Source: Escherichia coli O127:H6 str. E2348/69
GTDB lineage: Bacteria; Pseudomonadota; Gammaproteobacteria; Enterobacterales; Enterobacteriaceae
Assembly (NCBI RefSeq): GCF_000026545.1
Contig: NC_011601.1
Direction: 5' to 3' (one strand)
Length of the DNA stretch: 64,000 nt
In this document: one piece after another, positions 1 to 64,000 of the stretch
How the letters are laid out: every line of letters begins with the position of its first letter
How positions within the stretch are numbered: the stretch's first letter is position 1
Translations under genes and position numbers: made by a program
The notes under the pieces: model-generated
Told to the model about the DNA's origin: nothing
Databases searched by the model: none
Seen by the model: only the letters and a program-made list of their open reading frames with translations

Positions 1-777
1 AAAGGCGTTGTGACCGGAACGCTGAAAATTTACTACTGCCACGCGCATCAGATAACCTCGTCATTACAGGAAATGGCGGTGGGTCTGTCGCAAATCATCT
101 CCACGCAACTGGAGGTGTCACGCGCCGAGCAGCTGCGTGAAATGGCAAATAAGGCAGAGCTTCGCGCCCTGCAAAGCAAAATTAATCCCCATTTCCTGTT
201 TAACGCTTTGAACGCTATTTCATCGTCAATCCGCCTGAATCCGGATACTGCTCGCCAGCTGATCTTTAATCTGTCGCGTTATCTGCGCTATAACATTGAA
301 TTAAAAGATGATGAGCAAATCGATATCAAAAAAGAGCTGTATCAAATTAAAGACTATATTGCCATTGAGCAGGCCCGCTTTGGCGACAAGCTGACGGTTA
401 TCTATGATATTGATGAAGAGGTGAATTGCTGCATTCCCAGCCTGCTGATCCAGCCGTTGGTGGAAAACGCCATTGTCCACGGTATCCAGCCTTGCAAAGG
501 TAAAGGCGTTGTCACCATCAGCGTTGCAGAGTGCGGTAATCGGGTACGTATTGCGGTGCGAGATACCGGGCACGGCATCGATCCAAAGGTGATTGAGCGG
601 GTCGAAGCGAACGAAATGCCGGGCAATAAAATTGGCCTGCTGAATGTCCATCATCGCGTGAAGTTATTGTATGGCGAGGGGCTGCATATCCGCCGCCTGG
701 AACCAGGAACGGAAATTGCGTTTTACATTCCTAACCAACGCACCCCTGTCGCCTCACAGGCTACGTTATTGCTTTGA
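1..777 (+). CDS. ypdA: Sensor histidine kinase YpdA (pyruvate-responsive), C-terminal part; the 5' end lies outside the window
   Basis: Frame 1 is open from base 1. Track ORF 10..777 carries His-kinase motifs ([30 protein letters not shown]). A LytTR regulator gene follows with a 4-bp overlap, as in E. coli ypdABC. Confidence 0.9.
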
Positions 778-1526
778 GCCGGAGTGATATTGTGAAAGTC
801 ATCATTGTTGAAGACGAATTCCTGGCACAACAGGAACTGAGCTGGCTAATTAAAGAGCACAGCCAGATGGAGATTGTCGGCACCTTTGACGACGGTCTGG
901 ACGTGTTGAAGTTTTTGCAGCATAACCGCGTCGACGCCATTTTTCTGGATATCAATATTCCGTCGCTGGATGGTGTGTTACTGGCACAAAACATCAGCCA
1001 GTTCGCCCATAAACCGTTTATTGTGTTTATCACCGCGTGGAAAGAACATGCGGTAGAAGCGTTTGAACTGGAGGCGTTTGACTACATTCTCAAACCGTAT
1101 CAGGAGTCACGCATTACCGGGATGCTGCAAAAACTGGAAGCAGCCTGGCAGCAACAGCAGACCAGCAGTACGCCTGCCGCGACGGTAACGCGTGAGAATG
1201 ACACCATTAATCTGGTGAAAGATGAGCGAATCATCGTCACGCCAATTAACGATATCTATTACGCCGAAGCGCACGAGAAAATGACCTTTGTCTATACGCG
1301 GCGTGAATCCTACGTAATGCCGATGAACATTACCGAGTTTTGCAGCAAGCTGCCGCCATCGCATTTTTTCCGCTGCCATCGCTCATTTTGTGTCAATCTG
1401 AACAAAATCCGCGAGATCGAACCGTGGTTTAATAACACCTATATTCTGCGGCTGAAAGATCTGGATTTTGAAGTGCCGGTCAGCCGCAGCAAAGTTAAAG
1501 AATTCCGCCAGTTAATGCATCTTTAA
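774..1526 (+). CDS. ypdB: LytTR-family response regulator YpdB
   Basis: 250-aa ORF. It has an N-terminal receiver domain (IIVEDE...[10 protein letters not shown]) and a C-terminal LytTR-type DNA-binding region. Its position after ypdA fits. Confidence 0.9.
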
Positions 1527-1538
1527 TCGGGAACTTTC

Positions 1539-2396
1539 ATGAAAGCACCAGGCTTGCCCGCCGATCAACAATTTTTCGCCGATCTGTTCAGCGGCCTGGT
1601 GCTTAACCCGCAACTACTGGGGCGCGTCTGGTTTGCCAGACAGCCTGCCTCATTGCCAGTGGGCAGTTTATGTATTGATTTTCCCCGTCTGGATATCGTG
1701 CTACGCGGCGAATACGGCAATCTGCTGGAAGCAAAGCAGCAACGTATGGTGGAAGGAGAAATGCTGTTTATTCCGGCACGCGCGGCTAATTTACCGGTCA
1801 ACAACAAACCGGTGATGCTGTTAAGCCTGGTGTTCGCACCGACCTGGCTTGGCTTATCATTTTACGATAGCCGCACCACGTCGTTGTTGCATCCTGCTCG
1901 CCAGATCCAACTTCCCAGCCTGCAACGCGGCGAAGGTGAAGCAATGCTTACTGCCCTCACCCATCTTAGCCGTTCGCCGCTGGAGCAGAATATCATTCAG
2001 CCGCTGGTGTTAAGTTTGCTGCATCTTTGCCGTAACGTGGTGAATATGCCGCCGGGCAATTCGCAGCCGCGCGGCGATTTTCTCTATCACAGCATTTGTA
2101 ACTGGGTTCAGGATAATTATGCCCAGCCGCTCACCCGTGAGAGCGTGGCGCAGTTTTTTAATATCACGCCAAATCATCTGTCAAAACTGTTTGCTCAGCA
2201 TGGAACAATGCGTTTTATCGAGTATGTTCGCTGGGTACGAATGGCAAAAGCGAGGATGATTTTGCAAAAATATCATCTGTCGATTCATGAAGTGGCGCAG
2301 CGTTGCGGGTTTCCGGATAGCGACTATTTTTGTCGCGTTTTCCGGCGTCAGTTTGGTCTGACGCCGGGAGAGTACAGCGCCCGTTTTCAGGGCTAA
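1539..2396 (+). CDS. ypdC: AraC-family transcriptional regulator YpdC
   Basis: 285-aa ORF with a C-terminal AraC HTH (IHEVAQRCGFPDSDYFCRVFRRQFGLTPGEY). Synteny with ypdAB. Confidence 0.9.
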   Translation: MKAPGLPADQQFFADLFSGLVLNPQLLGRVWFARQPASLPVGSLCIDFPRLDIVLRGEYGNLLEAKQQRMVEGEMLFIPARAANLPVNNKPVMLLSLVFAPTWLGLSFYDSRTTSLLHPARQIQLPSLQRGEGEAMLTALTHLSRSPLEQNIIQPLVLSLLHLCRNVVNMPPGNSQPRGDFLYHSICNWVQDNYAQPLTRESVAQFFNITPNHLSKLFAQHGTMRFIEYVRWVRMAKARMILQKYHLSIHEVAQRCGFPDSDYFCRVFRRQFGLTPGEYSARFQG

Positions 2397-2398
2397 CG

Positions 2399-4894
2399 TC
2401 AGAAGGTTAATTCTGTTTCCAGCAGCGTCAGGATGCTTTGTGCATCTTGCGCGGCAAACAACGACTGGCGGAAGTTTTTATTCACCAGTTTACGCGCCAG
2501 CTGCGAGAAGACTTTCACATGATTCATCCCTTCGTTAGCGCCCAGTGTCAGCATGATCACCAGTTCGACTTCGCCCATTTCTGACTGCCAGTCAACCGGT
2601 TTCACCAGCCGGGCAATGCTGATACTGGAATGACGGATCCACTGAGATTTGGTGTGCGGGATCGCTACGCCAAAACCAACGCCTGTGGTAACAATCTCTT
2701 CCCGCTGCCAGACATCCTCTTCCAGCTCGAACGGATGTTCAGTGCGCCCGTTAACGCCGAGGTTACCGCACAGGAACTGGATCGCCTGCTCTTTATTACT
2801 AAAGGACTGATCAACAAAGATATTCTCTAGTGCCAGCAGTGGGCGAACGTCTTCTTCCGGCGTAAACGCGGTAAGTAACGCTTCAATTTCCTGCGCGCTG
2901 CGGCACTCGCACGCCTGACGCGCCAGTTCCCGACACGCCTCGCTATCCAGTTGACGAAGCTGGCTTTTCACTGCCGGAATACGCGGGCTACTCATGCTTA
3001 GCTCATCCAGGCCCAGCCCTAGCAGTAGCGGCAGATAACGACTTTCACCGCCCAGTTCACCACAAATACCTACCCATTTGCCGCGCTGATGCGCAGCGGT
3101 AACAATCTGCTGCAACATGCGCAGGAACGATGGCGTAATCGGGTTATACAGCGGCGATACGCGCGGGTTATTACGATCGACTGCATACAGATACTGGGTC
3201 ATATCGTTAGAACCGATACTGAAGAAATCGACCTCATCGCAGAAGTGGTCGATGATGTAGCACACCGACGGCACTTCCACCATGATACCCAGCGTAATCG
3301 TCTCTGCATGACGCAGGCCATCGCGCTTAAGCTCAACGATCGCTTTTTGGATCTCACCCTTCACCCATAAGATCTGATCGAGACTGTGGACCATTGGGAT
3401 CATCAACTGGGCGTTGCCGAAACTGGCAGCGCGCAAAATCGCCCGCAATTGAGTGCGGAACAGGCCAGCAAATTCCGGGTAAATACGTACCGCGCGATAG
3501 CCGAGGAACGGGTTCTCTTCCTGGGGAATGTTGAGGTAAGGAATGCTTTTATCGCCACCGATGTCCATCGTGCGGAAGATAATCGGCTTGTCGCCCGCCG
3601 CCAGTAGCACCTGCTGGTACGCTTCAAACTGTTCCTGCTCGTCCGGCGCGCTGTCGCGATCCATATAGAGCATTTCGGTACGAAACAGCCCAACGCCTTC
3701 CGCGCCGTTAGCAAACGCGCCTGGGGCTTCCAGAGCGGTGCCAATATTCGCCGCAATATCAATACGTTTGTTATCACGGGAATAGGCCAGCTGCGCGGCA
3801 GCTTGCGCCTGTTGTTTTTGGCGTTTATCCGCCAGCGTCTGCGCGACCTGATAATAACCGCTCACCGCGTCATTCGGGTTAATCGCCAGCACGCCGCACT
3901 GGGCGTCAAGCACTGCAGGTTGCCCGGCATAACGGGCAATCGCATCCAGCGGCAGTCCGCTCAGTACCGGGATCGCCGAAGCGCGGGCCAGGATCAGGGT
4001 ATGCGAGGTGCGCCCGGTTTTCTCCAGAATCATGCCCGCAAGATTTTTTAAATCGAGGCTCAAAAACTGGCTTGGGGTTAAATCTTCAGCCACCAGAATG
4101 GTCGGTTTTTCAAGCACCAGATTATTGCGCGGTTTTAGTTCCGGCCAGGTGATATGCAGCAACTGTTCGCTGATATCGCGAATGTCGCTGACCCGCTCGC
4201 GCAGATAATCGCTGGCAGAAGCAGAAAGTTTGGCACAAATCTGCTCCATATTGCTGATGATCGCCGCCCCCAGCCCCTGATGCTGTTCTGCCATCAGGTG
4301 ACGGATATTGCCTGCAAATTCATCATCCTGAATCAGCGACAAATGGGCGCTGAGGATAGTTTTGCTTTCGCCGTCACGCTCACGCAATTGCTGGTTCAGT
4401 TGCTCGGCAAGCGTTGCCAGACTGTGCTCCAGTAGGGTGGAATCTTGCGCACTGGCCGGTATTGCCCGATAACTGTCGAGGCTGTCGCTCTGTAACAGGG
4501 TCAGTGTACCCACGCCAACGCCGCTTGCCAGCACGTTGCCGTACAGTAAATCCGGGTTCAGGCGGCTTAATGAACGCGGCAGCGGATGCGCCGTCAGTTC
4601 TGCCAGCGTCGGCTGGATGCTATCGCTGTCGATAAAGCGCACCTGGATATACTCTTCCAGCACTCGCCGCGCCTGCTCTTCATCGCTACCGCTAATGTTC
4701 AGGCTGCAACTGTCATTAAATAAAGTGCCAGTGCCAATCAGCGCCAGCGAGCTTTTCGCATCGGCCTTTGCGTTCTGGCGATGGTTAATAAAAGTGATTT
4801 CGCTTTGCCACTGGCTGCACTGCTCTTTAAGTTCCCACGCCGGACGAGCATGTAGACCGTTAGGCAAAGGACAGAGAAATTGAATCGTTAACAT
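2399..4894 (-). CDS. fryA: Multidomain PTS protein FryA (HPr-like, enzyme I-like and fructose-type IIA-like domains)
   Basis: 831-aa ORF. N-terminal HPr-like GLHARPA, central EI motifs (GGRTSHTLILARA, IGSNDMTQY) and a C-terminal IIA-like region. The length matches K-12 FryA. Confidence 0.9.
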   Translation of the reverse strand: MLTIQFLCPLPNGLHARPAWELKEQCSQWQSEITFINHRQNAKADAKSSLALIGTGTLFNDSCSLNISGSDEEQARRVLEEYIQVRFIDSDSIQPTLAELTAHPLPRSLSRLNPDLLYGNVLASGVGVGTLTLLQSDSLDSYRAIPASAQDSTLLEHSLATLAEQLNQQLRERDGESKTILSAHLSLIQDDEFAGNIRHLMAEQHQGLGAAIISNMEQICAKLSASASDYLRERVSDIRDISEQLLHITWPELKPRNNLVLEKPTILVAEDLTPSQFLSLDLKNLAGMILEKTGRTSHTLILARASAIPVLSGLPLDAIARYAGQPAVLDAQCGVLAINPNDAVSGYYQVAQTLADKRQKQQAQAAAQLAYSRDNKRIDIAANIGTALEAPGAFANGAEGVGLFRTEMLYMDRDSAPDEQEQFEAYQQVLLAAGDKPIIFRTMDIGGDKSIPYLNIPQEENPFLGYRAVRIYPEFAGLFRTQLRAILRAASFGNAQLMIPMVHSLDQILWVKGEIQKAIVELKRDGLRHAETITLGIMVEVPSVCYIIDHFCDEVDFFSIGSNDMTQYLYAVDRNNPRVSPLYNPITPSFLRMLQQIVTAAHQRGKWVGICGELGGESRYLPLLLGLGLDELSMSSPRIPAVKSQLRQLDSEACRELARQACECRSAQEIEALLTAFTPEEDVRPLLALENIFVDQSFSNKEQAIQFLCGNLGVNGRTEHPFELEEDVWQREEIVTTGVGFGVAIPHTKSQWIRHSSISIARLVKPVDWQSEMGEVELVIMLTLGANEGMNHVKVFSQLARKLVNKNFRQSLFAAQDAQSILTLLETELTF

Positions 4895-4918
4895 AACCGC
4901 TCCGGGTTAATCAGGAGA

Positions 4919-5956
4919 TCATCTGAAATCCGTCAGTTGAACAACCGTCTCACGCGTAAGACGTTGAATAAGGGCAGATAAAAGTTGCTGCATCTGCAAA
5001 ATGTCACGGCAATCGGCAATCGATGCGGCGCAATGTCCGTGGCGGGTGGCAGGCCCCATCACCACTGTGGGTACGCCAGTGCCGGTTAAGTGCACCGCCC
5101 CACCGTCCGTGCCACCGTTGCTGAACATATCCGCCTGCAACGGCACGCCAATTTCTGCCGCCACGGTTTCGATCCAGGCGGTAAGTTTTGGCGGCGCAAT
5201 CAGCGATTTATCGCTTAACACCAGCATCGGCCCGTTACCAATCTGACGATGGTTAGCCGCGCCATAATCAAAGTTTTTCGCCCAGCAGGCGGTATCAAGC
5301 ACAATGGCGACGTCCGGCGACACCGCGCGGGTGGCAGTTTGCCCACCGCGTAATCCCACCTCTTCGCTGGAACTTGCCACCAGCCACACCTCCGCAGGCA
5401 GTTCGGCGTCGTGCAGCTCACGTAGTAACGTCACCAGCAGATAGCAACCGAGGCGATCATCAAAGGCTTTCCCCATCACCCGCTGGTGAGGGAGAACCTG
5501 AAAAGTTGTATCAAAGGTGACGCGATCGCCTGGACGAATTCCCGCCTGCATCACTTCGTCATACGAGCGCGCACCAATGTCCACGCGCATGGTGCTGACG
5601 TCATTCCCCTGCCGGTCGCCGTCAAGCAGGCCGGGAATTTTGCACTCTTCACGGGTAGTGATACGCACCGACTGAAGCTGGCGGGCAGCCATGCGTACAT
5701 TGCCAACCGGCAACACATCGATCGCCCCTTCGCGGGAGATGCTGCGCACCATAAATCCCACTTCGTCCATATGCGCACAGATCATCACCTTCGGACCTGT
5801 CGACTCATTGAGTCGGATCAGCACCGATCCCAGCCCATCAAATCGCACTTCTTTTTGCAGGCGATCCGCTTCTTCCAGCAGGATCTGCCGTACTTCCTGT
5901 TCCGAGGAGGCGATCGCATCTGCCTCGCTCAACGCTTTTAATAACGATAAATCCAT
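4919..5956 (-). CDS. ypdE: M42-family aminopeptidase YpdE
   Basis: 345-aa ORF, syntenic with the fry cluster. Has M42 peptidase-like metal-ligand regions ([17 protein letters not shown]). Confidence 0.9.
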
Positions 5957-7041
5957 TATGCCTCTCCCGTGAGCAACACTGTTTTCGGCATGGCGTAGAG
6001 CACTTCTGCGCCTTGCGGGGTGACCAGCACAACATCTTCGATGCGCACGCCCCCTTGCCCTGGCAAATAAATCCCCGGCTCCACGGTCAGTAACATGCCT
6101 GGCTGTAGCGTCGTGGTGTCCCGCGGTGAAAAACGCGGATCTTCATGAACTTCAATGCCGATAGCATGACCGGTGTTATGACCGAAATAGTCGCCATAAC
6201 CTGCTGCTGTAATCACCCGGCGCGCGGCATCGTCAACCTGCTGGCAGCGCACGCCGGGGCGAATTACAGAGATTGCCGCGAGCTGTGCCTGCAGGACAAT
6301 CTGATAGACGTTAAACAGCGGGTGAGATTCGGCGCTCACCCCTTCGCCATTCACCAGCAAGGTGCGCGTCATATCAGAGCAGTAGCCCTGATAGAGCGCA
6401 CCGAAATCGAGAGTGACAAACTCGCCCGCTGTAACAATCTTGTCGCTGGCTTTGCCGTGCGGCAGCGCCCCACGCCAGCCGCTGGCGACAATGGTATCGA
6501 AAGAGGCTTTTTCTGCGCCCTGCTGGCGCATAAACCACTCCAGTTCAGCGGCTATCTCGCGCTCGCTCATCCCCGCCTGAATAAAGCGGCGAATATGCTC
6601 AGCACCGCGATCGGCAATCCCACAGGCGAGGCGGATTTTCTCCACCTCCTCTGGCGTTTTGATTTGCCGCAACACATCCGGCGTGGCGCTAACCAGTTTC
6701 GCATTGAGTTCGGACTGCCAGCGGTGCGCGGTTTCCCAACTCACCTGCTGGCCTTCAAAACCGAGCGTTTGCAACTGCTCATCGGCAATGATTTGTCTGA
6801 CGATGGTGGCAAGCGTGTGCATCGCGTCGAGCAAATGCAGCTGGTAACCTTGCGTGCGGGCTTCTACATCCGCGTAATAGCGCGAATCCACCAGAATGTG
6901 CGCACTTTCACGGCTAATCACCACATAACCTGATCCGGTGGAGATCCCCAGATGCGGCTGTTTGTTCTGCCGTGAGGAGAGAAGCACCGCATCCAGTTGT
7001 TGTGCCTTAAGCCAGTCACGCAGCGAAGCGAGTAATGTCAT
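5956..7041 (-). CDS. ypdF: Xaa-Pro aminopeptidase YpdF (M24 family)
   Basis: 361-aa ORF with M24 motifs ([24 protein letters not shown]). Start and stop overlap with ypdE. Confidence 0.9.
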
Positions 7042-7055
7042 CAGGATTGTCCTTC

Positions 7056-8303
7056 TTACAGGCTATCGATTAACAATTTACCTTTGCGGAACATCATCAG
7101 ACGCAAGAACACCACCATCAGCGCAGTAATGATTGCTCCCAGCGCAATCCCCGCCATATAGACACCCAGATTAGTGACCAGCGGCCACGCCCAGATAGCG
7201 GATTCCGGGAACCATTGCACTGCGCCCAGCCAGACTGCGGCGGTTGAGCCGACAATCGCGCCAACCATATAGGACGGAATGGCGGTGATAGGGCTTTCCA
7301 GTGCAAACGGAATCGCACCCTCACTGATCCCCATAAAGGCAAGGAACATCGCGGTCTTACCCTGCGGATAAAGTTGAGCGTTGAACAGACGTTTGCCGGT
7401 TAAACGACGGTCAATAATGGTTGCCAGACCCAGACCAATCGGCGGAATAACGATAGCGATAGAACGTGCGGTGACCGGTAATACGTGGTCAGTGGTAAAG
7501 CTGAAGGCAACGAAACCTGCCGCTTTGTTGATCGGGCCACCAAGGTCGATTGCTGTCGCCGCGGCGATCCCCATTGCGTACATCAGCGCGCCCTTCTCAC
7601 CTGCTGCGGTTAGCACGGTACGGATACCGCCGTTGATCCAGCCACCAAAGGGGGTGATGACGTAGTACATCGCCAGCATGACAAAAATGGCGGAAAGAAT
7701 CGGTAGCAAAAATGTGGTTTTGAACGCTAACAGGAAATCCGGTAACTGGATTTTCTGGTTCATCCACTTCACGAGGTAACCCGCAACGATAGATATAATC
7801 AGCGCACCAATGAAGGTGGACGGCACCGGCGAAGAGGTCGCCCATTGCATAATGCTGGGATCGAAGTTCAGCAGTTGCGTCGGCTGGGTAGACATCAAGC
7901 CGCCGATAAAACCAGCCGGGAACGCCAGTTTGCCACCGATAGAGTTCGCCACAAAAGCAGCAAACATCGGAATGGCAAAACCAAACAACACGCCACCGAA
8001 GGACTGCGACAGCCAGGCAAATTTAAGTAAGGAGAGGTCGAAACCGGAGAATTTCCCGCTATTAAGAGCATCCATGATGCCGATATCAGCAGGAATTTTA
8101 AGCCAGCTATAAGCAATCAGCTGACTGAAAGCGAGGATCACACCGCCCATAATTAAGGTCGGCACCATGCGTGAAATCCCTGACATCACATGCTGCGGGA
8201 GTTCACCCCAGAAGCTGGATTTAGAGGCCTGCGGATTCTTAACTGCCGCTGCCGCACCGGATGCGCCATGCACAACGGTTGCACTGCGTTTTTTAATGGC
8301 CAT
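7056..8303 (-). CDS. fryC: PTS fructose-like enzyme IIC component FryC
   Basis: 415-aa polytopic membrane ORF in the fry cluster. Confidence 0.9.
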
Positions 8304-8324
8304 AACAATTATCCCTGTCGAATA

Positions 8325-8651
8325 TTACTGTTGTTCAGAGGCAATCATCTCTTCGATTTCTTTGATGATTCCTGCAGCGTTTTTAATTGCGTCCTGCAAA
8401 GTGATTTCATAAACGTCGCGTGATTCGAAACGCTCGTTATCTTCCGGGGTAACTGCCACGGAGTGGATGATGATGGCCGCTTCGGCGATATCCTACGCCG
8501 TCAGGCGATTCTGGATACCGTCCGCGCCCTGGGTTTCAATTTTCACTTCATAACCGGCTTCTACCGCCGCTTCTTCCAGCGCCTGAGCGGCCATAAAAGT
8601 GTGAGCCAGGCCCATTGGGCAGGCACATAAGGCAATCAGTTTCTTACTCAT
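8325..8651 (-). pseudogene. fryB: PTS fructose-like IIB component FryB, interrupted by an in-frame TAG at codon 53
   Basis: [19 protein letters not shown]... reads 52 codons and then TAG (plus-strand cta at 8493..8495). The same frame continues open for 55 more codons (DIAEAAIIIHSVAV...EEMIASEQQ) to TAA at 8325..8327. Together this gives the full 108-codon IIB length. Confidence 0.8.
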
Positions 8652-8822
8652 CGTTAATTCCTCGTTCAGTGATAGTTGACGAGTGAAATTATGAACGTGC
8701 AAAACAAATCGCCGTTACCAGACAAATAATGCATTTACTGGAGAATTAATCCCGCTGTACGGAAGTGTGACGCAGGTCGGCCTTGTGAGGGGACACAAAG
8801 AAAAATTTAATTAACTGTATGA

Positions 8823-8856
8823 TTTAAAAGATTATCGGGAGAGTTACCTCCCGATA
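8823..8856 (-). terminator. Probable rho-independent terminator downstream of glk
   Basis: Inverted repeat atcgggag/ctcccgat, followed on the minus strand by a T-rich run. Confidence 0.5.
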
Positions 8857-8869
8857 TAACAGGAAGGAT

Positions 8870-9835
8870 TTAGAGAATGTGACCTAAGGTCTGGCGTAAA
8901 TGTGCACCGGAACCGAGAAGACCCGGATTGTCATGGACGATGAGATATACCGGAATATCATGGACATATTCCTTAAAGCGCCCTTTATCTTCAAATGCGG
9001 CGCGGAAACCAGAGGCTTTGAAGAACTCAAGGAAGCGCGGCACGATACCGCCCGCAATAAACACGCCGCCAAATGTCCCGAGATTGAGCGCCAGATTGCC
9101 GCCAAAACGGCCCATAATGACGCAAAACAGCGACAACGCGCGGCGGCAATCGGTGCAGCTGTCAGCCAGCGCGCGTTCGGTAATATCTTTTGGCTTGAGA
9201 TTTTCTGGCAGGCGGTTGTCGGCTTTAACAATTGCGCGATACAAATTCACCAGCCCAGGGCCAGAAAGCACGCGTTCCGCCGAAACATGACCAATTTCCG
9301 CACGCAATATTTCGAGGATAATGCCCTCTTCTTCACTATTCGGCGCAAAATCAACGTGACCGCCTTCTCCTGGCAAGCTTACCCAACGCTTATCGACATG
9401 GACCAGATGCGCAACCCCAAGCCCTGTTCCGGCACCGTAAACCGCAATAGGCTTACCTTCTACCGGTTCTGCGCCACCAAACTGAATCAGATGCTCTTTT
9501 TTCAGCATCGGGATCGCCATCGATACAGCAGTAAAATCGTTAATAATTTCCAGATGGCTAAAACCGAGATTCTTTTTCATTTCGGCAATTGAGAACGCCC
9601 AGGTATGGTTGGTCATTGCCACCCAGTCACCGGTAATTGGGCAAGCGATGGCAATACAGCCGTCTTTCACCTCGACCTTATGTTCTTCAAGATAAACGCG
9701 AATGACCGCTTCGAGGCTGGGATAATCAAGCCCTGAATAGGTCTTAGCCTGCGAGATTTCACCACTGGCAATATCACACAGAGCAAGACGTGCGTTGGTG
9801 CCGCCCACATCACCGACTAATGCATACTTTGTCAT
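8870..9835 (-). CDS. glk: Glucokinase
   Basis: 321-aa ORF beginning [20 protein letters not shown] (ROK/glucokinase ATP-binding motif). K-12 length and synteny. Confidence 0.95.
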
Positions 9836-10038
9836 TCTTCAACTGCTCCGCTAAAGTCAAAATAATTCTTTCTCACACTGTAAATACCTGGGGGCATAAC
9901 AACAACGCCGGAAAGGCAGGCTCCCTGTAAATATCGATCTGGGTCACACAATTACTTTATCGTTTCAGCACCAATTGCAGCGATGCCTTTTTGCAAGCTG
10001 GGCAAACTAAGTATCTGACCCCGCATAAGGAATAGAAC

Positions 10039-11295
10039 ATGCTCCATCCGCGAGCCAGAACCATGTTGTTATTATCGCTCCCCGCCGTGGCAATTGGGAT
10101 TACGTCCAGTCTTATTCTGATTATGGTGATGAAAATCGCCTCGGTATTACAGAATTTGCTCTGGCAACGACTGCCGGGAACTCTGGGGATAGCCCAGGAT
10201 TCACCTCTCTGGATCATCGGTGTATTAACGCTAACGGGTATTGCGGTGGGGTTGGTTATCCGTTTCAGCCAGGGTCATGCCGGACCAGATCCCGCCTGTG
10301 AACCGCTTATCGGCGCACCGATTCCGCCCTCTGCGCTACCAGGACTTATCGTAGCATTAATTCTCGGTCTTGCTGGCGGCGTCAGCCTGGGGCCGGAACA
10401 TCCGATCATAACCGTCAATATCGCCCTTGCCGTCGCCATTGGCGCTCGTCTGTTACCGCGCGTCAACCGAATGGAGTGGACTATTTTAGCCTCTGCCGGA
10501 ACCATCGGCGCGCTGTTTGGCACAACTGTTGCGGCGGCATTGATATTTTCGCAAACCTTAAATGGCAGTAATGAAGTTCCGCTATGGGATCGTCTCTTTG
10601 CGCCGTTAATGGCGGCAGCAGCTGGTGCACTTACTACCGGATTATTTTTCCATCCTCATTTTTCACTGCCCATTGCGCATTACGGACAGATGGAAATGAC
10701 CGATATTCTCAGCGGTGCAATTGTCGCGGCGATTGCCATCGCAGCAGGGATGGTCGCCGTATGGTGCTTACCACGGTTGCACGCGATGATGCATCAAATG
10801 AAAAATCCGGTGTTCGTGCTGGGTATTGGCGGATTTATTCTCGGTATTCTGGGGGTTATTGGTGGACCGGTTTCGCTGTTTAAAGGGCTGGATGAGATGC
10901 AGCAGATGGTGGCAAATCAGGCTTTCAGCACCAGCGATTACTTTTTGCTGGCGGTGATAAAACTTGCCGCCCTGGTCGTTGCTGCCGCCAGTGGCTTTCG
11001 CGGTGGGCGAATCTTCCCGGCAGTGTTTGTCGGCGTGGCATTAGGGTTGATGCTTCATGAGCACGTTCCCGCCGTTCCAGCGGCAATAACCGTTTCCTGC
11101 GCTATACTCGGCATCGTGCTGGTGGTAACACGCGATGGCTGGTTAAGTCTTTTTATGGCGGCAGTCGTTGTACCCAATACCACATTGCTACCGCTGCTCT
11201 GTATCGTCATGCTTCCGGCATGGCTGTTATTAGCAGGTAAGCCGATGATGATGGTCAATCGTCCGAAGCAACAGCCACCCCACGATAACGTTTAG
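10039..11295 (+). CDS. yfeO: ClC-type ion channel family membrane protein YfeO
   Basis: 418-aa polytopic membrane ORF. Synteny between glk and ypeC. Confidence 0.85.
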
Positions 11296-11409
11296 CAAAA
11301 AATGCTCTCCTTTATGATTTAAGAGTTATGGCGATGATACGGGGCTTTACCTCCCCGTAATATTGCGTTAACAGGCCGCTGACGGCTTCGATCGTGAAGG
11401 AGAATAACA

Positions 11410-11736
11410 ATGTTCAGGTCACTGTTTCTGGCGGCCGCCCTGATGGCATTTACCCCGCTTGCGGCAAACGCAGGCGAAATCACCCTACTGCCATCAATCA
11501 AATTACAAATTGGCGATCGCGATCATTACGGTAATTACTGGGACGGTGGTCACTGGCGCGACCGTGACTACTGGCATCGCAATTATGAATGGCGTAAGAA
11601 CCGCTGGTGGCGTCATGATAATGGCTACCACCGTGGCTGGGATAAGCGTAAAGCGTATGAGCGTGGCTATCGTGAAGGCTGGCGCGATCGTGACGATCAT
11701 CGTGGAAAAGGCCGCGGACATGGACACCGCCATTAA
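11410..11736 (+). CDS. ypeC: Secreted W/R/D/H-rich protein YpeC (DUF2502)
   Basis: 108-aa ORF with a signal peptide ([21 protein letters not shown]) and a repetitive RDRD/WR/GH-rich tail. Confidence 0.85.
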
Positions 11737-11760
11737 ACGCATCCGTCAATGGAGCACAAT

Positions 11761-11848
11761 GCCTGATGCGACGCTAGCGCGTCTTATCAGGCCTACAAAC
11801 CAGCTCTTTAACGCGTAGGGCGGATAAAGCATTTACGCCGCATCCGCC
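11761..11848. repeat. REP/BIME element (two REP-type palindromic units)
   Basis: gcctgatgcgacgctagcgcgtcttatcaggcctac, plus a second palindromic unit gtagggcggataaagcatttacgccgcatccgcc. The REP consensus is recognisable. Confidence 0.65.
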
Positions 11849-11876
11849 AATGGTGCCAAATGCGACGCTCATTCAA

Positions 11877-13124
<1,248 letters not shown>

Positions 13125-13127
13125 CTA

Positions 13128-13149
13128 AAACATAGCCGTTGCTATGTTT
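13128..13149. promoter_or_regulatory. Probable MntR operator upstream of mntH
   Basis: Perfect 9-bp inverted repeat aaacatagc-N4-gctatgttt, 13 bp upstream of the mntH start codon. It matches the known MntR box architecture. Confidence 0.6.
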
Positions 13150-13164
13150 CATGCTACATCAAAT

Positions 13165-13183
13165 GAGAATGATTATCAAATTC
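13165..13183. promoter_or_regulatory. Probable Fur box in the mntH promoter region
   Basis: gagaatgattatcaaattc matches the 19-bp Fur consensus GATAATGATAATCATTATC at 14 of 19 positions by eye. mntH is known to be Fur-regulated. Confidence 0.5.
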
Positions 13184-13450
13184 ATTTAAATGGGTTGTGA
13201 TGATTTCTCTGATAGACCAGGATTATGACTACGAAAAGATAGATGACTCGAATGTTATGGTTATGTTTAATATTAGCACATTTACATAACCTTCCGCTTC
13301 CATACACAACATAGCAGAAATGTATGACAGATCACTATTTTTGAAGCTTGTCACAGGACGTCATTATAGTGTGTGTCAGATCTCGTTTTCCTTAACCATG
13401 TTACATAGAATGTGCACGGAAATTTAACCTGCCTCATATTTGGAGCAAAT

Positions 13451-14653
13451 ATGGACCGCGTCCTTCATTTTGTACTGGCACTTGCCGTTGTTGCGATTCT
13501 CGCACTGCTGGTAAGCAGCGACCGCAAAAAAATTCGTATCCGTTATGTTATTCAACTGCTTGTTATCGAAGTGTTACTGGCGTGGTTCTTCCTGAACTCC
13601 GACGTTGGTCTGGGCTTCGTGAAAGGCTTCTCCGAAATGTTCGAAAAACTGCTCGGATTTGCCAACGAAGGGACTAACTTCGTCTTTGGTAGCATGAATG
13701 ATCAAGGCCTGGCATTCTTCTTCCTGAAAGTGCTGTGCCCAATCGTCTTTATCTCTGCGCTGATCGGTATTCTCCAGCATATTCGCGTATTGCCGGTGAT
13801 TATCCGCGCAATTGGTTTCCTGCTCTCCAAAGTCAACGGCATGGGCAAACTGGAATCCTTTAACGCCGTCAGCTCTCTGATTCTGGGTCAGTCTGAAAAC
13901 TTTATTGCCTATAAAGATATCCTCGGCAAAATCTCCCGCAATCGTATGTACACCATGGCAGCAACGGCGATGTCCACCGTGTCGATGTCCATCGTTGGTG
14001 CATACATGACCATGCTGGAGCCGAAATACGTCGTTGCGGCGCTGGTACTGAACATGTTCAGCACCTTTATCGTGCTGTCGCTGATCAACCCTTACCGTGT
14101 TGATGCCAGTGAAGAAAACATTCAGATGTCCAACCTGCACGAAGGTCAGAGCTTCTTCGAAATGCTGGGTGAATACATTCTGGCAGGTTTCAAAGTTGCC
14201 ATTATCGTTGCCGCGATGCTGATCGGCTTTATCGCCCTGATCGCCGCGCTGAACGCACTGTTTGCCACCGTGACTGGCTGGTTTGGCTACAGCATCTCCT
14301 TCCAGGGCATCCTGGGCTACATCTTCTATCCGATTGCATGGGTGATGGGTGTTCCTTCCAGTGAAGCACTGCAAGTGGGCAGTATCATGGCGACTAAACT
14401 GGTTTCCAACGAGTTCGTTGCGATGATGGATCTGCAGAAAATTGCTTCCACGCTCTCTCCGCGTGCGGAAGGCATCATCTCTGTGTTCCTGGTTTCCTTC
14501 GCTAACTTCTCTTCAATCGGGATTATCGCGGGTGCGGTTAAAGGCCTGAATGAAGAGCAAGGTAACGTGGTTTCTCGCTTCGGTCTGAAACTGGTTTACG
14601 GCTCTACCCTGGTAAGTGTGCTGTCTGCGTCAATCGCGGCACTGGTGCTGTAA
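13451..14653 (+). CDS. nupC: Nucleoside:H+ symporter NupC
   Basis: The track ORF starts at 13412. The internal ATG at 13451 ([14 protein letters not shown]) gives the 400-aa K-12 length. CNT-family membrane protein. Confidence 0.95.
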
Positions 14654-14663
14654 GACCATACAT

Positions 14664-14696
14664 AAAAAAGCCGGGGATAATTCCCCGGCTTTTTTA
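14664..14696. terminator. Bidirectional rho-independent terminator between nupC and pdeA
   Basis: gccgggga-taat-tccccggc stem-loop, flanked by an A-run upstream and a T-run downstream. Confidence 0.75.
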
Positions 14697-14702
14697 CGCC
14701 TG

Positions 14703-16892
14703 TTAATCAGCTAATGGCTGCGGGCGACCAATCAAATACCCTTGCAGATATTGCACCCCAAGTTTATGCAATAGCGCCTGCTGCTGTGGCGTCTCGACAA
14801 ACTCCGCGACCACACTCAATGACTTCGCTTTCGCCAGATCGGTAATTGATCTCACAATCATCGCATCCAGCGTGTTCGTGACGATATCTTTCACAAAGAC
14901 GCCATCAATTTTGATGATATCAGCCTGCAAACGCTTTAACCGTTCGTAGTTGGCATATCCGGTGCCAAAGTCATCAATCGCAATCCGGAAACCAAACTTA
15001 TGCAGCTGCTCGATGTTATACATGCTGCTTTCTGCGTTAGAAAACGCCTGCTCCTCGGTGATCTCGAGAATGACCGCCTGCGGGGAGATGTGATAACGCT
15101 TAAACAGACGAATAATCCGCCCGGCAATATTCTTTTGCAGCAGCGTGAGCGGCATTAAATTAACTGAAAATCGTGGGCCTTTTTTGTCGCAAGGGTGTGT
15201 TGCCAGCCATTTCAACAAGGATTCCAGCACTTGCAAATCAAAACGCGCGCTAAGGTTAAACTGAGCAATAAGGGGCAGAAACTTATCCGGGGTCATAATG
15301 CCGCCGTCATACTTCAGTCGCGCGAGGATCTCATCATAACCTTCACCCTCTTTGTTGCGAATTGGCTGGGCGTAGAGCAGCAAATCACCCTGATCTAACG
15401 CCGTGCGAATGGTATTCAGCAATAGCACCTGTTTAGTGGTTTGCCCGGAAACCATCTCCTCTCTGCTATCCAGCGCCAGCACATGATGATGTGCGCAGGA
15501 TTGCTCCGCCAACCAGCTTAACTGCCCCAACAAGGGTTGCAGGGTTTCCTGATTTCCATCAAAATGCCCCCAGGCAGCACCATAGCCCATATCCAGCCCG
15601 ATATTGTTCCAGTGAATTTGCCGACTATTCAGGATGTTAACCATATGCTGGAGTCGCCCTTCCGTTTCCGGTCCACTCAGCACTAACAGCAGTTCACTAC
15701 CCGGCAATTGATACAACTTTTCGTTTTCCTGCATCAACGGCAGCAGCGTACGGTAAATTGAGCGGATACAGTGAACGCGCATCATTAAGCCGTAATGACG
15801 ACTCATAAACTCAAGATTATCAATGCGCAGGCAACAAAAACTCTTGCCCGCCTCTTGCTCCGGCGCTTGCTCCAACGCACGAAAGTTGGGTAGAAGCGTT
15901 AACGGATCGGTCAGCGCCTGCAAATGCCAGCGGCGGTTAAGCCATTCACTACGATGATAAATACGCACCATATAGAGCAGGCAAACACTAAAGGAAATCA
16001 GTACTGCGAGAATAAATGCCAGCGAATATTCGGTTAGTACCCCTTGCAAAAAGTTCTGGTTATAATTCAGAAGGCAAAGCGTTGAAACAGCCCAGGTGAG
16101 ATTTAAAAACGGATAGCGAAGCTTACCGACACCGAGGGTAAAGATGATAAAGAAAACAGGTACCAGGTAACCGGCAATAAAGTCATTTTCATACGGTGTG
16201 CACATCAGAAGTAGCAGCACGCTAAGAGCTGCCAGCCAGCTTAAGGTAAATGCGCGTTTCTCTTTGCTCAACGACGGAGCGATATCCCTACGCCACAATA
16301 TCTGTGCAAAGTGGGGACTTACAATCATGCGGGTGAGATAGTAAAAAAGCATGTTGTAAATCAGCACTGCGGTGAAAAGGCTTAGCAAATCAACGACCGT
16401 GAAAATGGCATCCGCATCGCCGAAAAAGGTAGATATCTTTAGCGGAAAATCAAAGAAATTTCCCACAAGATACATGCTGCATTTGATGCCAATCGGCGCC
16501 ACCAAACCAAGCCAGAACAGACGTTGCCAGACGTATCGGCTGGTCAATCCATAACGCCAACGCGTCCCCAATTGCCAGCGTAATATTGCACAGGCACACA
16601 GGACTGCAAACGCCTGGCTGCCGATCATGACGGCGGTCTGTAAAAAAGTGAGATGAAGGTTCCACAGATTGGTGCAAAACATCCCGCATAAAATGGGAAC
16701 GACACCACGCCAGCCAAAGATAAACAAGATTGACAGCATTACGCACAGTGGCATCCACGCCAGAAAGATATAATTGGAATGGATAACAGCAAGTGGCGAA
16801 ATTAAACGGGATAGCTGAATAAGTACCACGGTGAGCGTAAACGCTAGTGTGAATATCTTGATATTTTTTATCAGGTTATGCTCCACAAACAT
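14703..16892 (-). CDS. pdeA: Membrane-anchored c-di-GMP phosphodiesterase PdeA (YfeA): MASE1, degenerate GGDEF and EAL domains
   Basis: Track ORF of 749 aa. The internal start MFVEHNLIKNIK gives the 729-aa K-12 length. The C-terminal EAL region includes EITE and DDFGTGYA motifs. Confidence 0.9.
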   Translation of the reverse strand: MFVEHNLIKNIKIFTLAFTLTVVLIQLSRLISPLAVIHSNYIFLAWMPLCVMLSILFIFGWRGVVPILCGMFCTNLWNLHLTFLQTAVMIGSQAFAVLCACAILRWQLGTRWRYGLTSRYVWQRLFWLGLVAPIGIKCSMYLVGNFFDFPLKISTFFGDADAIFTVVDLLSLFTAVLIYNMLFYYLTRMIVSPHFAQILWRRDIAPSLSKEKRAFTLSWLAALSVLLLLMCTPYENDFIAGYLVPVFFIIFTLGVGKLRYPFLNLTWAVSTLCLLNYNQNFLQGVLTEYSLAFILAVLISFSVCLLYMVRIYHRSEWLNRRWHLQALTDPLTLLPNFRALEQAPEQEAGKSFCCLRIDNLEFMSRHYGLMMRVHCIRSIYRTLLPLMQENEKLYQLPGSELLLVLSGPETEGRLQHMVNILNSRQIHWNNIGLDMGYGAAWGHFDGNQETLQPLLGQLSWLAEQSCAHHHVLALDSREEMVSGQTTKQVLLLNTIRTALDQGDLLLYAQPIRNKEGEGYDEILARLKYDGGIMTPDKFLPLIAQFNLSARFDLQVLESLLKWLATHPCDKKGPRFSVNLMPLTLLQKNIAGRIIRLFKRYHISPQAVILEITEEQAFSNAESSMYNIEQLHKFGFRIAIDDFGTGYANYERLKRLQADIIKIDGVFVKDIVTNTLDAMIVRSITDLAKAKSLSVVAEFVETPQQQALLHKLGVQYLQGYLIGRPQPLAD

Positions 16893-17098
16893 GAGTACAC
16901 TACTCTCACTGATCGGGGTTTTCAGGCACACAAATAATAAGTTTATTCGCATCGCGAAGCAAACAGGGGCCAGCCTGTTGCTGTTTTTTCAGTCAGTGAT
17001 GCATTCACTACACGGCACTGCCAGGATGTAGACTGTATTACAAAAGCGGCAAAAGGCAGAGACAAAAAACCCCCGCTTTGCAGCGAGGGTTTGAAATT

Positions 17099-17174
<76 letters not shown>

Positions 17175-17213
17175 ACGAGTCGTTTACGTACCAAATTTGC
17201 TGGGTGCAAAATT

Positions 17214-17289
<76 letters not shown>

Positions 17290-17321
17290 ATCACGTAAAG
17301 CTTGTCGAGTTGACGGGCGGC

Positions 17322-17350
17322 ATCATATGAATTCCGCCCGAATGTGTCAA
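17322..17350 (-). promoter_or_regulatory. Probable sigma70 promoter of the alaW-alaX tRNA operon
   Basis: The minus strand reads TTGACA-17 nt-TATGAT, followed by a GC-rich discriminator (gccgcccg), about 30 nt upstream of alaW. Confidence 0.6.
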
Positions 17351-17509
17351 CGGCAAATTGCCACGTGTAGTTTCAATCGCTGAAAAATCAGGCAAATGAA
17401 CAATTTTGGAAAACCGCTCGCATTCAGTAGTTATTCATGTCACGGTTTCCTGTAAAGTGGTGTTATAAAATGAACTACTAATAGACCCACATACATTCAG
17501 GGAATTGTT

Positions 17510-17869
17510 ATGTTCAAGGAGAGGATGACGCCAGATGAACTTGCCAGACTGACCGGCTATAGCCGCCAGACCATTAATAAATGGGTACGCAAGGAAGGCT
17601 GGACAACGTCACCAAAACCAGGCGTCCAGGGTGGCAAAGCCCGACTGGTTCACGTCAATGAACAGGTTCGTGAATATATTCGCAATGCTGAACGTCCGGA
17701 AAGTCAGGGAGAAGCGCCAGCCCTTTCTGGTGATGCGCCGCTTGAAGTGTTGCTGGTGACACTGGCGAAAGAGATGACGCCAGTTGAACAAAAACAGTTT
17801 ACATCCTTGCTTCTGCGGGAAGGGATTATCGGATTGTTACAACGCTTAGGGATTCGCGATAGCAAATAA
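17510..17869 (+). CDS. yfeC: DUF1323-family putative DNA-binding protein YfeC
   Basis: 119-aa ORF. N-terminal HTH-like MTPDELARLTGYSRQTINKWVRKEGW...GVQGGKARL. Paralogue of the adjacent yfeD. Confidence 0.85.
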   Translation: MFKERMTPDELARLTGYSRQTINKWVRKEGWTTSPKPGVQGGKARLVHVNEQVREYIRNAERPESQGEAPALSGDAPLEVLLVTLAKEMTPVEQKQFTSLLLREGIIGLLQRLGIRDSK

Positions 17870-17870
17870 T

Positions 17871-18263
17871 ATGAAAAGATTACGCAATAAAATGACCACC
17901 GAAGAACTGGCTGAATGCCTCGGTGTGGCTAAACAAACTGTTAACCGTTGGATCAGAGAAAAAGGCTGGAAAACGGAAAAATTTCCCGGCGTGAAAGGCG
18001 GTCGTGCCAGACTTATTCTGGTCGATACGCAAGTTTGCGAGTTTATTCAGAACACGCCAGCCTTCCATAACACGCCGATGCTTCTGGAAGCCGAAGAACC
18101 CCTTGCCGAATACGCACCGGGGATTCGCACTCCTGCTTATCGGCAAATCATCAGCGCAATAGACAACATGACTCACAGTGAGCAGGAAAAAGTTGCGCAA
18201 TTTTTGTCACGCGAAGGAATTCGTCATTTCCTTGCTCGTCTCGACATAGATGAATCAGAATAA
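17871..18263 (+). CDS. yfeD: DUF1323-family putative DNA-binding protein YfeD
   Basis: 130-aa ORF with the same N-terminal motif (MTTEELAECLGVAKQTVNRWIREKGW...GVKGGRARL). Confidence 0.85.
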   Translation: MKRLRNKMTTEELAECLGVAKQTVNRWIREKGWKTEKFPGVKGGRARLILVDTQVCEFIQNTPAFHNTPMLLEAEEPLAEYAPGIRTPAYRQIISAIDNMTHSEQEKVAQFLSREGIRHFLARLDIDESE

Positions 18264-18265
18264 AT

Positions 18266-18300
18266 AAAAAACGGCAGGGGTATCTCTCCTGCCGTTTATC
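18266..18300. terminator. Bidirectional terminator between yfeD and gltX
   Basis: acggcagg...cctgccgt stem-loop with an A-run upstream and a T-rich tail downstream. Confidence 0.7.
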
Positions 18301-18313
18301 TTTTATGCGCTAA

Positions 18314-19729
18314 TTACTGCTGATTTTCGCGTTCAGCAATAAAAGCCAGCGCTTTGTTGATACGCTCGATACTGCGGGTCTTACCGATTGCGTGAACGGT
18401 AACATCCAGCGCCGGAGACTGCCCCGCACCGGTTACGGCGACACGCAGCGGCATACCAACTTTACCCATACCCACTTCCAGCTCATCCGCCGTCGCCTGA
18501 ATAGCGTGATGAACGTTTTCAGCGGTCCAGTCAGTAATCGCAGTCAGTTTGTCACGAACTACTTCCAGCGGCTGACGCGCTACCGGACGCAGATGTTTTT
18601 TCGCGGCGTCGGCATCGAACTCAGCAAAATCTTCGTAGAAATAACGGCAGCTCTGTGCCATCTCTTTCAGCGTCTTGCAGCGTTCGCCCAGCAGTTTCAC
18701 CAGATCAGCCAGCTGCGGGCCGTTACGGGTATCGATATTTTCCTGCTCAATGTGCCACTGTAAGTGAGTAGCAACATACTCCGGCGGCAACGCGTTAATG
18801 TAGTGATGGTTCAGCCACAGCAGCTTGTCGGTGTTGAACGCACTGGCAGATTTGCTGACGGCATTCAGAGTAAAGTATTTAATCATCTCTTCACGAGTGA
18901 AGATTTCCTGATCGCCGTGGGACCAGCCCAGACGCACCAGATAGTTCAGCAGTGCTTCAGGCAGATAACCATCATCACGATACTGCATTACGCTGACCGC
19001 CCCGTGACGTTTGGACAGTTTTTTACCGTCATCGCCGTTGATCATAGAAACGTGCGCGTAAACCGGTACCGGCGCTTTCAGAGCCTTAAGAATGTTAATC
19101 TGGCGCGGTGTGTTGTTGATATGGTCTTCGCCACGGATAACGTGGGTGATTTCCATATCCCAGTCATCGACAACCACACAGAAGTTATAGGTTGGGGAAC
19201 CATCGGTACGGCGGATAATCAGATCATCCAGCTCCTGGTTGCTGAACTCGATCGGACCACGGATCTGATCGTCAAAAACAACAGAACCTTCCTGCGGGTT
19301 AGCAAAACGTACGACACACGGCTCATCATCAGCGTGATGCTCATGACTGTGGCGGCAGCGACCGTCATAACGCGGCTTCTCACCTTTCGCCATTTGCTCT
19401 TCGCGCAGCGCTTCCAGGCGCTCTTTAGAGCAATAGCATTTATAAGCTGTGCCCTCTTCCAGCATCTGATCGATCACCGCGTTGTAGCGATCAAAACGTT
19501 TGGTCTGGTAGTACGGACCTTCATCCCACTCCAGGCTCAGCCAGTTCATGCCATCCATAATGGCTTCGATAGCTTCCGGCGTGGAACGCTCAAGATCGGT
19601 GTCTTCAATACGCAGCACGAACTCACCGCCGTGGTTACGTGCAAAAAGCCAGGAGTAAAGAGCAGTACGCGCGCCGCCAACGTGCAGATAGCCTGTTGGG
19701 CTTGGCGCGAAGCGAGTTTTGATTTTCAT
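18314..19729 (-). CDS. gltX: Glutamyl-tRNA synthetase
   Basis: 471-aa ORF with class I aaRS motifs ([19 protein letters not shown]). Confidence 0.95.
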
Positions 19730-19942
19730 GAAATGGCCTTACGTTTAGAAAGATGCCGACAACCGGCAAATCCTGGAAAAATTGAGTGGGCGATATTCTA
19801 TCACTCCCGCCTGATTCCTCAATGTAGTTCGGGTTGCAACCTTACGCATTATTGTTTTCGTTGACAAATTGCGCAACACGGTCTGTTTTGCGATCATCTT
19901 GCTTAAATTTACGACGAACGAACAATTTCTTTAGAAAATGCG

Positions 19943-19970
19943 TTGACTCATTTTGAACTCTCCCTATAAT
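19943..19970 (+). promoter_or_regulatory. Probable sigma70 promoter of the valU-valX-valY-lysV tRNA operon
   Basis: TTGACT-16 nt-TATAAT, ending 18 nt upstream of the first tRNA-Val. Confidence 0.65.
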
Positions 19971-19987
19971 GCGACTCCACACAGCGG

Positions 19988-20063
19988 GGGTGATTAGCTC
20001 AGCTGGGAGAGCACCTCCCTTACAAGGAGGGGGTCGGCGGTTCGATCCCGTCATCACCCACCA
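19988..20063 (+). tRNA. valU: tRNA-Val (UAC anticodon)
   Basis: GGGTGATTAGCTCAGCTGGGAGAGCACCTCCCTTACAAGGAGGGGGTCGGCGGTTCGATCCCGTCATCACCCACCA. Confidence 0.95.
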
Positions 20064-20107
20064 ACTACTTTATGTAGTCTCCGCCGTGTAGCAAGAAATT
20101 GAGAAGT

Positions 20108-20183
20108 GGGTGATTAGCTCAGCTGGGAGAGCACCTCCCTTACAAGGAGGGGGTCGGCGGTTCGATCCCGTCATCACCCACCA
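20108..20183 (+). tRNA. valX: tRNA-Val (UAC anticodon), identical copy
   Basis: Identical 76-nt sequence. Confidence 0.95.
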
Positions 20184-20229
20184 CTTTCTCGCCAGCTAGA
20201 TTTCTTGTAACAATGTGAAGTACCGAAGT

Positions 20230-20305
20230 GGGTGATTAGCTCAGCTGGGAGAGCACCTCCCTTACAAGGAGGGGGTCGGCGGTTCGATCCCGTCATCACC
20301 CACCA
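20230..20305 (+). tRNA. valY: tRNA-Val (UAC anticodon), identical copy
   Basis: Identical 76-nt sequence. Confidence 0.95.
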
Positions 20306-20309
20306 CTTC

Positions 20310-20385
20310 GGGTCGTTAGCTCAGTTGGTAGAGCAGTTGACTTTTAATCAATTGGTCGCAGGTTCGAATCCTGCACGACCCACCA
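20310..20385 (+). tRNA. lysV: tRNA-Lys (UUU anticodon)
   Basis: GGGTCGTTAGCTCAGTTGGTAGAGCAGTTGACTTTTAATCAATTGGTCGCAGGTTCGAATCCTGCACGACCCACCA, 4 nt after valY. Confidence 0.95.
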
Positions 20386-20390
20386 ATGTA

Positions 20391-20416
20391 AAAAAGCGCC
20401 CTAAAGGCGCTTTTTT
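20391..20416 (+). terminator. Rho-independent terminator of the val-lys tRNA operon
   Basis: aaaaagcgccctaaaggcgctttttt stem-loop with a T-run. Confidence 0.8.
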
Positions 20417-20438
20417 GCTATCTGCAATTTGCGAAATT

Positions 20439-20464
20439 GCCTGATGCGCTTCGCTTATCAGACC
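20439..20464. repeat. REP-like palindromic unit
   Basis: gcctgatgcgcttcgcttatcagacc resembles the REP consensus. Confidence 0.45.
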
Positions 20465-20495
20465 AACTATGTCCGGCAGTTCCCGTGCCTCTCAT

Positions 20496-21394
20496 CTACT
20501 GCGCCAACGCCGCTAGCAGTTTAACCAGCGCGGGCGTCACCTGCTTCGTTTCATAAACAATATATAAGTCTGCCGGGATGCGTTCTTTGAGCGGACGGAA
20601 TATGACACCGGGCCAGTTCATCTGCGCGTAGCTGTCCGCTATCAATGTGATACCAATACCCATACTGACCATGGCGAGTACCGTTTGCGGTTCATTAACT
20701 TCGCGAATAACAACCGGTGAAAATCCCACCTGCTGGCAAACTCGCTGCAAAAAATCCCAGTCAGTGTACACGGGCGGCATTGTAACGAAATACTCGTCAC
20801 GTAGCGCTTCCAGCGGGACGGTGGAAAATGATGAGAGATGATGCTCTTCAGGCATCGCCACCAGAAACGCCGATTCATGCAACCGTAAGCTGGTAAAACC
20901 AGTCGGTGGTTCTGTCGCCATTCGCCAGATCCCGGCATCAAGTTCGCGGCGTTCCAGCAAGGCCATTTGCATCGCAGGCATCTTTTCGCGAAACAGAACT
21001 TCAACGTTAGGATTTTCTCTAAGGAATCGCCGCATAACCGGGCGCATCCGTCCCCACATTGCCGTTCCCACATTGCCGTTCCCACAACCCCGAGTTCAAT
21101 CCGCCCTGCTTCTCCCCGACCTATTTGTTCAACCCGAGCCAATACATTATTTGCATTCACCAGCAATCGACGCGATTCTTCCATCAAGATTTTGCCCGCG
21201 TGTGTCAGTACGACGCTGCGCGAATGGCGAATAAAAAGCTGCGTGCCGAGTTGATTTTCCAGCTCTTTAATATGAATACTGAGCGGAGGCTGAGACATAT
21301 TTAAACGCGCGGCTGCGCGACCAAAATGCAACTCTTCCGCTACGGCAAGAAAATAACGGAGCAACTTAAGATCTGTTCTATATACGCGTTCCAT
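20496..21394 (-). pseudogene. xapR: LysR-family xanthosine regulator XapR, frameshifted by a 14-bp tandem duplication
   Basis: Two overlapping track ORFs cover one gene. 20642..21409 carries the N-terminus (MERVYRTDLKLLRYF...ELGVVGTAMW) and then runs out of frame. 20496..21071 restarts at GTAMWGRMRPVM and carries the rest. The break coincides with the duplicated 14-mer at 21053..21080. Confidence 0.85.
21053..21080. repeat. Perfect 14-bp tandem duplication (cccacattgccgtt x2) inside xapR
   Basis: Read directly: cccacattgccgtt at 21053..21066 and again at 21067..21080. On the coding strand this duplicates the GTAMW codons plus 2 nt. Confidence 0.95.
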
Positions 21395-21434
21395 AATAAG
21401 GTGCTCCATATAAAAAATATATCGTATTAAATTA

Positions 21435-21593
21435 TCATGGCATAAAGTATTTCACCACCAGATATCCGACATACATAAACACGATGGATAATATACCCGG
21501 CAATACATTTGGAACAGGAATAGGTAATCGCACGATTGTAAACAAAGCACCAATGCCAAAACCAACGCCAGAAGAAAATAAAATATCTTTCAC
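21435..21593 (-). CDS. Candidate small hydrophobic protein (52 aa), below the ORF-track size cut-off
   Basis: GTG start preceded by aagg 7 nt upstream. Translation: VKDILFSSGVGFGIGALFTIVRLPIPVPNVLPGILSIVFMYVGYLVVKYFMP. It has two hydrophobic segments and lies between xapB and xapR on the same strand. No homology is known to me. Confidence 0.3.
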   Translation of the reverse strand: MKDILFSSGVGFGIGALFTIVRLPIPVPNVLPGILSIVFMYVGYLVVKYFMP

Positions 21594-21645
21594 TAATTAA
21601 CCTTTATCATAAAAGCAGCCCCAAGGAACAGAGCTGCGAATCCTT

Positions 21646-22902
21646 TTAATGTGTAACTGAACGATGCGTTATCTTTTCAGGGTCATGGTTATATTTAAAC
21701 CCAAAGAAAAATATCACTGCGAGGAAAAGAGCATACCCTGCAAACATCAGCCAAATGGTATGCCAATCTTTTACGCCATCCACCGAGAAGTAATCCACTG
21801 CCATACCGCTCAGAATCGAGCCAACCCATGCGCCGACGCCATTTACCATCGTCATAAAAAGGCCCTGGGCGCTGGCACGAATGCTGGAATCAACTTCCTG
21901 TTCGACAAAGACCGAACCAGAAATATTGAAGAAATCGAATGCACAACCGTAAACAATCATCGACAGCAACAGCAAAATAAACCCGGTTGGTGATGGATCG
22001 CCATAGGCAAAGAAGCCAAAGCGCAGCGTCCACGCCACCATACTCATCAGCATGACGGTTTTAATACCGAAACGCTTCAAAAAGAACGGTATCGTCAGAA
22101 TGAAACCGACTTCAGCCATCTGTGAAACTGACAGTAAAATGGACGGATATTTCACCACGAAGCTATCAGCAAACTCAGGATTACGGGCGAAATCATGCAG
22201 GAACGGGTTGCCAAAAACGTTGGTAATTTGCAGCACCGCGCCCAGCATCATGGCAAAGAGGAAAAAGATAGCCATGCGTGGATTTTTAAACAGCACGAAG
22301 GCATCCAGACCCAGCTTGCTGGCAAGCGATGTAGTCGCTTTTTTCTCCGCAACCGGAATCTTCGGCAAAGTCAGCGCATAAGCCGACAGCAGCAATGACG
22401 CACCGGACGCGATATACAGTTGCAGACTACTCAATTCCAGATGCAGCAGGCTTACTGCCCACATGGCGACAATGAACCCCACCGTACCAAAAACGCGAAT
22501 GGGCGGGAAAGCGGTCACCGGGTCAAGCCCTGCCTGGGCAAGACAGGAATAAGAGACGCTGTTCGATAACGCAATAGTCGGCATAAACGCCATCGCATTG
22601 ACTAACATCACCCAAAACATCATATCCGGATCAGTTACGGATGCCGCATAAAAAAGTACGCCCGCACACACCAGGTGACACAGCATGTATGCACGTTCTG
22701 CACGCAGCCATTTGTCTGCGATGATCCCCATTATACCCGGCATAATAATCGCGGCGATCCCTTTGGAACTGTAAACCATGCCAACATTAGCGCCGGTGAA
22801 ATGAAGGGTATTAATCATGTAAGAACCGAGGGTAACCAGCCAGCTCCCCCAGATAAAATATTGCAAAAAGGACATTACCTTTAAGCGCAAAGCGATGCTC
22901 AT
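21646..22902 (-). CDS. xapB: Xanthosine/nucleoside:H+ symporter XapB (MFS, NHS family)
   Basis: 418-aa membrane ORF. Synteny with xapA and xapR. Confidence 0.95.
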   Translation of the reverse strand: MSIALRLKVMSFLQYFIWGSWLVTLGSYMINTLHFTGANVGMVYSSKGIAAIIMPGIMGIIADKWLRAERAYMLCHLVCAGVLFYAASVTDPDMMFWVMLVNAMAFMPTIALSNSVSYSCLAQAGLDPVTAFPPIRVFGTVGFIVAMWAVSLLHLELSSLQLYIASGASLLLSAYALTLPKIPVAEKKATTSLASKLGLDAFVLFKNPRMAIFFLFAMMLGAVLQITNVFGNPFLHDFARNPEFADSFVVKYPSILLSVSQMAEVGFILTIPFFLKRFGIKTVMLMSMVAWTLRFGFFAYGDPSPTGFILLLLSMIVYGCAFDFFNISGSVFVEQEVDSSIRASAQGLFMTMVNGVGAWVGSILSGMAVDYFSVDGVKDWHTIWLMFAGYALFLAVIFFFGFKYNHDPEKITHRSVTH

Positions 22903-22962
22903 AATCGTTTCCTTGTCGCATCATATGGCCTCACTCAGTGAGGCCGTTTATTGTTGTTTTAC

Positions 22963-23796
22963 TCAGGCAATTTTGCGCAGAAAGCCGCAAATAAGATTAA
23001 TAAAGTTTTGCTTTGAGAGTTCCGCTGCTGCCAGCGTTTGGGCATGAGAAAGCTTCACGTCACTCAGACCTTCCGCCATGTTGGTAATCGCAGAGACCGC
23101 AACGACTTTAAGTTCGCAATGGCGAGCTGAAATAACCTCAGGCACCACAGACATACCAACAACATCCCCACCAATAATTTGCATCATGCGAATTTCCGCC
23201 GCAGTCTCGAAATTCGGCCCCGGATATGAGACGAACACGCCCTCCGTCAGAGGGAACCCCTCTTCTTTCGCCACTTTTTGTAACAGTGCGCGGTATTCCG
23301 CATCGTAGGCATTCGCCAGCGAGAAGAAGCGCTCACCAAAACGTTCATCATTAAGACCCACCATCGGCGTTCCCGGCATGGTGTTGATGTGATCTTTCAA
23401 TGCGACCAGACTGCCGGCCCCCACTTCAGGACGCAGTGAGCCAGCCGCATTGGTGCAGAACAGCAACTCGCAGCCCAGCAACTTAAAGGTACGGATTGCA
23501 TCCGTCATGATGGTCATCCCACGACCTTCGTAGAAATGTCCGCGACCTTTCATGCACGCCACTGGCACCCCCTGGAGATAACCCAGCACCAGCTCACCCG
23601 CATGACCGTGTACGGTACTTACCGGGAACCCAGGCAGCTTTTCGTAGGAAATTGCGACCGCGTTCTCAATCTGATCGGCCAGCGCGCCCAGCCCGGAACC
23701 TAAAATAAAGGCCACTCGTGGCGTGAAATCAGGTTTATAAGTCTTGATAATATCTACGCAATACAGTGGGTTATGAGAAAACTGAGCCTGATACAT
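22963..23796 (-). CDS. xapA: Xanthosine (purine nucleoside) phosphorylase XapA
   Basis: 277-aa ORF with PNP-family motifs (ILGSGLG, GRGHFYEG, VGMS). Confidence 0.95.
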   Translation of the reverse strand: MYQAQFSHNPLYCVDIIKTYKPDFTPRVAFILGSGLGALADQIENAVAISYEKLPGFPVSTVHGHAGELVLGYLQGVPVACMKGRGHFYEGRGMTIMTDAIRTFKLLGCELLFCTNAAGSLRPEVGAGSLVALKDHINTMPGTPMVGLNDERFGERFFSLANAYDAEYRALLQKVAKEEGFPLTEGVFVSYPGPNFETAAEIRMMQIIGGDVVGMSVVPEVISARHCELKVVAVSAITNMAEGLSDVKLSHAQTLAAAELSKQNFINLICGFLRKIA

Positions 23797-24043
23797 ATAT
23801 ATCCTTTTTTTGTAGGGTGGAATCTAACGCCTTTTTATAACGAGATTGCCCTACCTCATACCAATACACTTTTTTCATGTATCCGATAGTTATTCGATAT
23901 CGATATATTTATATTTTTTCACTATTAATAGGCTGAAAAAACTGTATTGGTACTCTCCTTTCCCTTGCATTAACAATATGCCGCTTTTAATCAACCTTTT
24001 ATTAAGCAATCAACTAATAACGATCGGCATAGGGAATTATGCT

Positions 24044-24808
24044 ATGAAAAAACATCTTTTTACTCTGACACTCTCTTCTGTATTGGCGATACCAGCAGTA
24101 TCCCATGCAGAATTTAAAGGCGGTTTTGCTGATATAGGTATTCATTATCTTGACTGGACTAGCAGAACCACTGAGAAATCGTCGACCAAATCACACAAAG
24201 ATGATTTTGGATATCTGGAACTGGAAGGCGGCGCTAACTTTAGTTGGGGAGAAATGTACGGGTTCTTCGACTGGGAAAACTTTTATAATGATCGTCATGA
24301 TAAACAGGGTAGCGAGCAGCGTTATACATTTAAAAATACCAACCGTATTTACCTGGGTGACACCGGATTTAATCTCTACTTGCATGCGTATGGCACCTAC
24401 GGTTCTGCGAATCGTGTGAATTTCCATGACGATATGTTCCTTTACGGGATCGGCTACAATTTCACCGGCAGCGGTTGGTGGTTCAAACCGTTCTTTGCAA
24501 AACGCTATACAGACCAAACCTATTATACCGGCGATAACGGTTATGTCGCCGGTTGGGTTGCAGGTTGCAGCTTTATGCTGGGCAGTGAGAAATTCACCCT
24601 CACCAACTGGAACGAGTACGAGTTTGATCGTGATGCCACCTACGCGGCAGGTAATGGCGGCAAAGAAGGTCTGAACGGTGCCGTCGCACTTTGGTGGAAT
24701 GCAACTTCACACATCACCACAGGGATTCAGTATCGTTATGCAGATGACAAACTGGGCGAAGATTTTTACCAGGATGCAATAATCTACTCCATCAAATTTA
24801 ATTTCTGA
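24044..24808 (+). CDS. yfeN: Tsx/OmpK-like putative outer-membrane nucleoside channel YfeN
   Basis: The internal ATG at 24044 gives 254 aa with a signal peptide (MKKHLFTLTLSSVLAIPAVSHA) and a terminal aromatic residue (KFNF). The upstream extension in the track ORF is AT-rich promoter sequence. Confidence 0.85.
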   Translation: MKKHLFTLTLSSVLAIPAVSHAEFKGGFADIGIHYLDWTSRTTEKSSTKSHKDDFGYLELEGGANFSWGEMYGFFDWENFYNDRHDKQGSEQRYTFKNTNRIYLGDTGFNLYLHAYGTYGSANRVNFHDDMFLYGIGYNFTGSGWWFKPFFAKRYTDQTYYTGDNGYVAGWVAGCSFMLGSEKFTLTNWNEYEFDRDATYAAGNGGKEGLNGAVALWWNATSHITTGIQYRYADDKLGEDFYQDAIIYSIKFNF

Positions 24809-24813
24809 TTGAT

Positions 24814-24836
24814 TACTGCCGGAGCTCCCGGCAGTA
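24814..24836. terminator. Hairpin between convergent yfeN and yfeR (possible bidirectional terminator)
   Basis: tactgccgg-agct-cccggcagta inverted repeat. There is no clear T-run. Confidence 0.4.
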
Positions 24837-24846
24837 TGAATTCACT

Positions 24847-25773
24847 CTATATCTGATACAACGGATCCCCTTCCCGCCCAGCCATTAGCGCATTGCCCTG
24901 GTCTCGTACTACGTCCCATAACGCTTCAGCGGCGGTGGAAAGTGAACGGTTCTTCCTGCGCACCAGCATCAACTGGCGTTCAACCACCGGCGTAATGCGC
25001 TTTACCACCAGTGGGCTACCTTCAGGCAATGGTAGCGCCAGTGCGGGAAGAATACTGATGCTGATGCCTGCAGCTACCATCGGGAACAGCGTCGCCGGAT
25101 GACCAATCTCCTGCACAATATTCGCCTGAATACCGTTGCGCGCCAGCGCTGCATCAATCAGCGGTCGGCTGCCTGACGCGTAATCCTGCAACACCAATTT
25201 CGCTCCCTGTAATGCCTGCCAGGGGACATAATCTTCCACGGCCAAAGCGCTATCGCGATGGCAAAGCAGAAAGAAAGGCTCGGAAAGAATCGCTTCACAT
25301 TGCAGATCGCCCACTGGGCCTGGATCGATGACGATGCCAAAATCGACATCTCCCTGGCGAATACTTTCCATCACCCACTGCTGCGGACGATCGTGCAGGA
25401 CAAACTGAATATCTGGATAGCGGCGATGGCTTTCAGCAATGCATTGCGGAATAAGATGCGCGGAAATGGTCTGGCTGGCAGCGACCCGAACTTTTCCGCT
25501 CAGTTGTTGCCCCATACGCCCGGTCTCGCGCAACGTGCTGTTAAGTTCATCCAGCAGTCGCTCAAGACGCAAAGCCAACTGCTGCCCTGCATCTGTAAGC
25601 ACCACTTCACGCGTGGTTCTGTCCAGCAGGCGAACACCAGTATGATTTTCCAGCTCCTTCACACTGTGACTCACTGCCGACTGGCTCAGGCCGATACGCT
25701 CTCCTGCACGACTAAAACTTTTCTCCTGCGCTACTGTGACGAAAACCTTTAATTGCTTTAAAGAATAATTCAT
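24847..25773 (-). CDS. yfeR: LysR-family transcriptional regulator YfeR
   Basis: 308-aa ORF with an N-terminal LysR HTH ([35 protein letters not shown]). Divergent from yfeH. Confidence 0.9.
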
Positions 25774-25862
25774 CTGTTTTTTTCATGAATGGATGCAATA
25801 AATCAATTTTATTTCTCAAACTGGAAGACGCACAATAGAACCATCGATCATCTGGAGTCTTT

Positions 25863-26861
25863 ATGAAACTTTTTCGTATCCTCGATCCTTTCACCTTAAC
25901 CCTGATCACGGTGGTGTTGCTGGCCTCTTTCTTTCCGGCCAGAGGCGATTTCGTCCCCTTCTTTGAAAATCTGACCACTGCAGCTATTGCTCTGCTGTTC
26001 TTTATGCACGGCGCGAAGTTGTCGCGTGAGGCGATTATTGCTGGCGGTGGTCACTGGCGACTGCATTTGTGGGTAATGTGCAGCACCTTCGTACTGTTTC
26101 CGATTCTGGGCGTGCTGTTTGCCTGGTGGAAACCGGTAAATGTCGACCCGATGCTCTACTCCGGTTTTCTCTACTTGTGCATTCTCCCCGCGACCGTGCA
26201 GTCTGCAATCGCCTTCACGTCAATGGCGGGCGGTAACGTCGCGGCGGCGGTTTGTTCTGCGTCAGCATCCAGCCTGCTGGGGATTTTCCTTTCACCATTG
26301 CTGGTTGGTCTGGTGATGAATGTTCACGGTGCAGGGGGCAGCCTTGAGCAGGTCGGTAAAATTATGCTGCAACTGTTGCTGCCATTTGTGTTGGGGCATC
26401 TTTCCCGGCCGTGGATTGGTGACTGGGTGTCGCGTAATAAAAAATGGATTGCGAAAACTGACCAGACGTCCATTCTGTTGGTGGTTTATACGGCATTCAG
26501 CGAAGCCGTCGTTAACGGTATCTGGCACAAAGTTGGCTGGGGATCATTGCTGTTTATCGTGGTGGTCAGTTGCGTTCTTCTGGCTATCGTGATTGTAGTT
26601 AACGTCTTTATGGCACGCCGACTGGGCTTCAATAAGGCAGATGAAATTACTATCGTCTTTTGTGGTTCGAAAAAGAGTCTGGCAAATGGCATCCCGATGG
26701 CAAACATTCTGTTCCCCACATCGGTGATCGGTATGATGGTGCTGCCCCTGATGATTTTCCATCAGATCCAATTGATGGTCTGTGCGGTGCTGGCGCGTCG
26801 ATACAAACGCCAGACCGAACAGTTACAGGCACAGCAGGAAAGCAGCGCCGATAAAGCTTAA
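25863..26861 (+). CDS. yfeH: Bile acid:Na+ symporter (BASS)-like membrane protein YfeH
   Basis: 332-aa polytopic membrane ORF. Synteny. Confidence 0.9.
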   Translation: MKLFRILDPFTLTLITVVLLASFFPARGDFVPFFENLTTAAIALLFFMHGAKLSREAIIAGGGHWRLHLWVMCSTFVLFPILGVLFAWWKPVNVDPMLYSGFLYLCILPATVQSAIAFTSMAGGNVAAAVCSASASSLLGIFLSPLLVGLVMNVHGAGGSLEQVGKIMLQLLLPFVLGHLSRPWIGDWVSRNKKWIAKTDQTSILLVVYTAFSEAVVNGIWHKVGWGSLLFIVVVSCVLLAIVIVVNVFMARRLGFNKADEITIVFCGSKKSLANGIPMANILFPTSVIGMMVLPLMIFHQIQLMVCAVLARRYKRQTEQLQAQQESSADKA

Positions 26862-27076
26862 AGCGGACGCTTCAGGGGCTGGACCAGTTGCGTCAGCCCC
26901 TCGGTTTTAATCAGCAGCGTGATTTGCATTAGCTCACCGAGTTTCCCTGCCGGGAACTCATCTTTGCGGGCAAACCACAGCAGATACTCCTCCGGCAGGT
27001 CGATTAAGCGACGCCCTTTGTACTTGCCAAACGGCATTATCGTATTGGCTATTTCAATCAGCTGCTCTTTTTCCAT
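26858..27076 (-). CDS. ypeB: Small DUF3820 protein YpeB
   Basis: The internal start MEKEQLIEIANTIMPFGKYKGRRLIDLPEEYLLWF gives 72 aa, immediately downstream of ligA. Confidence 0.8.
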   Translation of the reverse strand: MEKEQLIEIANTIMPFGKYKGRRLIDLPEEYLLWFARKDEFPAGKLGELMQITLLIKTEGLTQLVQPLKRPL

Positions 27077-27077
27077 C

Positions 27078-29102
<2,025 letters not shown>

Positions 29103-29110
29103 TCAATGCT

Positions 29111-29134
29111 AAAAACCCCCGACAAGCGGGGGTT
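29111..29134 (-). terminator. Hairpin with T-run between zipA and ligA
   Basis: The minus strand reads acccccgcttgtcgggggttttt. Confidence 0.5.
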
Positions 29135-29163
29135 CGAAGAGGAGTTAGTTTGCCTTAAGTGTA

Positions 29164-30162
29164 TCAGGCGTTGGCGTCTTTGACTTCGCGGATGATGTCC
29201 TGGTACTCGCGCAATTTCTGCGGAGTCATCATACGGCGCTGATCGTCAAGCACTACACCGCCCACTTCATCGGCAATATGCTGCGCAGATTGCAGCATCA
29301 GCTTAAAGTTCTGCAGCTCGTCACCGTAAGACGGTACCTGCATAAAGATAGTGACACCCGGAGTAGTGAAATCCTTCATTTCAGGATCAAAGGTTCCCGG
29401 TTTCACCATATTCGCCAGGCTGAATAACGCCGGGCCGCTGCCATCCGGGCTAAGATGACGATGGTAAATGTTCATATCGCCAAAAATGAAGCCCGCTTGT
29501 TGAATGCTGTTAAGAAGCAGTTCACCGTTTAACTCGCTACCGTGATGCGCCGCGACGTTCATGATAATCACCGCTTCTTTGCGCTTCGGTTTATCCATAA
29601 CTGGAGCCGGTTCCGCTACAGGCTCAGGCTGTGGTGCCGCTACGGGTTCTGCAGGCTGAAAAGCCTGTTGTGCCGGTTGCGGTGCTGAATGCACTGGCTG
29701 CGGCGCTGACGCGAGCTGTGGCGAAACTGGCTGCTGCAACGGCTGTTCAGGCTGCGGCTGATAGGCAGGCTGCTGCACGGGTTGCTGCACCGGCTGCGTT
29801 GGACGCGGAGCATGTTGCGGCGGTACCTGCGCTTCAGGCGGCTGCTGGACCGGTTGACGCGGCTGCGCAGACGCATAAGGCGGTTGGTACTGGTGTTGCG
29901 GCGACGGACGAGCAACCTCATGCTCCTGGGCGTTAGCCGGGGCATGATTCACGCGGTGAACACGAACCTCACCAACGCCCTCATCATCTTCGACATCCTC
30001 GTCATAAGAATCGTCGTCACGTTTTGACTTCATTCGTTTTAATGGCCGATCGCGGAACATAGAAGATCGTTCTTTACGGCTGGTCCAGAAACCATGTACC
30101 AGTAAAGCGATTATGGCGATCGCGCCAACAATGATTAATATCAGACGCAAATCCTGCATCAT
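29164..30162 (-). CDS. zipA: Cell division protein ZipA
   Basis: The internal start [22 protein letters not shown] gives 332 aa. It has an N-terminal TM anchor, a P/Q-rich linker and a C-terminal FtsZ-binding domain. Confidence 0.95.
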
Positions 30163-30391
30163 TATATTCTCTGTTGTTCTAACACCTTGCCACCACGGCA
30201 AACATTTACTCACTAAGAGTATTTGCCGATTACCTCAAGTGCAAGTGCACTATTAACTTTCACAGCACAAAGATAGATGAAATCGTGCTTTTTGCTGTTT
30301 TTTCGAACATATCCTAACTGTCCATTGCGCAATTACCCGGTAAAATACGCAGAATTTTCCTGGGATTGGTCAAAAGGAGCTCATCCTGATT

Positions 30392-31153
30392 ATGGTTTCA
30401 TCATTCACATCTGCCCCACGCAGCGGTTTTTACTATTTTGCGCAAGGCTGGAAGCTCGTCTCGCAACCTGGGATTCGGCGTTTCGTTATTTTACCGCTGC
30501 TGGTCAATATTTTGTTGATGGGGGGCGCATTCTGGTGGCTCTTTACGCAACTCGATGTCTGGATCCCGACTCTCATGAGTTATGTTCCGGACTGGTTACA
30601 ATGGCTGAGCTATCTGTTGTGGCCTCTGGCTGTCATCTCTGTGCTGTTAGTGTTTGGCTATTTCTTCTCAACGATTGCTAACTGGATTGCCGCTCCGTTC
30701 AATGGTTTATTGGCTGAACAACTGGAAGCACGATTGACTGGCGCTACACCGCCAGATACCGGGATTTTCGGTATCATGAAAGATGTGCCGCGAATCATGA
30801 AACGCGAATGGCAAAAATTTGCCTGGTATCTGCCGCGCGCAATTGTATTGCTAATTCTTTACTTCATCCCTGGTATTGGGCAAACCGTCGCGCCGGTACT
30901 GTGGTTCCTGTTTAGCGCCTGGATGTTAGCCATCCAGTATTGCGATTACCCCTTCGATAACCACAAAGTGCCGTTTAAAGAGATGCGCACCGCCCTGCGC
31001 ACACGCAAAATCACCAATATGCAGTTTGGTGCTTTAACCAGCCTGTTTACGATGATCCCGTTGCTTAATCTGTTCATCATGCCCGTTGCCGTTTGTGGTG
31101 CGACGGCGATGTGGGTCGATTGCTATCGCGATAAACACGCGATGTGGCGGTAA
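30392..31153 (+). CDS. cysZ: Sulfate transporter CysZ
   Basis: 253-aa membrane ORF. Synteny upstream of cysK. Confidence 0.9.
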
Positions 31154-31337
31154 CAATCTACCGGTTATTTTGTAAACCGCTTGTGTGAAACAGGGGTGGC
31201 TTATGCCGCCCCTTATTCCATCTTGCATGTCATTATTTCCCTTCTGCATATAGATATGCTAAATCCTTACTTCCGCATATTCTCTGAGCGGGTATGCTAC
31301 CTGTTGTATCCCAATTTCATACAGTTAAGGACAGACC

Positions 31338-32309
31338 ATGAGTAAGATTTTTGAAGATAACTCGCTGACTATCGGTCACACGCCGCTGGTTCGCCTGAAT
31401 CGTATCGGTAACGGACGCATTCTGGCGAAGGTGGAATCTCGTAACCCCAGCTTCAGCGTTAAGTGCCGTATCGGTGCCAACATGATTTGGGATGCCGAAA
31501 AGCGCGGCGTGCTGAAACCAGGCGTTGAACTGGTTGAACCAACCAGCGGTAATACCGGGATTGCACTGGCCTATGTAGCTGCCGCTCGCGGTTACAAACT
31601 TACCCTGACCATGCCAGAAACCATGAGTATTGAACGCCGCAAGCTGCTGAAAGCGTTAGGTGCAAACCTGGTGCTGACCGAAGGTGCTAAAGGCATGAAA
31701 GGCGCAATCCAAAAAGCAGAAGAAATTGTCGCCAGCAATCCAGAGAAATACCTGCTGCTGCAACAATTCAGCAATCCGGCAAACCCTGAAATTCACGAAA
31801 AAACCACCGGTCCGGAGATCTGGGAAGATACCGACGGTCAGGTTGATGTATTTATTGCTGGTGTTGGGACTGGCGGTACGTTGACTGGCGTCAGCCGCTA
31901 CATTAAAGGCACCAAAGGCAAGACCGATCTTATCTCTGTCGCCGTTGAGCCAACCGATTCTCCAGTTATCGCCCAGGCGCTGGCAGGTGAAGAGATTAAA
32001 CCTGGTCCGCATAAAATTCAGGGTATTGGCGCTGGTTTTATCCCGGCTAACCTTGATCTCAAGCTGGTCGACAAAGTCATTGGCATCACCAATGAAGAAG
32101 CCATTTCTACCGCACGTCGTCTGATGGAAGAAGAAGGCATTCTTGCTGGTATCTCTTCTGGAGCAGCTGTTGCTGCGGCGTTGAAACTACAAGAAGATGA
32201 AAGCTTTACCAATAAGAATATTGTGGTTATCCTGCCGTCATCGGGTGAGCGTTATTTAAGCACTGCATTGTTTGCCGATCTTTTCACTGAGAAAGAACTG
32301 CAACAGTAA
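31338..32309 (+). CDS. cysK: Cysteine synthase A (O-acetylserine sulfhydrylase A)
   Basis: 323-aa ORF with PLP-lysine region ([11 protein letters not shown]) and GTGGT loop. Confidence 0.95.
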
Positions 32310-32331
32310 TGCCAGCTTGTAAAAAATGCGT

Positions 32332-32359
32332 AAAAAAGCACCTTTTTAGGTGCTTTTTT
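32332..32359 (+). terminator. Rho-independent terminator of cysK
   Basis: aaaaaagcacc-ttttta-ggtgctttttt. Confidence 0.8.
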
Positions 32360-32431
32360 GTGGCCTGCTTCAAACTTTCGCCCCTCCTGGCATTGATTCA
32401 GCCTGTCGGAACTGGTATTTAACCAGACTAA

Positions 32432-32453
32432 TTATTTTGATGCGCGAAATTAA
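32432..32453. promoter_or_regulatory. Probable Mlc operator at the ptsH P0 promoter
   Basis: ttattttgatgcgcgaaattaa is a near-palindrome of the Mlc/NagC type (TTATTT...CGCG...AAATAA). ptsHI is known to be Mlc-repressed. Confidence 0.55.
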
Positions 32454-32692
32454 TCGTTACAGGAAAAGCCAAAGCTGAATCGATTTTATGATTTGGTTCA
32501 ATTCTTCCTTTAGCGGCATAATGTTTAATGACGTACGAAACGTCAGCGGTCAACACCCGCCAGCAATGGACTGTATTACGCTCTTCGTGCGTCGCGTCTG
32601 TTAAAAACTGGCGCTAACAATACAGGCTAAAGTCGAACCGCCAGGCTAGACTTTAGTTCCACAACACTAAACCTATAAGTTGGGGAAATACA

Positions 32693-32950
32693 ATGTTCCA
32701 GCAAGAAGTTACCATTACCGCTCCGAACGGTCTGCACACCCGCCCTGCTGCCCAGTTTGTAAAAGAAGCTAAGGGCTTCACTTCTGAAATTACTGTGACT
32801 TCCAACGGCAAAAGCGCCAGCGCGAAAAGCCTGTTTAAACTGCAGACTCTGGGCCTGACTCAAGGTACCGTTGTGACTATCTCCGCAGAAGGCGAAGACG
32901 AGCAGAAAGCGGTTGAACATCTGGTTAAACTGATGGCGGAACTCGAGTAA
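32693..32950 (+). CDS. ptsH: PTS phosphocarrier protein HPr
   Basis: 85-aa [26 protein letters not shown] (His15 active site). Confidence 0.97.
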
Positions 32951-32994
32951 TTTCCCGGGTTCTTTTAAAAATCAGTCACAAGTAAGGTAGGGTT

Positions 32995-34722
32995 ATGATT
33001 TCAGGCATTTTAGCATCCCCGGGTATCGCTTTCGGTAAAGCTCTGCTTCTGAAAGAAGACGAAATTGTCATTGACCGGAAAAAAATTTCTGCCGACCAGG
33101 TTGATCAGGAAGTTGAACGTTTTCTGAGCGGTCGTGCCAAGGCATCAGCCCAGCTGGAAACGATCAAAACGAAAGCTGGTGAAACGTTCGGTGAAGAAAA
33201 AGAAGCCATCTTTGAAGGGCATATTATGCTGCTCGAAGATGAGGAGCTGGAGCAGGAAATCATAGCCCTGATTAAAGATAAGCACATGACAGCTGACGCA
33301 GCTGCTCATGAAGTTATCGAAGGTCAGGCTTCTGCCCTGGAAGAGCTGGATGATGAATACCTGAAAGAACGTGCGGCTGACGTACGTGATATCGGTAAGC
33401 GCCTGCTGCGCAACATCCTGGGCCTGAAGATTATCGACCTGAGCGCTATTCAGGATGAAGTCATTCTGGTTGCCGCTGACCTGACGCCGTCCGAAACCGC
33501 ACAGCTGAACCTGAAGAAGGTGCTGGGTTTCATCACCGACGCGGGTGGCCGTACTTCCCACACCTCTATCATGGCGCGTTCTCTGGAACTGCCTGCTATC
33601 GTGGGTACCGGTAGTGTCACCTCTCAGGTGAAAAATGACGACTATCTGATTCTGGATGCCGTAAATAATCAGGTTTACGTCAATCCAACCAACGAAGTTA
33701 TTGATAAAATGCGCGCTGTTCAGGAGCAAGTGGCTTCTGAAAAAGCAGAGCTTGCTAAACTGAAAGATCTGCCAGCTATTACGCTGGACGGTCACCAGGT
33801 AGAAGTGTGCGCTAACATTGGTACGGTTCGTGACGTTGAAGGTGCAGAGCGTAACGGCGCTGAAGGCGTTGGTCTGTATCGTACTGAGTTCCTGTTCATG
33901 GACCGCGACGCGCTGCCCACTGAAGAAGAACAGTTTGCTGCTTACAAAGCAGTGGCTGAAGCGTGTGGCTCTCAGGCGGTTATCGTTCGTACCATGGACA
34001 TCGGCGGCGACAAAGAGCTGCCATACATGAACTTCCCGAAAGAAGAGAACCCGTTCCTCGGCTGGCGCGCTATCCGTATCGCAATGGATCGTAAAGAGAT
34101 CCTGCGCGATCAGCTCCGCGCTATCCTGCGTGCCTCTGCTTTCGGTAAATTGCGCATCATGTTCCCGATGATCATCTCTGTTGAAGAAGTGCGTGCACTG
34201 CGCAAAGAGATCGAAATCTACAAACAGGAACTGCGCGACGAAGGTAAAGCGTTTGACGAGTCAATTGAAATCGGCGTAATGGTGGAAACACCGGCTGCCG
34301 CAACAATTGCACGTCATTTAGCCAAAGAAGTTGATTTCTTTAGTATCGGCACCAATGATTTAACGCAGTACACTCTGGCAGTTGACCGTGGTAATGATAT
34401 GATTTCACACCTTTACCAGCCAATGTCACCGTCCGTGCTGAACTTGATCAAGCAAGTTATTGATGCTTCTCATGCTGAAGGCAAATGGACTGGCATGTGT
34501 GGTGAGCTTGCTGGCGATGAACGTGCTACACTTCTGTTGCTGGGGATGGGTCTGGACGAATTCTCTATGAGCGCCATTTCTATCCCGCGCATTAAGAAGA
34601 TTATCCGTAACACGAACTTCGAAGATGCGAAGGTGTTAGCAGAGCAGGCTCTTGCTCAACCGACAACGGACGAGTTAATGACGCTGGTTAACAAGTTCAT
34701 TGAAGAAAAAACAATCTGCTAA
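32995..34722 (+). CDS. ptsI: PTS enzyme I
   Basis: 575-aa ORF with the [13 protein letters not shown] active-site His region. Confidence 0.97.
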
Positions 34723-34762
34723 TCCACGAGATGCGGCCCAATTTACTGCTTAGGAGAAGATC

Positions 34763-35272
34763 ATGGGTTTGTTCGATAAACTGAAATCTCTGGTTTCCGA
34801 CGACAAGAAGGATACCGGAACTATTGAGATCATTGCTCCGCTCTCTGGCGAGATCGTCAATATCGAAGACGTGCCGGATGTCGTTTTTGCGGAAAAAATC
34901 GTTGGTGATGGCATTGCTATCAAACCAACTGGAAACAAAATGGTCGCGCCTGTAGACGGCACCATTGGTAAAATCTTTGAAACCAACCACGCGTTCTCTA
35001 TCGAATCTGATAGCGGCGTTGAACTGTTCGTCCACTTCGGTATCGACACCGTTGAACTGAAAGGCGAAGGCTTCAAGCGTATTGCTGAAGAAGGTCAGCG
35101 CGTGAAAGTTGGCGATACTGTCATTGAATTCGATCTGCCGCTGCTGGAAGAGAAAGCCAAGTCTACCCTGACTCCGGTTGTTATCTCCAACATGGACGAA
35201 ATCAAAGAACTGATCAAACTGTCCGGTAGCGTAACCGTGGGTGAAACCCCGGTTATCCGCATCAAGAAGTAA
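34763..35272 (+). CDS. crr: PTS glucose-specific enzyme IIA (Crr)
   Basis: 169-aa [19 protein letters not shown]... Confidence 0.97.
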
Positions 35273-35286
35273 TTCTTGCCGCAGTG

Positions 35287-35316
35287 AAAAATGGCGCCCA
35301 TCGGCGCCATTTTTTA
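35287..35316. terminator. Bidirectional terminator between crr and pdxK
   Basis: aatggcgcc-catc-ggcgccatt followed by a T-run. It overlaps the last codon of pdxK. Confidence 0.75.
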
Positions 35317-36165
35317 TGCTTCCGCCAGCGGCGGCAAAATCAATTCATCGCTCTCATGCTGCTGGGTGTAGCGCATCACTTCCAGTACGCGCAACCCCGC
35401 ACGGTGCACCGCATCGTTTAACGCCTTCCCTTTCAGCAAACCACTGATAAGCTGAGCACAAAACAGGTCGCCAGTCCCTTTCAGGTCGGTTTTTACCCGT
35501 GAATGGGAAATGACATTCACGCTGTCGGCACTGACCACCACCACCTGCATCTCCTGATTTTCTTCATTACCGGAGGCGCTGGTAATCACCACCCATTTTA
35601 ATGTGTCTGAAAGCAGACTTTTTGCGGCAGCAATGGCACTGTCGAGATCGCGGCAATTTTTACCGGTCAGGATTTCCAGCTCAAAAATATTGGGGGTAAT
35701 TCCCTGCGCCAGCGGCAGTAAATATTGTCGATACGCCTCGGGAAGGTCAGGTTTGACATAAATTCCGCTATCAATATCGCCAATCACTGGATCGACCATG
35801 ATCAATAGGTCAGGATGATCTTTGCGTAGCGCAGTCAGCCACTCGGCAAGGATTTTGATTTGCGATGCCGTTCCCATATAGCCCGTGGTTACAGCACGAA
35901 GTTGGCGCAGCGCATCACGCTCCTGAAGCGCACGCAAATAACCGCTAAACCATTCATCCGGAATCGCACCACCGTAGAAAGTGTCATAATGCGGCGTATT
36001 GCTCAGCAATACCGTCGGCACGGCAAAGACATTCAGGCCGTTCTGTTTGATAGCAGGCACCGCAATGCTGTTGCCTACGCTGCCGTACACTACCTGCGAC
36101 TGCACGGCAACGATATCCGCCTGCAGTGCCCTGCTCTTATCGTTAAACAACAACAAACTACTCAT
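35314..36165 (-). CDS. pdxK: Pyridoxal/pyridoxine/pyridoxamine kinase PdxK
   Basis: 283-aa ORF of the ribokinase-like family (GTGDLF near the C-terminus). Synteny. Confidence 0.93.
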
Positions 36166-36178
36166 TTAATTTTTTCTC

Positions 36179-36638
<460 letters not shown>

Positions 36639-36640
36639 TC

Positions 36641-37552
36641 TTAAATCCCCGCCCCCTGGCTAAAATACTCTTCCCCAAACACCCCGGTAGAAAGGTAGCG
36701 ATCGCCACGATCGCAGATGATCGCCACCACCACCGCGCCAGGGTTAGCTTTTGCCACCCGCAGTGCTCCGGCAACCGCGCCGCCGGAGCTTACGCCGCAG
36801 AAAATCCCTTCCCGCACTGCCAGTTCGCGCATGGTGTTTTCCGCATCGCGCTGATGAATATCCAGCACCTCATCCACCAGAGAAGCATTGAAAATCCCCG
36901 GCAGATATTCCGCAGGCCAGCGGCGAATGCCGGGAATACTGCTGCCTTCTTCCGGCTGCAGGCCAACAATGGTCACCGGTTTGGATTGTTCGCGCATAAA
37001 GCGTGACACACCGGTAATGGTGCCGGTCGTCCCCATACTGGAGACAAAATGCGTAATGCGCCCGCCAGTTTGCTGCCAGATTTCCGGCCCGGTGGTGGTG
37101 TAATGGGCGAAGGGATTATCAGGATTATTGAACTGATCGAGCAGCTTTCCTTCACCACGATTGGCCATCTCCAGCGCCAGATCGCGCGCGCCTTCCATGC
37201 CCTGCTCTTTGGTGACAAGAATCAGTTCCGCACCGTATGCCAGCATCGCTGCACGGCGCTCCTGGCTCATGTTGTCGGGCATCAGCAATTTCATGCGATA
37301 GCCTTTAAGCGCGGCAATCATTGCCAGCGCAATGCCGGTGTTACCACTGGTGGCTTCGATCAGCACGTCACCCGGTTTAATTTCCCCGCGCTTTTCCGCC
37401 TCAACGATCATCGAAAGTGCCGCACGATCTTTTACCGAACCTGCCGGGTTATTACCTTCCAGTTTCAACCAGACTTCACTGCCGTTATTCGGCCCCATTC
37501 GCTGCAACTTCACCAGAGGCGTATTGCCAATTGTTTGTTCTAATGTACTCAC
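36641..37552 (-). CDS. cysM: Cysteine synthase B (O-acetylserine sulfhydrylase B)
   Basis: 303-aa ORF, paralogue of CysK (GNNPAGSVKDR). Last gene of cysPUWAM. Confidence 0.95.
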   Translation of the reverse strand: MSTLEQTIGNTPLVKLQRMGPNNGSEVWLKLEGNNPAGSVKDRAALSMIVEAEKRGEIKPGDVLIEATSGNTGIALAMIAALKGYRMKLLMPDNMSQERRAAMLAYGAELILVTKEQGMEGARDLALEMANRGEGKLLDQFNNPDNPFAHYTTTGPEIWQQTGGRITHFVSSMGTTGTITGVSRFMREQSKPVTIVGLQPEEGSSIPGIRRWPAEYLPGIFNASLVDEVLDIHQRDAENTMRELAVREGIFCGVSSGGAVAGALRVAKANPGAVVVAIICDRGDRYLSTGVFGEEYFSQGAGI

Positions 37553-37575
37553 GATCTATGTCCATACGTGGTGTT

Positions 37576-37611
37576 GCCTGATGCGACGCTTGCGCGTCTT
37601 ATCAGGCCTAC
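37576..37611. repeat. REP element between cysA and cysM
   Basis: gcctgatgcgacgcttgcgcgtcttatcaggcctac. Confidence 0.7.
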
Positions 37612-37685
37612 AGGTTACAAACCTTGCCATTAAAAAGCCCGGATCGCGGGAAGCGCCTCCGGGCGTTTAACATTCACTCAACCTA

Positions 37686-38783
37686 TCAGGCGCTTTGTGC
37701 GAGAGCAAGTTCCTCATCACGGGTTTCAATACGCTCATCGCCGTTATACAGCCGCGCATGTTGCAGACCAACGTATAAACGATCGCCACGCTGCGGGGCA
37801 TCGTCGCCATGCATCACGACCGTCAGCGGTTCGTTGTACCACCCCAGCGGCTGCACCACTAATTGGGTGTAGTGACCTTTCGGGCTGGCTTCCAGTACCT
37901 GTACTGGTAGCGGCGAATCGAGGCTGGTACGGCGGCTGATATCCACTTCCCACGGGCGCAGGAAGAGATCCACCGGCCCCTGATACGCGGGGGTGTATCC
38001 CAGCGGCCAGCGATGTGCGCCAACGTGGAACTGCCCGCCGCGAATGGTTCCCTGCAGGCGGTTTACCTCGCCCATAAACTCCAGCACAAAACGAGTCGCC
38101 GGTTCACGCCATACCTGATCCGGTGCGTCAGCTTGTTCAATATTGCCCTGACTCATCACCACTACACGATCAGCTACTTCGGTCGCCTCTTCCTGGTCGT
38201 GGGTCACGAACACGCTGGTGAATTTCAGTTCTTCATGCAGTTGACGCAGCCAGCGACGCAGCTCTTTACGCACCTGCGCATCCAGCGCGCCAAACGGTTC
38301 ATCAAGCAGCAAAATTTGCGGTTCCACAGCCAGCGCGCGTGCAAGCGCCACACGCTGTTTCTGACCGCCGGAAAGCTGCGCCGGATAACGATCCGCCAGA
38401 TGAGCAAGCTGCACCATCTCCAGCAATTTTGTCGCTTTCGCTTTGATCTGCGCCGCATTCGGGCGTTCACGCCGTGGCAACACCGTCAGGCCAAAAGCGA
38501 TATTGTCAAACACCGTCATATGGCGAAACAGCGCGTAATGCTGGAACACGAAACCGACTTTACGGTCCCGCGCGTGCAGACGGCTCACGTCGGTACCGTG
38601 AAAGCGAATATGCCCACTGGTTTGATGCTCCAGCCCGGCGATAATGCGCAGCAGCGTGGTTTTCCCGGAACCGGACGGCCCAAGCAACGCGACCATCTGA
38701 CCAGAAGGAATATCCAGTGAGATATCGTTCAGCACCTGGGTGCGACCAAACGACTTCTTAATATTGGCAATCTCAATGCTCAT
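37686..38783 (-). CDS. cysA: Sulfate/thiosulfate ABC transporter ATP-binding protein CysA
   Basis: 365-aa ORF with Walker A (GPSGSGKTT), ABC signature (LSGGQKQR) and Walker B (LLLDEP). Confidence 0.95.
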
Positions 38784-39648
38784 GATGCTCCTCCTGCTGC
38801 GCGCGTTTTTCCTGGTTCTCCAGGCGCCACTGCAACATACTCTTTAAAAACAGGGTGATAATCGCCATCAGCGTCAACAGCGCCGCGGCGGTAAAGGAGC
38901 CGACGGTGTTGTAGTCTTGCTCCAGCAATTCAATCTGTAACGGCAGCGAAAGTGTTTCGCCGCGAATCGAGCCGGAAACCACCGACACCGCACCAAACTC
39001 GCCAATCGCGCGGGCGTTGGTCAGCACCACGCCATAAAGCAGCGCCCAGCGGATGTTCGGCAGCGTGACGCGGCGAAACATCTGCCAGCCAGACGCGCCA
39101 AGCAAAATCGCCGCTTCGTCTTCCTGGCTGCCCTGGCTTAACATCACCGGCACCAGCTCACGCACCACAAACGGACACGTCACGAAGATGGTGACCAGCA
39201 CCATTCCCGGCCAGGAGAACATAATTTGCAGATTATGTTCATCCAGCCAGCCGCCGAGCGGGCCGTTAGAGCCGTAGAACAGCAAATACACCAGACCGGC
39301 AACCACCGGCGACACGGCAAACGGAATGTCCAGCAGCGTCAGCAATAACTGGCGTCCGGGGAAATTAAATCGCGTCACTAGCCACGCCAGCAGAATGCCG
39401 AACACTAGGTTCACCGGCACGGCAATCAGCGCAATCATCACCGTCAGCCAGATGGCGTGCAGCATGTCCGGATCGGCCAGATTCTGTAAAACCGGCATCA
39501 GCCCTTTGCTGAACGCCTGCACGAAGATGTAAATCATCGGCACCAGCAGGATGAACGCCGAAACCAGCATCCCGATGCCAATCAGAAACCATTTGCCCCA
39601 GTTAATCGGGCGCGCGTCATAACGCTTCAATTGTGTCACTTCCGCCAT
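38773..39648 (-). CDS. cysW: Sulfate/thiosulfate ABC transporter permease CysW
   Basis: 291-aa membrane ORF. Overlaps the cysA start. Confidence 0.93.
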
Positions 39649-40481
39649 TAATGACCTACCACACGCCGACCAAAGCGACTTTGCAGAGTGTTAATTGAGA
39701 ACAGCAGCAGCAGGGATGCCGCGAGGATCACCGAAGCAATTGCGCTCGCCGCCGGGTAATCAAACTCCTGTAAGCGCACAAAAATCATCAGCGACGTTAC
39801 TTCTGTTTTCCAGGCGATATTCCCGGCGATAAAAATCACCGCGCCAAACTCACCGAGGCTGCGGGTAAATGACAGCGCCACACCCGCCACCAGCGCCGGA
39901 GATAGTTCCGGCAGCACCACTTTGCGAAAACTCTGCCAGCGCGTAGCACCGAGCGTTTCTGCCGCTTCTTCATATTCCGGGCCTAACTCTTCCAGCACCG
40001 GCTGCACGGTGCGCACCACAAACGGAATGCTGGTAAAGGCCATCGCCACCGCAATCCCCAGCCATGTATAGGTGACTTTGATATCAAACTTCGCCAGCCA
40101 TTCACCGTAAAAACCGTTCACGGAAAAGAGCGAGGCCAGCGTTAAACCGGCGACTGCCGTTGGCAGCGCAAAGGGTAAATCCATCAGCGCATCAAGCAGC
40201 GTGCGGCCCGGAAAGCGATAGCGGGTTAAGATCCACGCCATCAGCAGACCGAAAACGCCGTTAAAAATCGATGCCACAAACGCCGACAGCAGCGTCACTT
40301 TATAGGCTGCGACCACCTGCGGGTTGGTGATCACCTCCCAGTACTGCGCCCAGCTCATCTGGGCCAGTTGCATCACCAGCGCGGAGAGCGGCAGCAGCAA
40401 AATCAGGCACACAAACAGCAGACTGGTGCCGAGGCTTAAGGTAAAGCCCGGCAGCACGCGTCTTGAAGAAACTGCAAACAT
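39648..40481 (-). CDS. cysU: Sulfate/thiosulfate ABC transporter permease CysU (CysT)
   Basis: 277-aa membrane ORF. Its start and stop abut cysP and cysW. Confidence 0.93.
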   Translation of the reverse strand: MFAVSSRRVLPGFTLSLGTSLLFVCLILLLPLSALVMQLAQMSWAQYWEVITNPQVVAAYKVTLLSAFVASIFNGVFGLLMAWILTRYRFPGRTLLDALMDLPFALPTAVAGLTLASLFSVNGFYGEWLAKFDIKVTYTWLGIAVAMAFTSIPFVVRTVQPVLEELGPEYEEAAETLGATRWQSFRKVVLPELSPALVAGVALSFTRSLGEFGAVIFIAGNIAWKTEVTSLMIFVRLQEFDYPAASAIASVILAASLLLLFSINTLQSRFGRRVVGH

Positions 40482-41497
40482 TACTTACGCCCCGCCGCTA
40501 ACAGCTTGTCTAACTCGCCGCCGCTGGTGAAGTGGGTTTTCATCACTTCCGGCCAGGAGCCAAATTTATCTTCCACGCGGAACAGCTCGGTCTGCGGAAA
40601 TTTATCTTTCAGTTTGCCCATGACTTCCGGGTTATTTACGCGGTAGTAATAGTCGGTGATGATGGTTTGCGCCTGCGGGCTATAGAGCCAGTTCAGGTAA
40701 GCTTTTGCTGCTTTTTCCGTACCGTTGGCCTGCACATTTTTATCGACCCACGCCACCGGGAATTCCGCCAGAATGTTGGTTTTCGGAATCACCACTTCAA
40801 AGCCCTGCGCTTCATACTGTTTACGGATGTTGTTCACTTCCGATTCAAAGCTGATCAACACATCGCCCAGGCCGCGCTCGGCAAAGGTGGTAGTCGCGCC
40901 ACGACCGCCAGTATCGAACACTTCAACGTTTTTCAGGAACTGAGTCATAAACTGTTCAGTTTTGGCTTTGTCGCCACCGTCGGCTTTGTCCGCTGCGCCC
41001 CATGCCGCAAGGTAGGTATAACGCGCGTTACCCGACGTTTTCGGGTTCGGGAAAATCAGCTTCACATCGGAGCGCACCAGGTCGTTCCAGTCGTGGATAT
41101 TCTTCGGGTTGCCCTTACGCACCAGGAAGCCCATGGTGGAGTAGAACGGCGAGCTATTATTCGGCAGGCGCGACTGCCAGTCCGCTGGGATCAGCTTGCC
41201 TTTATCGTGCAGGATTTGTACGTCGGTCACCTGGTTATAAGTGACAACGTCGGCTTTTAAGCCCTGCAAAATCGCCAGCGCCTGTTTTGATGATCCGGCA
41301 TGAGATTGTTTAATCGTCAGTTTGTCGCCACCGTTATCTTTTGCCCATTGCTGTTCAAACGGCGGGTTCAGGGCGGCAAACAGCTCGCGGGAGACGTCAT
41401 AAGAACTGTTCAGCAGTTCCGTTGCCTGTACATGGCCCGCCAGTAGCAGAGAAGCGACCAGCACGAGTGAGTTCTTTTTCAGTAAGTTAACGGCCAT
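40481..41497 (-). CDS. cysP: Thiosulfate-binding periplasmic protein CysP
   Basis: 338-aa ORF with a signal peptide ([25 protein letters not shown]). Confidence 0.95.
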
Positions 41498-41626
41498 TGC
41501 GCACCCTTATAAATTTAACGACTTTCTAATAGCCATCATATTTATAACGGACGTGAAAGGAGTAACGGTTTTATATACCGTTTGGTGATTTGGAAGTTGA
41601 AAAGGGAATAAGACGAAATCCTCCCC

Positions 41627-41636
41627 ACAAATGCAG
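41627..41636. repeat. Left copy of the target-site duplication flanking the IS
   Basis: acaaatgcag lies immediately left of the IS end. The identical 10-mer lies immediately right of the other end at 43187..43196. IS50 normally makes a 9-bp duplication, so one base may match by chance. Confidence 0.85.
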
Positions 41637-41655
41637 CTGTCTCTTATACACAAAT
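41637..41655 (+). repeat. IS terminal inverted repeat, outside-end-like
   Basis: CTGTCTCTTATACACAAAT versus IS50 OE CTGACTCTTATACACAAGT, matching at 17 of 19 positions. It contains the TTATACACA DnaA-box-like core. Confidence 0.85.
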
Positions 41656-41801
41656 CCCCACCCGGGGATTTGTGATGTCTGTCAGTCTGCTTTAGGGGGA
41701 CTCTTTCCATCCGGTAGTTTCCTTCCTCCCCGGCAGCGATTTTTTGAACTTTTTCCTCACCCGTTGATCTTCTCTTATATTTCATTTTCTTCGGGTCTGT
41801 T

Positions 41802-43175
41802 ATGGTACTTTCTGATTGTTATTCATGGGCTAACGAGCAGTTTGGACATGCCCGTCTCGGTGATCCGCGTCGTACACGACGCCTTGTGTCACTGGCCTCT
41901 TCTCTCGCTCAGCATGCAGGTCTTTCTATTGTGAAATCATCCCAGTCCACTGCTCAGGTTGAAGGTGCGTACCGCCTGATACGTAACCCGTCTGTGTCCC
42001 CGCAAGCCATTGCCGAAGCCGGATTTACCGCCACTGTAAGGACATGTGAGGCTCATCCGCTGCTCCTCGCGCTGGAAGACACCACCACCATTAACTTCAG
42101 TCACAGTACGGCATCTGATGACCTGGGGAATACCACCACTAACCCGAAGACGCGCGGGCTGCTGGCTCACTCTGTCCTGATGTACGCCCCCGACAGCGCC
42201 CTGCCAGTCGGTCTTATCGAACAGCAGCGCTGGAGTCGTGCCACGGACACCTACGGTGTTAAGCACCAGCGAAAAGAACGTCCCTATGAAGAAAAAGAAA
42301 GTTACCGCTGGCAGCAGGCTTCGGAGCGCATGGCCGAACGGCTGGGGGAGATACAGAAACGGGTAATCACTGTCTGTGACCGGGAAGCGGATATCTGGCA
42401 TTACCTGCATTATAAAGTCAGCCACGGGCAGCGCTTCGTGGTGCGTGCAGCACAGAATCGCCGGCTGGAAGAAGCACCCGGCAAGCTCTTCGAACTGCCG
42501 GAAGTCCTGGCAACCGCGGGAAGCCACACGCTGAATGTGATGCAAAAAGGCGGGCGGGCAGCCCGCCAGGCCCGGATGTTCATCAGTTACAGCGAAGTCA
42601 GCATAAAAAATCCCGACAACAGCGGCCAGGCGCTCCCGCTCACGTATGTCTGTTGCCGGGAGCAGGCAGAGGACGGCGCCTGCTGGCATCTGCTGACGTC
42701 AGAAAAAGTGGCGAGTGCCGCCGATGCGCGACGTATCGTCAGCCATTACGAGCGACGCTGGCTGATAGAGGAATACCACAAGGCGTGGAAAAGTGGTGGT
42801 ACATGTGTGGAATCGCTGCGAATGCAGACCCGGGATAACCTCGAGCGCATGGTGGTTATCAAGGCGTTTATCGCGGTGCGGGTGCTGGGCCTGCGGCAGG
42901 GCGGTATCAGTGAAGAAACACAAAATGACAGCTGTGAGAAAATACTGACGCCGACAGAGTGGAAACTGCTGTGGGTTAAGCTGGAAGGAAAACCGCTTCC
43001 GTCACAGATGCCGACACTGAAATGGGCCTGTCTGAAACTGGCGAAACTGGGGCGATGGCATGACAGCAAACGCACCGGTCGCCCCGGTTGGGTAGTCATG
43101 TGGGATGGCTGGTTCAGACTTCAGGATATGGTTGAGGGTTACCTGGTGATGAAGTCTCTTGATCAGGAGATCTGA
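41802..43175 (+). CDS. IS50/Tn5-like DDE transposase (Tnp_DDE, IS4 family)
   Basis: 457 aa. It aligns by eye with Tn5 Tnp: GDPRRT.RLV, EGAYR.IRNP.VS, LEDTT (D), VCDREADI (D), YE/THRW.IEE.HKAWK (E, YREK region), DNLERMV, AKLGG/RW.DSKRTG. Confidence 0.9.
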   Translation: MVLSDCYSWANEQFGHARLGDPRRTRRLVSLASSLAQHAGLSIVKSSQSTAQVEGAYRLIRNPSVSPQAIAEAGFTATVRTCEAHPLLLALEDTTTINFSHSTASDDLGNTTTNPKTRGLLAHSVLMYAPDSALPVGLIEQQRWSRATDTYGVKHQRKERPYEEKESYRWQQASERMAERLGEIQKRVITVCDREADIWHYLHYKVSHGQRFVVRAAQNRRLEEAPGKLFELPEVLATAGSHTLNVMQKGGRAARQARMFISYSEVSIKNPDNSGQALPLTYVCCREQAEDGACWHLLTSEKVASAADARRIVSHYERRWLIEEYHKAWKSGGTCVESLRMQTRDNLERMVVIKAFIAVRVLGLRQGGISEETQNDSCEKILTPTEWKLLWVKLEGKPLPSQMPTLKWACLKLAKLGRWHDSKRTGRPGWVVMWDGWFRLQDMVEGYLVMKSLDQEI

Positions 43176-43186
43176 TCAAGAGACAG
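43168..43186 (-). repeat. IS terminal inverted repeat, inside-end-like
   Basis: The reverse complement reads CTGTCTCTTGATCAGATCT. This is identical to the IS50 IE as I remember it, including the two GATC Dam sites. The transposase stop codon lies inside it. Confidence 0.85.
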
Positions 43187-43196
43187 ACAAATGCAG
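43187..43196. repeat. Right copy of the target-site duplication
   Basis: acaaatgcag, identical to 41627..41636. Confidence 0.85.
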
Positions 43197-43214
43197 GGAG
43201 GAAACAGAGGTGAA

Positions 43215-44006
43215 TCAGATGCCGACGCTAACCGTCTCCGGTAGTGTGCTGCCGCCATCAATCACATTCTGTGTACCGGTTAAATAGCTGGATTCATCCG
43301 ATGCGAGGAAGGCCGCCAGTTCGCCGACTTCCAGCGGATCGGCGAGGCGACGCATCGGGATTGCTTTCGCCATTTCAGTCAGCACCGATTCTGGATCTTC
43401 CGGGTTTGACTGGCGGGCAATGCTTTCCGCCATTGGCGTGCGAACGTATCCAGGGCAGATGGCGTTAACGCGAATACCAGACTGCGCGTACTCCACCGCC
43501 AGCGATTTAGTCAGGCCAACAATCGCCGCTTTCGTTAAGGCGTACGCCGTTTCACCCGGGTCTGCCACCATATCGCCAGTAACTGAAGACATCATCACAA
43601 TGCGGCCATCTTTGCGGGCAATCATCTCCGGCAGCACCGCCTTCGTGACGTTCCATACGCCTTTTATATTGATATCAATATGGAAATCGCGATCTTCATC
43701 GCTCATATCGAGGAAACTGCCCAGACGACAAACGCCTGCGTTATTCACCAGAATATCAATGCGCCCTTCTTTTTCCTTAGCGCGCTTAATAGCTGCGGCT
43801 ACCGACGCCGGGTCACGCACATCGGCGACAACCGCCGTACAGCGATGACCACGACCACACAGTTCGTCCGCCAGCTTTTCGATCTCAGGGGAGATATCCA
43901 GCAAGATTAGGTTTGCGCCATGACGCGCAAAAGTTCTGGCAATTCCTTCGCCAATTCCCTGCAATGCGCCCGTAATCAGTGCTGTCTTGCCCGTGAGTTT
44001 ACCCAT
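43215..44006 (-). CDS. ucpA: Short-chain dehydrogenase/reductase UcpA
   Basis: The internal start MGKLTGKTALITGALQGIG (Rossmann TGxxxGIG) gives 263 aa. The YxxxK catalytic motif is present (YALTK). Confidence 0.9.
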   Translation of the reverse strand: MGKLTGKTALITGALQGIGEGIARTFARHGANLILLDISPEIEKLADELCGRGHRCTAVVADVRDPASVAAAIKRAKEKEGRIDILVNNAGVCRLGSFLDMSDEDRDFHIDINIKGVWNVTKAVLPEMIARKDGRIVMMSSVTGDMVADPGETAYALTKAAIVGLTKSLAVEYAQSGIRVNAICPGYVRTPMAESIARQSNPEDPESVLTEMAKAIPMRRLADPLEVGELAAFLASDESSYLTGTQNVIDGGSTLPETVSVGI

Positions 44007-44285
44007 TTTAATGCTCTCCTTGTTAATACAGAGCGTTACACTCCATTCCCTCTGAAAATACAGGATAAACAAAATATTGCTGCGGATCAGCTCACTAATT
44101 CAGGAAAATCTCAATTTAGTCGCTGCTTTATGCAGCACCTCAAGCGTTACGTCAGCGCGCAATCATTTTCAGTGACATCACATGAGTAATATTCGGACTT
44201 AATGATTCCTTTGTGTCTATCAAATCGGGATATATGATCCCATTTATCTGCAATTATTTGATCGCAAATATTAAGGTCACCACCG

Positions 44286-45182
44286 ATGCAACTTGAAAAG
44301 ATGATTACCGAAGGCTCGAACGCCGCCTCGGCTGAAATTGACCGCGTATCAACGCTGGAAATGTGCCGGATTATCAACGATGAAGATAAAACCGTACCAC
44401 TCGCCGTTGAGCGCGTACTGCCGGATATCGCCGCGGCGATCGATGTTATCCACACCCAGGTAAGCGGCGGCGGCCGTCTGATTTATCTCGGTGCGGGAAC
44501 ATCCGGTCGTCTGGGAATTCTGGATGCCAGCGAATGTCCGCCGACCTACGGCGTGAAACCGGGCCTGGTAGTTGGTTTGATTGCTGGCGGCGAATATGCC
44601 ATTCAGCACGCGGTGGAAGGTGCGGAAGATAGCCGGGAAGGCGGTGTTAATGATCTGAAAAATATCGGCTTAACCGCGCAGGATGTGGTGGTTGGTATTG
44701 CGGCCAGCGGACGCACGCCGTATGTGATTGCCGGACTGGAATACGCACGCCAGCTCGGCTGCCGCACAGTGGGAATTTCCTGTAATCCCGGGAGCGCCGT
44801 TTCAACCACCGCTGAGTTTGCCATTACGCCAGTTGTTGGGGCCGAAGTGGTCACAGGTTCTTCGCGAATGAAAGCAGGTACGGCGCAGAAACTGGTGCTC
44901 AACATGCTCTCCACCGGGCTGATGATTAAATCCGGCAAAGTGTTCGGTAACCTGATGGTTGATGTGGTCGCCACCAACGAAAAACTGCATGTGCGCCAGG
45001 TCAATATCGTCAAAAACGCTACCGGATGTAGCGCAGAGCAAGCGGAAGCGGCATTGGTTGCCTGCGAGCGCAACTGTAAAACGGCCATTGTGATGGTGCT
45101 GAAAAATCTCGATGCCGCAGAAGCTAAAAAACGCCTGGATCAACACGGCGGCTTTATTCGTCAGGTTTTAGACAAGGAATAA
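44286..45182 (+). CDS. murQ: N-acetylmuramic acid 6-phosphate etherase MurQ
   Basis: 298-aa SIS-domain ORF (GAGTSGRLG). It is followed 3 bp later by murP. Confidence 0.93.
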
Positions 45183-45185
45183 CCC

Positions 45186-46610
<1,425 letters not shown>

Positions 46611-46614
46611 TAAT

Positions 46615-46732
46615 ATGAAACGGACAATGCTCTGTCTTTCTCTGCTGGCTGTCAGCTGTAGCGTCAGCGCCGCAAAATACCCTGTTCTGACAGAAAGTAG
46701 TTGATCAAGTGTATGCGGCGTTAAAGCAGTAA
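46615..46732 (+). pseudogene. yfeW: Remnant of yfeW (penicillin-binding protein 4B): signal-peptide start plus a short 3' end, with the interior deleted
   Basis: The ATG at 46615 encodes MKRTMLCLSLLAVSCSVSAAKYPVLTESS and then TGA at 46702. Only about 30 nt more follow before a terminator. K-12 has a 434-aa ORF at this position (from memory). Confidence 0.65.
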
Positions 46733-46735
46733 TAA

Positions 46736-46769
46736 AAAGGCCAGTCAGTTGTGTTACTGGCTGGCCTTT
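46736..46769. terminator. Bidirectional terminator between the murQP-yfeW unit and yfeX
   Basis: aaaggccagtcagt-tgtgtt-actggctggccttt inverted repeat. Confidence 0.7.
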
Positions 46770-46789
46770 AATCATCGAATCAGAAACGA

Positions 46790-47773
<984 letters not shown>

Positions 47774-47784
47774 TCAGACGCAAA

Positions 47785-48360
47785 TTAACGCCGCCAGATA
47801 ATTTTACTGACTTTCCAGTTTTTCAGGGTATCGTCCGAAGGCATTAACCCTTCAGGGCCACTCCATTCCCCGCTGAACTGGTAGCTAATATGTTGACTGC
47901 CTTCGGCTTTACATTCGACGGCACGATTATCATCACCATCAGCTTTTTGGCAATTGCCAAATGCTTTGCTGTAAAGGTCGCTAAACGGTGTACCGATTTT
48001 AACACCGGTGTCAGCAGGAATATCGCTATCCAGCACATCAATGCGGCTGATCGTACCCTGATCGCCGTTAATCACCATCGCCACGTTGTCGCCTTTCATC
48101 ACTTCAAAAAAGCGCACCACGTTGCCGTTCGCGGTTTTCATTCCGCTGCGCAGGCGATAATCGCCATCAAGCGCATCGGCAATGGGTTGTTCTTGCAGTG
48201 GTGTGGACGCCGTTAATTCACCCACGCCCTGCTCGCTCACTTTGGTGGACGACCCAAACCAGTTCCACGGGTTAGCGGCAGACCAGTTAACTGACGACAT
48301 CGTGGAACAGCCGGTCAGCATCAGCGGCATAGCGCATAACATTAAACGCAGCGATTTCAT
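47785..48360 (-). CDS. yfeY: Lipoprotein YfeY (DUF1131)
   Basis: 191-aa ORF with a lipobox (LMLTGC). Confidence 0.88.
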   Translation of the reverse strand: MKSLRLMLCAMPLMLTGCSTMSSVNWSAANPWNWFGSSTKVSEQGVGELTASTPLQEQPIADALDGDYRLRSGMKTANGNVVRFFEVMKGDNVAMVINGDQGTISRIDVLDSDIPADTGVKIGTPFSDLYSKAFGNCQKADGDDNRAVECKAEGSQHISYQFSGEWSGPEGLMPSDDTLKNWKVSKIIWRR

Positions 48361-48420
48361 GTCACTTCCTTTGGTTATTCAATAACGTTGCTTGGAGTGC
48401 AAATTCACCAAAAAGTGCCG

Positions 48421-48870
48421 TTATTCTTTTTCTTCATTAAAACAAGCGCGTAAACGTCGATTGGTCAGCAGCCAGATTAACGCCACGATATCCGCCACTA
48501 CCAGCGCCAGACCGATACCGCTAACGGATTCACCGTTCAGCCACAGCCACGGTTGCCAACAAAGTAAAACCACTTGCGCCAACAGCAACAGAAAATAGAG
48601 CACATGCCAGATACGGGGAAATGAAGCCCGCCGACCACTCAGCAAAAATGCCAGCACCGCCGGAATACCGGGAATCAACCCCAGCCAGAAATTATCGTGA
48701 TCGGGATAAAACAGATTTAGCAGCGCAGTACCCTGCTCGCGCGACGCTCCGGCAATGACAAACAGCACCCAGGTTCGCGCCTGAAGCAATAGCACAAGCC
48801 AGAAGAGCAAGGGTAAACGCAGGCGACCGTGCGCATCATAATGGACAGGATGAAACTCAGTACTCTTCAT
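48421..48870 (-). CDS. yfeZ: Inner membrane protein YfeZ
   Basis: About 149-aa hydrophobic ORF (the start could be 48876 or 48870). Overlaps the 3' end of ypeA. Confidence 0.85.
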
Positions 48871-49282
48871 CTTCAATCAAACGCTTACCCAGACTCAGCA
48901 CGTCGGCGTGTTCATATCCCAGGCGTTCATACATTCCGAGCACCATGTCGTTATCTTCCGGCACGTTGATCTGAATTTTCGGACAGCCGCGAGCAATCAG
49001 CTTTTTCTCCAACCGATTAAGCAACGCATTAGCAATCCCACGCCCACGAAACTCGGGATGCACGCCAAGATAATAAGCAGACCCGCGATGCCCGTCATAA
49101 CCGCCCATCACCGTTCCGACCACTTCACCGTTCACCTCAGCGACCAGAAACAAACTGACGTCATGGTTCATCTTACGCTCAATGTCCATTTCCGGATCGT
49201 TCCACGGACGCAGCAAGTCGCAACGCTCCCAAAGGGTGATGACCTCTTCGAAATCTTCCTGGCGAAATACGCGTATCTCCAT
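48857..49282 (-). CDS. ypeA: GNAT-family N-acetyltransferase YpeA
   Basis: The internal start [14 protein letters not shown] gives 141 aa. Has the acetyl-CoA motif ([10 protein letters not shown]). Confidence 0.9.
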
Positions 49283-49495
49283 GGTATTCGTTACCTTTTT
49301 GCGGGTTAAAAGGCTGATTATGGCGTGAACGGTCGAATTAGCCAATATCTGACGAAAATCGGTTGAAAAAGTGGCATAATGGGGAGTTGTCAACTATTGA
49401 AATGAAAAGTAAAACAATTCTCAACAGCAAACCGTCGTAACGGATTACGCGATACGATATAACATCTGGAACTTTATTATTACAACTCAGGCCGT

Positions 49496-50365
49496 ATGAG
49501 CACTTTTAAACCACTAAAAACACTCACTTCGCGCCGCCAGGTGCTGAAAGCCGGTTTGGCTGCCCTGACGTTATCAGGAATGTCGCAAGCCATCGCCAAA
49601 GACGAACCGTTAAAAACCAGTAACGGACACAGCAAGCCGAAAGCAAAAAAATCTGGTGGCAAACGTGTCGTTGTTCTCGATCCAGGCCACGGCGGGATTG
49701 ATACCGGAGCGATCGGACGCAACGGTTCGAAAGAAAAACATGTGGTGCTGGCAATTGCCAAGAATGTCCGTTCCATATTGCGTAATCATGGCATTGATGC
49801 GCGTTTAACGCGTTCTGGCGATACGTTTATCCCACTGTACGATCGCGTTGAAATCGCCCATAAACATGGCGCTGACCTGTTTATGTCAATCCACGCCGAC
49901 GGTTTTACCAACCCGAAAGCCGCAGGAGCATCGGTTTTTGCCCTCTCTAACCGCGGTGCAAGTAGCGCAATGGCAAAATACCTGTCTGAACGCGAAAACC
50001 GCGCCGATGAAGTTGCCGGTAAAAAAGCGACTGACAAGGATCACCTATTGCAGCAAGTGCTGTTTGATCTGGTGCAAACCGATACTATTAAAAACAGCCT
50101 GACGCTTGGCTCGCATATTCTGAAAAAGATTAAGCCGGTGCATAAACTGCACAGCCGCAACACCGAACAAGCCGCGTTTGTGGTGTTGAAATCGCCGTCG
50201 GTTCCGTCGGTGCTGGTGGAAACCTCGTTTATCACCAACCCGGAAGAAGAGCGGCTGTTAGGCACGGCGGCGTTTCGCCAGAAAATCGCCACAGCGATTG
50301 CCGAAGGCGTGATCAGTTATTTCCACTGGTTTGACAACCAGAAAGCACACTCGAGAAAGCGGTAA
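49496..50365 (+). CDS. amiA: N-acetylmuramoyl-L-alanine amidase AmiA (Tat-exported)
   Basis: 289-aa ORF with a twin-arginine signal (TSRRQVLKAGLAAL) and an Amidase_3 domain (LDPGHGGIDTGA). Confidence 0.93.
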   Translation: MSTFKPLKTLTSRRQVLKAGLAALTLSGMSQAIAKDEPLKTSNGHSKPKAKKSGGKRVVVLDPGHGGIDTGAIGRNGSKEKHVVLAIAKNVRSILRNHGIDARLTRSGDTFIPLYDRVEIAHKHGADLFMSIHADGFTNPKAAGASVFALSNRGASSAMAKYLSERENRADEVAGKKATDKDHLLQQVLFDLVQTDTIKNSLTLGSHILKKIKPVHKLHSRNTEQAAFVVLKSPSVPSVLVETSFITNPEEERLLGTAAFRQKIATAIAEGVISYFHWFDNQKAHSRKR

Positions 50366-51268
<903 letters not shown>

Positions 51269-51311
51269 CGGACGCGAATTGCAACTCGAAATACTACGAG
51301 AATAAATAATA

Positions 51312-51983
51312 ATGAAAACCACCCTCCCCCTCATCGCCAGCATCTCTGTTGATGAACAGAAAAACAGATTGATCGAATGCTTCCGGGAATATTGGGGCGT
51401 ACAGCAGATTAACGACCGCCATGACAACATTGCACTCCGCGTAGGCAAAGGTAAACATGGTTGCCACTTTATCTGGTCAGAAAAAAATATCGATATTCAT
51501 TATTACTGTGACCGTGAAATGTCGCCTCAGGAATGGTCAAAGATCGTGACGGTGATGACCGTCGCGCTGGATACCCCCATACCGCCCTATTATCTTGATA
51601 GAGATGAGAAAAGACATCGCACCACTTTGCGGAAAACACATCGCCGGGGAGACAATAGTATTGGATGTTTTATCTACCCCTACAAAGAAGAGGCAAATGG
51701 TGGGTGGGATTATAATGTTGAAAGTCTTTTCATTTACGAATGCGATTTCACGATACTGGCGGCAGGCATTAAGGCGTGCTATCCGCTCAATAATGGTGAA
51801 CGCGCGTTTGATTATACGAGCTGGAATGAATTTACCGTTGCTGAATGTGAGAGAATAATTTCGTCCTGGCTGGATGCAGGGCAAGAAAATGAGAGCTACA
51901 CGCCATTCATTCAATACGTGGTTGAATGGATGCAGCCCCTTATGCGGGAATATGACACGATTATGATTGAAGGTAATCTCTAA
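51312..51983 (+). CDS. Hypothetical protein (223 aa), no recognisable domain
   Basis: Uninterrupted ORF 43 bp after hemF. Cys/His/Trp/Tyr-rich, with no signal peptide or TM segment. Its stop codon overlaps the stop of the convergent helicase gene. Confidence 0.55.
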   Translation: MKTTLPLIASISVDEQKNRLIECFREYWGVQQINDRHDNIALRVGKGKHGCHFIWSEKNIDIHYYCDREMSPQEWSKIVTVMTVALDTPIPPYYLDRDEKRHRTTLRKTHRRGDNSIGCFIYPYKEEANGGWDYNVESLFIYECDFTILAAGIKACYPLNNGERAFDYTSWNEFTVAECERIISSWLDAGQENESYTPFIQYVVEWMQPLMREYDTIMIEGNL

Positions 51984-54900
51984 TCCTGGCCTGCCCTGAA
52001 CAGCTCTTCCAGTTCATCATCCGTCATCTTACCCAACCACTGCTCGCCGCTGCCGACAGTCATCTCCGCCAGCGCTTTTTTATTTCTGATCATGTCGTTG
52101 ATCCGCTCTTCAAACGTCTCACGGGTCAACAGGCGATGCACCTGCACATTACGCTGCTGGCCGATACGATAGGCGCGGTCGGTGGCCTGCGCTTCCACCG
52201 CCGGGTTCCACCATAAATCGTAATGAATCACCTGGCTGGCGGCGGTCAGATTCAGCCCCGTACCACCAGCTTTCAGCGACAGAATAAAGTGGCGTACAGA
52301 ACGGTCATTTTGAAAACGTTCGACCTGCTCATCGCGCTTTTTGCGGCTTAAGCCGCCGTGTAAAAACAGGGGTTGTTCGCCATAACGCGCGGTAAGCCAG
52401 CTTTGCAGTAGTTCGCCCATCTCTTTGAACTGGGTAAAAATCAGCACCTTTTCTGTTGTCTCTTCAATGCTGTCCAGAAGATCCAATAACAGTTGCGCCT
52501 TGCCAGAAAGCGCCGCATCCATCTGCTTATTTTTCAGATAGTGCGCCGGATGGTTACAGACCTGCTTCAACGCCATAATCATTTGCAGCACCAGCCCCTG
52601 ACGCTGGAAGGCATCAGACTCCCCACGGATCACCTGCATCCCTTCGCGCACGACGGACGCATAAATTGCCGCCTGTTTAGTTGCCAGTTCACAGAAACGG
52701 TCGGTTTCAATTTTTTCGGGCAGATCGCTGATGATGGTTTTGTCCGATTTCAGCCGACGCAGCAAAAATGGCGCGGTTATGCGGCGAAAACGTTCAGCAA
52801 CCTGTTGATTACGATCCATCTGGATCGGTTTCTCAATCTCCGAAATAAACGTTTTTAGCGGCCCCAGATAGCCACGCAGAGCAAAGTCCATAATGCTCCA
52901 GTATTCTGCAAGACGGTTTTCCACCGGCGTACCGCTTAGAGCAATAAACGCATCGGCAGGAATTGATTTTGCAGCCTTCGTCTGTGCCGAGGCCGGATTT
53001 TTTAGATTTTGTGCCTCATCCGCCGCCACCAGACGCCAGTGCTGTTTCTTTAACGTTGCGGCATCGCTACGCACCACGCCGTAAGTGGTGAGCAGGATAT
53101 CCGGCATCTCATCGGACAACGCGCGCTTGCCGCCGTGGTATATCGCCGTCGTTAACGTTGGGGCGAAACGAGCGATTTCTCGTTGCCAGTTAGTCAACAA
53201 GGTGGTCGGCATGATAATCAGCACCTTACGCTCCGCCAGCGCGCCTGTCTCTTTTTGATGCTGAATGACAGCGATAAGCTGAAGCGTTTTCCCGAGGCCC
53301 ATATCATCGGCCAGGATGCCGCCGATCCCCAGCGCCAGGTTATGCGTCAGCCAGGCAAAACCCGTTTGCTGATAGGGCCGCAGCGTGGCGTTAAGAGAAA
53401 CGGGCTGAGAGGGCATACCAACCGAGGTCAATTGCCGAAGTTGCTCACGCGCCGCGCTATCCAGCATAATCGGCGTGCCTGCGTACTCACCGGACAACGC
53501 CGTCTGCGTTAGCGCCATGCCTTTAATGTCCGGTGGATTTAACAGCTTATTGCGCAGTCGGGCGATTTCGTCAGGGTCAAGATAGATAAACTGTTCTTTG
53601 AAACGTACAATCCCTTCGGCACTGTCAATGAGCGTTTCAAATTCAGTAACCGTCAGTTGCCTGTCTCCCAACGCAATGCGCCAGTCAAAATCGAACAGAT
53701 TTCCCAGTTGAAACCCGCTGCTGCCTCCCGCGCCGGAGGATGATTTCACCTGCATGCTGAGTCTGGGGCGTAATATTTTATCCAGCGCTTTCGGCAGCAA
53801 CGCCTGAATGCCCAGCATGCGAATAACGGGCAACGCGGTAAAGAGAAAATCCGGCAACGTTTGTGCGGTGAGGCGCAGCGCCTGCCGCCCTCCGGCACGC
53901 AGATACTCACACAACGGAGGGTAGAATTCCGCCAACATCGCCAGCGTTTGCAGGACGGCCATCCGTGTATTTTCGTAGCATTTTTGCCACAGAATATCCG
54001 CCAGCATCACTGGCGCGGGCTGGTCCGTTATTTTCACCGCCAGATGCAGCGCAAAGTCTTCCCCGGCTTCATCCAGCATAATCACTGGCGGCTGCTCGCG
54101 ATGCACCAGCGTCAGGCGCGACAGCCATTGTGCGATACTGGCGGCGCTGGCGCTTTCCCGTCGCGAGTCAAATGTCACCCGCCCGGTGAGGAAAAAGAGC
54201 TTGTCATATGGCGTATCGCCTTTCTTCAGGGGAACCGACTGTACCAACCGATCAAGCATCAGCGAGCACAAGGTTATAGCCTGCCGCTTGCCGGTAAGCG
54301 CCCAATCGTTAAAAGAGATCAACCCGTCCGGCAATTGTCGGGCGACCTGTTCGAGCAAATTATCGACCGTTACATCCAGCGTAGCTGGAAGCCAGCGAAC
54401 CAGCGTCTCACTTTCACAGGAAAAAACCTGTGGCATAACTGCGCCTTTCGCCAGCAGATGAACAGCGAATTGCCAGGCCAGGTGTAAACCTGCGACGGAA
54501 GGTTGCAACATCTGCAAGCGTCGCGGGGTCAAATTTTTCAGCTCCCCCAGCAGCGTGGAGAGATCTTTAAGATGCGTAATACCCTGCACGCAACAGCGGT
54601 AATCCCCGTCAATTCTGAGCATCGGGGATTCGGTTGCTCCCAGCGCCCACTGCATCTGGCTCTCTGATTCAGGAACAATTTTTTGCAATTGCTCCCCATA
54701 ACGAACAAGGCGTGCCAGTTGTTGGCTGTAAACCTGATGAAAATCACCAAAGGGATAAAAAACCGGATTATCGGGCAACAGTCGCAACAGATCGTGGTGT
54801 AAAGCAGGGATCAGGGTAAAATCCAGCCCCTGATTCGCTTTTTCCTCATGAACAAAAGGTTGATTTGCGAATAGCGCTGACAGCGAGGGGGGAGTGATAA

Positions 54901-55429
54901 AGATCTTTTTGTCGATGTCCATTCCACGCTGGCGCAATGCGGTCGGCAAATCCAGACCATGTAGCGCAAAAACCAGAAACGGATCGCTGTCGATCTGGCG
55001 ACTGATCAGATAAATCACTGCGGCCAGATGTTTACAGGGCACGGCCCAGTCGGGGCAGTTGCAATCCATATGAAGATCTTTCCAGCTCGCGGGGAAAATC
55101 TTGATATTCGTCTCATTCGCCAGATCCAGCACCGTTGGCGAAAGTTCGCGATTTAATAACTGCGAGATAATCAGCGGATCGTTGACCAGCGCATCCAGCA
55201 GGCGTTCTTTTTCCTGCCCGGAAAACGGTGGAACGGTAATTTCAACCGTATAAATGTACGATCCCCGCACTTGCGCACGGATGTGACCGTCCTTGATATC
55301 AAGCTTTTGCACCGCCCCTTTATTCGCGTAGGTACGACCGCGCGGTAAGCGGTTGTCGGCATCAATATGCATCAGCGCGTTTAACCACTGCTGACCCCAC
55401 CAACTCAGTCCATAAGTCTGGATCGCCAT
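51980..55429 (-). CDS. SWIM zinc-finger / SNF2-family helicase (Swi2/Snf2 ATPase with bacterial SNF2-associated N-terminal region)
   Basis: 1149 aa. SWIM CxCx6CxH at aa 123-134 (HMDCNCPDWAVPCKH). SNF2 motif I ILADDMGLGKT at aa 705-715. Motif II DEAQNLKN at aa 804-811. Helicase_C motif VI QATDRAYRIGQ at aa 1081-1091 (nt 52157..52189). Confidence 0.85.
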   Translation of the reverse strand: MAIQTYGLSWWGQQWLNALMHIDADNRLPRGRTYANKGAVQKLDIKDGHIRAQVRGSYIYTVEITVPPFSGQEKERLLDALVNDPLIISQLLNRELSPTVLDLANETNIKIFPASWKDLHMDCNCPDWAVPCKHLAAVIYLISRQIDSDPFLVFALHGLDLPTALRQRGMDIDKKIFITPPSLSALFANQPFVHEEKANQGLDFTLIPALHHDLLRLLPDNPVFYPFGDFHQVYSQQLARLVRYGEQLQKIVPESESQMQWALGATESPMLRIDGDYRCCVQGITHLKDLSTLLGELKNLTPRRLQMLQPSVAGLHLAWQFAVHLLAKGAVMPQVFSCESETLVRWLPATLDVTVDNLLEQVARQLPDGLISFNDWALTGKRQAITLCSLMLDRLVQSVPLKKGDTPYDKLFFLTGRVTFDSRRESASAASIAQWLSRLTLVHREQPPVIMLDEAGEDFALHLAVKITDQPAPVMLADILWQKCYENTRMAVLQTLAMLAEFYPPLCEYLRAGGRQALRLTAQTLPDFLFTALPVIRMLGIQALLPKALDKILRPRLSMQVKSSSGAGGSSGFQLGNLFDFDWRIALGDRQLTVTEFETLIDSAEGIVRFKEQFIYLDPDEIARLRNKLLNPPDIKGMALTQTALSGEYAGTPIMLDSAAREQLRQLTSVGMPSQPVSLNATLRPYQQTGFAWLTHNLALGIGGILADDMGLGKTLQLIAVIQHQKETGALAERKVLIIMPTTLLTNWQREIARFAPTLTTAIYHGGKRALSDEMPDILLTTYGVVRSDAATLKKQHWRLVAADEAQNLKNPASAQTKAAKSIPADAFIALSGTPVENRLAEYWSIMDFALRGYLGPLKTFISEIEKPIQMDRNQQVAERFRRITAPFLLRRLKSDKTIISDLPEKIETDRFCELATKQAAIYASVVREGMQVIRGESDAFQRQGLVLQMIMALKQVCNHPAHYLKNKQMDAALSGKAQLLLDLLDSIEETTEKVLIFTQFKEMGELLQSWLTARYGEQPLFLHGGLSRKKRDEQVERFQNDRSVRHFILSLKAGGTGLNLTAASQVIHYDLWWNPAVEAQATDRAYRIGQQRNVQVHRLLTRETFEERINDMIRNKKALAEMTVGSGEQWLGKMTDDELEELFRAGQD

Positions 55430-55512
55430 ATCAGGCTAACCTCTTCAGTTTTCGGCGGGTTAAATTTATCAGATAATCTCGTGGAGCAGTATTATCCAAC
55501 GTAATCACATGC

Positions 55513-56790
55513 ATGGAGCAACCTCCAATGAGCGAACGCCTCGCCTGTAAAAACCCTGATTGCTCAAACCGTATTCTGCCACAAACCGCAGCGCGCACCG
55601 GTGGGTTTTGTATGCCCTGCATTCAGGCCCAACAGCAGCGTGAACGCGATGAATATATCAGGAAAAATAAAAAGACCGTGAATGCGTTTGCAGGGTTAAG
55701 CGATCCGGTTGCCATGCTGAAATTAGTTCACCAACCGCGAAAATTCGATGCGTTAATCGATTGGACTCCCTCCCCCATTCGCACCGATGCCCTGTATCAA
55801 CAACTGACCGCCGATCAAGCGCAGCAGATAGCTGATTACGCCACAGAACGCTTTGTATCTGGTGAATATAAGCTCGCTCAGGAGATTTGGCTTTGTCTGG
55901 CGGCATTTACCCAGGCCAATCTGGATGCGTATTTCAGAGAATGGATCTCTTACGATGATTTAGACAGTTATTCTTACATGCCTTTCCACCGCGCCCCTGT
56001 GGATGTTCGCGATACGCTGTTAGAACGGGTTGAGGTTGATGCAGACAACAGAAACTGTATTCTGCAATGTCTGGCATGGATTGGGGATGACGTTGTTGTT
56101 GAGCATTTTTCCCGCTGGCGTCTTAACCCGCCGTCGTGGCGCAGTTCACTTTACATCGCGCCAGAAGAATATGCGCATGAGGCCGGTTGGGAGCTAACCG
56201 TTGAAGGGCAAAGGCGTAATCTCTATTTTCCTCAATGTTTTCATCTGGAGATGAAAAACACCGGGTGTTGCGAAGCTTTGCGTGTTGTTGATGAACGCAG
56301 CGAAACCTGTCCAAATTGCGCATTGCCACTAACAGATCTTTTCGACGTTGACCTGAAGGCAACGGGTCTTAGCGATAACGGCAGGTTTCGCGTCGTGACT
56401 TGTGAATGTTGCACCGCCTACAGCACCATTTTTGGTTACATAGACTCACGGGGTAATGCTCATTTGTCTGCAAAAAATATCCCGCCAGCCTGGCTGCCGG
56501 ATGATGTATCTGAATGGCGTCGGTTACCTGTAAACAGCATGAGACGGGGAAACCTTCGACCACCGTTATTCGCCGCAGACCAATTTTTACCTGTCTCTTT
56601 CTCGCAACTTGGCGGGCATCCAACCTGGATTCAGGACGCGGAATATCCTCTCTGCCCGGAATGCTCCCGCTCAATGACGTTTCTTGCGCAACTGGATTAT
56701 GCCGATATTGAACAATACGGCGAAGGGATAATTTACGCGTTTATCTGCCCGGAGTGCCGGACAACAGCGACGTCTTATCAGCAATCTTAG
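55513..56790 (+). CDS. DUF1963 (YwqG-like) domain protein with three CxxC-type zinc-ribbon pairs
   Basis: 425 aa (the start could be 55513 or the ATG at 55528). The C-terminus GGHPTWIQDAEYPLCPECSRSMTFLAQL...FICPEC matches the YwqG/DUF1963 C-terminal signature as I remember it. Extra Cys pairs at aa 12-36 and 266-300. Divergent from the helicase gene. Confidence 0.6.
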   Translation: MEQPPMSERLACKNPDCSNRILPQTAARTGGFCMPCIQAQQQRERDEYIRKNKKTVNAFAGLSDPVAMLKLVHQPRKFDALIDWTPSPIRTDALYQQLTADQAQQIADYATERFVSGEYKLAQEIWLCLAAFTQANLDAYFREWISYDDLDSYSYMPFHRAPVDVRDTLLERVEVDADNRNCILQCLAWIGDDVVVEHFSRWRLNPPSWRSSLYIAPEEYAHEAGWELTVEGQRRNLYFPQCFHLEMKNTGCCEALRVVDERSETCPNCALPLTDLFDVDLKATGLSDNGRFRVVTCECCTAYSTIFGYIDSRGNAHLSAKNIPPAWLPDDVSEWRRLPVNSMRRGNLRPPLFAADQFLPVSFSQLGGHPTWIQDAEYPLCPECSRSMTFLAQLDYADIEQYGEGIIYAFICPECRTTATSYQQS

Positions 56791-56830
56791 AAATTGTTTT
56801 GCGCCAGTTTGCTCATGGGAGCATTTAAGA

Positions 56831-57148
56831 ATGTCAGACACATCACATAAAGAAAGTAAATGGCACCCTCATCTGGATATGAGTTTTCTGGGATGCGTGC
56901 TGGCATTTGCTATGGAAGTTTATTTTGAAGAACACATTTTTATTCCCCACGGTGGAGGAGCAAGTTTTGGATTGATAGCACTCATCGTTATTAATTTTAT
57001 GACTATCCCGATAGTGATCGTGGTAACAACACTATTTTGTTATTTATTTGAAATTTCGCGAAAGCGTGTAAATCGTATTTTGATATTCCTGTTGGCATGT
57101 ATTTTGACTATTATCGGTTTGTTTATCGCATATCCCGTCGGGCAATAA
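56831..57148 (+). CDS. Small integral membrane protein (105 aa, about 3 predicted TM helices), unknown function
   Basis: Strongly AT-rich ORF 40 bp after the DUF1963 gene, with ggag upstream of the ATG. Hydrophobic stretches: FLGCVLAFAMEVYF, FGLIALIVINFMTIPIVIVVTTLFCYLF, ILIFLLACILTIIGLFIAYPV. Confidence 0.55.
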   Translation: MSDTSHKESKWHPHLDMSFLGCVLAFAMEVYFEEHIFIPHGGGASFGLIALIVINFMTIPIVIVVTTLFCYLFEISRKRVNRILIFLLACILTIIGLFIAYPVGQ

Positions 57149-57226
57149 AAAAACAAAGCAACTCAATGTAATTGATAACTTCACTATTGGCCGGATTAAA
57201 CACCATCCCCATCCGGCCCCTCAACC

Positions 57227-58279
57227 TCACCCCCACTCTCTCATCCGCTGATGCAGCGTCAGTGACGGCTTCTCGGCAAACAGTTGCTGATAATCCGTGG
57301 CAAATTGCCCAAGATGCCAGAATCCCCACTGCATGGCGGCGTCTTTTACCGTTGTGCTTTGTGACCACGGACTTATGAGTTCGCGGCGCACGGCGTTCAG
57401 GCGAATACGTTTCAGCCACGCGTTCGGACCAATGCCCAAAATGGCGTGAAACGCGTTTTGTAGCGTGCGGCGGCTGACATGCAGTTGATTGCACAACTCC
57501 AACACCGTCACCGGTTCGGACATGTTTTCCAGCACATATTCACGGGCGCGGGAAAGCAATCGACGGTAACTCTGATGACTGATGCTTTCCGCCGTCATCA
57601 TCGGCTGCGCTTCTTCCAGCATCGCCCCCATCGCCATTAGCAAATTATCCCCCAGCACTTTTCGCACTGCAGGCTGATGGAGATTTTCCGGGTTCTCGCA
57701 AAACGTCGCCAGCGCCTGTTGGACAAAGCCCCACAGAGCGGCTTTATGCTGCTCTTTCACTTCCTGCGCCGACTGGCTACGCAGCATATGTAATACCCGA
57801 TCCGGATTATGCAAAAAGTTAGCCTGACGAGTGATGACATCTTCAGAAAGCACTACGCCAAGGATCGTGTAATCGTCCGGCGTACTTAATTCAAACTCGG
57901 TTCCACCAGGGCGCGTCGCAATTTCTGCGCTTCCCAGACATTGCGAACCGATAAATCCCTGCTCACCGCGCGTCGCCGGAATGCCAAACCAGAACGAGTT
58001 CGGCCAGACCAGGCACGACTGACGCAGCGCCAGACCAGTGTATTCACGAAAAACCTGAATATCATCGAGTAGAATTTCCGTAAATTCACCATGAAACTTG
58101 CCCGGATGCAGCAGATCGTAAATCTGCTGCCAGGCGGTAATTGTCAAAGCATGTTCATAGACGTCCGTTGTCTGTCGTTGATGAACATTATCCACTTCGA
58201 CCTTCGGCGTGAACTTCAGGTTTTCGGGTAAGGGTTCATGATAAAGATGGTGCAAATTGGCTGTACGGGTCTTTTTCAT
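57227..58279 (-). CDS. eutR: AraC-family ethanolamine operon activator EutR
   Basis: 350-aa ORF with a C-terminal AraC HTH ([37 protein letters not shown]). Confidence 0.93.
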
Positions 58280-58324
58280 GATGTTAATGCCGGGTGTTGT
58301 AGGACACCCGGCACCTCCGACAGG

Positions 58325-58831
58325 TTAATGGGGCTTGAGACGGTAACGACTACTGCGTTTACGTAACGTCCCGGCAGAAAAGAGCTGTTCGAGCGCATTT
58401 CTGGCTTTTTCCAGCGGCCAGCCAAAGTGGGCAGCCACTTCTCCTGCCGTCATTCCCTGACGTACTGATGTTAACAGCGCCAACAACTCGTCAGCAGATT
58501 CCGCGACGATAACTGGCGCGTCGGGTTCCTTTACGGGTTGCTTCGGCTGGCGGTTAAAGCCAGTAACCAGCCACTGGGTGTCATCGTCTGGCCGACCGAT
58601 CTCCTTACGGCTGATGACACGCCCGGTACGCATCGCGGCAGCACAACCTGCGTCCAGCGCCGCACGACACGCCGCCAGATCGCCTTCCACCACCAGCGTT
58701 AGGCGACCAGGGTCAAGCACTTCGTGACTGAGCAGACGAACGTTAGCTGCTTTGAGCATGGCATCAGCTGCATCTATCGCGGCGACCATGCCGTCCACTT
58801 CCAGCAATCCCAGTGCATTGATCATCGGCAA
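58325..58831 (-). CDS. eutK: Ethanolamine microcompartment shell protein EutK (BMC domain plus C-terminal nucleic-acid-binding-like domain)
   Basis: 168-aa ORF with an N-terminal BMC fold sequence (ALGLLEVDGMVAAIDAADAMLKAANV). Confidence 0.9.
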   Translation of the reverse strand: MPMINALGLLEVDGMVAAIDAADAMLKAANVRLLSHEVLDPGRLTLVVEGDLAACRAALDAGCAAAMRTGRVISRKEIGRPDDDTQWLVTGFNRQPKQPVKEPDAPVIVAESADELLALLTSVRQGMTAGEVAAHFGWPLEKARNALEQLFSAGTLRKRSSRYRLKPH

Positions 58832-58837
58832 CCTCCG

Positions 58838-64000: not shown

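Follow-up and report, generated by a model that had tools for sequence, protein, structure and literature searches.

The open reading frame on the minus strand at 51980..55429 of the window (the whole stretch of DNA analysed, 64,000 nucleotides) encodes a 1149-aa protein that we regard, with slightly better than even confidence, as a stand-alone, SsoRad54-like Snf2 translocase of double-stranded DNA, gated by its N-terminal region and remodelling protein-DNA targets, with a role in genome maintenance favoured. It belongs to a large bacterial family with a wide distribution. According to the ORF listing and translation, the frame is single, uninterrupted and begins with ATG, with a GAGG Shine-Dalgarno sequence 10 nt 5' of the start, and RefSeq lists it as WP_001007643.1, "SNF2-related protein", of E. 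coli E2348/69. The coordinates that an earlier sequence-only reading had given for this frame and for the motifs it named proved exact on translation and regular-expression searches of the 1149-aa protein. Its features are as follows.

51980..55429, minus strand: whole gene, SWIM-DUF8276-DUF3670-SNF2 ATPase, 1149 aa (ORF, Pfam, RefSeq WP_001007643.1)
54920..55429, minus strand: N-terminal SWIM module, aa 1-170 (invariant WWGxxW...RLPRGRxYA motif; three-stranded sheet and helices, then zinc finger)
55028..55063, minus strand: SWIM zinc signature CxCx6CxH, C123/C125/C132/H134 (regular expression, 107-homologue alignment, Pfam)
54530..54919, minus strand: linker-like helical region, aa 171-300, least constrained (55% identity and dN/dS 0.28 vs orthologue; pLDDT dips)
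53885..54529, minus strand: conserved alpha/beta middle, aa 301-515 (NCBIfam matches, pLDDT >90, dN/dS 0.17)
53531..53884, minus strand: DUF3670 (PF12419), aa 516-633 (91.6 bits vs cutoff 27.6, E=4.4e-26; dN/dS 0.07)
52544..53374, minus strand: SNF2-related domain, ATPase lobe 1 plus insertion, aa 686-962 (Pfam, motifs, homologue alignment)
53285..53299, minus strand: motif I, GLGKT, aa 711-715 (regular expression)
53009..53020, minus strand: motif II, DEAQ, aa 804-807 (regular expression)
52925..52936, minus strand: motif III, SGTP (regular expression)
52160..52501, minus strand: Helicase_C, ATPase lobe 2, aa 977-1090 (Pfam, motifs, homologue alignment)
52157..52189, minus strand: motif VI, QATDRAYRIGQ (regular expression)

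The SNF2 core occupies aa 686-1090, with RPYQ at aa 684-687. Pfam matches to SNF2-rel_dom (E=3.5e-64, 217.1 bits), Helicase_C (E=3.5e-23, 82.4 bits) and DUF3670 are far above chance, and the combination of SNF2_N and Helicase_C with intact motifs I, II, III and VI places the protein in the Snf2 family. These four motifs are invariant across 107 homologues, which bears out the description of the protein as an SNF2 ATPase whose motifs are all intact; the catalytic-motif substitutions that would have signalled decay in orthologues did not occur in this set. The top sequence match in the PDB was the S. solfataricus SWI2/SNF2 core 1z63 (E=8.8e-121, aa 675-1144; 40% identity by Foldseek), followed among solved relatives by Mot1 (E=1.9e-73), INO80, ISWI and CSB. 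Judged by match scores, the core is nearer to SSO1653 than to the RapA/HepA group (RapA model, 60.8 vs a cutoff of 576) or the eukaryotic subfamilies. Pfam, NCBIfam and PADLOC profiles and further searches detected no nuclease or other effector domain in the protein. A sizeable fraction of prokaryotic genomes encodes SSO1653-type Snf2 ATPases; to our knowledge, no function has been demonstrated for any bacterial member linked to SWIM. Literature searches on DUF3670, SCO1167/SCO6262, sll1366 and SWIM with SNF2 likewise turned up no functional study, in agreement with the earlier statement that no function is established.

The N-terminal module contains GLSWWGQQWLNAL (aa 7-19), PRGRTYANKGAV (aa 29-40) and the CxCx6CxH finger CNCPDWAVPCKH (aa 123-134), whose zinc ligands C123, C125, C132 and H134 are invariant among the 107 homologues, so that the earlier SWIM assignment holds. 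Among the Pfam domains expected by that reading, SNF2_N and Helicase_C were recovered and PF08455 was not, while SWIM (PF04434) fell marginally short of its gathering threshold (17.2-18.0 vs 19.6 bits) but with its signature present; the same profile scored above threshold on homologous modules (22.4, 25.1 and 30.3 bits). The fold is SWIM-like, and aa 4-237 have homologues among the stand-alone "SWIM zinc finger family" proteins. A further likeness, at 14% identity, is to human ZSWIM8 (PDB 9rwz), the SWIM-domain substrate receptor of a cullin-RING ligase; ZSWIM8 differs in being a eukaryotic ubiquitin-ligase adaptor without an ATPase, and the match, which is silent on common function, points to a SWIM-like module with possible protein binding.

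On plasmids of Bradyrhizobium and Streptomyces, the gene for a DUF3670-SNF2 helicase (901 and 944 aa, respectively) overlaps by 4 nt the gene that follows it, which encodes a SWIM protein (332 and 412 aa). The Bradyrhizobium helicase aligns to aa 490-1143 of the E. coli protein (37% identity, E=3e-126) and its SWIM protein to aa 4-237 (30% identity, E=5e-30). Since the SWIM module is a separate overlapping gene in these plasmids, the E. coli protein is a fusion of two partners, and the overlap, which suggests translational coupling, argues that SWIM module and helicase work as one unit. The two arrangements differ in that the plasmids encode two polypeptides with the helicase gene first, whereas the single E. 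coli chain carries SWIM N-terminally. Mycobacterial HelZ/Rv2101 and Rv2102 are a further example of a helicase and SWIM pair. From a profile match alone, we also liken the actinobacterial SCO1167/SCO6262 family to the two-gene form; its equivalog model NF058637 scored 679.1 bits over aa 305-1144 of the E. coli protein, under the cutoff of 1200, which makes the latter a relative rather than a member.

Between finger and motor, the sequence-only reading had seen about 540 unassigned residues and had thought them probably the "SNF2 helicase associated" region (PF08455). The second view was not borne out, and the first only in part. PF08455 gave no match at E<=1 in the protein or at E<=0.1 in seven homologues, and a YwqA-type middle was rejected on this ground. 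Instead, DUF3670 ("SNF2 Helicase protein") lies at aa 516-633, just N-terminal of the SNF2 domain, and is found in 7/7 N-terminal homologues and in the split two-gene forms; PF26921 (DUF8276) appears upstream of it in the precomputed record for WP_001007643.1 and its homologues, probably within aa 301-515 or farther upstream. The region aa 301-515 is built of helix and beta-hairpin modules, and the NCBIfam profiles SCO1167 and sll1366 run across it (matches at 305-1144 and 345-714). Compared by description, the B. subtilis YwqA type (SWIM, SNF2_assoc PF08455, SNF2) shares the SWIM finger and a long pre-motor region but differs in its middle, which in the E. coli protein consists of PF12419 and PF26921 with PF08455 undetectable; YwqA itself has a poorly characterised function (PMC7385302). 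An AlphaFold model, as the earlier reading had advised, was built for aa 1-675 separately (AF2; pLDDT 91.1, pTM 0.88), with dips around aa 171-300. PDB searches gave no sequence relative of aa 1-675 and no significant solved relative for the fold of aa ~170-675, so the target-recognition role proposed below would be without structural precedent there. No internal repeats were found in aa 1-633 (hhalign, all probabilities <=1.2%).

The claim that the gene is under selection can be made specific: selection is purifying, with dN/dS of 0.12 overall and 0.05-0.28 in each segment vs an 81%-identical orthologue. Homologues are conserved over their full length at 41-46% identity, and a search with an N-terminal profile returned 7401 cluster representatives, mostly of 1150-1250 aa. 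Full-length conservation, profile, dN/dS and AF2 model together show the N-terminal region to be a genuine unit under constraint. Proteins consisting of the N-terminal part only (P0016, P0027, P0054 and others) were rejected as frameshifted, as their C-termini resemble out-of-frame translation.

In E2348/69, the gene is flanked by hemF and eutR, its neighbours being hemF, an orphan gene of 223 aa, DUF1963, a gene for a 105-aa membrane protein, and eutR. The 223-aa frame (51312..51983), which overlaps the 3' end of the SNF2 gene by 4 nt, is a real gene (56% identical to a relative, ungapped, dN/dS 0.12) limited to Escherichia-like genomes (8 clusters). As a dedicated partner it was rejected, since three of four further contexts have it at hemF-eutR but lack the SNF2 gene, and it is absent from 80 related loci; likewise, many E. 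coli carry DUF1963 and the 105-aa gene but no SNF2 gene, and neither is present in the related loci. The E. coli neighbours have no homologues in the 80 loci, all-against-all ORF clustering of these loci yielded no neighbour family in more than seven, and immediate neighbours elsewhere (112 proteins) spread over 141 Pfam families, none in more than four. A conserved operon partner was therefore rejected, and the SNF2 gene stands alone. Pull-downs with neighbouring gene products, suggested earlier, thus lose their appeal as a lead: no neighbour is conserved with it outside enterobacteria, and the 223-aa gene is also found without the SNF2 gene.

How such a protein could act is suggested by its closest characterised relative. 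SsoRad54 (SSO1653/SSO1655; PDB 1z63, 1z6a), the anchor of the SSO1653 subfamily and best solved relative of the core, is likewise a prokaryotic single polypeptide with a long N-terminal extension, although its structures are of the core only and the likeness rests on aa 675-1144. By analogy, from ~40% core identity, the motor (aa ~676-1149) would be an ATP-driven double-stranded-DNA translocase rather than a strand-separating helicase. Mot1 acts on TBP and CSB on RNA polymerase; following these pairs and SsoRad54-RadA, we propose that a 675-residue N-terminal assembly, in which the SWIM module (aa 1-~240) is joined in one chain to an alpha/beta region peculiar to the family (DUF8276 and DUF3670), would recognise a protein-DNA target and steer or gate the motor, which would then pull DNA and so remodel or strip the target. 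The role we favour is non-essential genome maintenance, either in recombination and repair or in clearing stalled complexes, over an immune one.

The distribution of the gene keeps an immune role in contention. It is a rare accessory gene, present in 8/5426 complete E. coli genomes, and hemF-eutR is a mosaic variable spot that holds Tli3, Sel1 genes and DUF1963 in other strains. Conjugative plasmids also carry relatives, as does a Wolbachia phage WO record; in Aeromonas salmonicida, such plasmids have one near a reverse transcriptase and HTH, an AIPR protein and Hok/Gef. This patchy spread, mobile elements included, is no less compatible with a conflict-related or mobile-element role than with housekeeping. 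Defence against phages or plasmids by this single gene, with the SWIM/DUF region sensing invader DNA or protein and the motor blocking replication or displacing essential factors from the invader genome, is in our view unlikely. About one-fifth of the immediate neighbours in the 80 loci match PADLOC defence or candidate-defence models (Fic x4, PDC-S24 x5, PDC-S01 x3, a type III REase, methyltransferases, AbiEi), a raw share, uncorrected for the rate among random genes; many neighbours are housekeeping genes, and none of those of the E. coli gene itself matched PADLOC. The best PADLOC scores of the ATPase core are to ZorD (E=2.5e-124) and DpdE (E=7.9e-110), and the ZorD structure 8qy7 is among the Foldseek matches. 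However, the matches to ZorD, DpdE, DrmD and BrxH cover only the generic ATPase core (aa ~660-1144), far under family cutoffs (ZorD 295.9 vs 1500, DrmD 90.6 vs 950, DpdE 55.7 vs 500), and no partner genes of Zorya, DISARM, Dpd or BREX are adjacent, so that membership of a known defence system was rejected. A nuclease or effector domain and a conserved partner are also lacking. Finally, an orthologue in another enterobacterial genus occupies the same hemF-eutR position, with a nucleotide identity (78.5%) like that of the flanking core genes (78-84%), which argues for maintenance rather than recent transfer, unlike fast-turnover defence cargo.

We give a lower chance to a more far-reaching possibility, in which the 500 residues of DUF8276 and DUF3670 between SWIM finger and motor would form a structurally new target-recognition module that, with SWIM, turns the stand-alone SNF2 motor into a single-protein system sensing and disabling foreign DNA or an invader protein, or else a new protein-DNA remodelling activity. 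The defence version, if true, would define a defence family not recognised before, spread over chromosomes, conjugative plasmids and the phage WO record.

Less probable again is a bacterial analogue of Rad54, in which SWIM would bind RecA or a mediator and the motor would remodel RecA-DNA filaments or heteroduplex joints. SsoRad54 needs dsDNA for its ATPase activity and alters the topology of the duplex; at full length it binds RadA and stimulates strand exchange (PMC2677860), but RadA is a partner of the archaeal protein. Against the analogy, a Shu2 match was below significance, the gene is missing from nearly all E. coli, and it shows no recA link and no recombination genes in its neighbourhood. 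No LexA-like (SOS) box was found upstream, and promoter and terminator scans gave counts no higher than in shuffled sequence; hence nothing upstream ties the gene to the DNA-damage response. Moreover, when B. subtilis lost YwqA, which is of another SWIM-SNF2 type, PcrA depletion stayed lethal and damage survival in that background changed only marginally (PMC7385302). Very improbable is an RNA polymerase-associated recycling or anti-backtracking factor resembling RapA/HepA or the role proposed for YwqA: YwqA and HepA are among the Swi2/Snf2 translocases shown to interact with RNA polymerase (PMC7385302), and the core falls with Mot1 and CSB, whose substrates are transcription complexes, but E. 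coli already has RapA, whose model matches poorly (60.8 vs 576), the YwqA-type PF08455 is missing and no transcription genes lie nearby.

The finding is in itself unsurprising, as the protein was already annotated and its domains catalogued as DUFs. Several experimental handles exist: the SWIM/helicase split in other genomes, the confident model of aa 1-675 and, within it, a region with no solved relative except for the SWIM part. As E2348/69 is genetically tractable, K-12 lacks the gene and the gene stands alone, a clean deletion and transfer to K-12 are straightforward.

The window matches the chromosome of E. coli E2348/69 in its hemF-eutR region, with 100% identity over 6.1 kb. It contains, at 51980..55429 on the minus strand, an unbroken reading frame of 1149 aa that starts with ATG, has a GAGG 5' of the start at a spacing of 10 nt, and is entered in RefSeq as WP_001007643.1, 'SNF2-related protein'. 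A sequence-only reading had proposed a SWIM-SNF2 helicase, and all of its motifs and coordinates were recovered exactly from the translation. These motifs and the Pfam matches, all on the minus strand, are as follows:

aa 122-140, SWIM (Pfam, 17.2 bits, slightly below the 19.6-bit threshold)
aa 123-134, nt 55028..55063, motif CNCPDWAVPCKH
aa 516-633, DUF3670 (PF12419; Pfam, 91.6 bits)
aa 684-687, motif RPYQ
aa 686-962, SNF2-rel_dom (Pfam, E=3.5e-64)
nt 53285..53299, motif GLGKT
nt 53009..53020, motif DEAQ
aa 977-1090, Helicase_C (Pfam, E=3.5e-23)

Best-hit criteria assign the protein to the Snf2 family as an SSO1653-like member, and its Pfam match assigns it to DUF3670. Profile cutoffs and gene context excluded an identity as ZorD, DrmD, DpdE, BrxH or RapA. 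The middle region had been read as the SNF2_assoc domain (PF08455) of YwqA-type proteins. This assignment did not hold, since PF08455 gave no match to the window protein at E≤1 and none to seven homologues at E≤0.1, and a YwqA-type identity was rejected on the same grounds. Precomputed annotations record PF26921 (DUF8276), N-terminal of DUF3670, for the window protein and its relatives. Among NCBIfam models, the actinobacterial 'SCO1167/SCO6262 family helicase' profile scored 679 bits (cutoff 1200) and aligned to aa 305-1144, making the window protein a relative and not a member of this equivalog, and the cyanobacterial sll1366 domain matched aa 345-714. These two alignments indicate that the middle region is common to SNF2 helicases of several phyla, and profile matches place it among regions already catalogued, as domains of unknown function only. 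The protein and its domains are already in databases, with no function assigned.

Structure prediction of the whole protein with AlphaFold2 and a 107-sequence alignment gave a mean pLDDT of 84.9 and a pTM of 0.70. For aa 1-675 alone these values were 91.1 and 0.88, which suggests that the pre-motor region is folded and not a linker. Solved relatives found by sequence covered the core only, the top one being the SWI2/SNF2 core of S. solfataricus (1z63, E=8.8e-121), with Mot1, INO80, ISWI and CSB next, and the Foldseek ranking of core relatives was consistent with this search. For aa 1-675, neither a profile search of the PDB (E≤10) nor Foldseek (E≤0.001) returned a match, and a search for internal repeats detected none. 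The absence of a solved relative for aa 170-675 is provisional, because a 675-residue query penalises matches to small domains.

Selection was assessed against P0002, the 81% identical orthologue from locus L083 in another enterobacterial genus. The overall dN/dS of the gene was 0.12, with the following values along the protein:

SWIM module, 0.10
aa 171-300, the segment of lowest conservation, 0.28
aa 301-515, 0.17
DUF3670, 0.07
SNF2 domain, 0.05

In addition, motifs I, II, III and VI of the ATPase showed no variation across the family. Together with the low dN/dS, this invariance backs the earlier suggestion of an active enzyme under selection. The Snf2 motor is intact, with SsoRad54 as its closest relative, and the 675-residue N-terminal assembly is constrained and, in the models, confidently predicted.

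This architecture is widespread. Searching with aa 1-676 alone returned >1800 proteins, and the best 120 of them, from Beta- and Gammaproteobacteria and Acidithiobacillia, were mostly full-length (~1150-1180 aa), with 41-46% identity over 99-100% of the query. When one genome per species was scanned with a pattern, the family appeared in at least 578 species, Bacteroidota and Acidobacteriota also included. Of 1.84 billion cluster representatives, searched exhaustively with a profile, 7401 matched at E≤1e-3 and 1267 did so at E≤1e-30; representatives matching the N-terminal profile were mostly 1150-1250 aa. These searches indicate a conserved architecture in a large family, to which the SNF2 protein offers a tractable entry in E. 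coli. Entries holding only the N-terminal part (P0016, P0054 and others) were considered as a split form, and were read as frameshifts because their ends resemble out-of-frame translation. Four longer representatives (P0255, P0270, P0273 and P0276; 1331-1733 aa) aligned with the N-terminal profile in four distinct blocks, a pattern that would fit intein insertions (compare the NCBIfam name 'sll1366 family intein-prone helicase').

A genuine split form was found on plasmids. In tblastn searches of plasmids with aa 1-675, full-length homologues occurred on Cupriavidus megaplasmids and on 70-kb plasmids of Aeromonas salmonicida, of which the one examined, pS68-1, was typed as conjugative; the same search gave many lone 'SWIM zinc finger family' genes covering aa ~4-240 only. 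On Bradyrhizobium japonicum pBjCNPSo31a and a Streptomyces linear plasmid, a helicase gene (901 and 944 aa, respectively) is followed by a SWIM gene with a 4-nt overlap:

L087 3179..6879, split form on the conjugative Bradyrhizobium plasmid
L088 3122..7191, split form on the linear (mobilizable) Streptomyces plasmid

The split-form helicase carries DUF3670, SNF2 and Helicase_C. In Bradyrhizobium it aligns with the window protein over aa 490-1143 (37% identity, E=3e-126), and the SWIM protein does so over aa 4-237 (30% identity, E=5e-30). Overlapping genes in one case and a single chain in the other constitute classic evidence, of the fusion/fission type, for joint action of the SWIM module with the DUF3670-SNF2 helicase, the E. 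coli protein being the fused version of the pair. This relationship and the confident N-terminal model provide testable handles. A RecD-like helicase gene lies immediately upstream of the Bradyrhizobium pair. The 1162-aa homologue of the 70-kb conjugative plasmid pS68-1 (L089, 7001..10489) belongs to an accessory region that also encodes a reverse transcriptase paired with an HTH protein, an AIPR-family protein and Hok/Gef, as well as IS elements and recombinases. A Wolbachia phage WO record marked UNVERIFIED (MN180251.1; L090, 7992..10832) likewise carries a homologue, which has SWIM and DUF3670 and is 30.7% identical over aa 6-675. At 946 aa it ends within the SNF2 domain and lacks Helicase_C, which makes truncation or splitting in that record probable.

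Within E. coli the gene is rare. Megablast, and sensitive blastn with the family-specific part, found it in 8 of 5426 complete genomes, always single-copy, chromosomal, at the hemF-eutR locus and annotated as intact; its N-terminal coding part was ≥99.8% identical in five carriers and 98.5% in three. The L083 orthologue occupies the same position and is 78.5% identical at the SNF2 gene, compared with 78-84% for flanking core genes. A gene long established at the locus and since lost from most lineages of E. coli would account for these data no less well than a recent arrival. The site contains or is bordered by the following genes:

50366..51268, hemF
51312..51983, plus strand, 223-aa ORF, convergent with the SNF2 gene, the two ends sharing 4 nt
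55513..56790, plus strand, DUF1963 protein
56831..57148, plus strand, 105-aa membrane protein, YpfK family
57227..58279, eutR

The intergenic site (51269..57226; L002 and L083-L086 elsewhere) is a mosaic variable spot of Escherichia and relatives, presumably empty in K-12-like strains, at which a 223-aa orphan, DUF1963, the 105-aa YpfK-family protein, a 67-aa ORF, Tli3, Sel1-repeat genes and the SNF2 gene vary by strain. The Tli3 and Sel1 genes there may be a sign of orphan toxin-immunity genes.

No neighbour behaved as a dedicated partner. Many E. coli have DUF1963 and the 105-aa gene together at the site without the SNF2 gene, so this pair was rejected. The 105-aa ORF (37% G+C, against 51.5% for the window) appears from its sequence to encode a small membrane protein with several passes; its 61% identical L083 copy is on record under PF26378 YpfK, and the ORF accompanies DUF1963 in E. 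coli and the 223-aa ORF in L083. Conservation marks the 223-aa ORF as a genuine gene under purifying selection (L083 copy 56% identical, ungapped, dN/dS 0.12). It has no match in Pfam or PADLOC, and its family comprises 8 clusters only, the named ones from Escherichia (E. coli, E. albertii). As a partner it was rejected because it stands at hemF-eutR without the SNF2 gene in three of four further contexts; in two contexts it adjoins Tli3 and Sel1 genes. Its stop codon and that of the SNF2 gene overlap by 4 nt in the window, and the two genes lie 130 nt apart in L083. None of the three ORFs had a homologue in 80 related loci, where clustering of all ORFs showed each neighbour family to be confined to 7 loci at most.

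Regarding mechanism, full-length SsoRad54 is a dsDNA-dependent ATPase that changes DNA topology (PMC2677860), and Snf2 enzymes are described as translocating on duplex DNA without unwinding it (PMC1616948). By analogy, the E. coli protein may be a dsDNA translocase whose N-terminal assembly would choose or gate a target, a protein-DNA complex, which the motor would then strip or remodel. Domain searches and the 80 related loci yielded neither an effector domain nor a conserved partner. The 112 immediate neighbours of homologues held 141 different Pfam families, each in at most 4 proteins, ranging from methionine synthase and tRNA synthetase to Fic and DUF4143/AAA_14. Housekeeping genes are frequent among these neighbours, the orthologue keeps its position in another genus, and no effector is present; for these reasons we lean towards non-essential genome maintenance, either recombination/repair or clearance of stalled complexes. 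The main rival is a single-gene defence role. PADLOC matched ~1/5 of the 112 neighbours (Fic x4, PDC-S24 x5, PDC-S01 x3, a type III restriction enzyme, methyltransferases and AbiEi); as a raw fraction, this hints that a minority of genomes carry the gene in variable or defence regions. Two narrower versions have little direct support: Rad54-like action on RecA, for which SsoRad54 offers a precedent in binding RadA and stimulating strand exchange (PMC2677860), and no LexA box was found upstream of the SNF2 gene; and RapA/YwqA-like action on RNA polymerase, YwqA itself being still poorly characterised (PMC7385302).

Finally, at 59507..64000 of the window, eutC is cut down to its C-terminal ~120-145 residues and is a RefSeq pseudogene without the N-terminus. 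The truncation is caused by a Mu-like prophage, whose end gave no megablast match in a phage collection and whose genes include:

60247..60894, minus strand, CI-type repressor
60927..61313, plus strand, Ner-like HTH_35 protein
61313..63355, plus strand, Mu-type transposase

With eutC truncated by the prophage, the eut operon of E2348/69 is disrupted.

Follow-up and report, generated by a model that had tools for sequence, protein, structure and literature searches.

DUF1963 and PDCD2/TSR4 were united in 2014 as the TYPP superfamily (Burroughs & Aravind, PMC4275035), and both the superfamily and the architecture discussed here have been known computationally since then. PDCD2 and Tsr4 are dedicated chaperones for the ribosomal protein uS5; Tsr4 recognises the disordered N-terminus of its client, and mutations in the TYPP motifs of PDCD2 lead to loss of uS5 binding (PMC7736825). 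The earlier view that DUF1963 has a solved fold but no known activity is therefore dated. Family two of the superfamily is bacterial, has a narrow distribution and was described as displaying two repeats with a GGxP motif, a conserved glutamine and CxxC pairs in both repeats, an N-terminal alpha-helical domain and, in some members, an additional N-terminal C4 finger (PMC4275035). This finger was assigned to the dksA/traR type, a class that binds RNA polymerase (Burroughs & Aravind, PMC4275035). A second group of proteins relevant to the present locus are immunity proteins. SUKH and SuFu have been presented as the prototypic immunity superfamilies and arrays of such genes as polyimmunity loci (PMC3113570, PMC3482391). 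Imm27, an immunity family which also has a conserved GGxP motif, is covered in PMC3482391; among the Imm families in the text consulted of that paper, the TYPP family does not appear.

The window analysed here is a stretch of 64,000 nucleotides from Escherichia coli E2348/69 (contig NC_011601.1). In its list of open reading frames, the gene of interest is represented in its longest form by 55513-56790 (+), with 425 codons. A preliminary description made from the sequence had identified this frame correctly, but the start is likely to be 55528 rather than 55513, because a GGAG motif is located 9 nt upstream of 55528 and the methionine encoded there is the first residue in all aligned orthologues. 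The same start was chosen by RefSeq/PGAP for WP_000003978.1, which is annotated as a DUF1963-containing protein of 420 aa. It follows that the residue numbers first given for the cysteines are too high by five relative to the likely protein, while the nucleotide coordinates of their codons are correct. Scanning for promoters and terminators around the gene did not yield any excess over the shuffled expectation. The features of the locus are collected in Table 1.

Table 1. Features of the TYPP gene, its product and the neighbouring genes (positions in the window; residues in 420-aa numbering).
Feature	Position	Strand	Basis
TYPP-family protein gene, WP_000003978.1 / CAS10171.1, 420 aa	55528..56790	+	RefSeq/PGAP start, upstream GGAG, orthologue alignment
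N-terminal C4 finger (C7, C12, C28, C31) followed by a long helix, aa 1-47	55528..55668	+	invariant Cys; model secondary structure
HEAT-like alpha-helical repeat domain, aa ~95-217	55810..56178	+	
TYPP repeat 1, aa ~218-345, with invariant G220-W221-E222 and predicted zinc site C261/C264...C292/C295	56179..56562	+	
TYPP repeat 2, aa ~346-420, with GGHP (362-365), Q388 and C376/C379...C407/C410	56563..56787	+	Pfam, hhalign, conservation
YpfK-family membrane protein, 105 aa, downstream of the TYPP gene	56831..57148	+	56% identity to Salmonella YpfK
SWIM/DUF3670/SNF2 helicase, divergent from the TYPP gene (context only)	51980..55429	-	
223-aa protein without family assignment, travelling with the helicase	51312..51983	+	56% identical copy in L086

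The gene product is a stand-alone cytoplasmic member of the TYPP superfamily (TSR4/YwqG/PDCD2L/PDCD2; Pfam DUF1963 in part) and is part of a bacterial subgroup in which a helical domain precedes the TYPP domain and many members also carry a C4 finger. It is composed of the C4 finger, a short linker, a HEAT-like arm and a complete two-repeat all-beta TYPP domain with one CxxC...CxxC site per repeat, the hallmark GGxP and Q388 being located in repeat 2. The AF2 model of the protein reached a pLDDT of 92.6 and a pTM of 0.86. Two homologous all-beta repeats with the fold of YwqG (1PV5) were recognised, and the internal repeat of the domain brings both CxxC...CxxC units into register. The helical domain lies N-terminal to the TYPP domain, as in family two, and repeat 2 closes with a conserved YQQ[ST] at the C-terminus. 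The revised domain map thus consists of the finger, the HEAT-like arm and a complete TYPP domain whose two repeats carry one predicted zinc site each; it corrects the preliminary description in two places. The middle cysteine cluster had been taken for an added elaboration; since the true TYPP domain spans aa ~218-420, this cluster is part of it. The region of aa 40-260, formerly left unassigned, consists mostly of the HEAT-like helical repeat domain. Many relatives display the helical and TYPP core without the C4 finger.

Conservation was assessed in an alignment of 24 sequences (39-88% identity) from Enterobacteriaceae, Betaproteobacteria, Planctomycetes, Acidobacteria, a candidate-phylum MAG (Paceibacterota) and Firmicutes. 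The three zinc-ribbon-like cysteine clusters proposed earlier proved to be real: C7/C12...C28/C31, C261/C264...C292/C295 and C376/C379...C407/C410 (420-aa numbering) make up 12 core cysteines kept in at least six phyla, 11 of which are invariant while C410 is conserved in at least 90% of the sequences. The additional cysteine formerly counted in the middle cluster (C299, now C294) is not conserved among the 24 sequences. Retention of all four ligands of each cluster across phyla goes far beyond chance, and the three Cys4 clusters are putative zinc sites. The signature GGHPTWIQ...CPxC...FLAQL...CxxC, which had also been pointed out, occurs in the protein and hardly varies in the alignment (G362, G363, P365, W367, Q369, D370 and Q388). 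In the GGxP motif, G362-G363-H364-P365, both glycines and the proline are invariant in 24 of 24 sequences. Q388 is equally invariant within the motif M-x-F-[LI]-[AG]-Q, which hhalign aligned with FLAQ of YwqG-like proteins, and would be placed at the base of a predicted pocket in the second repeat. The surroundings of this pocket motif are rich in invariant polar residues (W367, Q369, D370, Y373, Q388 and N317). Over 420 aa, the TYPP proteins of E. coli and Paenibacillus share ~40% identity.

The relation to DUF1963 was examined at several levels. Pfam DUF1963 (PF09234) matched the protein with 25.6 bits against a gathering cut-off of 23, a marginal and partial match restricted to aa 359-406 and to profile positions 1-51 of 216. 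The profile was matched by all 24 family members, though only weakly (best E-value 7.7e-7). The match is a cross-repeat one, in which the second repeat of the family is aligned with repeat 1 of YwqG, so that the 51 of 216 profile positions are matched on the 'wrong' repeat. The DUF1963 call of the preliminary description stands but falls short of the whole architecture, which also includes the HEAT-like domain and the C4 finger. Comparison with canonical YwqG-like proteins by hhalign reached a probability of 93% (E 2.5e-7) and superimposed the GGxP and FLAQ motifs. The marks of a canonical YwqG, i.e. a full-length DUF1963 match in a single-domain protein of ~250-300 aa, were not found in this protein, whereas true YwqG-like neighbours of the family matched profile positions 1-213 with an E-value of 2e-36. 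When the PDB was searched by sequence, 1PV5 was recovered neither from the single protein nor from the family profile as query, and neither Foldseek against the PDB nor NCBIfam returned a match. At E <= 1, no Pfam match to PDCD2_C was obtained with the protein and the family members, nor any to Imm27, a candidate relative.

Judged by the published description (PMC4275035), the window protein and its relatives are probable members of family two: the two repeats, GGxP, conserved glutamine and CxxC pairs in both repeats, the N-terminal helical domain and the narrow bacterial distribution agree exactly, and relatives with and without a C4 finger occur as described. Two differences concern the description itself, in which the helical domain is not termed HEAT-like and the context of SuFu/SUKH arrays is not mentioned. 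In addition, the dksA/traR label of the finger has no counterpart in the Pfam matches of the finger from eight orthologues. B. subtilis YwqG (PDB 1PV5) shares the GGxP...FLAQ motif but only 11% sequence identity with the window protein; it is a single domain of ~260 aa without cysteine clusters, whereas the window protein carries three Cys4 sites, the HEAT-like domain and the finger in addition. PDCD2, Tsr4 and PDCD2L belong to the same superfamily, and both of their repeats carry CxxC-like motifs, as do those of the window protein. PDCD2 has a further zinc module (MYND, between the repeats), and so does the window protein, in the form of a predicted C4 finger at the N-terminus. PDCD2 is essential, whereas the window protein is accessory and patchily distributed, and only eukaryotes have the client segment of uS5 (PMC7736825). 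Binding of a disordered client segment via the TYPP domain, for which PDCD2/Tsr4 provide experimental support, is the best mechanistic analogue for the window protein.

The TYPP gene is rare: it was detected in 28 of 5,426 complete E. coli genomes (99.5% being without it), and 224 pattern-matched stretches encoding a relative were found among 185,579 species genomes. Its position is syntenic in Salmonella, Klebsiella, Yokenella, Phytobacter and Escherichia. In Salmonella the order is hemF-ypfK-TYPP-eutR, with ypfK upstream of the TYPP gene and no helicase. A YpfK-family gene also lies in the hemF-eutR gap of 25 of the 28 E. coli carriers. Comparative genomics thus identifies the TYPP gene as a long-standing occupant of the hemF-eutR gap in Enterobacteriaceae. 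A literature search for STM2452/STM2453 and for E2348C locus tags gave nothing relevant.

The preliminary description had pointed to the divergent SWIM-SNF2 helicase gene and proposed a possible recurrent link, by analogy with ywqA and ywqG of B. subtilis; these two genes are separated by the tkmA-ptkA-ptpZ-ugd operon. In such a pairing, the TYPP protein would be, for example, a loader, regulator or sensor. Both genes are indeed divergent across a spacer of 98 bp, all eight complete E. coli genomes with the helicase have the TYPP gene adjoining it, and SNF2 helicases of this type resemble the defence helicases ZorD and DpdE. A survey of genome context, as suggested earlier, gave no association for the family of the window protein: none of the 80 loci compared from other species had an SNF2 homologue within 10 kb, and Pfam surveys of the neighbours of TYPP loci revealed no SNF2/SWIM protein. 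The helicase is present in 8 of the 28 E. coli carriers only, being absent from the other 20 as well as from Salmonella. Conversely, at locus L086 a helicase of 81% identity and its 223-aa companion occupy the same gap beside a mere 55-aa remnant of the TYPP gene. None of four helicase homologues examined has an intact TYPP neighbour, those of Xenorhabdus, Cupriavidus and Acidithiobacillus having no TYPP neighbour at all. PADLOC had no model matching the TYPP protein. A metagenome scan started from canonical YwqG-like seeds gave SNF2 in 0 of 10 loci, most of them short and too few for statistics. The co-occurrence in eight of eight E. coli genomes can be explained by one or few insertions into a gap already housing the TYPP gene. 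Comparative genomics therefore largely refutes a helicase partnership, to which we assign a negligible probability. The helicase and its companion represent a separately acquired module inserted beside the TYPP gene in a few E. coli lineages; the helicase and TYPP genes do not form a functional pair, and their adjacency is an accident of insertion. As the TYPP gene is ancestral in a variable chromosomal gap, the adjacency of the helicase is no basis for claiming a defence system.

A different context was observed in Bacillales. Neighbouring genes were grouped in homology clusters, of which one representative each was scanned against Pfam. DUF6138 was found in 14, SUFU-type proteins in 11, SUKH+TPR in 8 and YwqG-like proteins in 8 of 80 loci, these being raw counts without background frequency and, as some loci share ancestry, not independent. 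Co-directional, tightly spaced arrays of immunity families surround the TYPP gene in at least 15 of the 80 loci (about 15-20), all of them Gram-positive. At locus L040, an array of ten co-directional genes including TYPP shows the order SUFU, two unknown genes, TYPP, YwqG-like, unknown, ADP-ribosylglycohydrolase, DUF4274 and YwqG-like, with SUKH+TPR next to the array on the opposite strand. Moreover, one MAG (P0107/L042) encodes a fusion of DUF2625, which is SUKH-like, with TYPP. No toxin gene was seen beside the TYPP gene at any locus, with no toxin family among the 25 commonest neighbour families of the 80 loci, and two conserved proteins encoded upstream in Bacillales (~755 and 224 aa) had no Pfam or PDB sequence match. 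The literature gave nothing on DUF6138, DUF2625 and DUF5724, and DUF4274 was mentioned only in passing in unrelated contexts. The Bacillales TYPP genes thus sit in co-directional, apparently toxin-free arrays with SuFu, SUKH, Ank and ADP-ribosylglycohydrolase, similar to the known SUKH/SuFu loci. Recruitment of eukaryotic members as adaptors or chaperones is a further feature of the TYPP superfamily and of SUKH and SuFu. On the other hand, the TYPP fold is unrelated to the SUKH and SuFu folds, typical immunity proteins show far less sequence conservation than this family, and the copies of E. coli and Salmonella are singletons without an array of this type. Neither in the window nor in any proteobacterial, planctomycete or acidobacterial locus was an immunity or toxin gene found beside the TYPP gene.

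Taken together, these data suggest that the TYPP protein is most likely a non-catalytic binder of another protein. The three Cys4 sites would hold structural zinc bracing loops, and the protein would act stoichiometrically as a binder of a protein or peptide. The pocket of the beta domain, together with the cleft, may hold an extended or disordered segment of the partner, while the helical arm and the finger could offer further contact surfaces. The partner is probably encoded elsewhere in the genome. Our first guess would be a toxin or some other protein of foreign origin or harmful effect, against which the TYPP protein would play a role similar to that of an orphan immunity protein; this guess is based on the Bacillales arrays, where SuFu, SUKH, ADP-ribosylglycohydrolase and YwqG-like genes accompany the TYPP gene, and on the DUF2625 fusion in one MAG, which are hints at a putative toxin-immunity-like role. 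The patchy distribution of the gene, both in E. coli and across species genomes, was also counted in its favour. In contrast, immunity proteins rarely reach the ~40% identity seen between E. coli and Paenibacillus, and this conservation as well as the apparently stable single chromosomal site in Salmonella fits better with a conserved endogenous partner. The explanation as a whole, i.e. a stoichiometric binder of the TYPP superfamily with an orphan-immunity-like role and unpaired with the helicase, is held with moderate confidence.

A conserved endogenous partner would make the protein a dedicated chaperone or adaptor for one bacterial client, as PDCD2/Tsr4 are for uS5, capturing a disordered segment of the client, possibly during translation, and keeping it soluble until assembly. 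Membership in the same superfamily supports this alternative, the GGxP, CxxC-like and glutamine motifs being needed for client binding by PDCD2, and so do the very high full-length conservation across phyla, suggesting a conserved partner, and the stable synteny in the five enterobacterial genera listed above. Yet the gene is missing in the vast majority of species and of complete E. coli genomes, and therefore no universal client is possible. Furthermore, the neighbour surveys revealed no conserved neighbour indicating a client, and bacteria lack the N-terminal extension by which uS5 is recognised in eukaryotes (PMC7736825). Such a chaperone is considered possible but rather doubtful. The finger could also be read as the mark of a regulator, docking on RNA polymerase or on DNA or RNA while the remainder of the protein has a regulatory or sensor function. 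The dksA/traR assignment by Burroughs & Aravind (PMC4275035) speaks for it, as do the high conservation of the finger region (C7...C31, ILPxTAARTGG) and a weak similarity of the finger to the zinc finger of the Pol alpha CTD (E 0.078) in the PDB sequence search. When the isolated finger of eight orthologues was submitted to Pfam, no zinc-finger family was matched, zf-dskA_traR included, and only inconsistent sub-threshold matches (A20, CGNR, WRKY19) appeared. No HTH or other known nucleic-acid-binding domain was detected in the protein, and the finger is accessory, because many members lack it and keep the helical and TYPP core. A regulator is thus regarded as highly unlikely. An enzymatic function, in which the pocket with the invariant glutamine, perhaps together with one zinc site, would modify a peptide or small molecule, was raised as the 'more radical' option by Burroughs & Aravind (PMC4275035), who at the same time found catalysis by a lone conserved glutamine to be without precedent. 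The dense invariant polar residues around the pocket motif are in line with it, whereas all three predicted metal sites are Cys4, as typical of structural and not catalytic zinc, and the eukaryotic members studied so far are binders; catalysis appears very improbable indeed.

The orphan-immunity-like reading can be carried further. Family-two TYPP proteins, and with them the YwqG-like DUF1963 proteins, may form a so far unrecognised class of zinc-braced immunity proteins against a widespread interbacterial or phage-borne toxin, with PDCD2 and Tsr4 descending from bacterial conflict proteins. This extension is unlikely. If true, the origin of PDCD2/Tsr4 would parallel the history proposed for SUKH and SuFu, and the hemF-eutR gap of E. 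coli and Salmonella would have retained the gene as an orphan immunity gene. The resemblance of the Bacillales arrays with SuFu, SUKH and ADP-ribosylglycohydrolase to polyimmunity loci provides a modest new lead on the function of bacterial TYPP proteins, for which Salmonella and EPEC are genetically tractable hosts.

The window is identical (100%) to the genome of E. coli O127:H6 strain E2348/69. The preliminary description had proposed an ORF at 55513-56790 for the gene considered here, a member of the TSR4/YwqG/PDCD2L/PDCD2 (TYPP) superfamily, and this was confirmed. The PGAP start at 55528 (420 aa), a GGAG located 9 nt upstream of this ATG and the corresponding methionine, which is the first residue of all aligned orthologues, agree with each other, and the 420-aa numbering (earlier numbers minus 5) is therefore used. 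The three cysteine clusters described previously are real. In an alignment of 24 homologues (39-88% identity; Enterobacteriaceae, Chitinimonas, Planctomycetes, Acidobacteria, a Paceibacterota MAG and Paenibacillus), 11 of the 12 core cysteines were invariant and the twelfth at least 90% conserved; GGHP and Q388 are conserved as well, and C299 (earlier numbering), formerly counted as a cluster member, is variable. The three Cys4 sites probably bind zinc. The C-terminal motif ends every full-length aligned member with no extension, which suggests a role for the free tail.

Coordinates of the hemF-eutR gap (in gene order), of TYPP protein features and of the loci compared (window positions unless a locus is named)
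Feature	Location	Strand	Remark
hemF			
223-aa gene	51312-51983	+	hypothetical
Helicase gene	51980-55429	-	1,149 aa, SNF2-related
TYPP gene	55528-56790	+	WP_000003978.1
ypfK	56831-57148	+	105 aa, hypothetical
eutR		-	
eutC fragment	59507-59944		
Mu-type transposase	61313-63355		
Helicase/223-aa pair	51312-55429; L086 5001-9245		
Finger	55546-55640 (aa 7-38)		C-x4-C-x15-C-x2-C, then helix
C-terminal motif	56776-56787 (aa 417-420)		Y-Q-[QC]-[ST]
Cys cluster 1	C7/C12...C28/C31		
Cys cluster 2	C261/C264...C292/C295		
Cys cluster 3	C376/C379...C407/C410		
Small finger, long helix	aa 1-47		AlphaFold2 model
Short alpha/beta linker	between aa 47 and 95		AlphaFold2 model
Eight helices	aa 95-217		AlphaFold2 model
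All-beta domain	aa 221-418		AlphaFold2 model
TacA/GNAT pair	L003 3390-4182		E. coli E7-1N7
Salmonella ypfK	L084 4543-4872		
TYPP remnant	L086 9584-9748		67-aa ORF
Bacillales block	L040 5342-17014; L051 4806-16165		
Giant proteins	L081 14916-19913; L049 13450-18438		Paenibacillus

The AlphaFold2 model, built on the homologue alignment, was confident (mean pLDDT 92.6, pTM 0.86) and structurally similar to YwqG. As YwqG is all-beta, its 162 aligned residues should fall in aa ~218-420. The Pfam match to DUF1963 (PF09234) was marginal (25.6 bits, cut-off 23; aa 359-406 against profile positions 1-51 of 216), and similarly weak matches were obtained for 24/24 relatives. Comparison of profile aa 212-345 with aa 346-420 placed both CxxC...CxxC units in register (P 6e-4), and the family profile matched canonical YwqG-like proteins (93% probability, E 2.5e-7), GGHP pairing with GGxP and FLAQ with FLAQ. 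The Pfam hit thus pairs one repeat with the other, whereas the true domain comprises both repeats in full, with the middle and C-terminal cysteine clusters as their predicted equivalent metal sites. The initial DUF1963 assignment named the right family but was incomplete.

Burroughs and Aravind (2014) united DUF1963/YwqG, TSR4, PDCD2 and PDCD2L in the TYPP superfamily, whose defining traits are two repeats, sporadically with CxxC pairs in each, a GGxP motif and a highly conserved Q (PMC4275035). In its bacterial 'family two', most members display an uncharacterised N-terminal alpha-helical domain, and several also an N-terminal C4 finger of dksA/traR type (PMC4275035). Judged from this published description, the window protein has the same architecture. 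An exhaustive profile search with the protein family gave 528 cluster representatives at E <= 1e-30, many of which begin at profile position ~85-90 and hence have no finger, while others carry a different ~165-aa extension; the occurrence of finger-less and finger-bearing relatives agrees with 'family two'. The dksA/traR label was not reproduced by Pfam in 8 orthologues. The finger resembles the C-terminal zinc finger of DNA polymerase alpha (PDB 1N5G, 4Y97) at a non-significant E value of 0.078.

A functional association had been suggested with the neighbouring SWIM/DUF3670/SNF2/Helicase_C protein (Pfam), whose likeness to the ZorD and DpdE helicases is limited to the motor domain. For the TYPP family, this was refuted. 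The TYPP gene was found in 28 of 5,426 complete E. coli genomes, and the helicase in 8 of these 28; the 20 other carriers show either hemF-TYPP-ypfK-eutR or a TacA/GNAT toxin-antitoxin pair in the helicase's place. Salmonella has hemF-ypfK-TYPP-eutR without helicase, and the TYPP gene directly follows amiA-hemF in Superficieibacter, Phytobacter, Klebsiella, Yokenella and E. albertii. Searched by tblastn, 80 loci of different species (up to 10 kb on each side) contained homologues of neither the helicase nor the 223-aa companion, and Pfam surveys of the immediate neighbours gave no SNF2 or SWIM family. The nearest helicase relative outside E. coli (81% identity) occupies the same gap in another enterobacterium (eutR-helicase-223 aa-ypfK-hemF), where a short ORF beside hemF is a TYPP remnant (aa 1-55, 62% identity), indicating that the TYPP gene was deleted while the helicase module was retained. 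In Xenorhabdus, Cupriavidus and Acidithiobacillus, helicase homologues with 53% identity lie among unrelated genes. Besides the 81% copy, the closest full-length relatives (50-55% identity) belong mostly to Betaproteobacteria and Acidithiobacillus, which points to horizontal acquisition of the helicase. We conclude that the helicase and the 223-aa protein belong to a separate module, which was inserted beside a resident, genomically independent TYPP gene, and that the adjacency reflects no functional pairing. Both module genes are convergent, overlap by 4 nt at their 3' ends and travel together (81% and 56% identity, respectively, between the L086 and window copies); the 223-aa protein had no match in Pfam, NCBIfam or PADLOC.

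Among the 80 loci, no gene family accompanied the TYPP gene across phyla, and the commonest neighbour cluster within four genes occurred at 12, all closely related Paenibacillus. In the Gram-positive subset, the neighbour clusters were DUF6138 (14 loci), SUFU (11), and TPR+SUKH (SMI1/KNR4), canonical YwqG-like DUF1963 and a 224-aa protein of no known family (8 each); these are raw counts of homology clusters (one representative each scanned against Pfam), uncorrected for kinship of the loci or for background frequency. The loci concerned span Paenibacillus, Lysinibacillus and Sporosarcina, with Micromonospora for the SUKH protein; at 16 of them the commonest families within 4.5 kb were DUF6138, SUKH, DUF1963, DUF4274, SUFU, TPR and Ank. 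A run of ten co-directional genes in Paenibacillus locus L040 encodes, in order, an unknown protein, SUFU, two unknown proteins, the TYPP family-two protein, a YwqG-like protein, an unknown protein, ADP-ribosylglycohydrolase, DUF4274 and a YwqG-like protein, followed by a TPR+SUKH gene on the opposite strand. The block conserved in Bacillales consists of SUFU, proteins of ~755 and ~224-233 aa (neither with a Pfam or PDB sequence match) and the TYPP gene, with YwqG-like, ADP-ribosylglycohydrolase, DUF4274 and TPR+SUKH genes nearby. In two Paenibacillus loci a giant protein (about 1,660 aa) is encoded within 4.5 kb on the downstream side of the TYPP gene; the L081 copy, the one that was scanned, contains DUF5724, DUF4132 and DUF7737 (Pfam). 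A DUF2625-TYPP fusion, weakly SUKH-similar in its DUF2625 part, was found in one MAG, and in three further loci the TYPP gene is directly preceded by a DUF2625 gene.

The immunity proteins of polymorphic toxin systems have SUKH and SuFu as their prototypic superfamilies, and heterogeneous polyimmunity loci are variable, co-directional, toxin-free arrays of unrelated immunity genes (PMC3113570, PMC3482391). The resemblance of the Gram-positive neighbourhoods to such loci, with their SUKH and SuFu arrays, is evidence for a toxin-binding, immunity-like role, though not proof of one. Against it, the array loci share ancestry, no toxin was seen among the 25 commonest neighbour families listed, the Gram-negative copies are singletons, and sequence conservation greatly exceeds that of typical immunity proteins. 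By family knowledge, zinc in the Cys4 sites would be structural, and the beta domain would hold a stretch of extended chain from a protein partner. The ribosomal protein uS5 has dedicated chaperones in PDCD2 and Tsr4, and TYPP domains were proposed to bind disordered segments, bacterial members serving other clients (PMC7736825). The genomic context suggests that a foreign or harmful partner is more likely here than a housekeeping client. Chaperoning of an endogenous client is rather unlikely. Regulation mediated by the finger, a part that many relatives lack, is improbable; an enzymatic function is more doubtful still, and a partnership with the helicase is scarcely credible. RefSeq already annotates the protein and its family architecture has been published, so novelty is low; the polyimmunity-like setting in Bacillales is the sole novel point.

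The ORF following the TYPP gene encodes a YpfK-family small membrane protein (56% identity to Salmonella YpfK). As ypfK follows the TYPP gene in E. coli and precedes it in Salmonella, the gap has been rearranged. In E. coli E7-1N7 the TacA antitoxin/GNAT toxin pair takes the position of the helicase module, so the hemF-TYPP spacer acts as a hotspot for insertions. Beyond the gap, eutC is present as a 3' fragment only, annotated as missing its N-terminus. It is directly adjoined by two HTH genes and a Mu-type transposase gene, so a Mu-like transposable element appears to have inserted into eutC, disrupting the eut operon of E2348/69.
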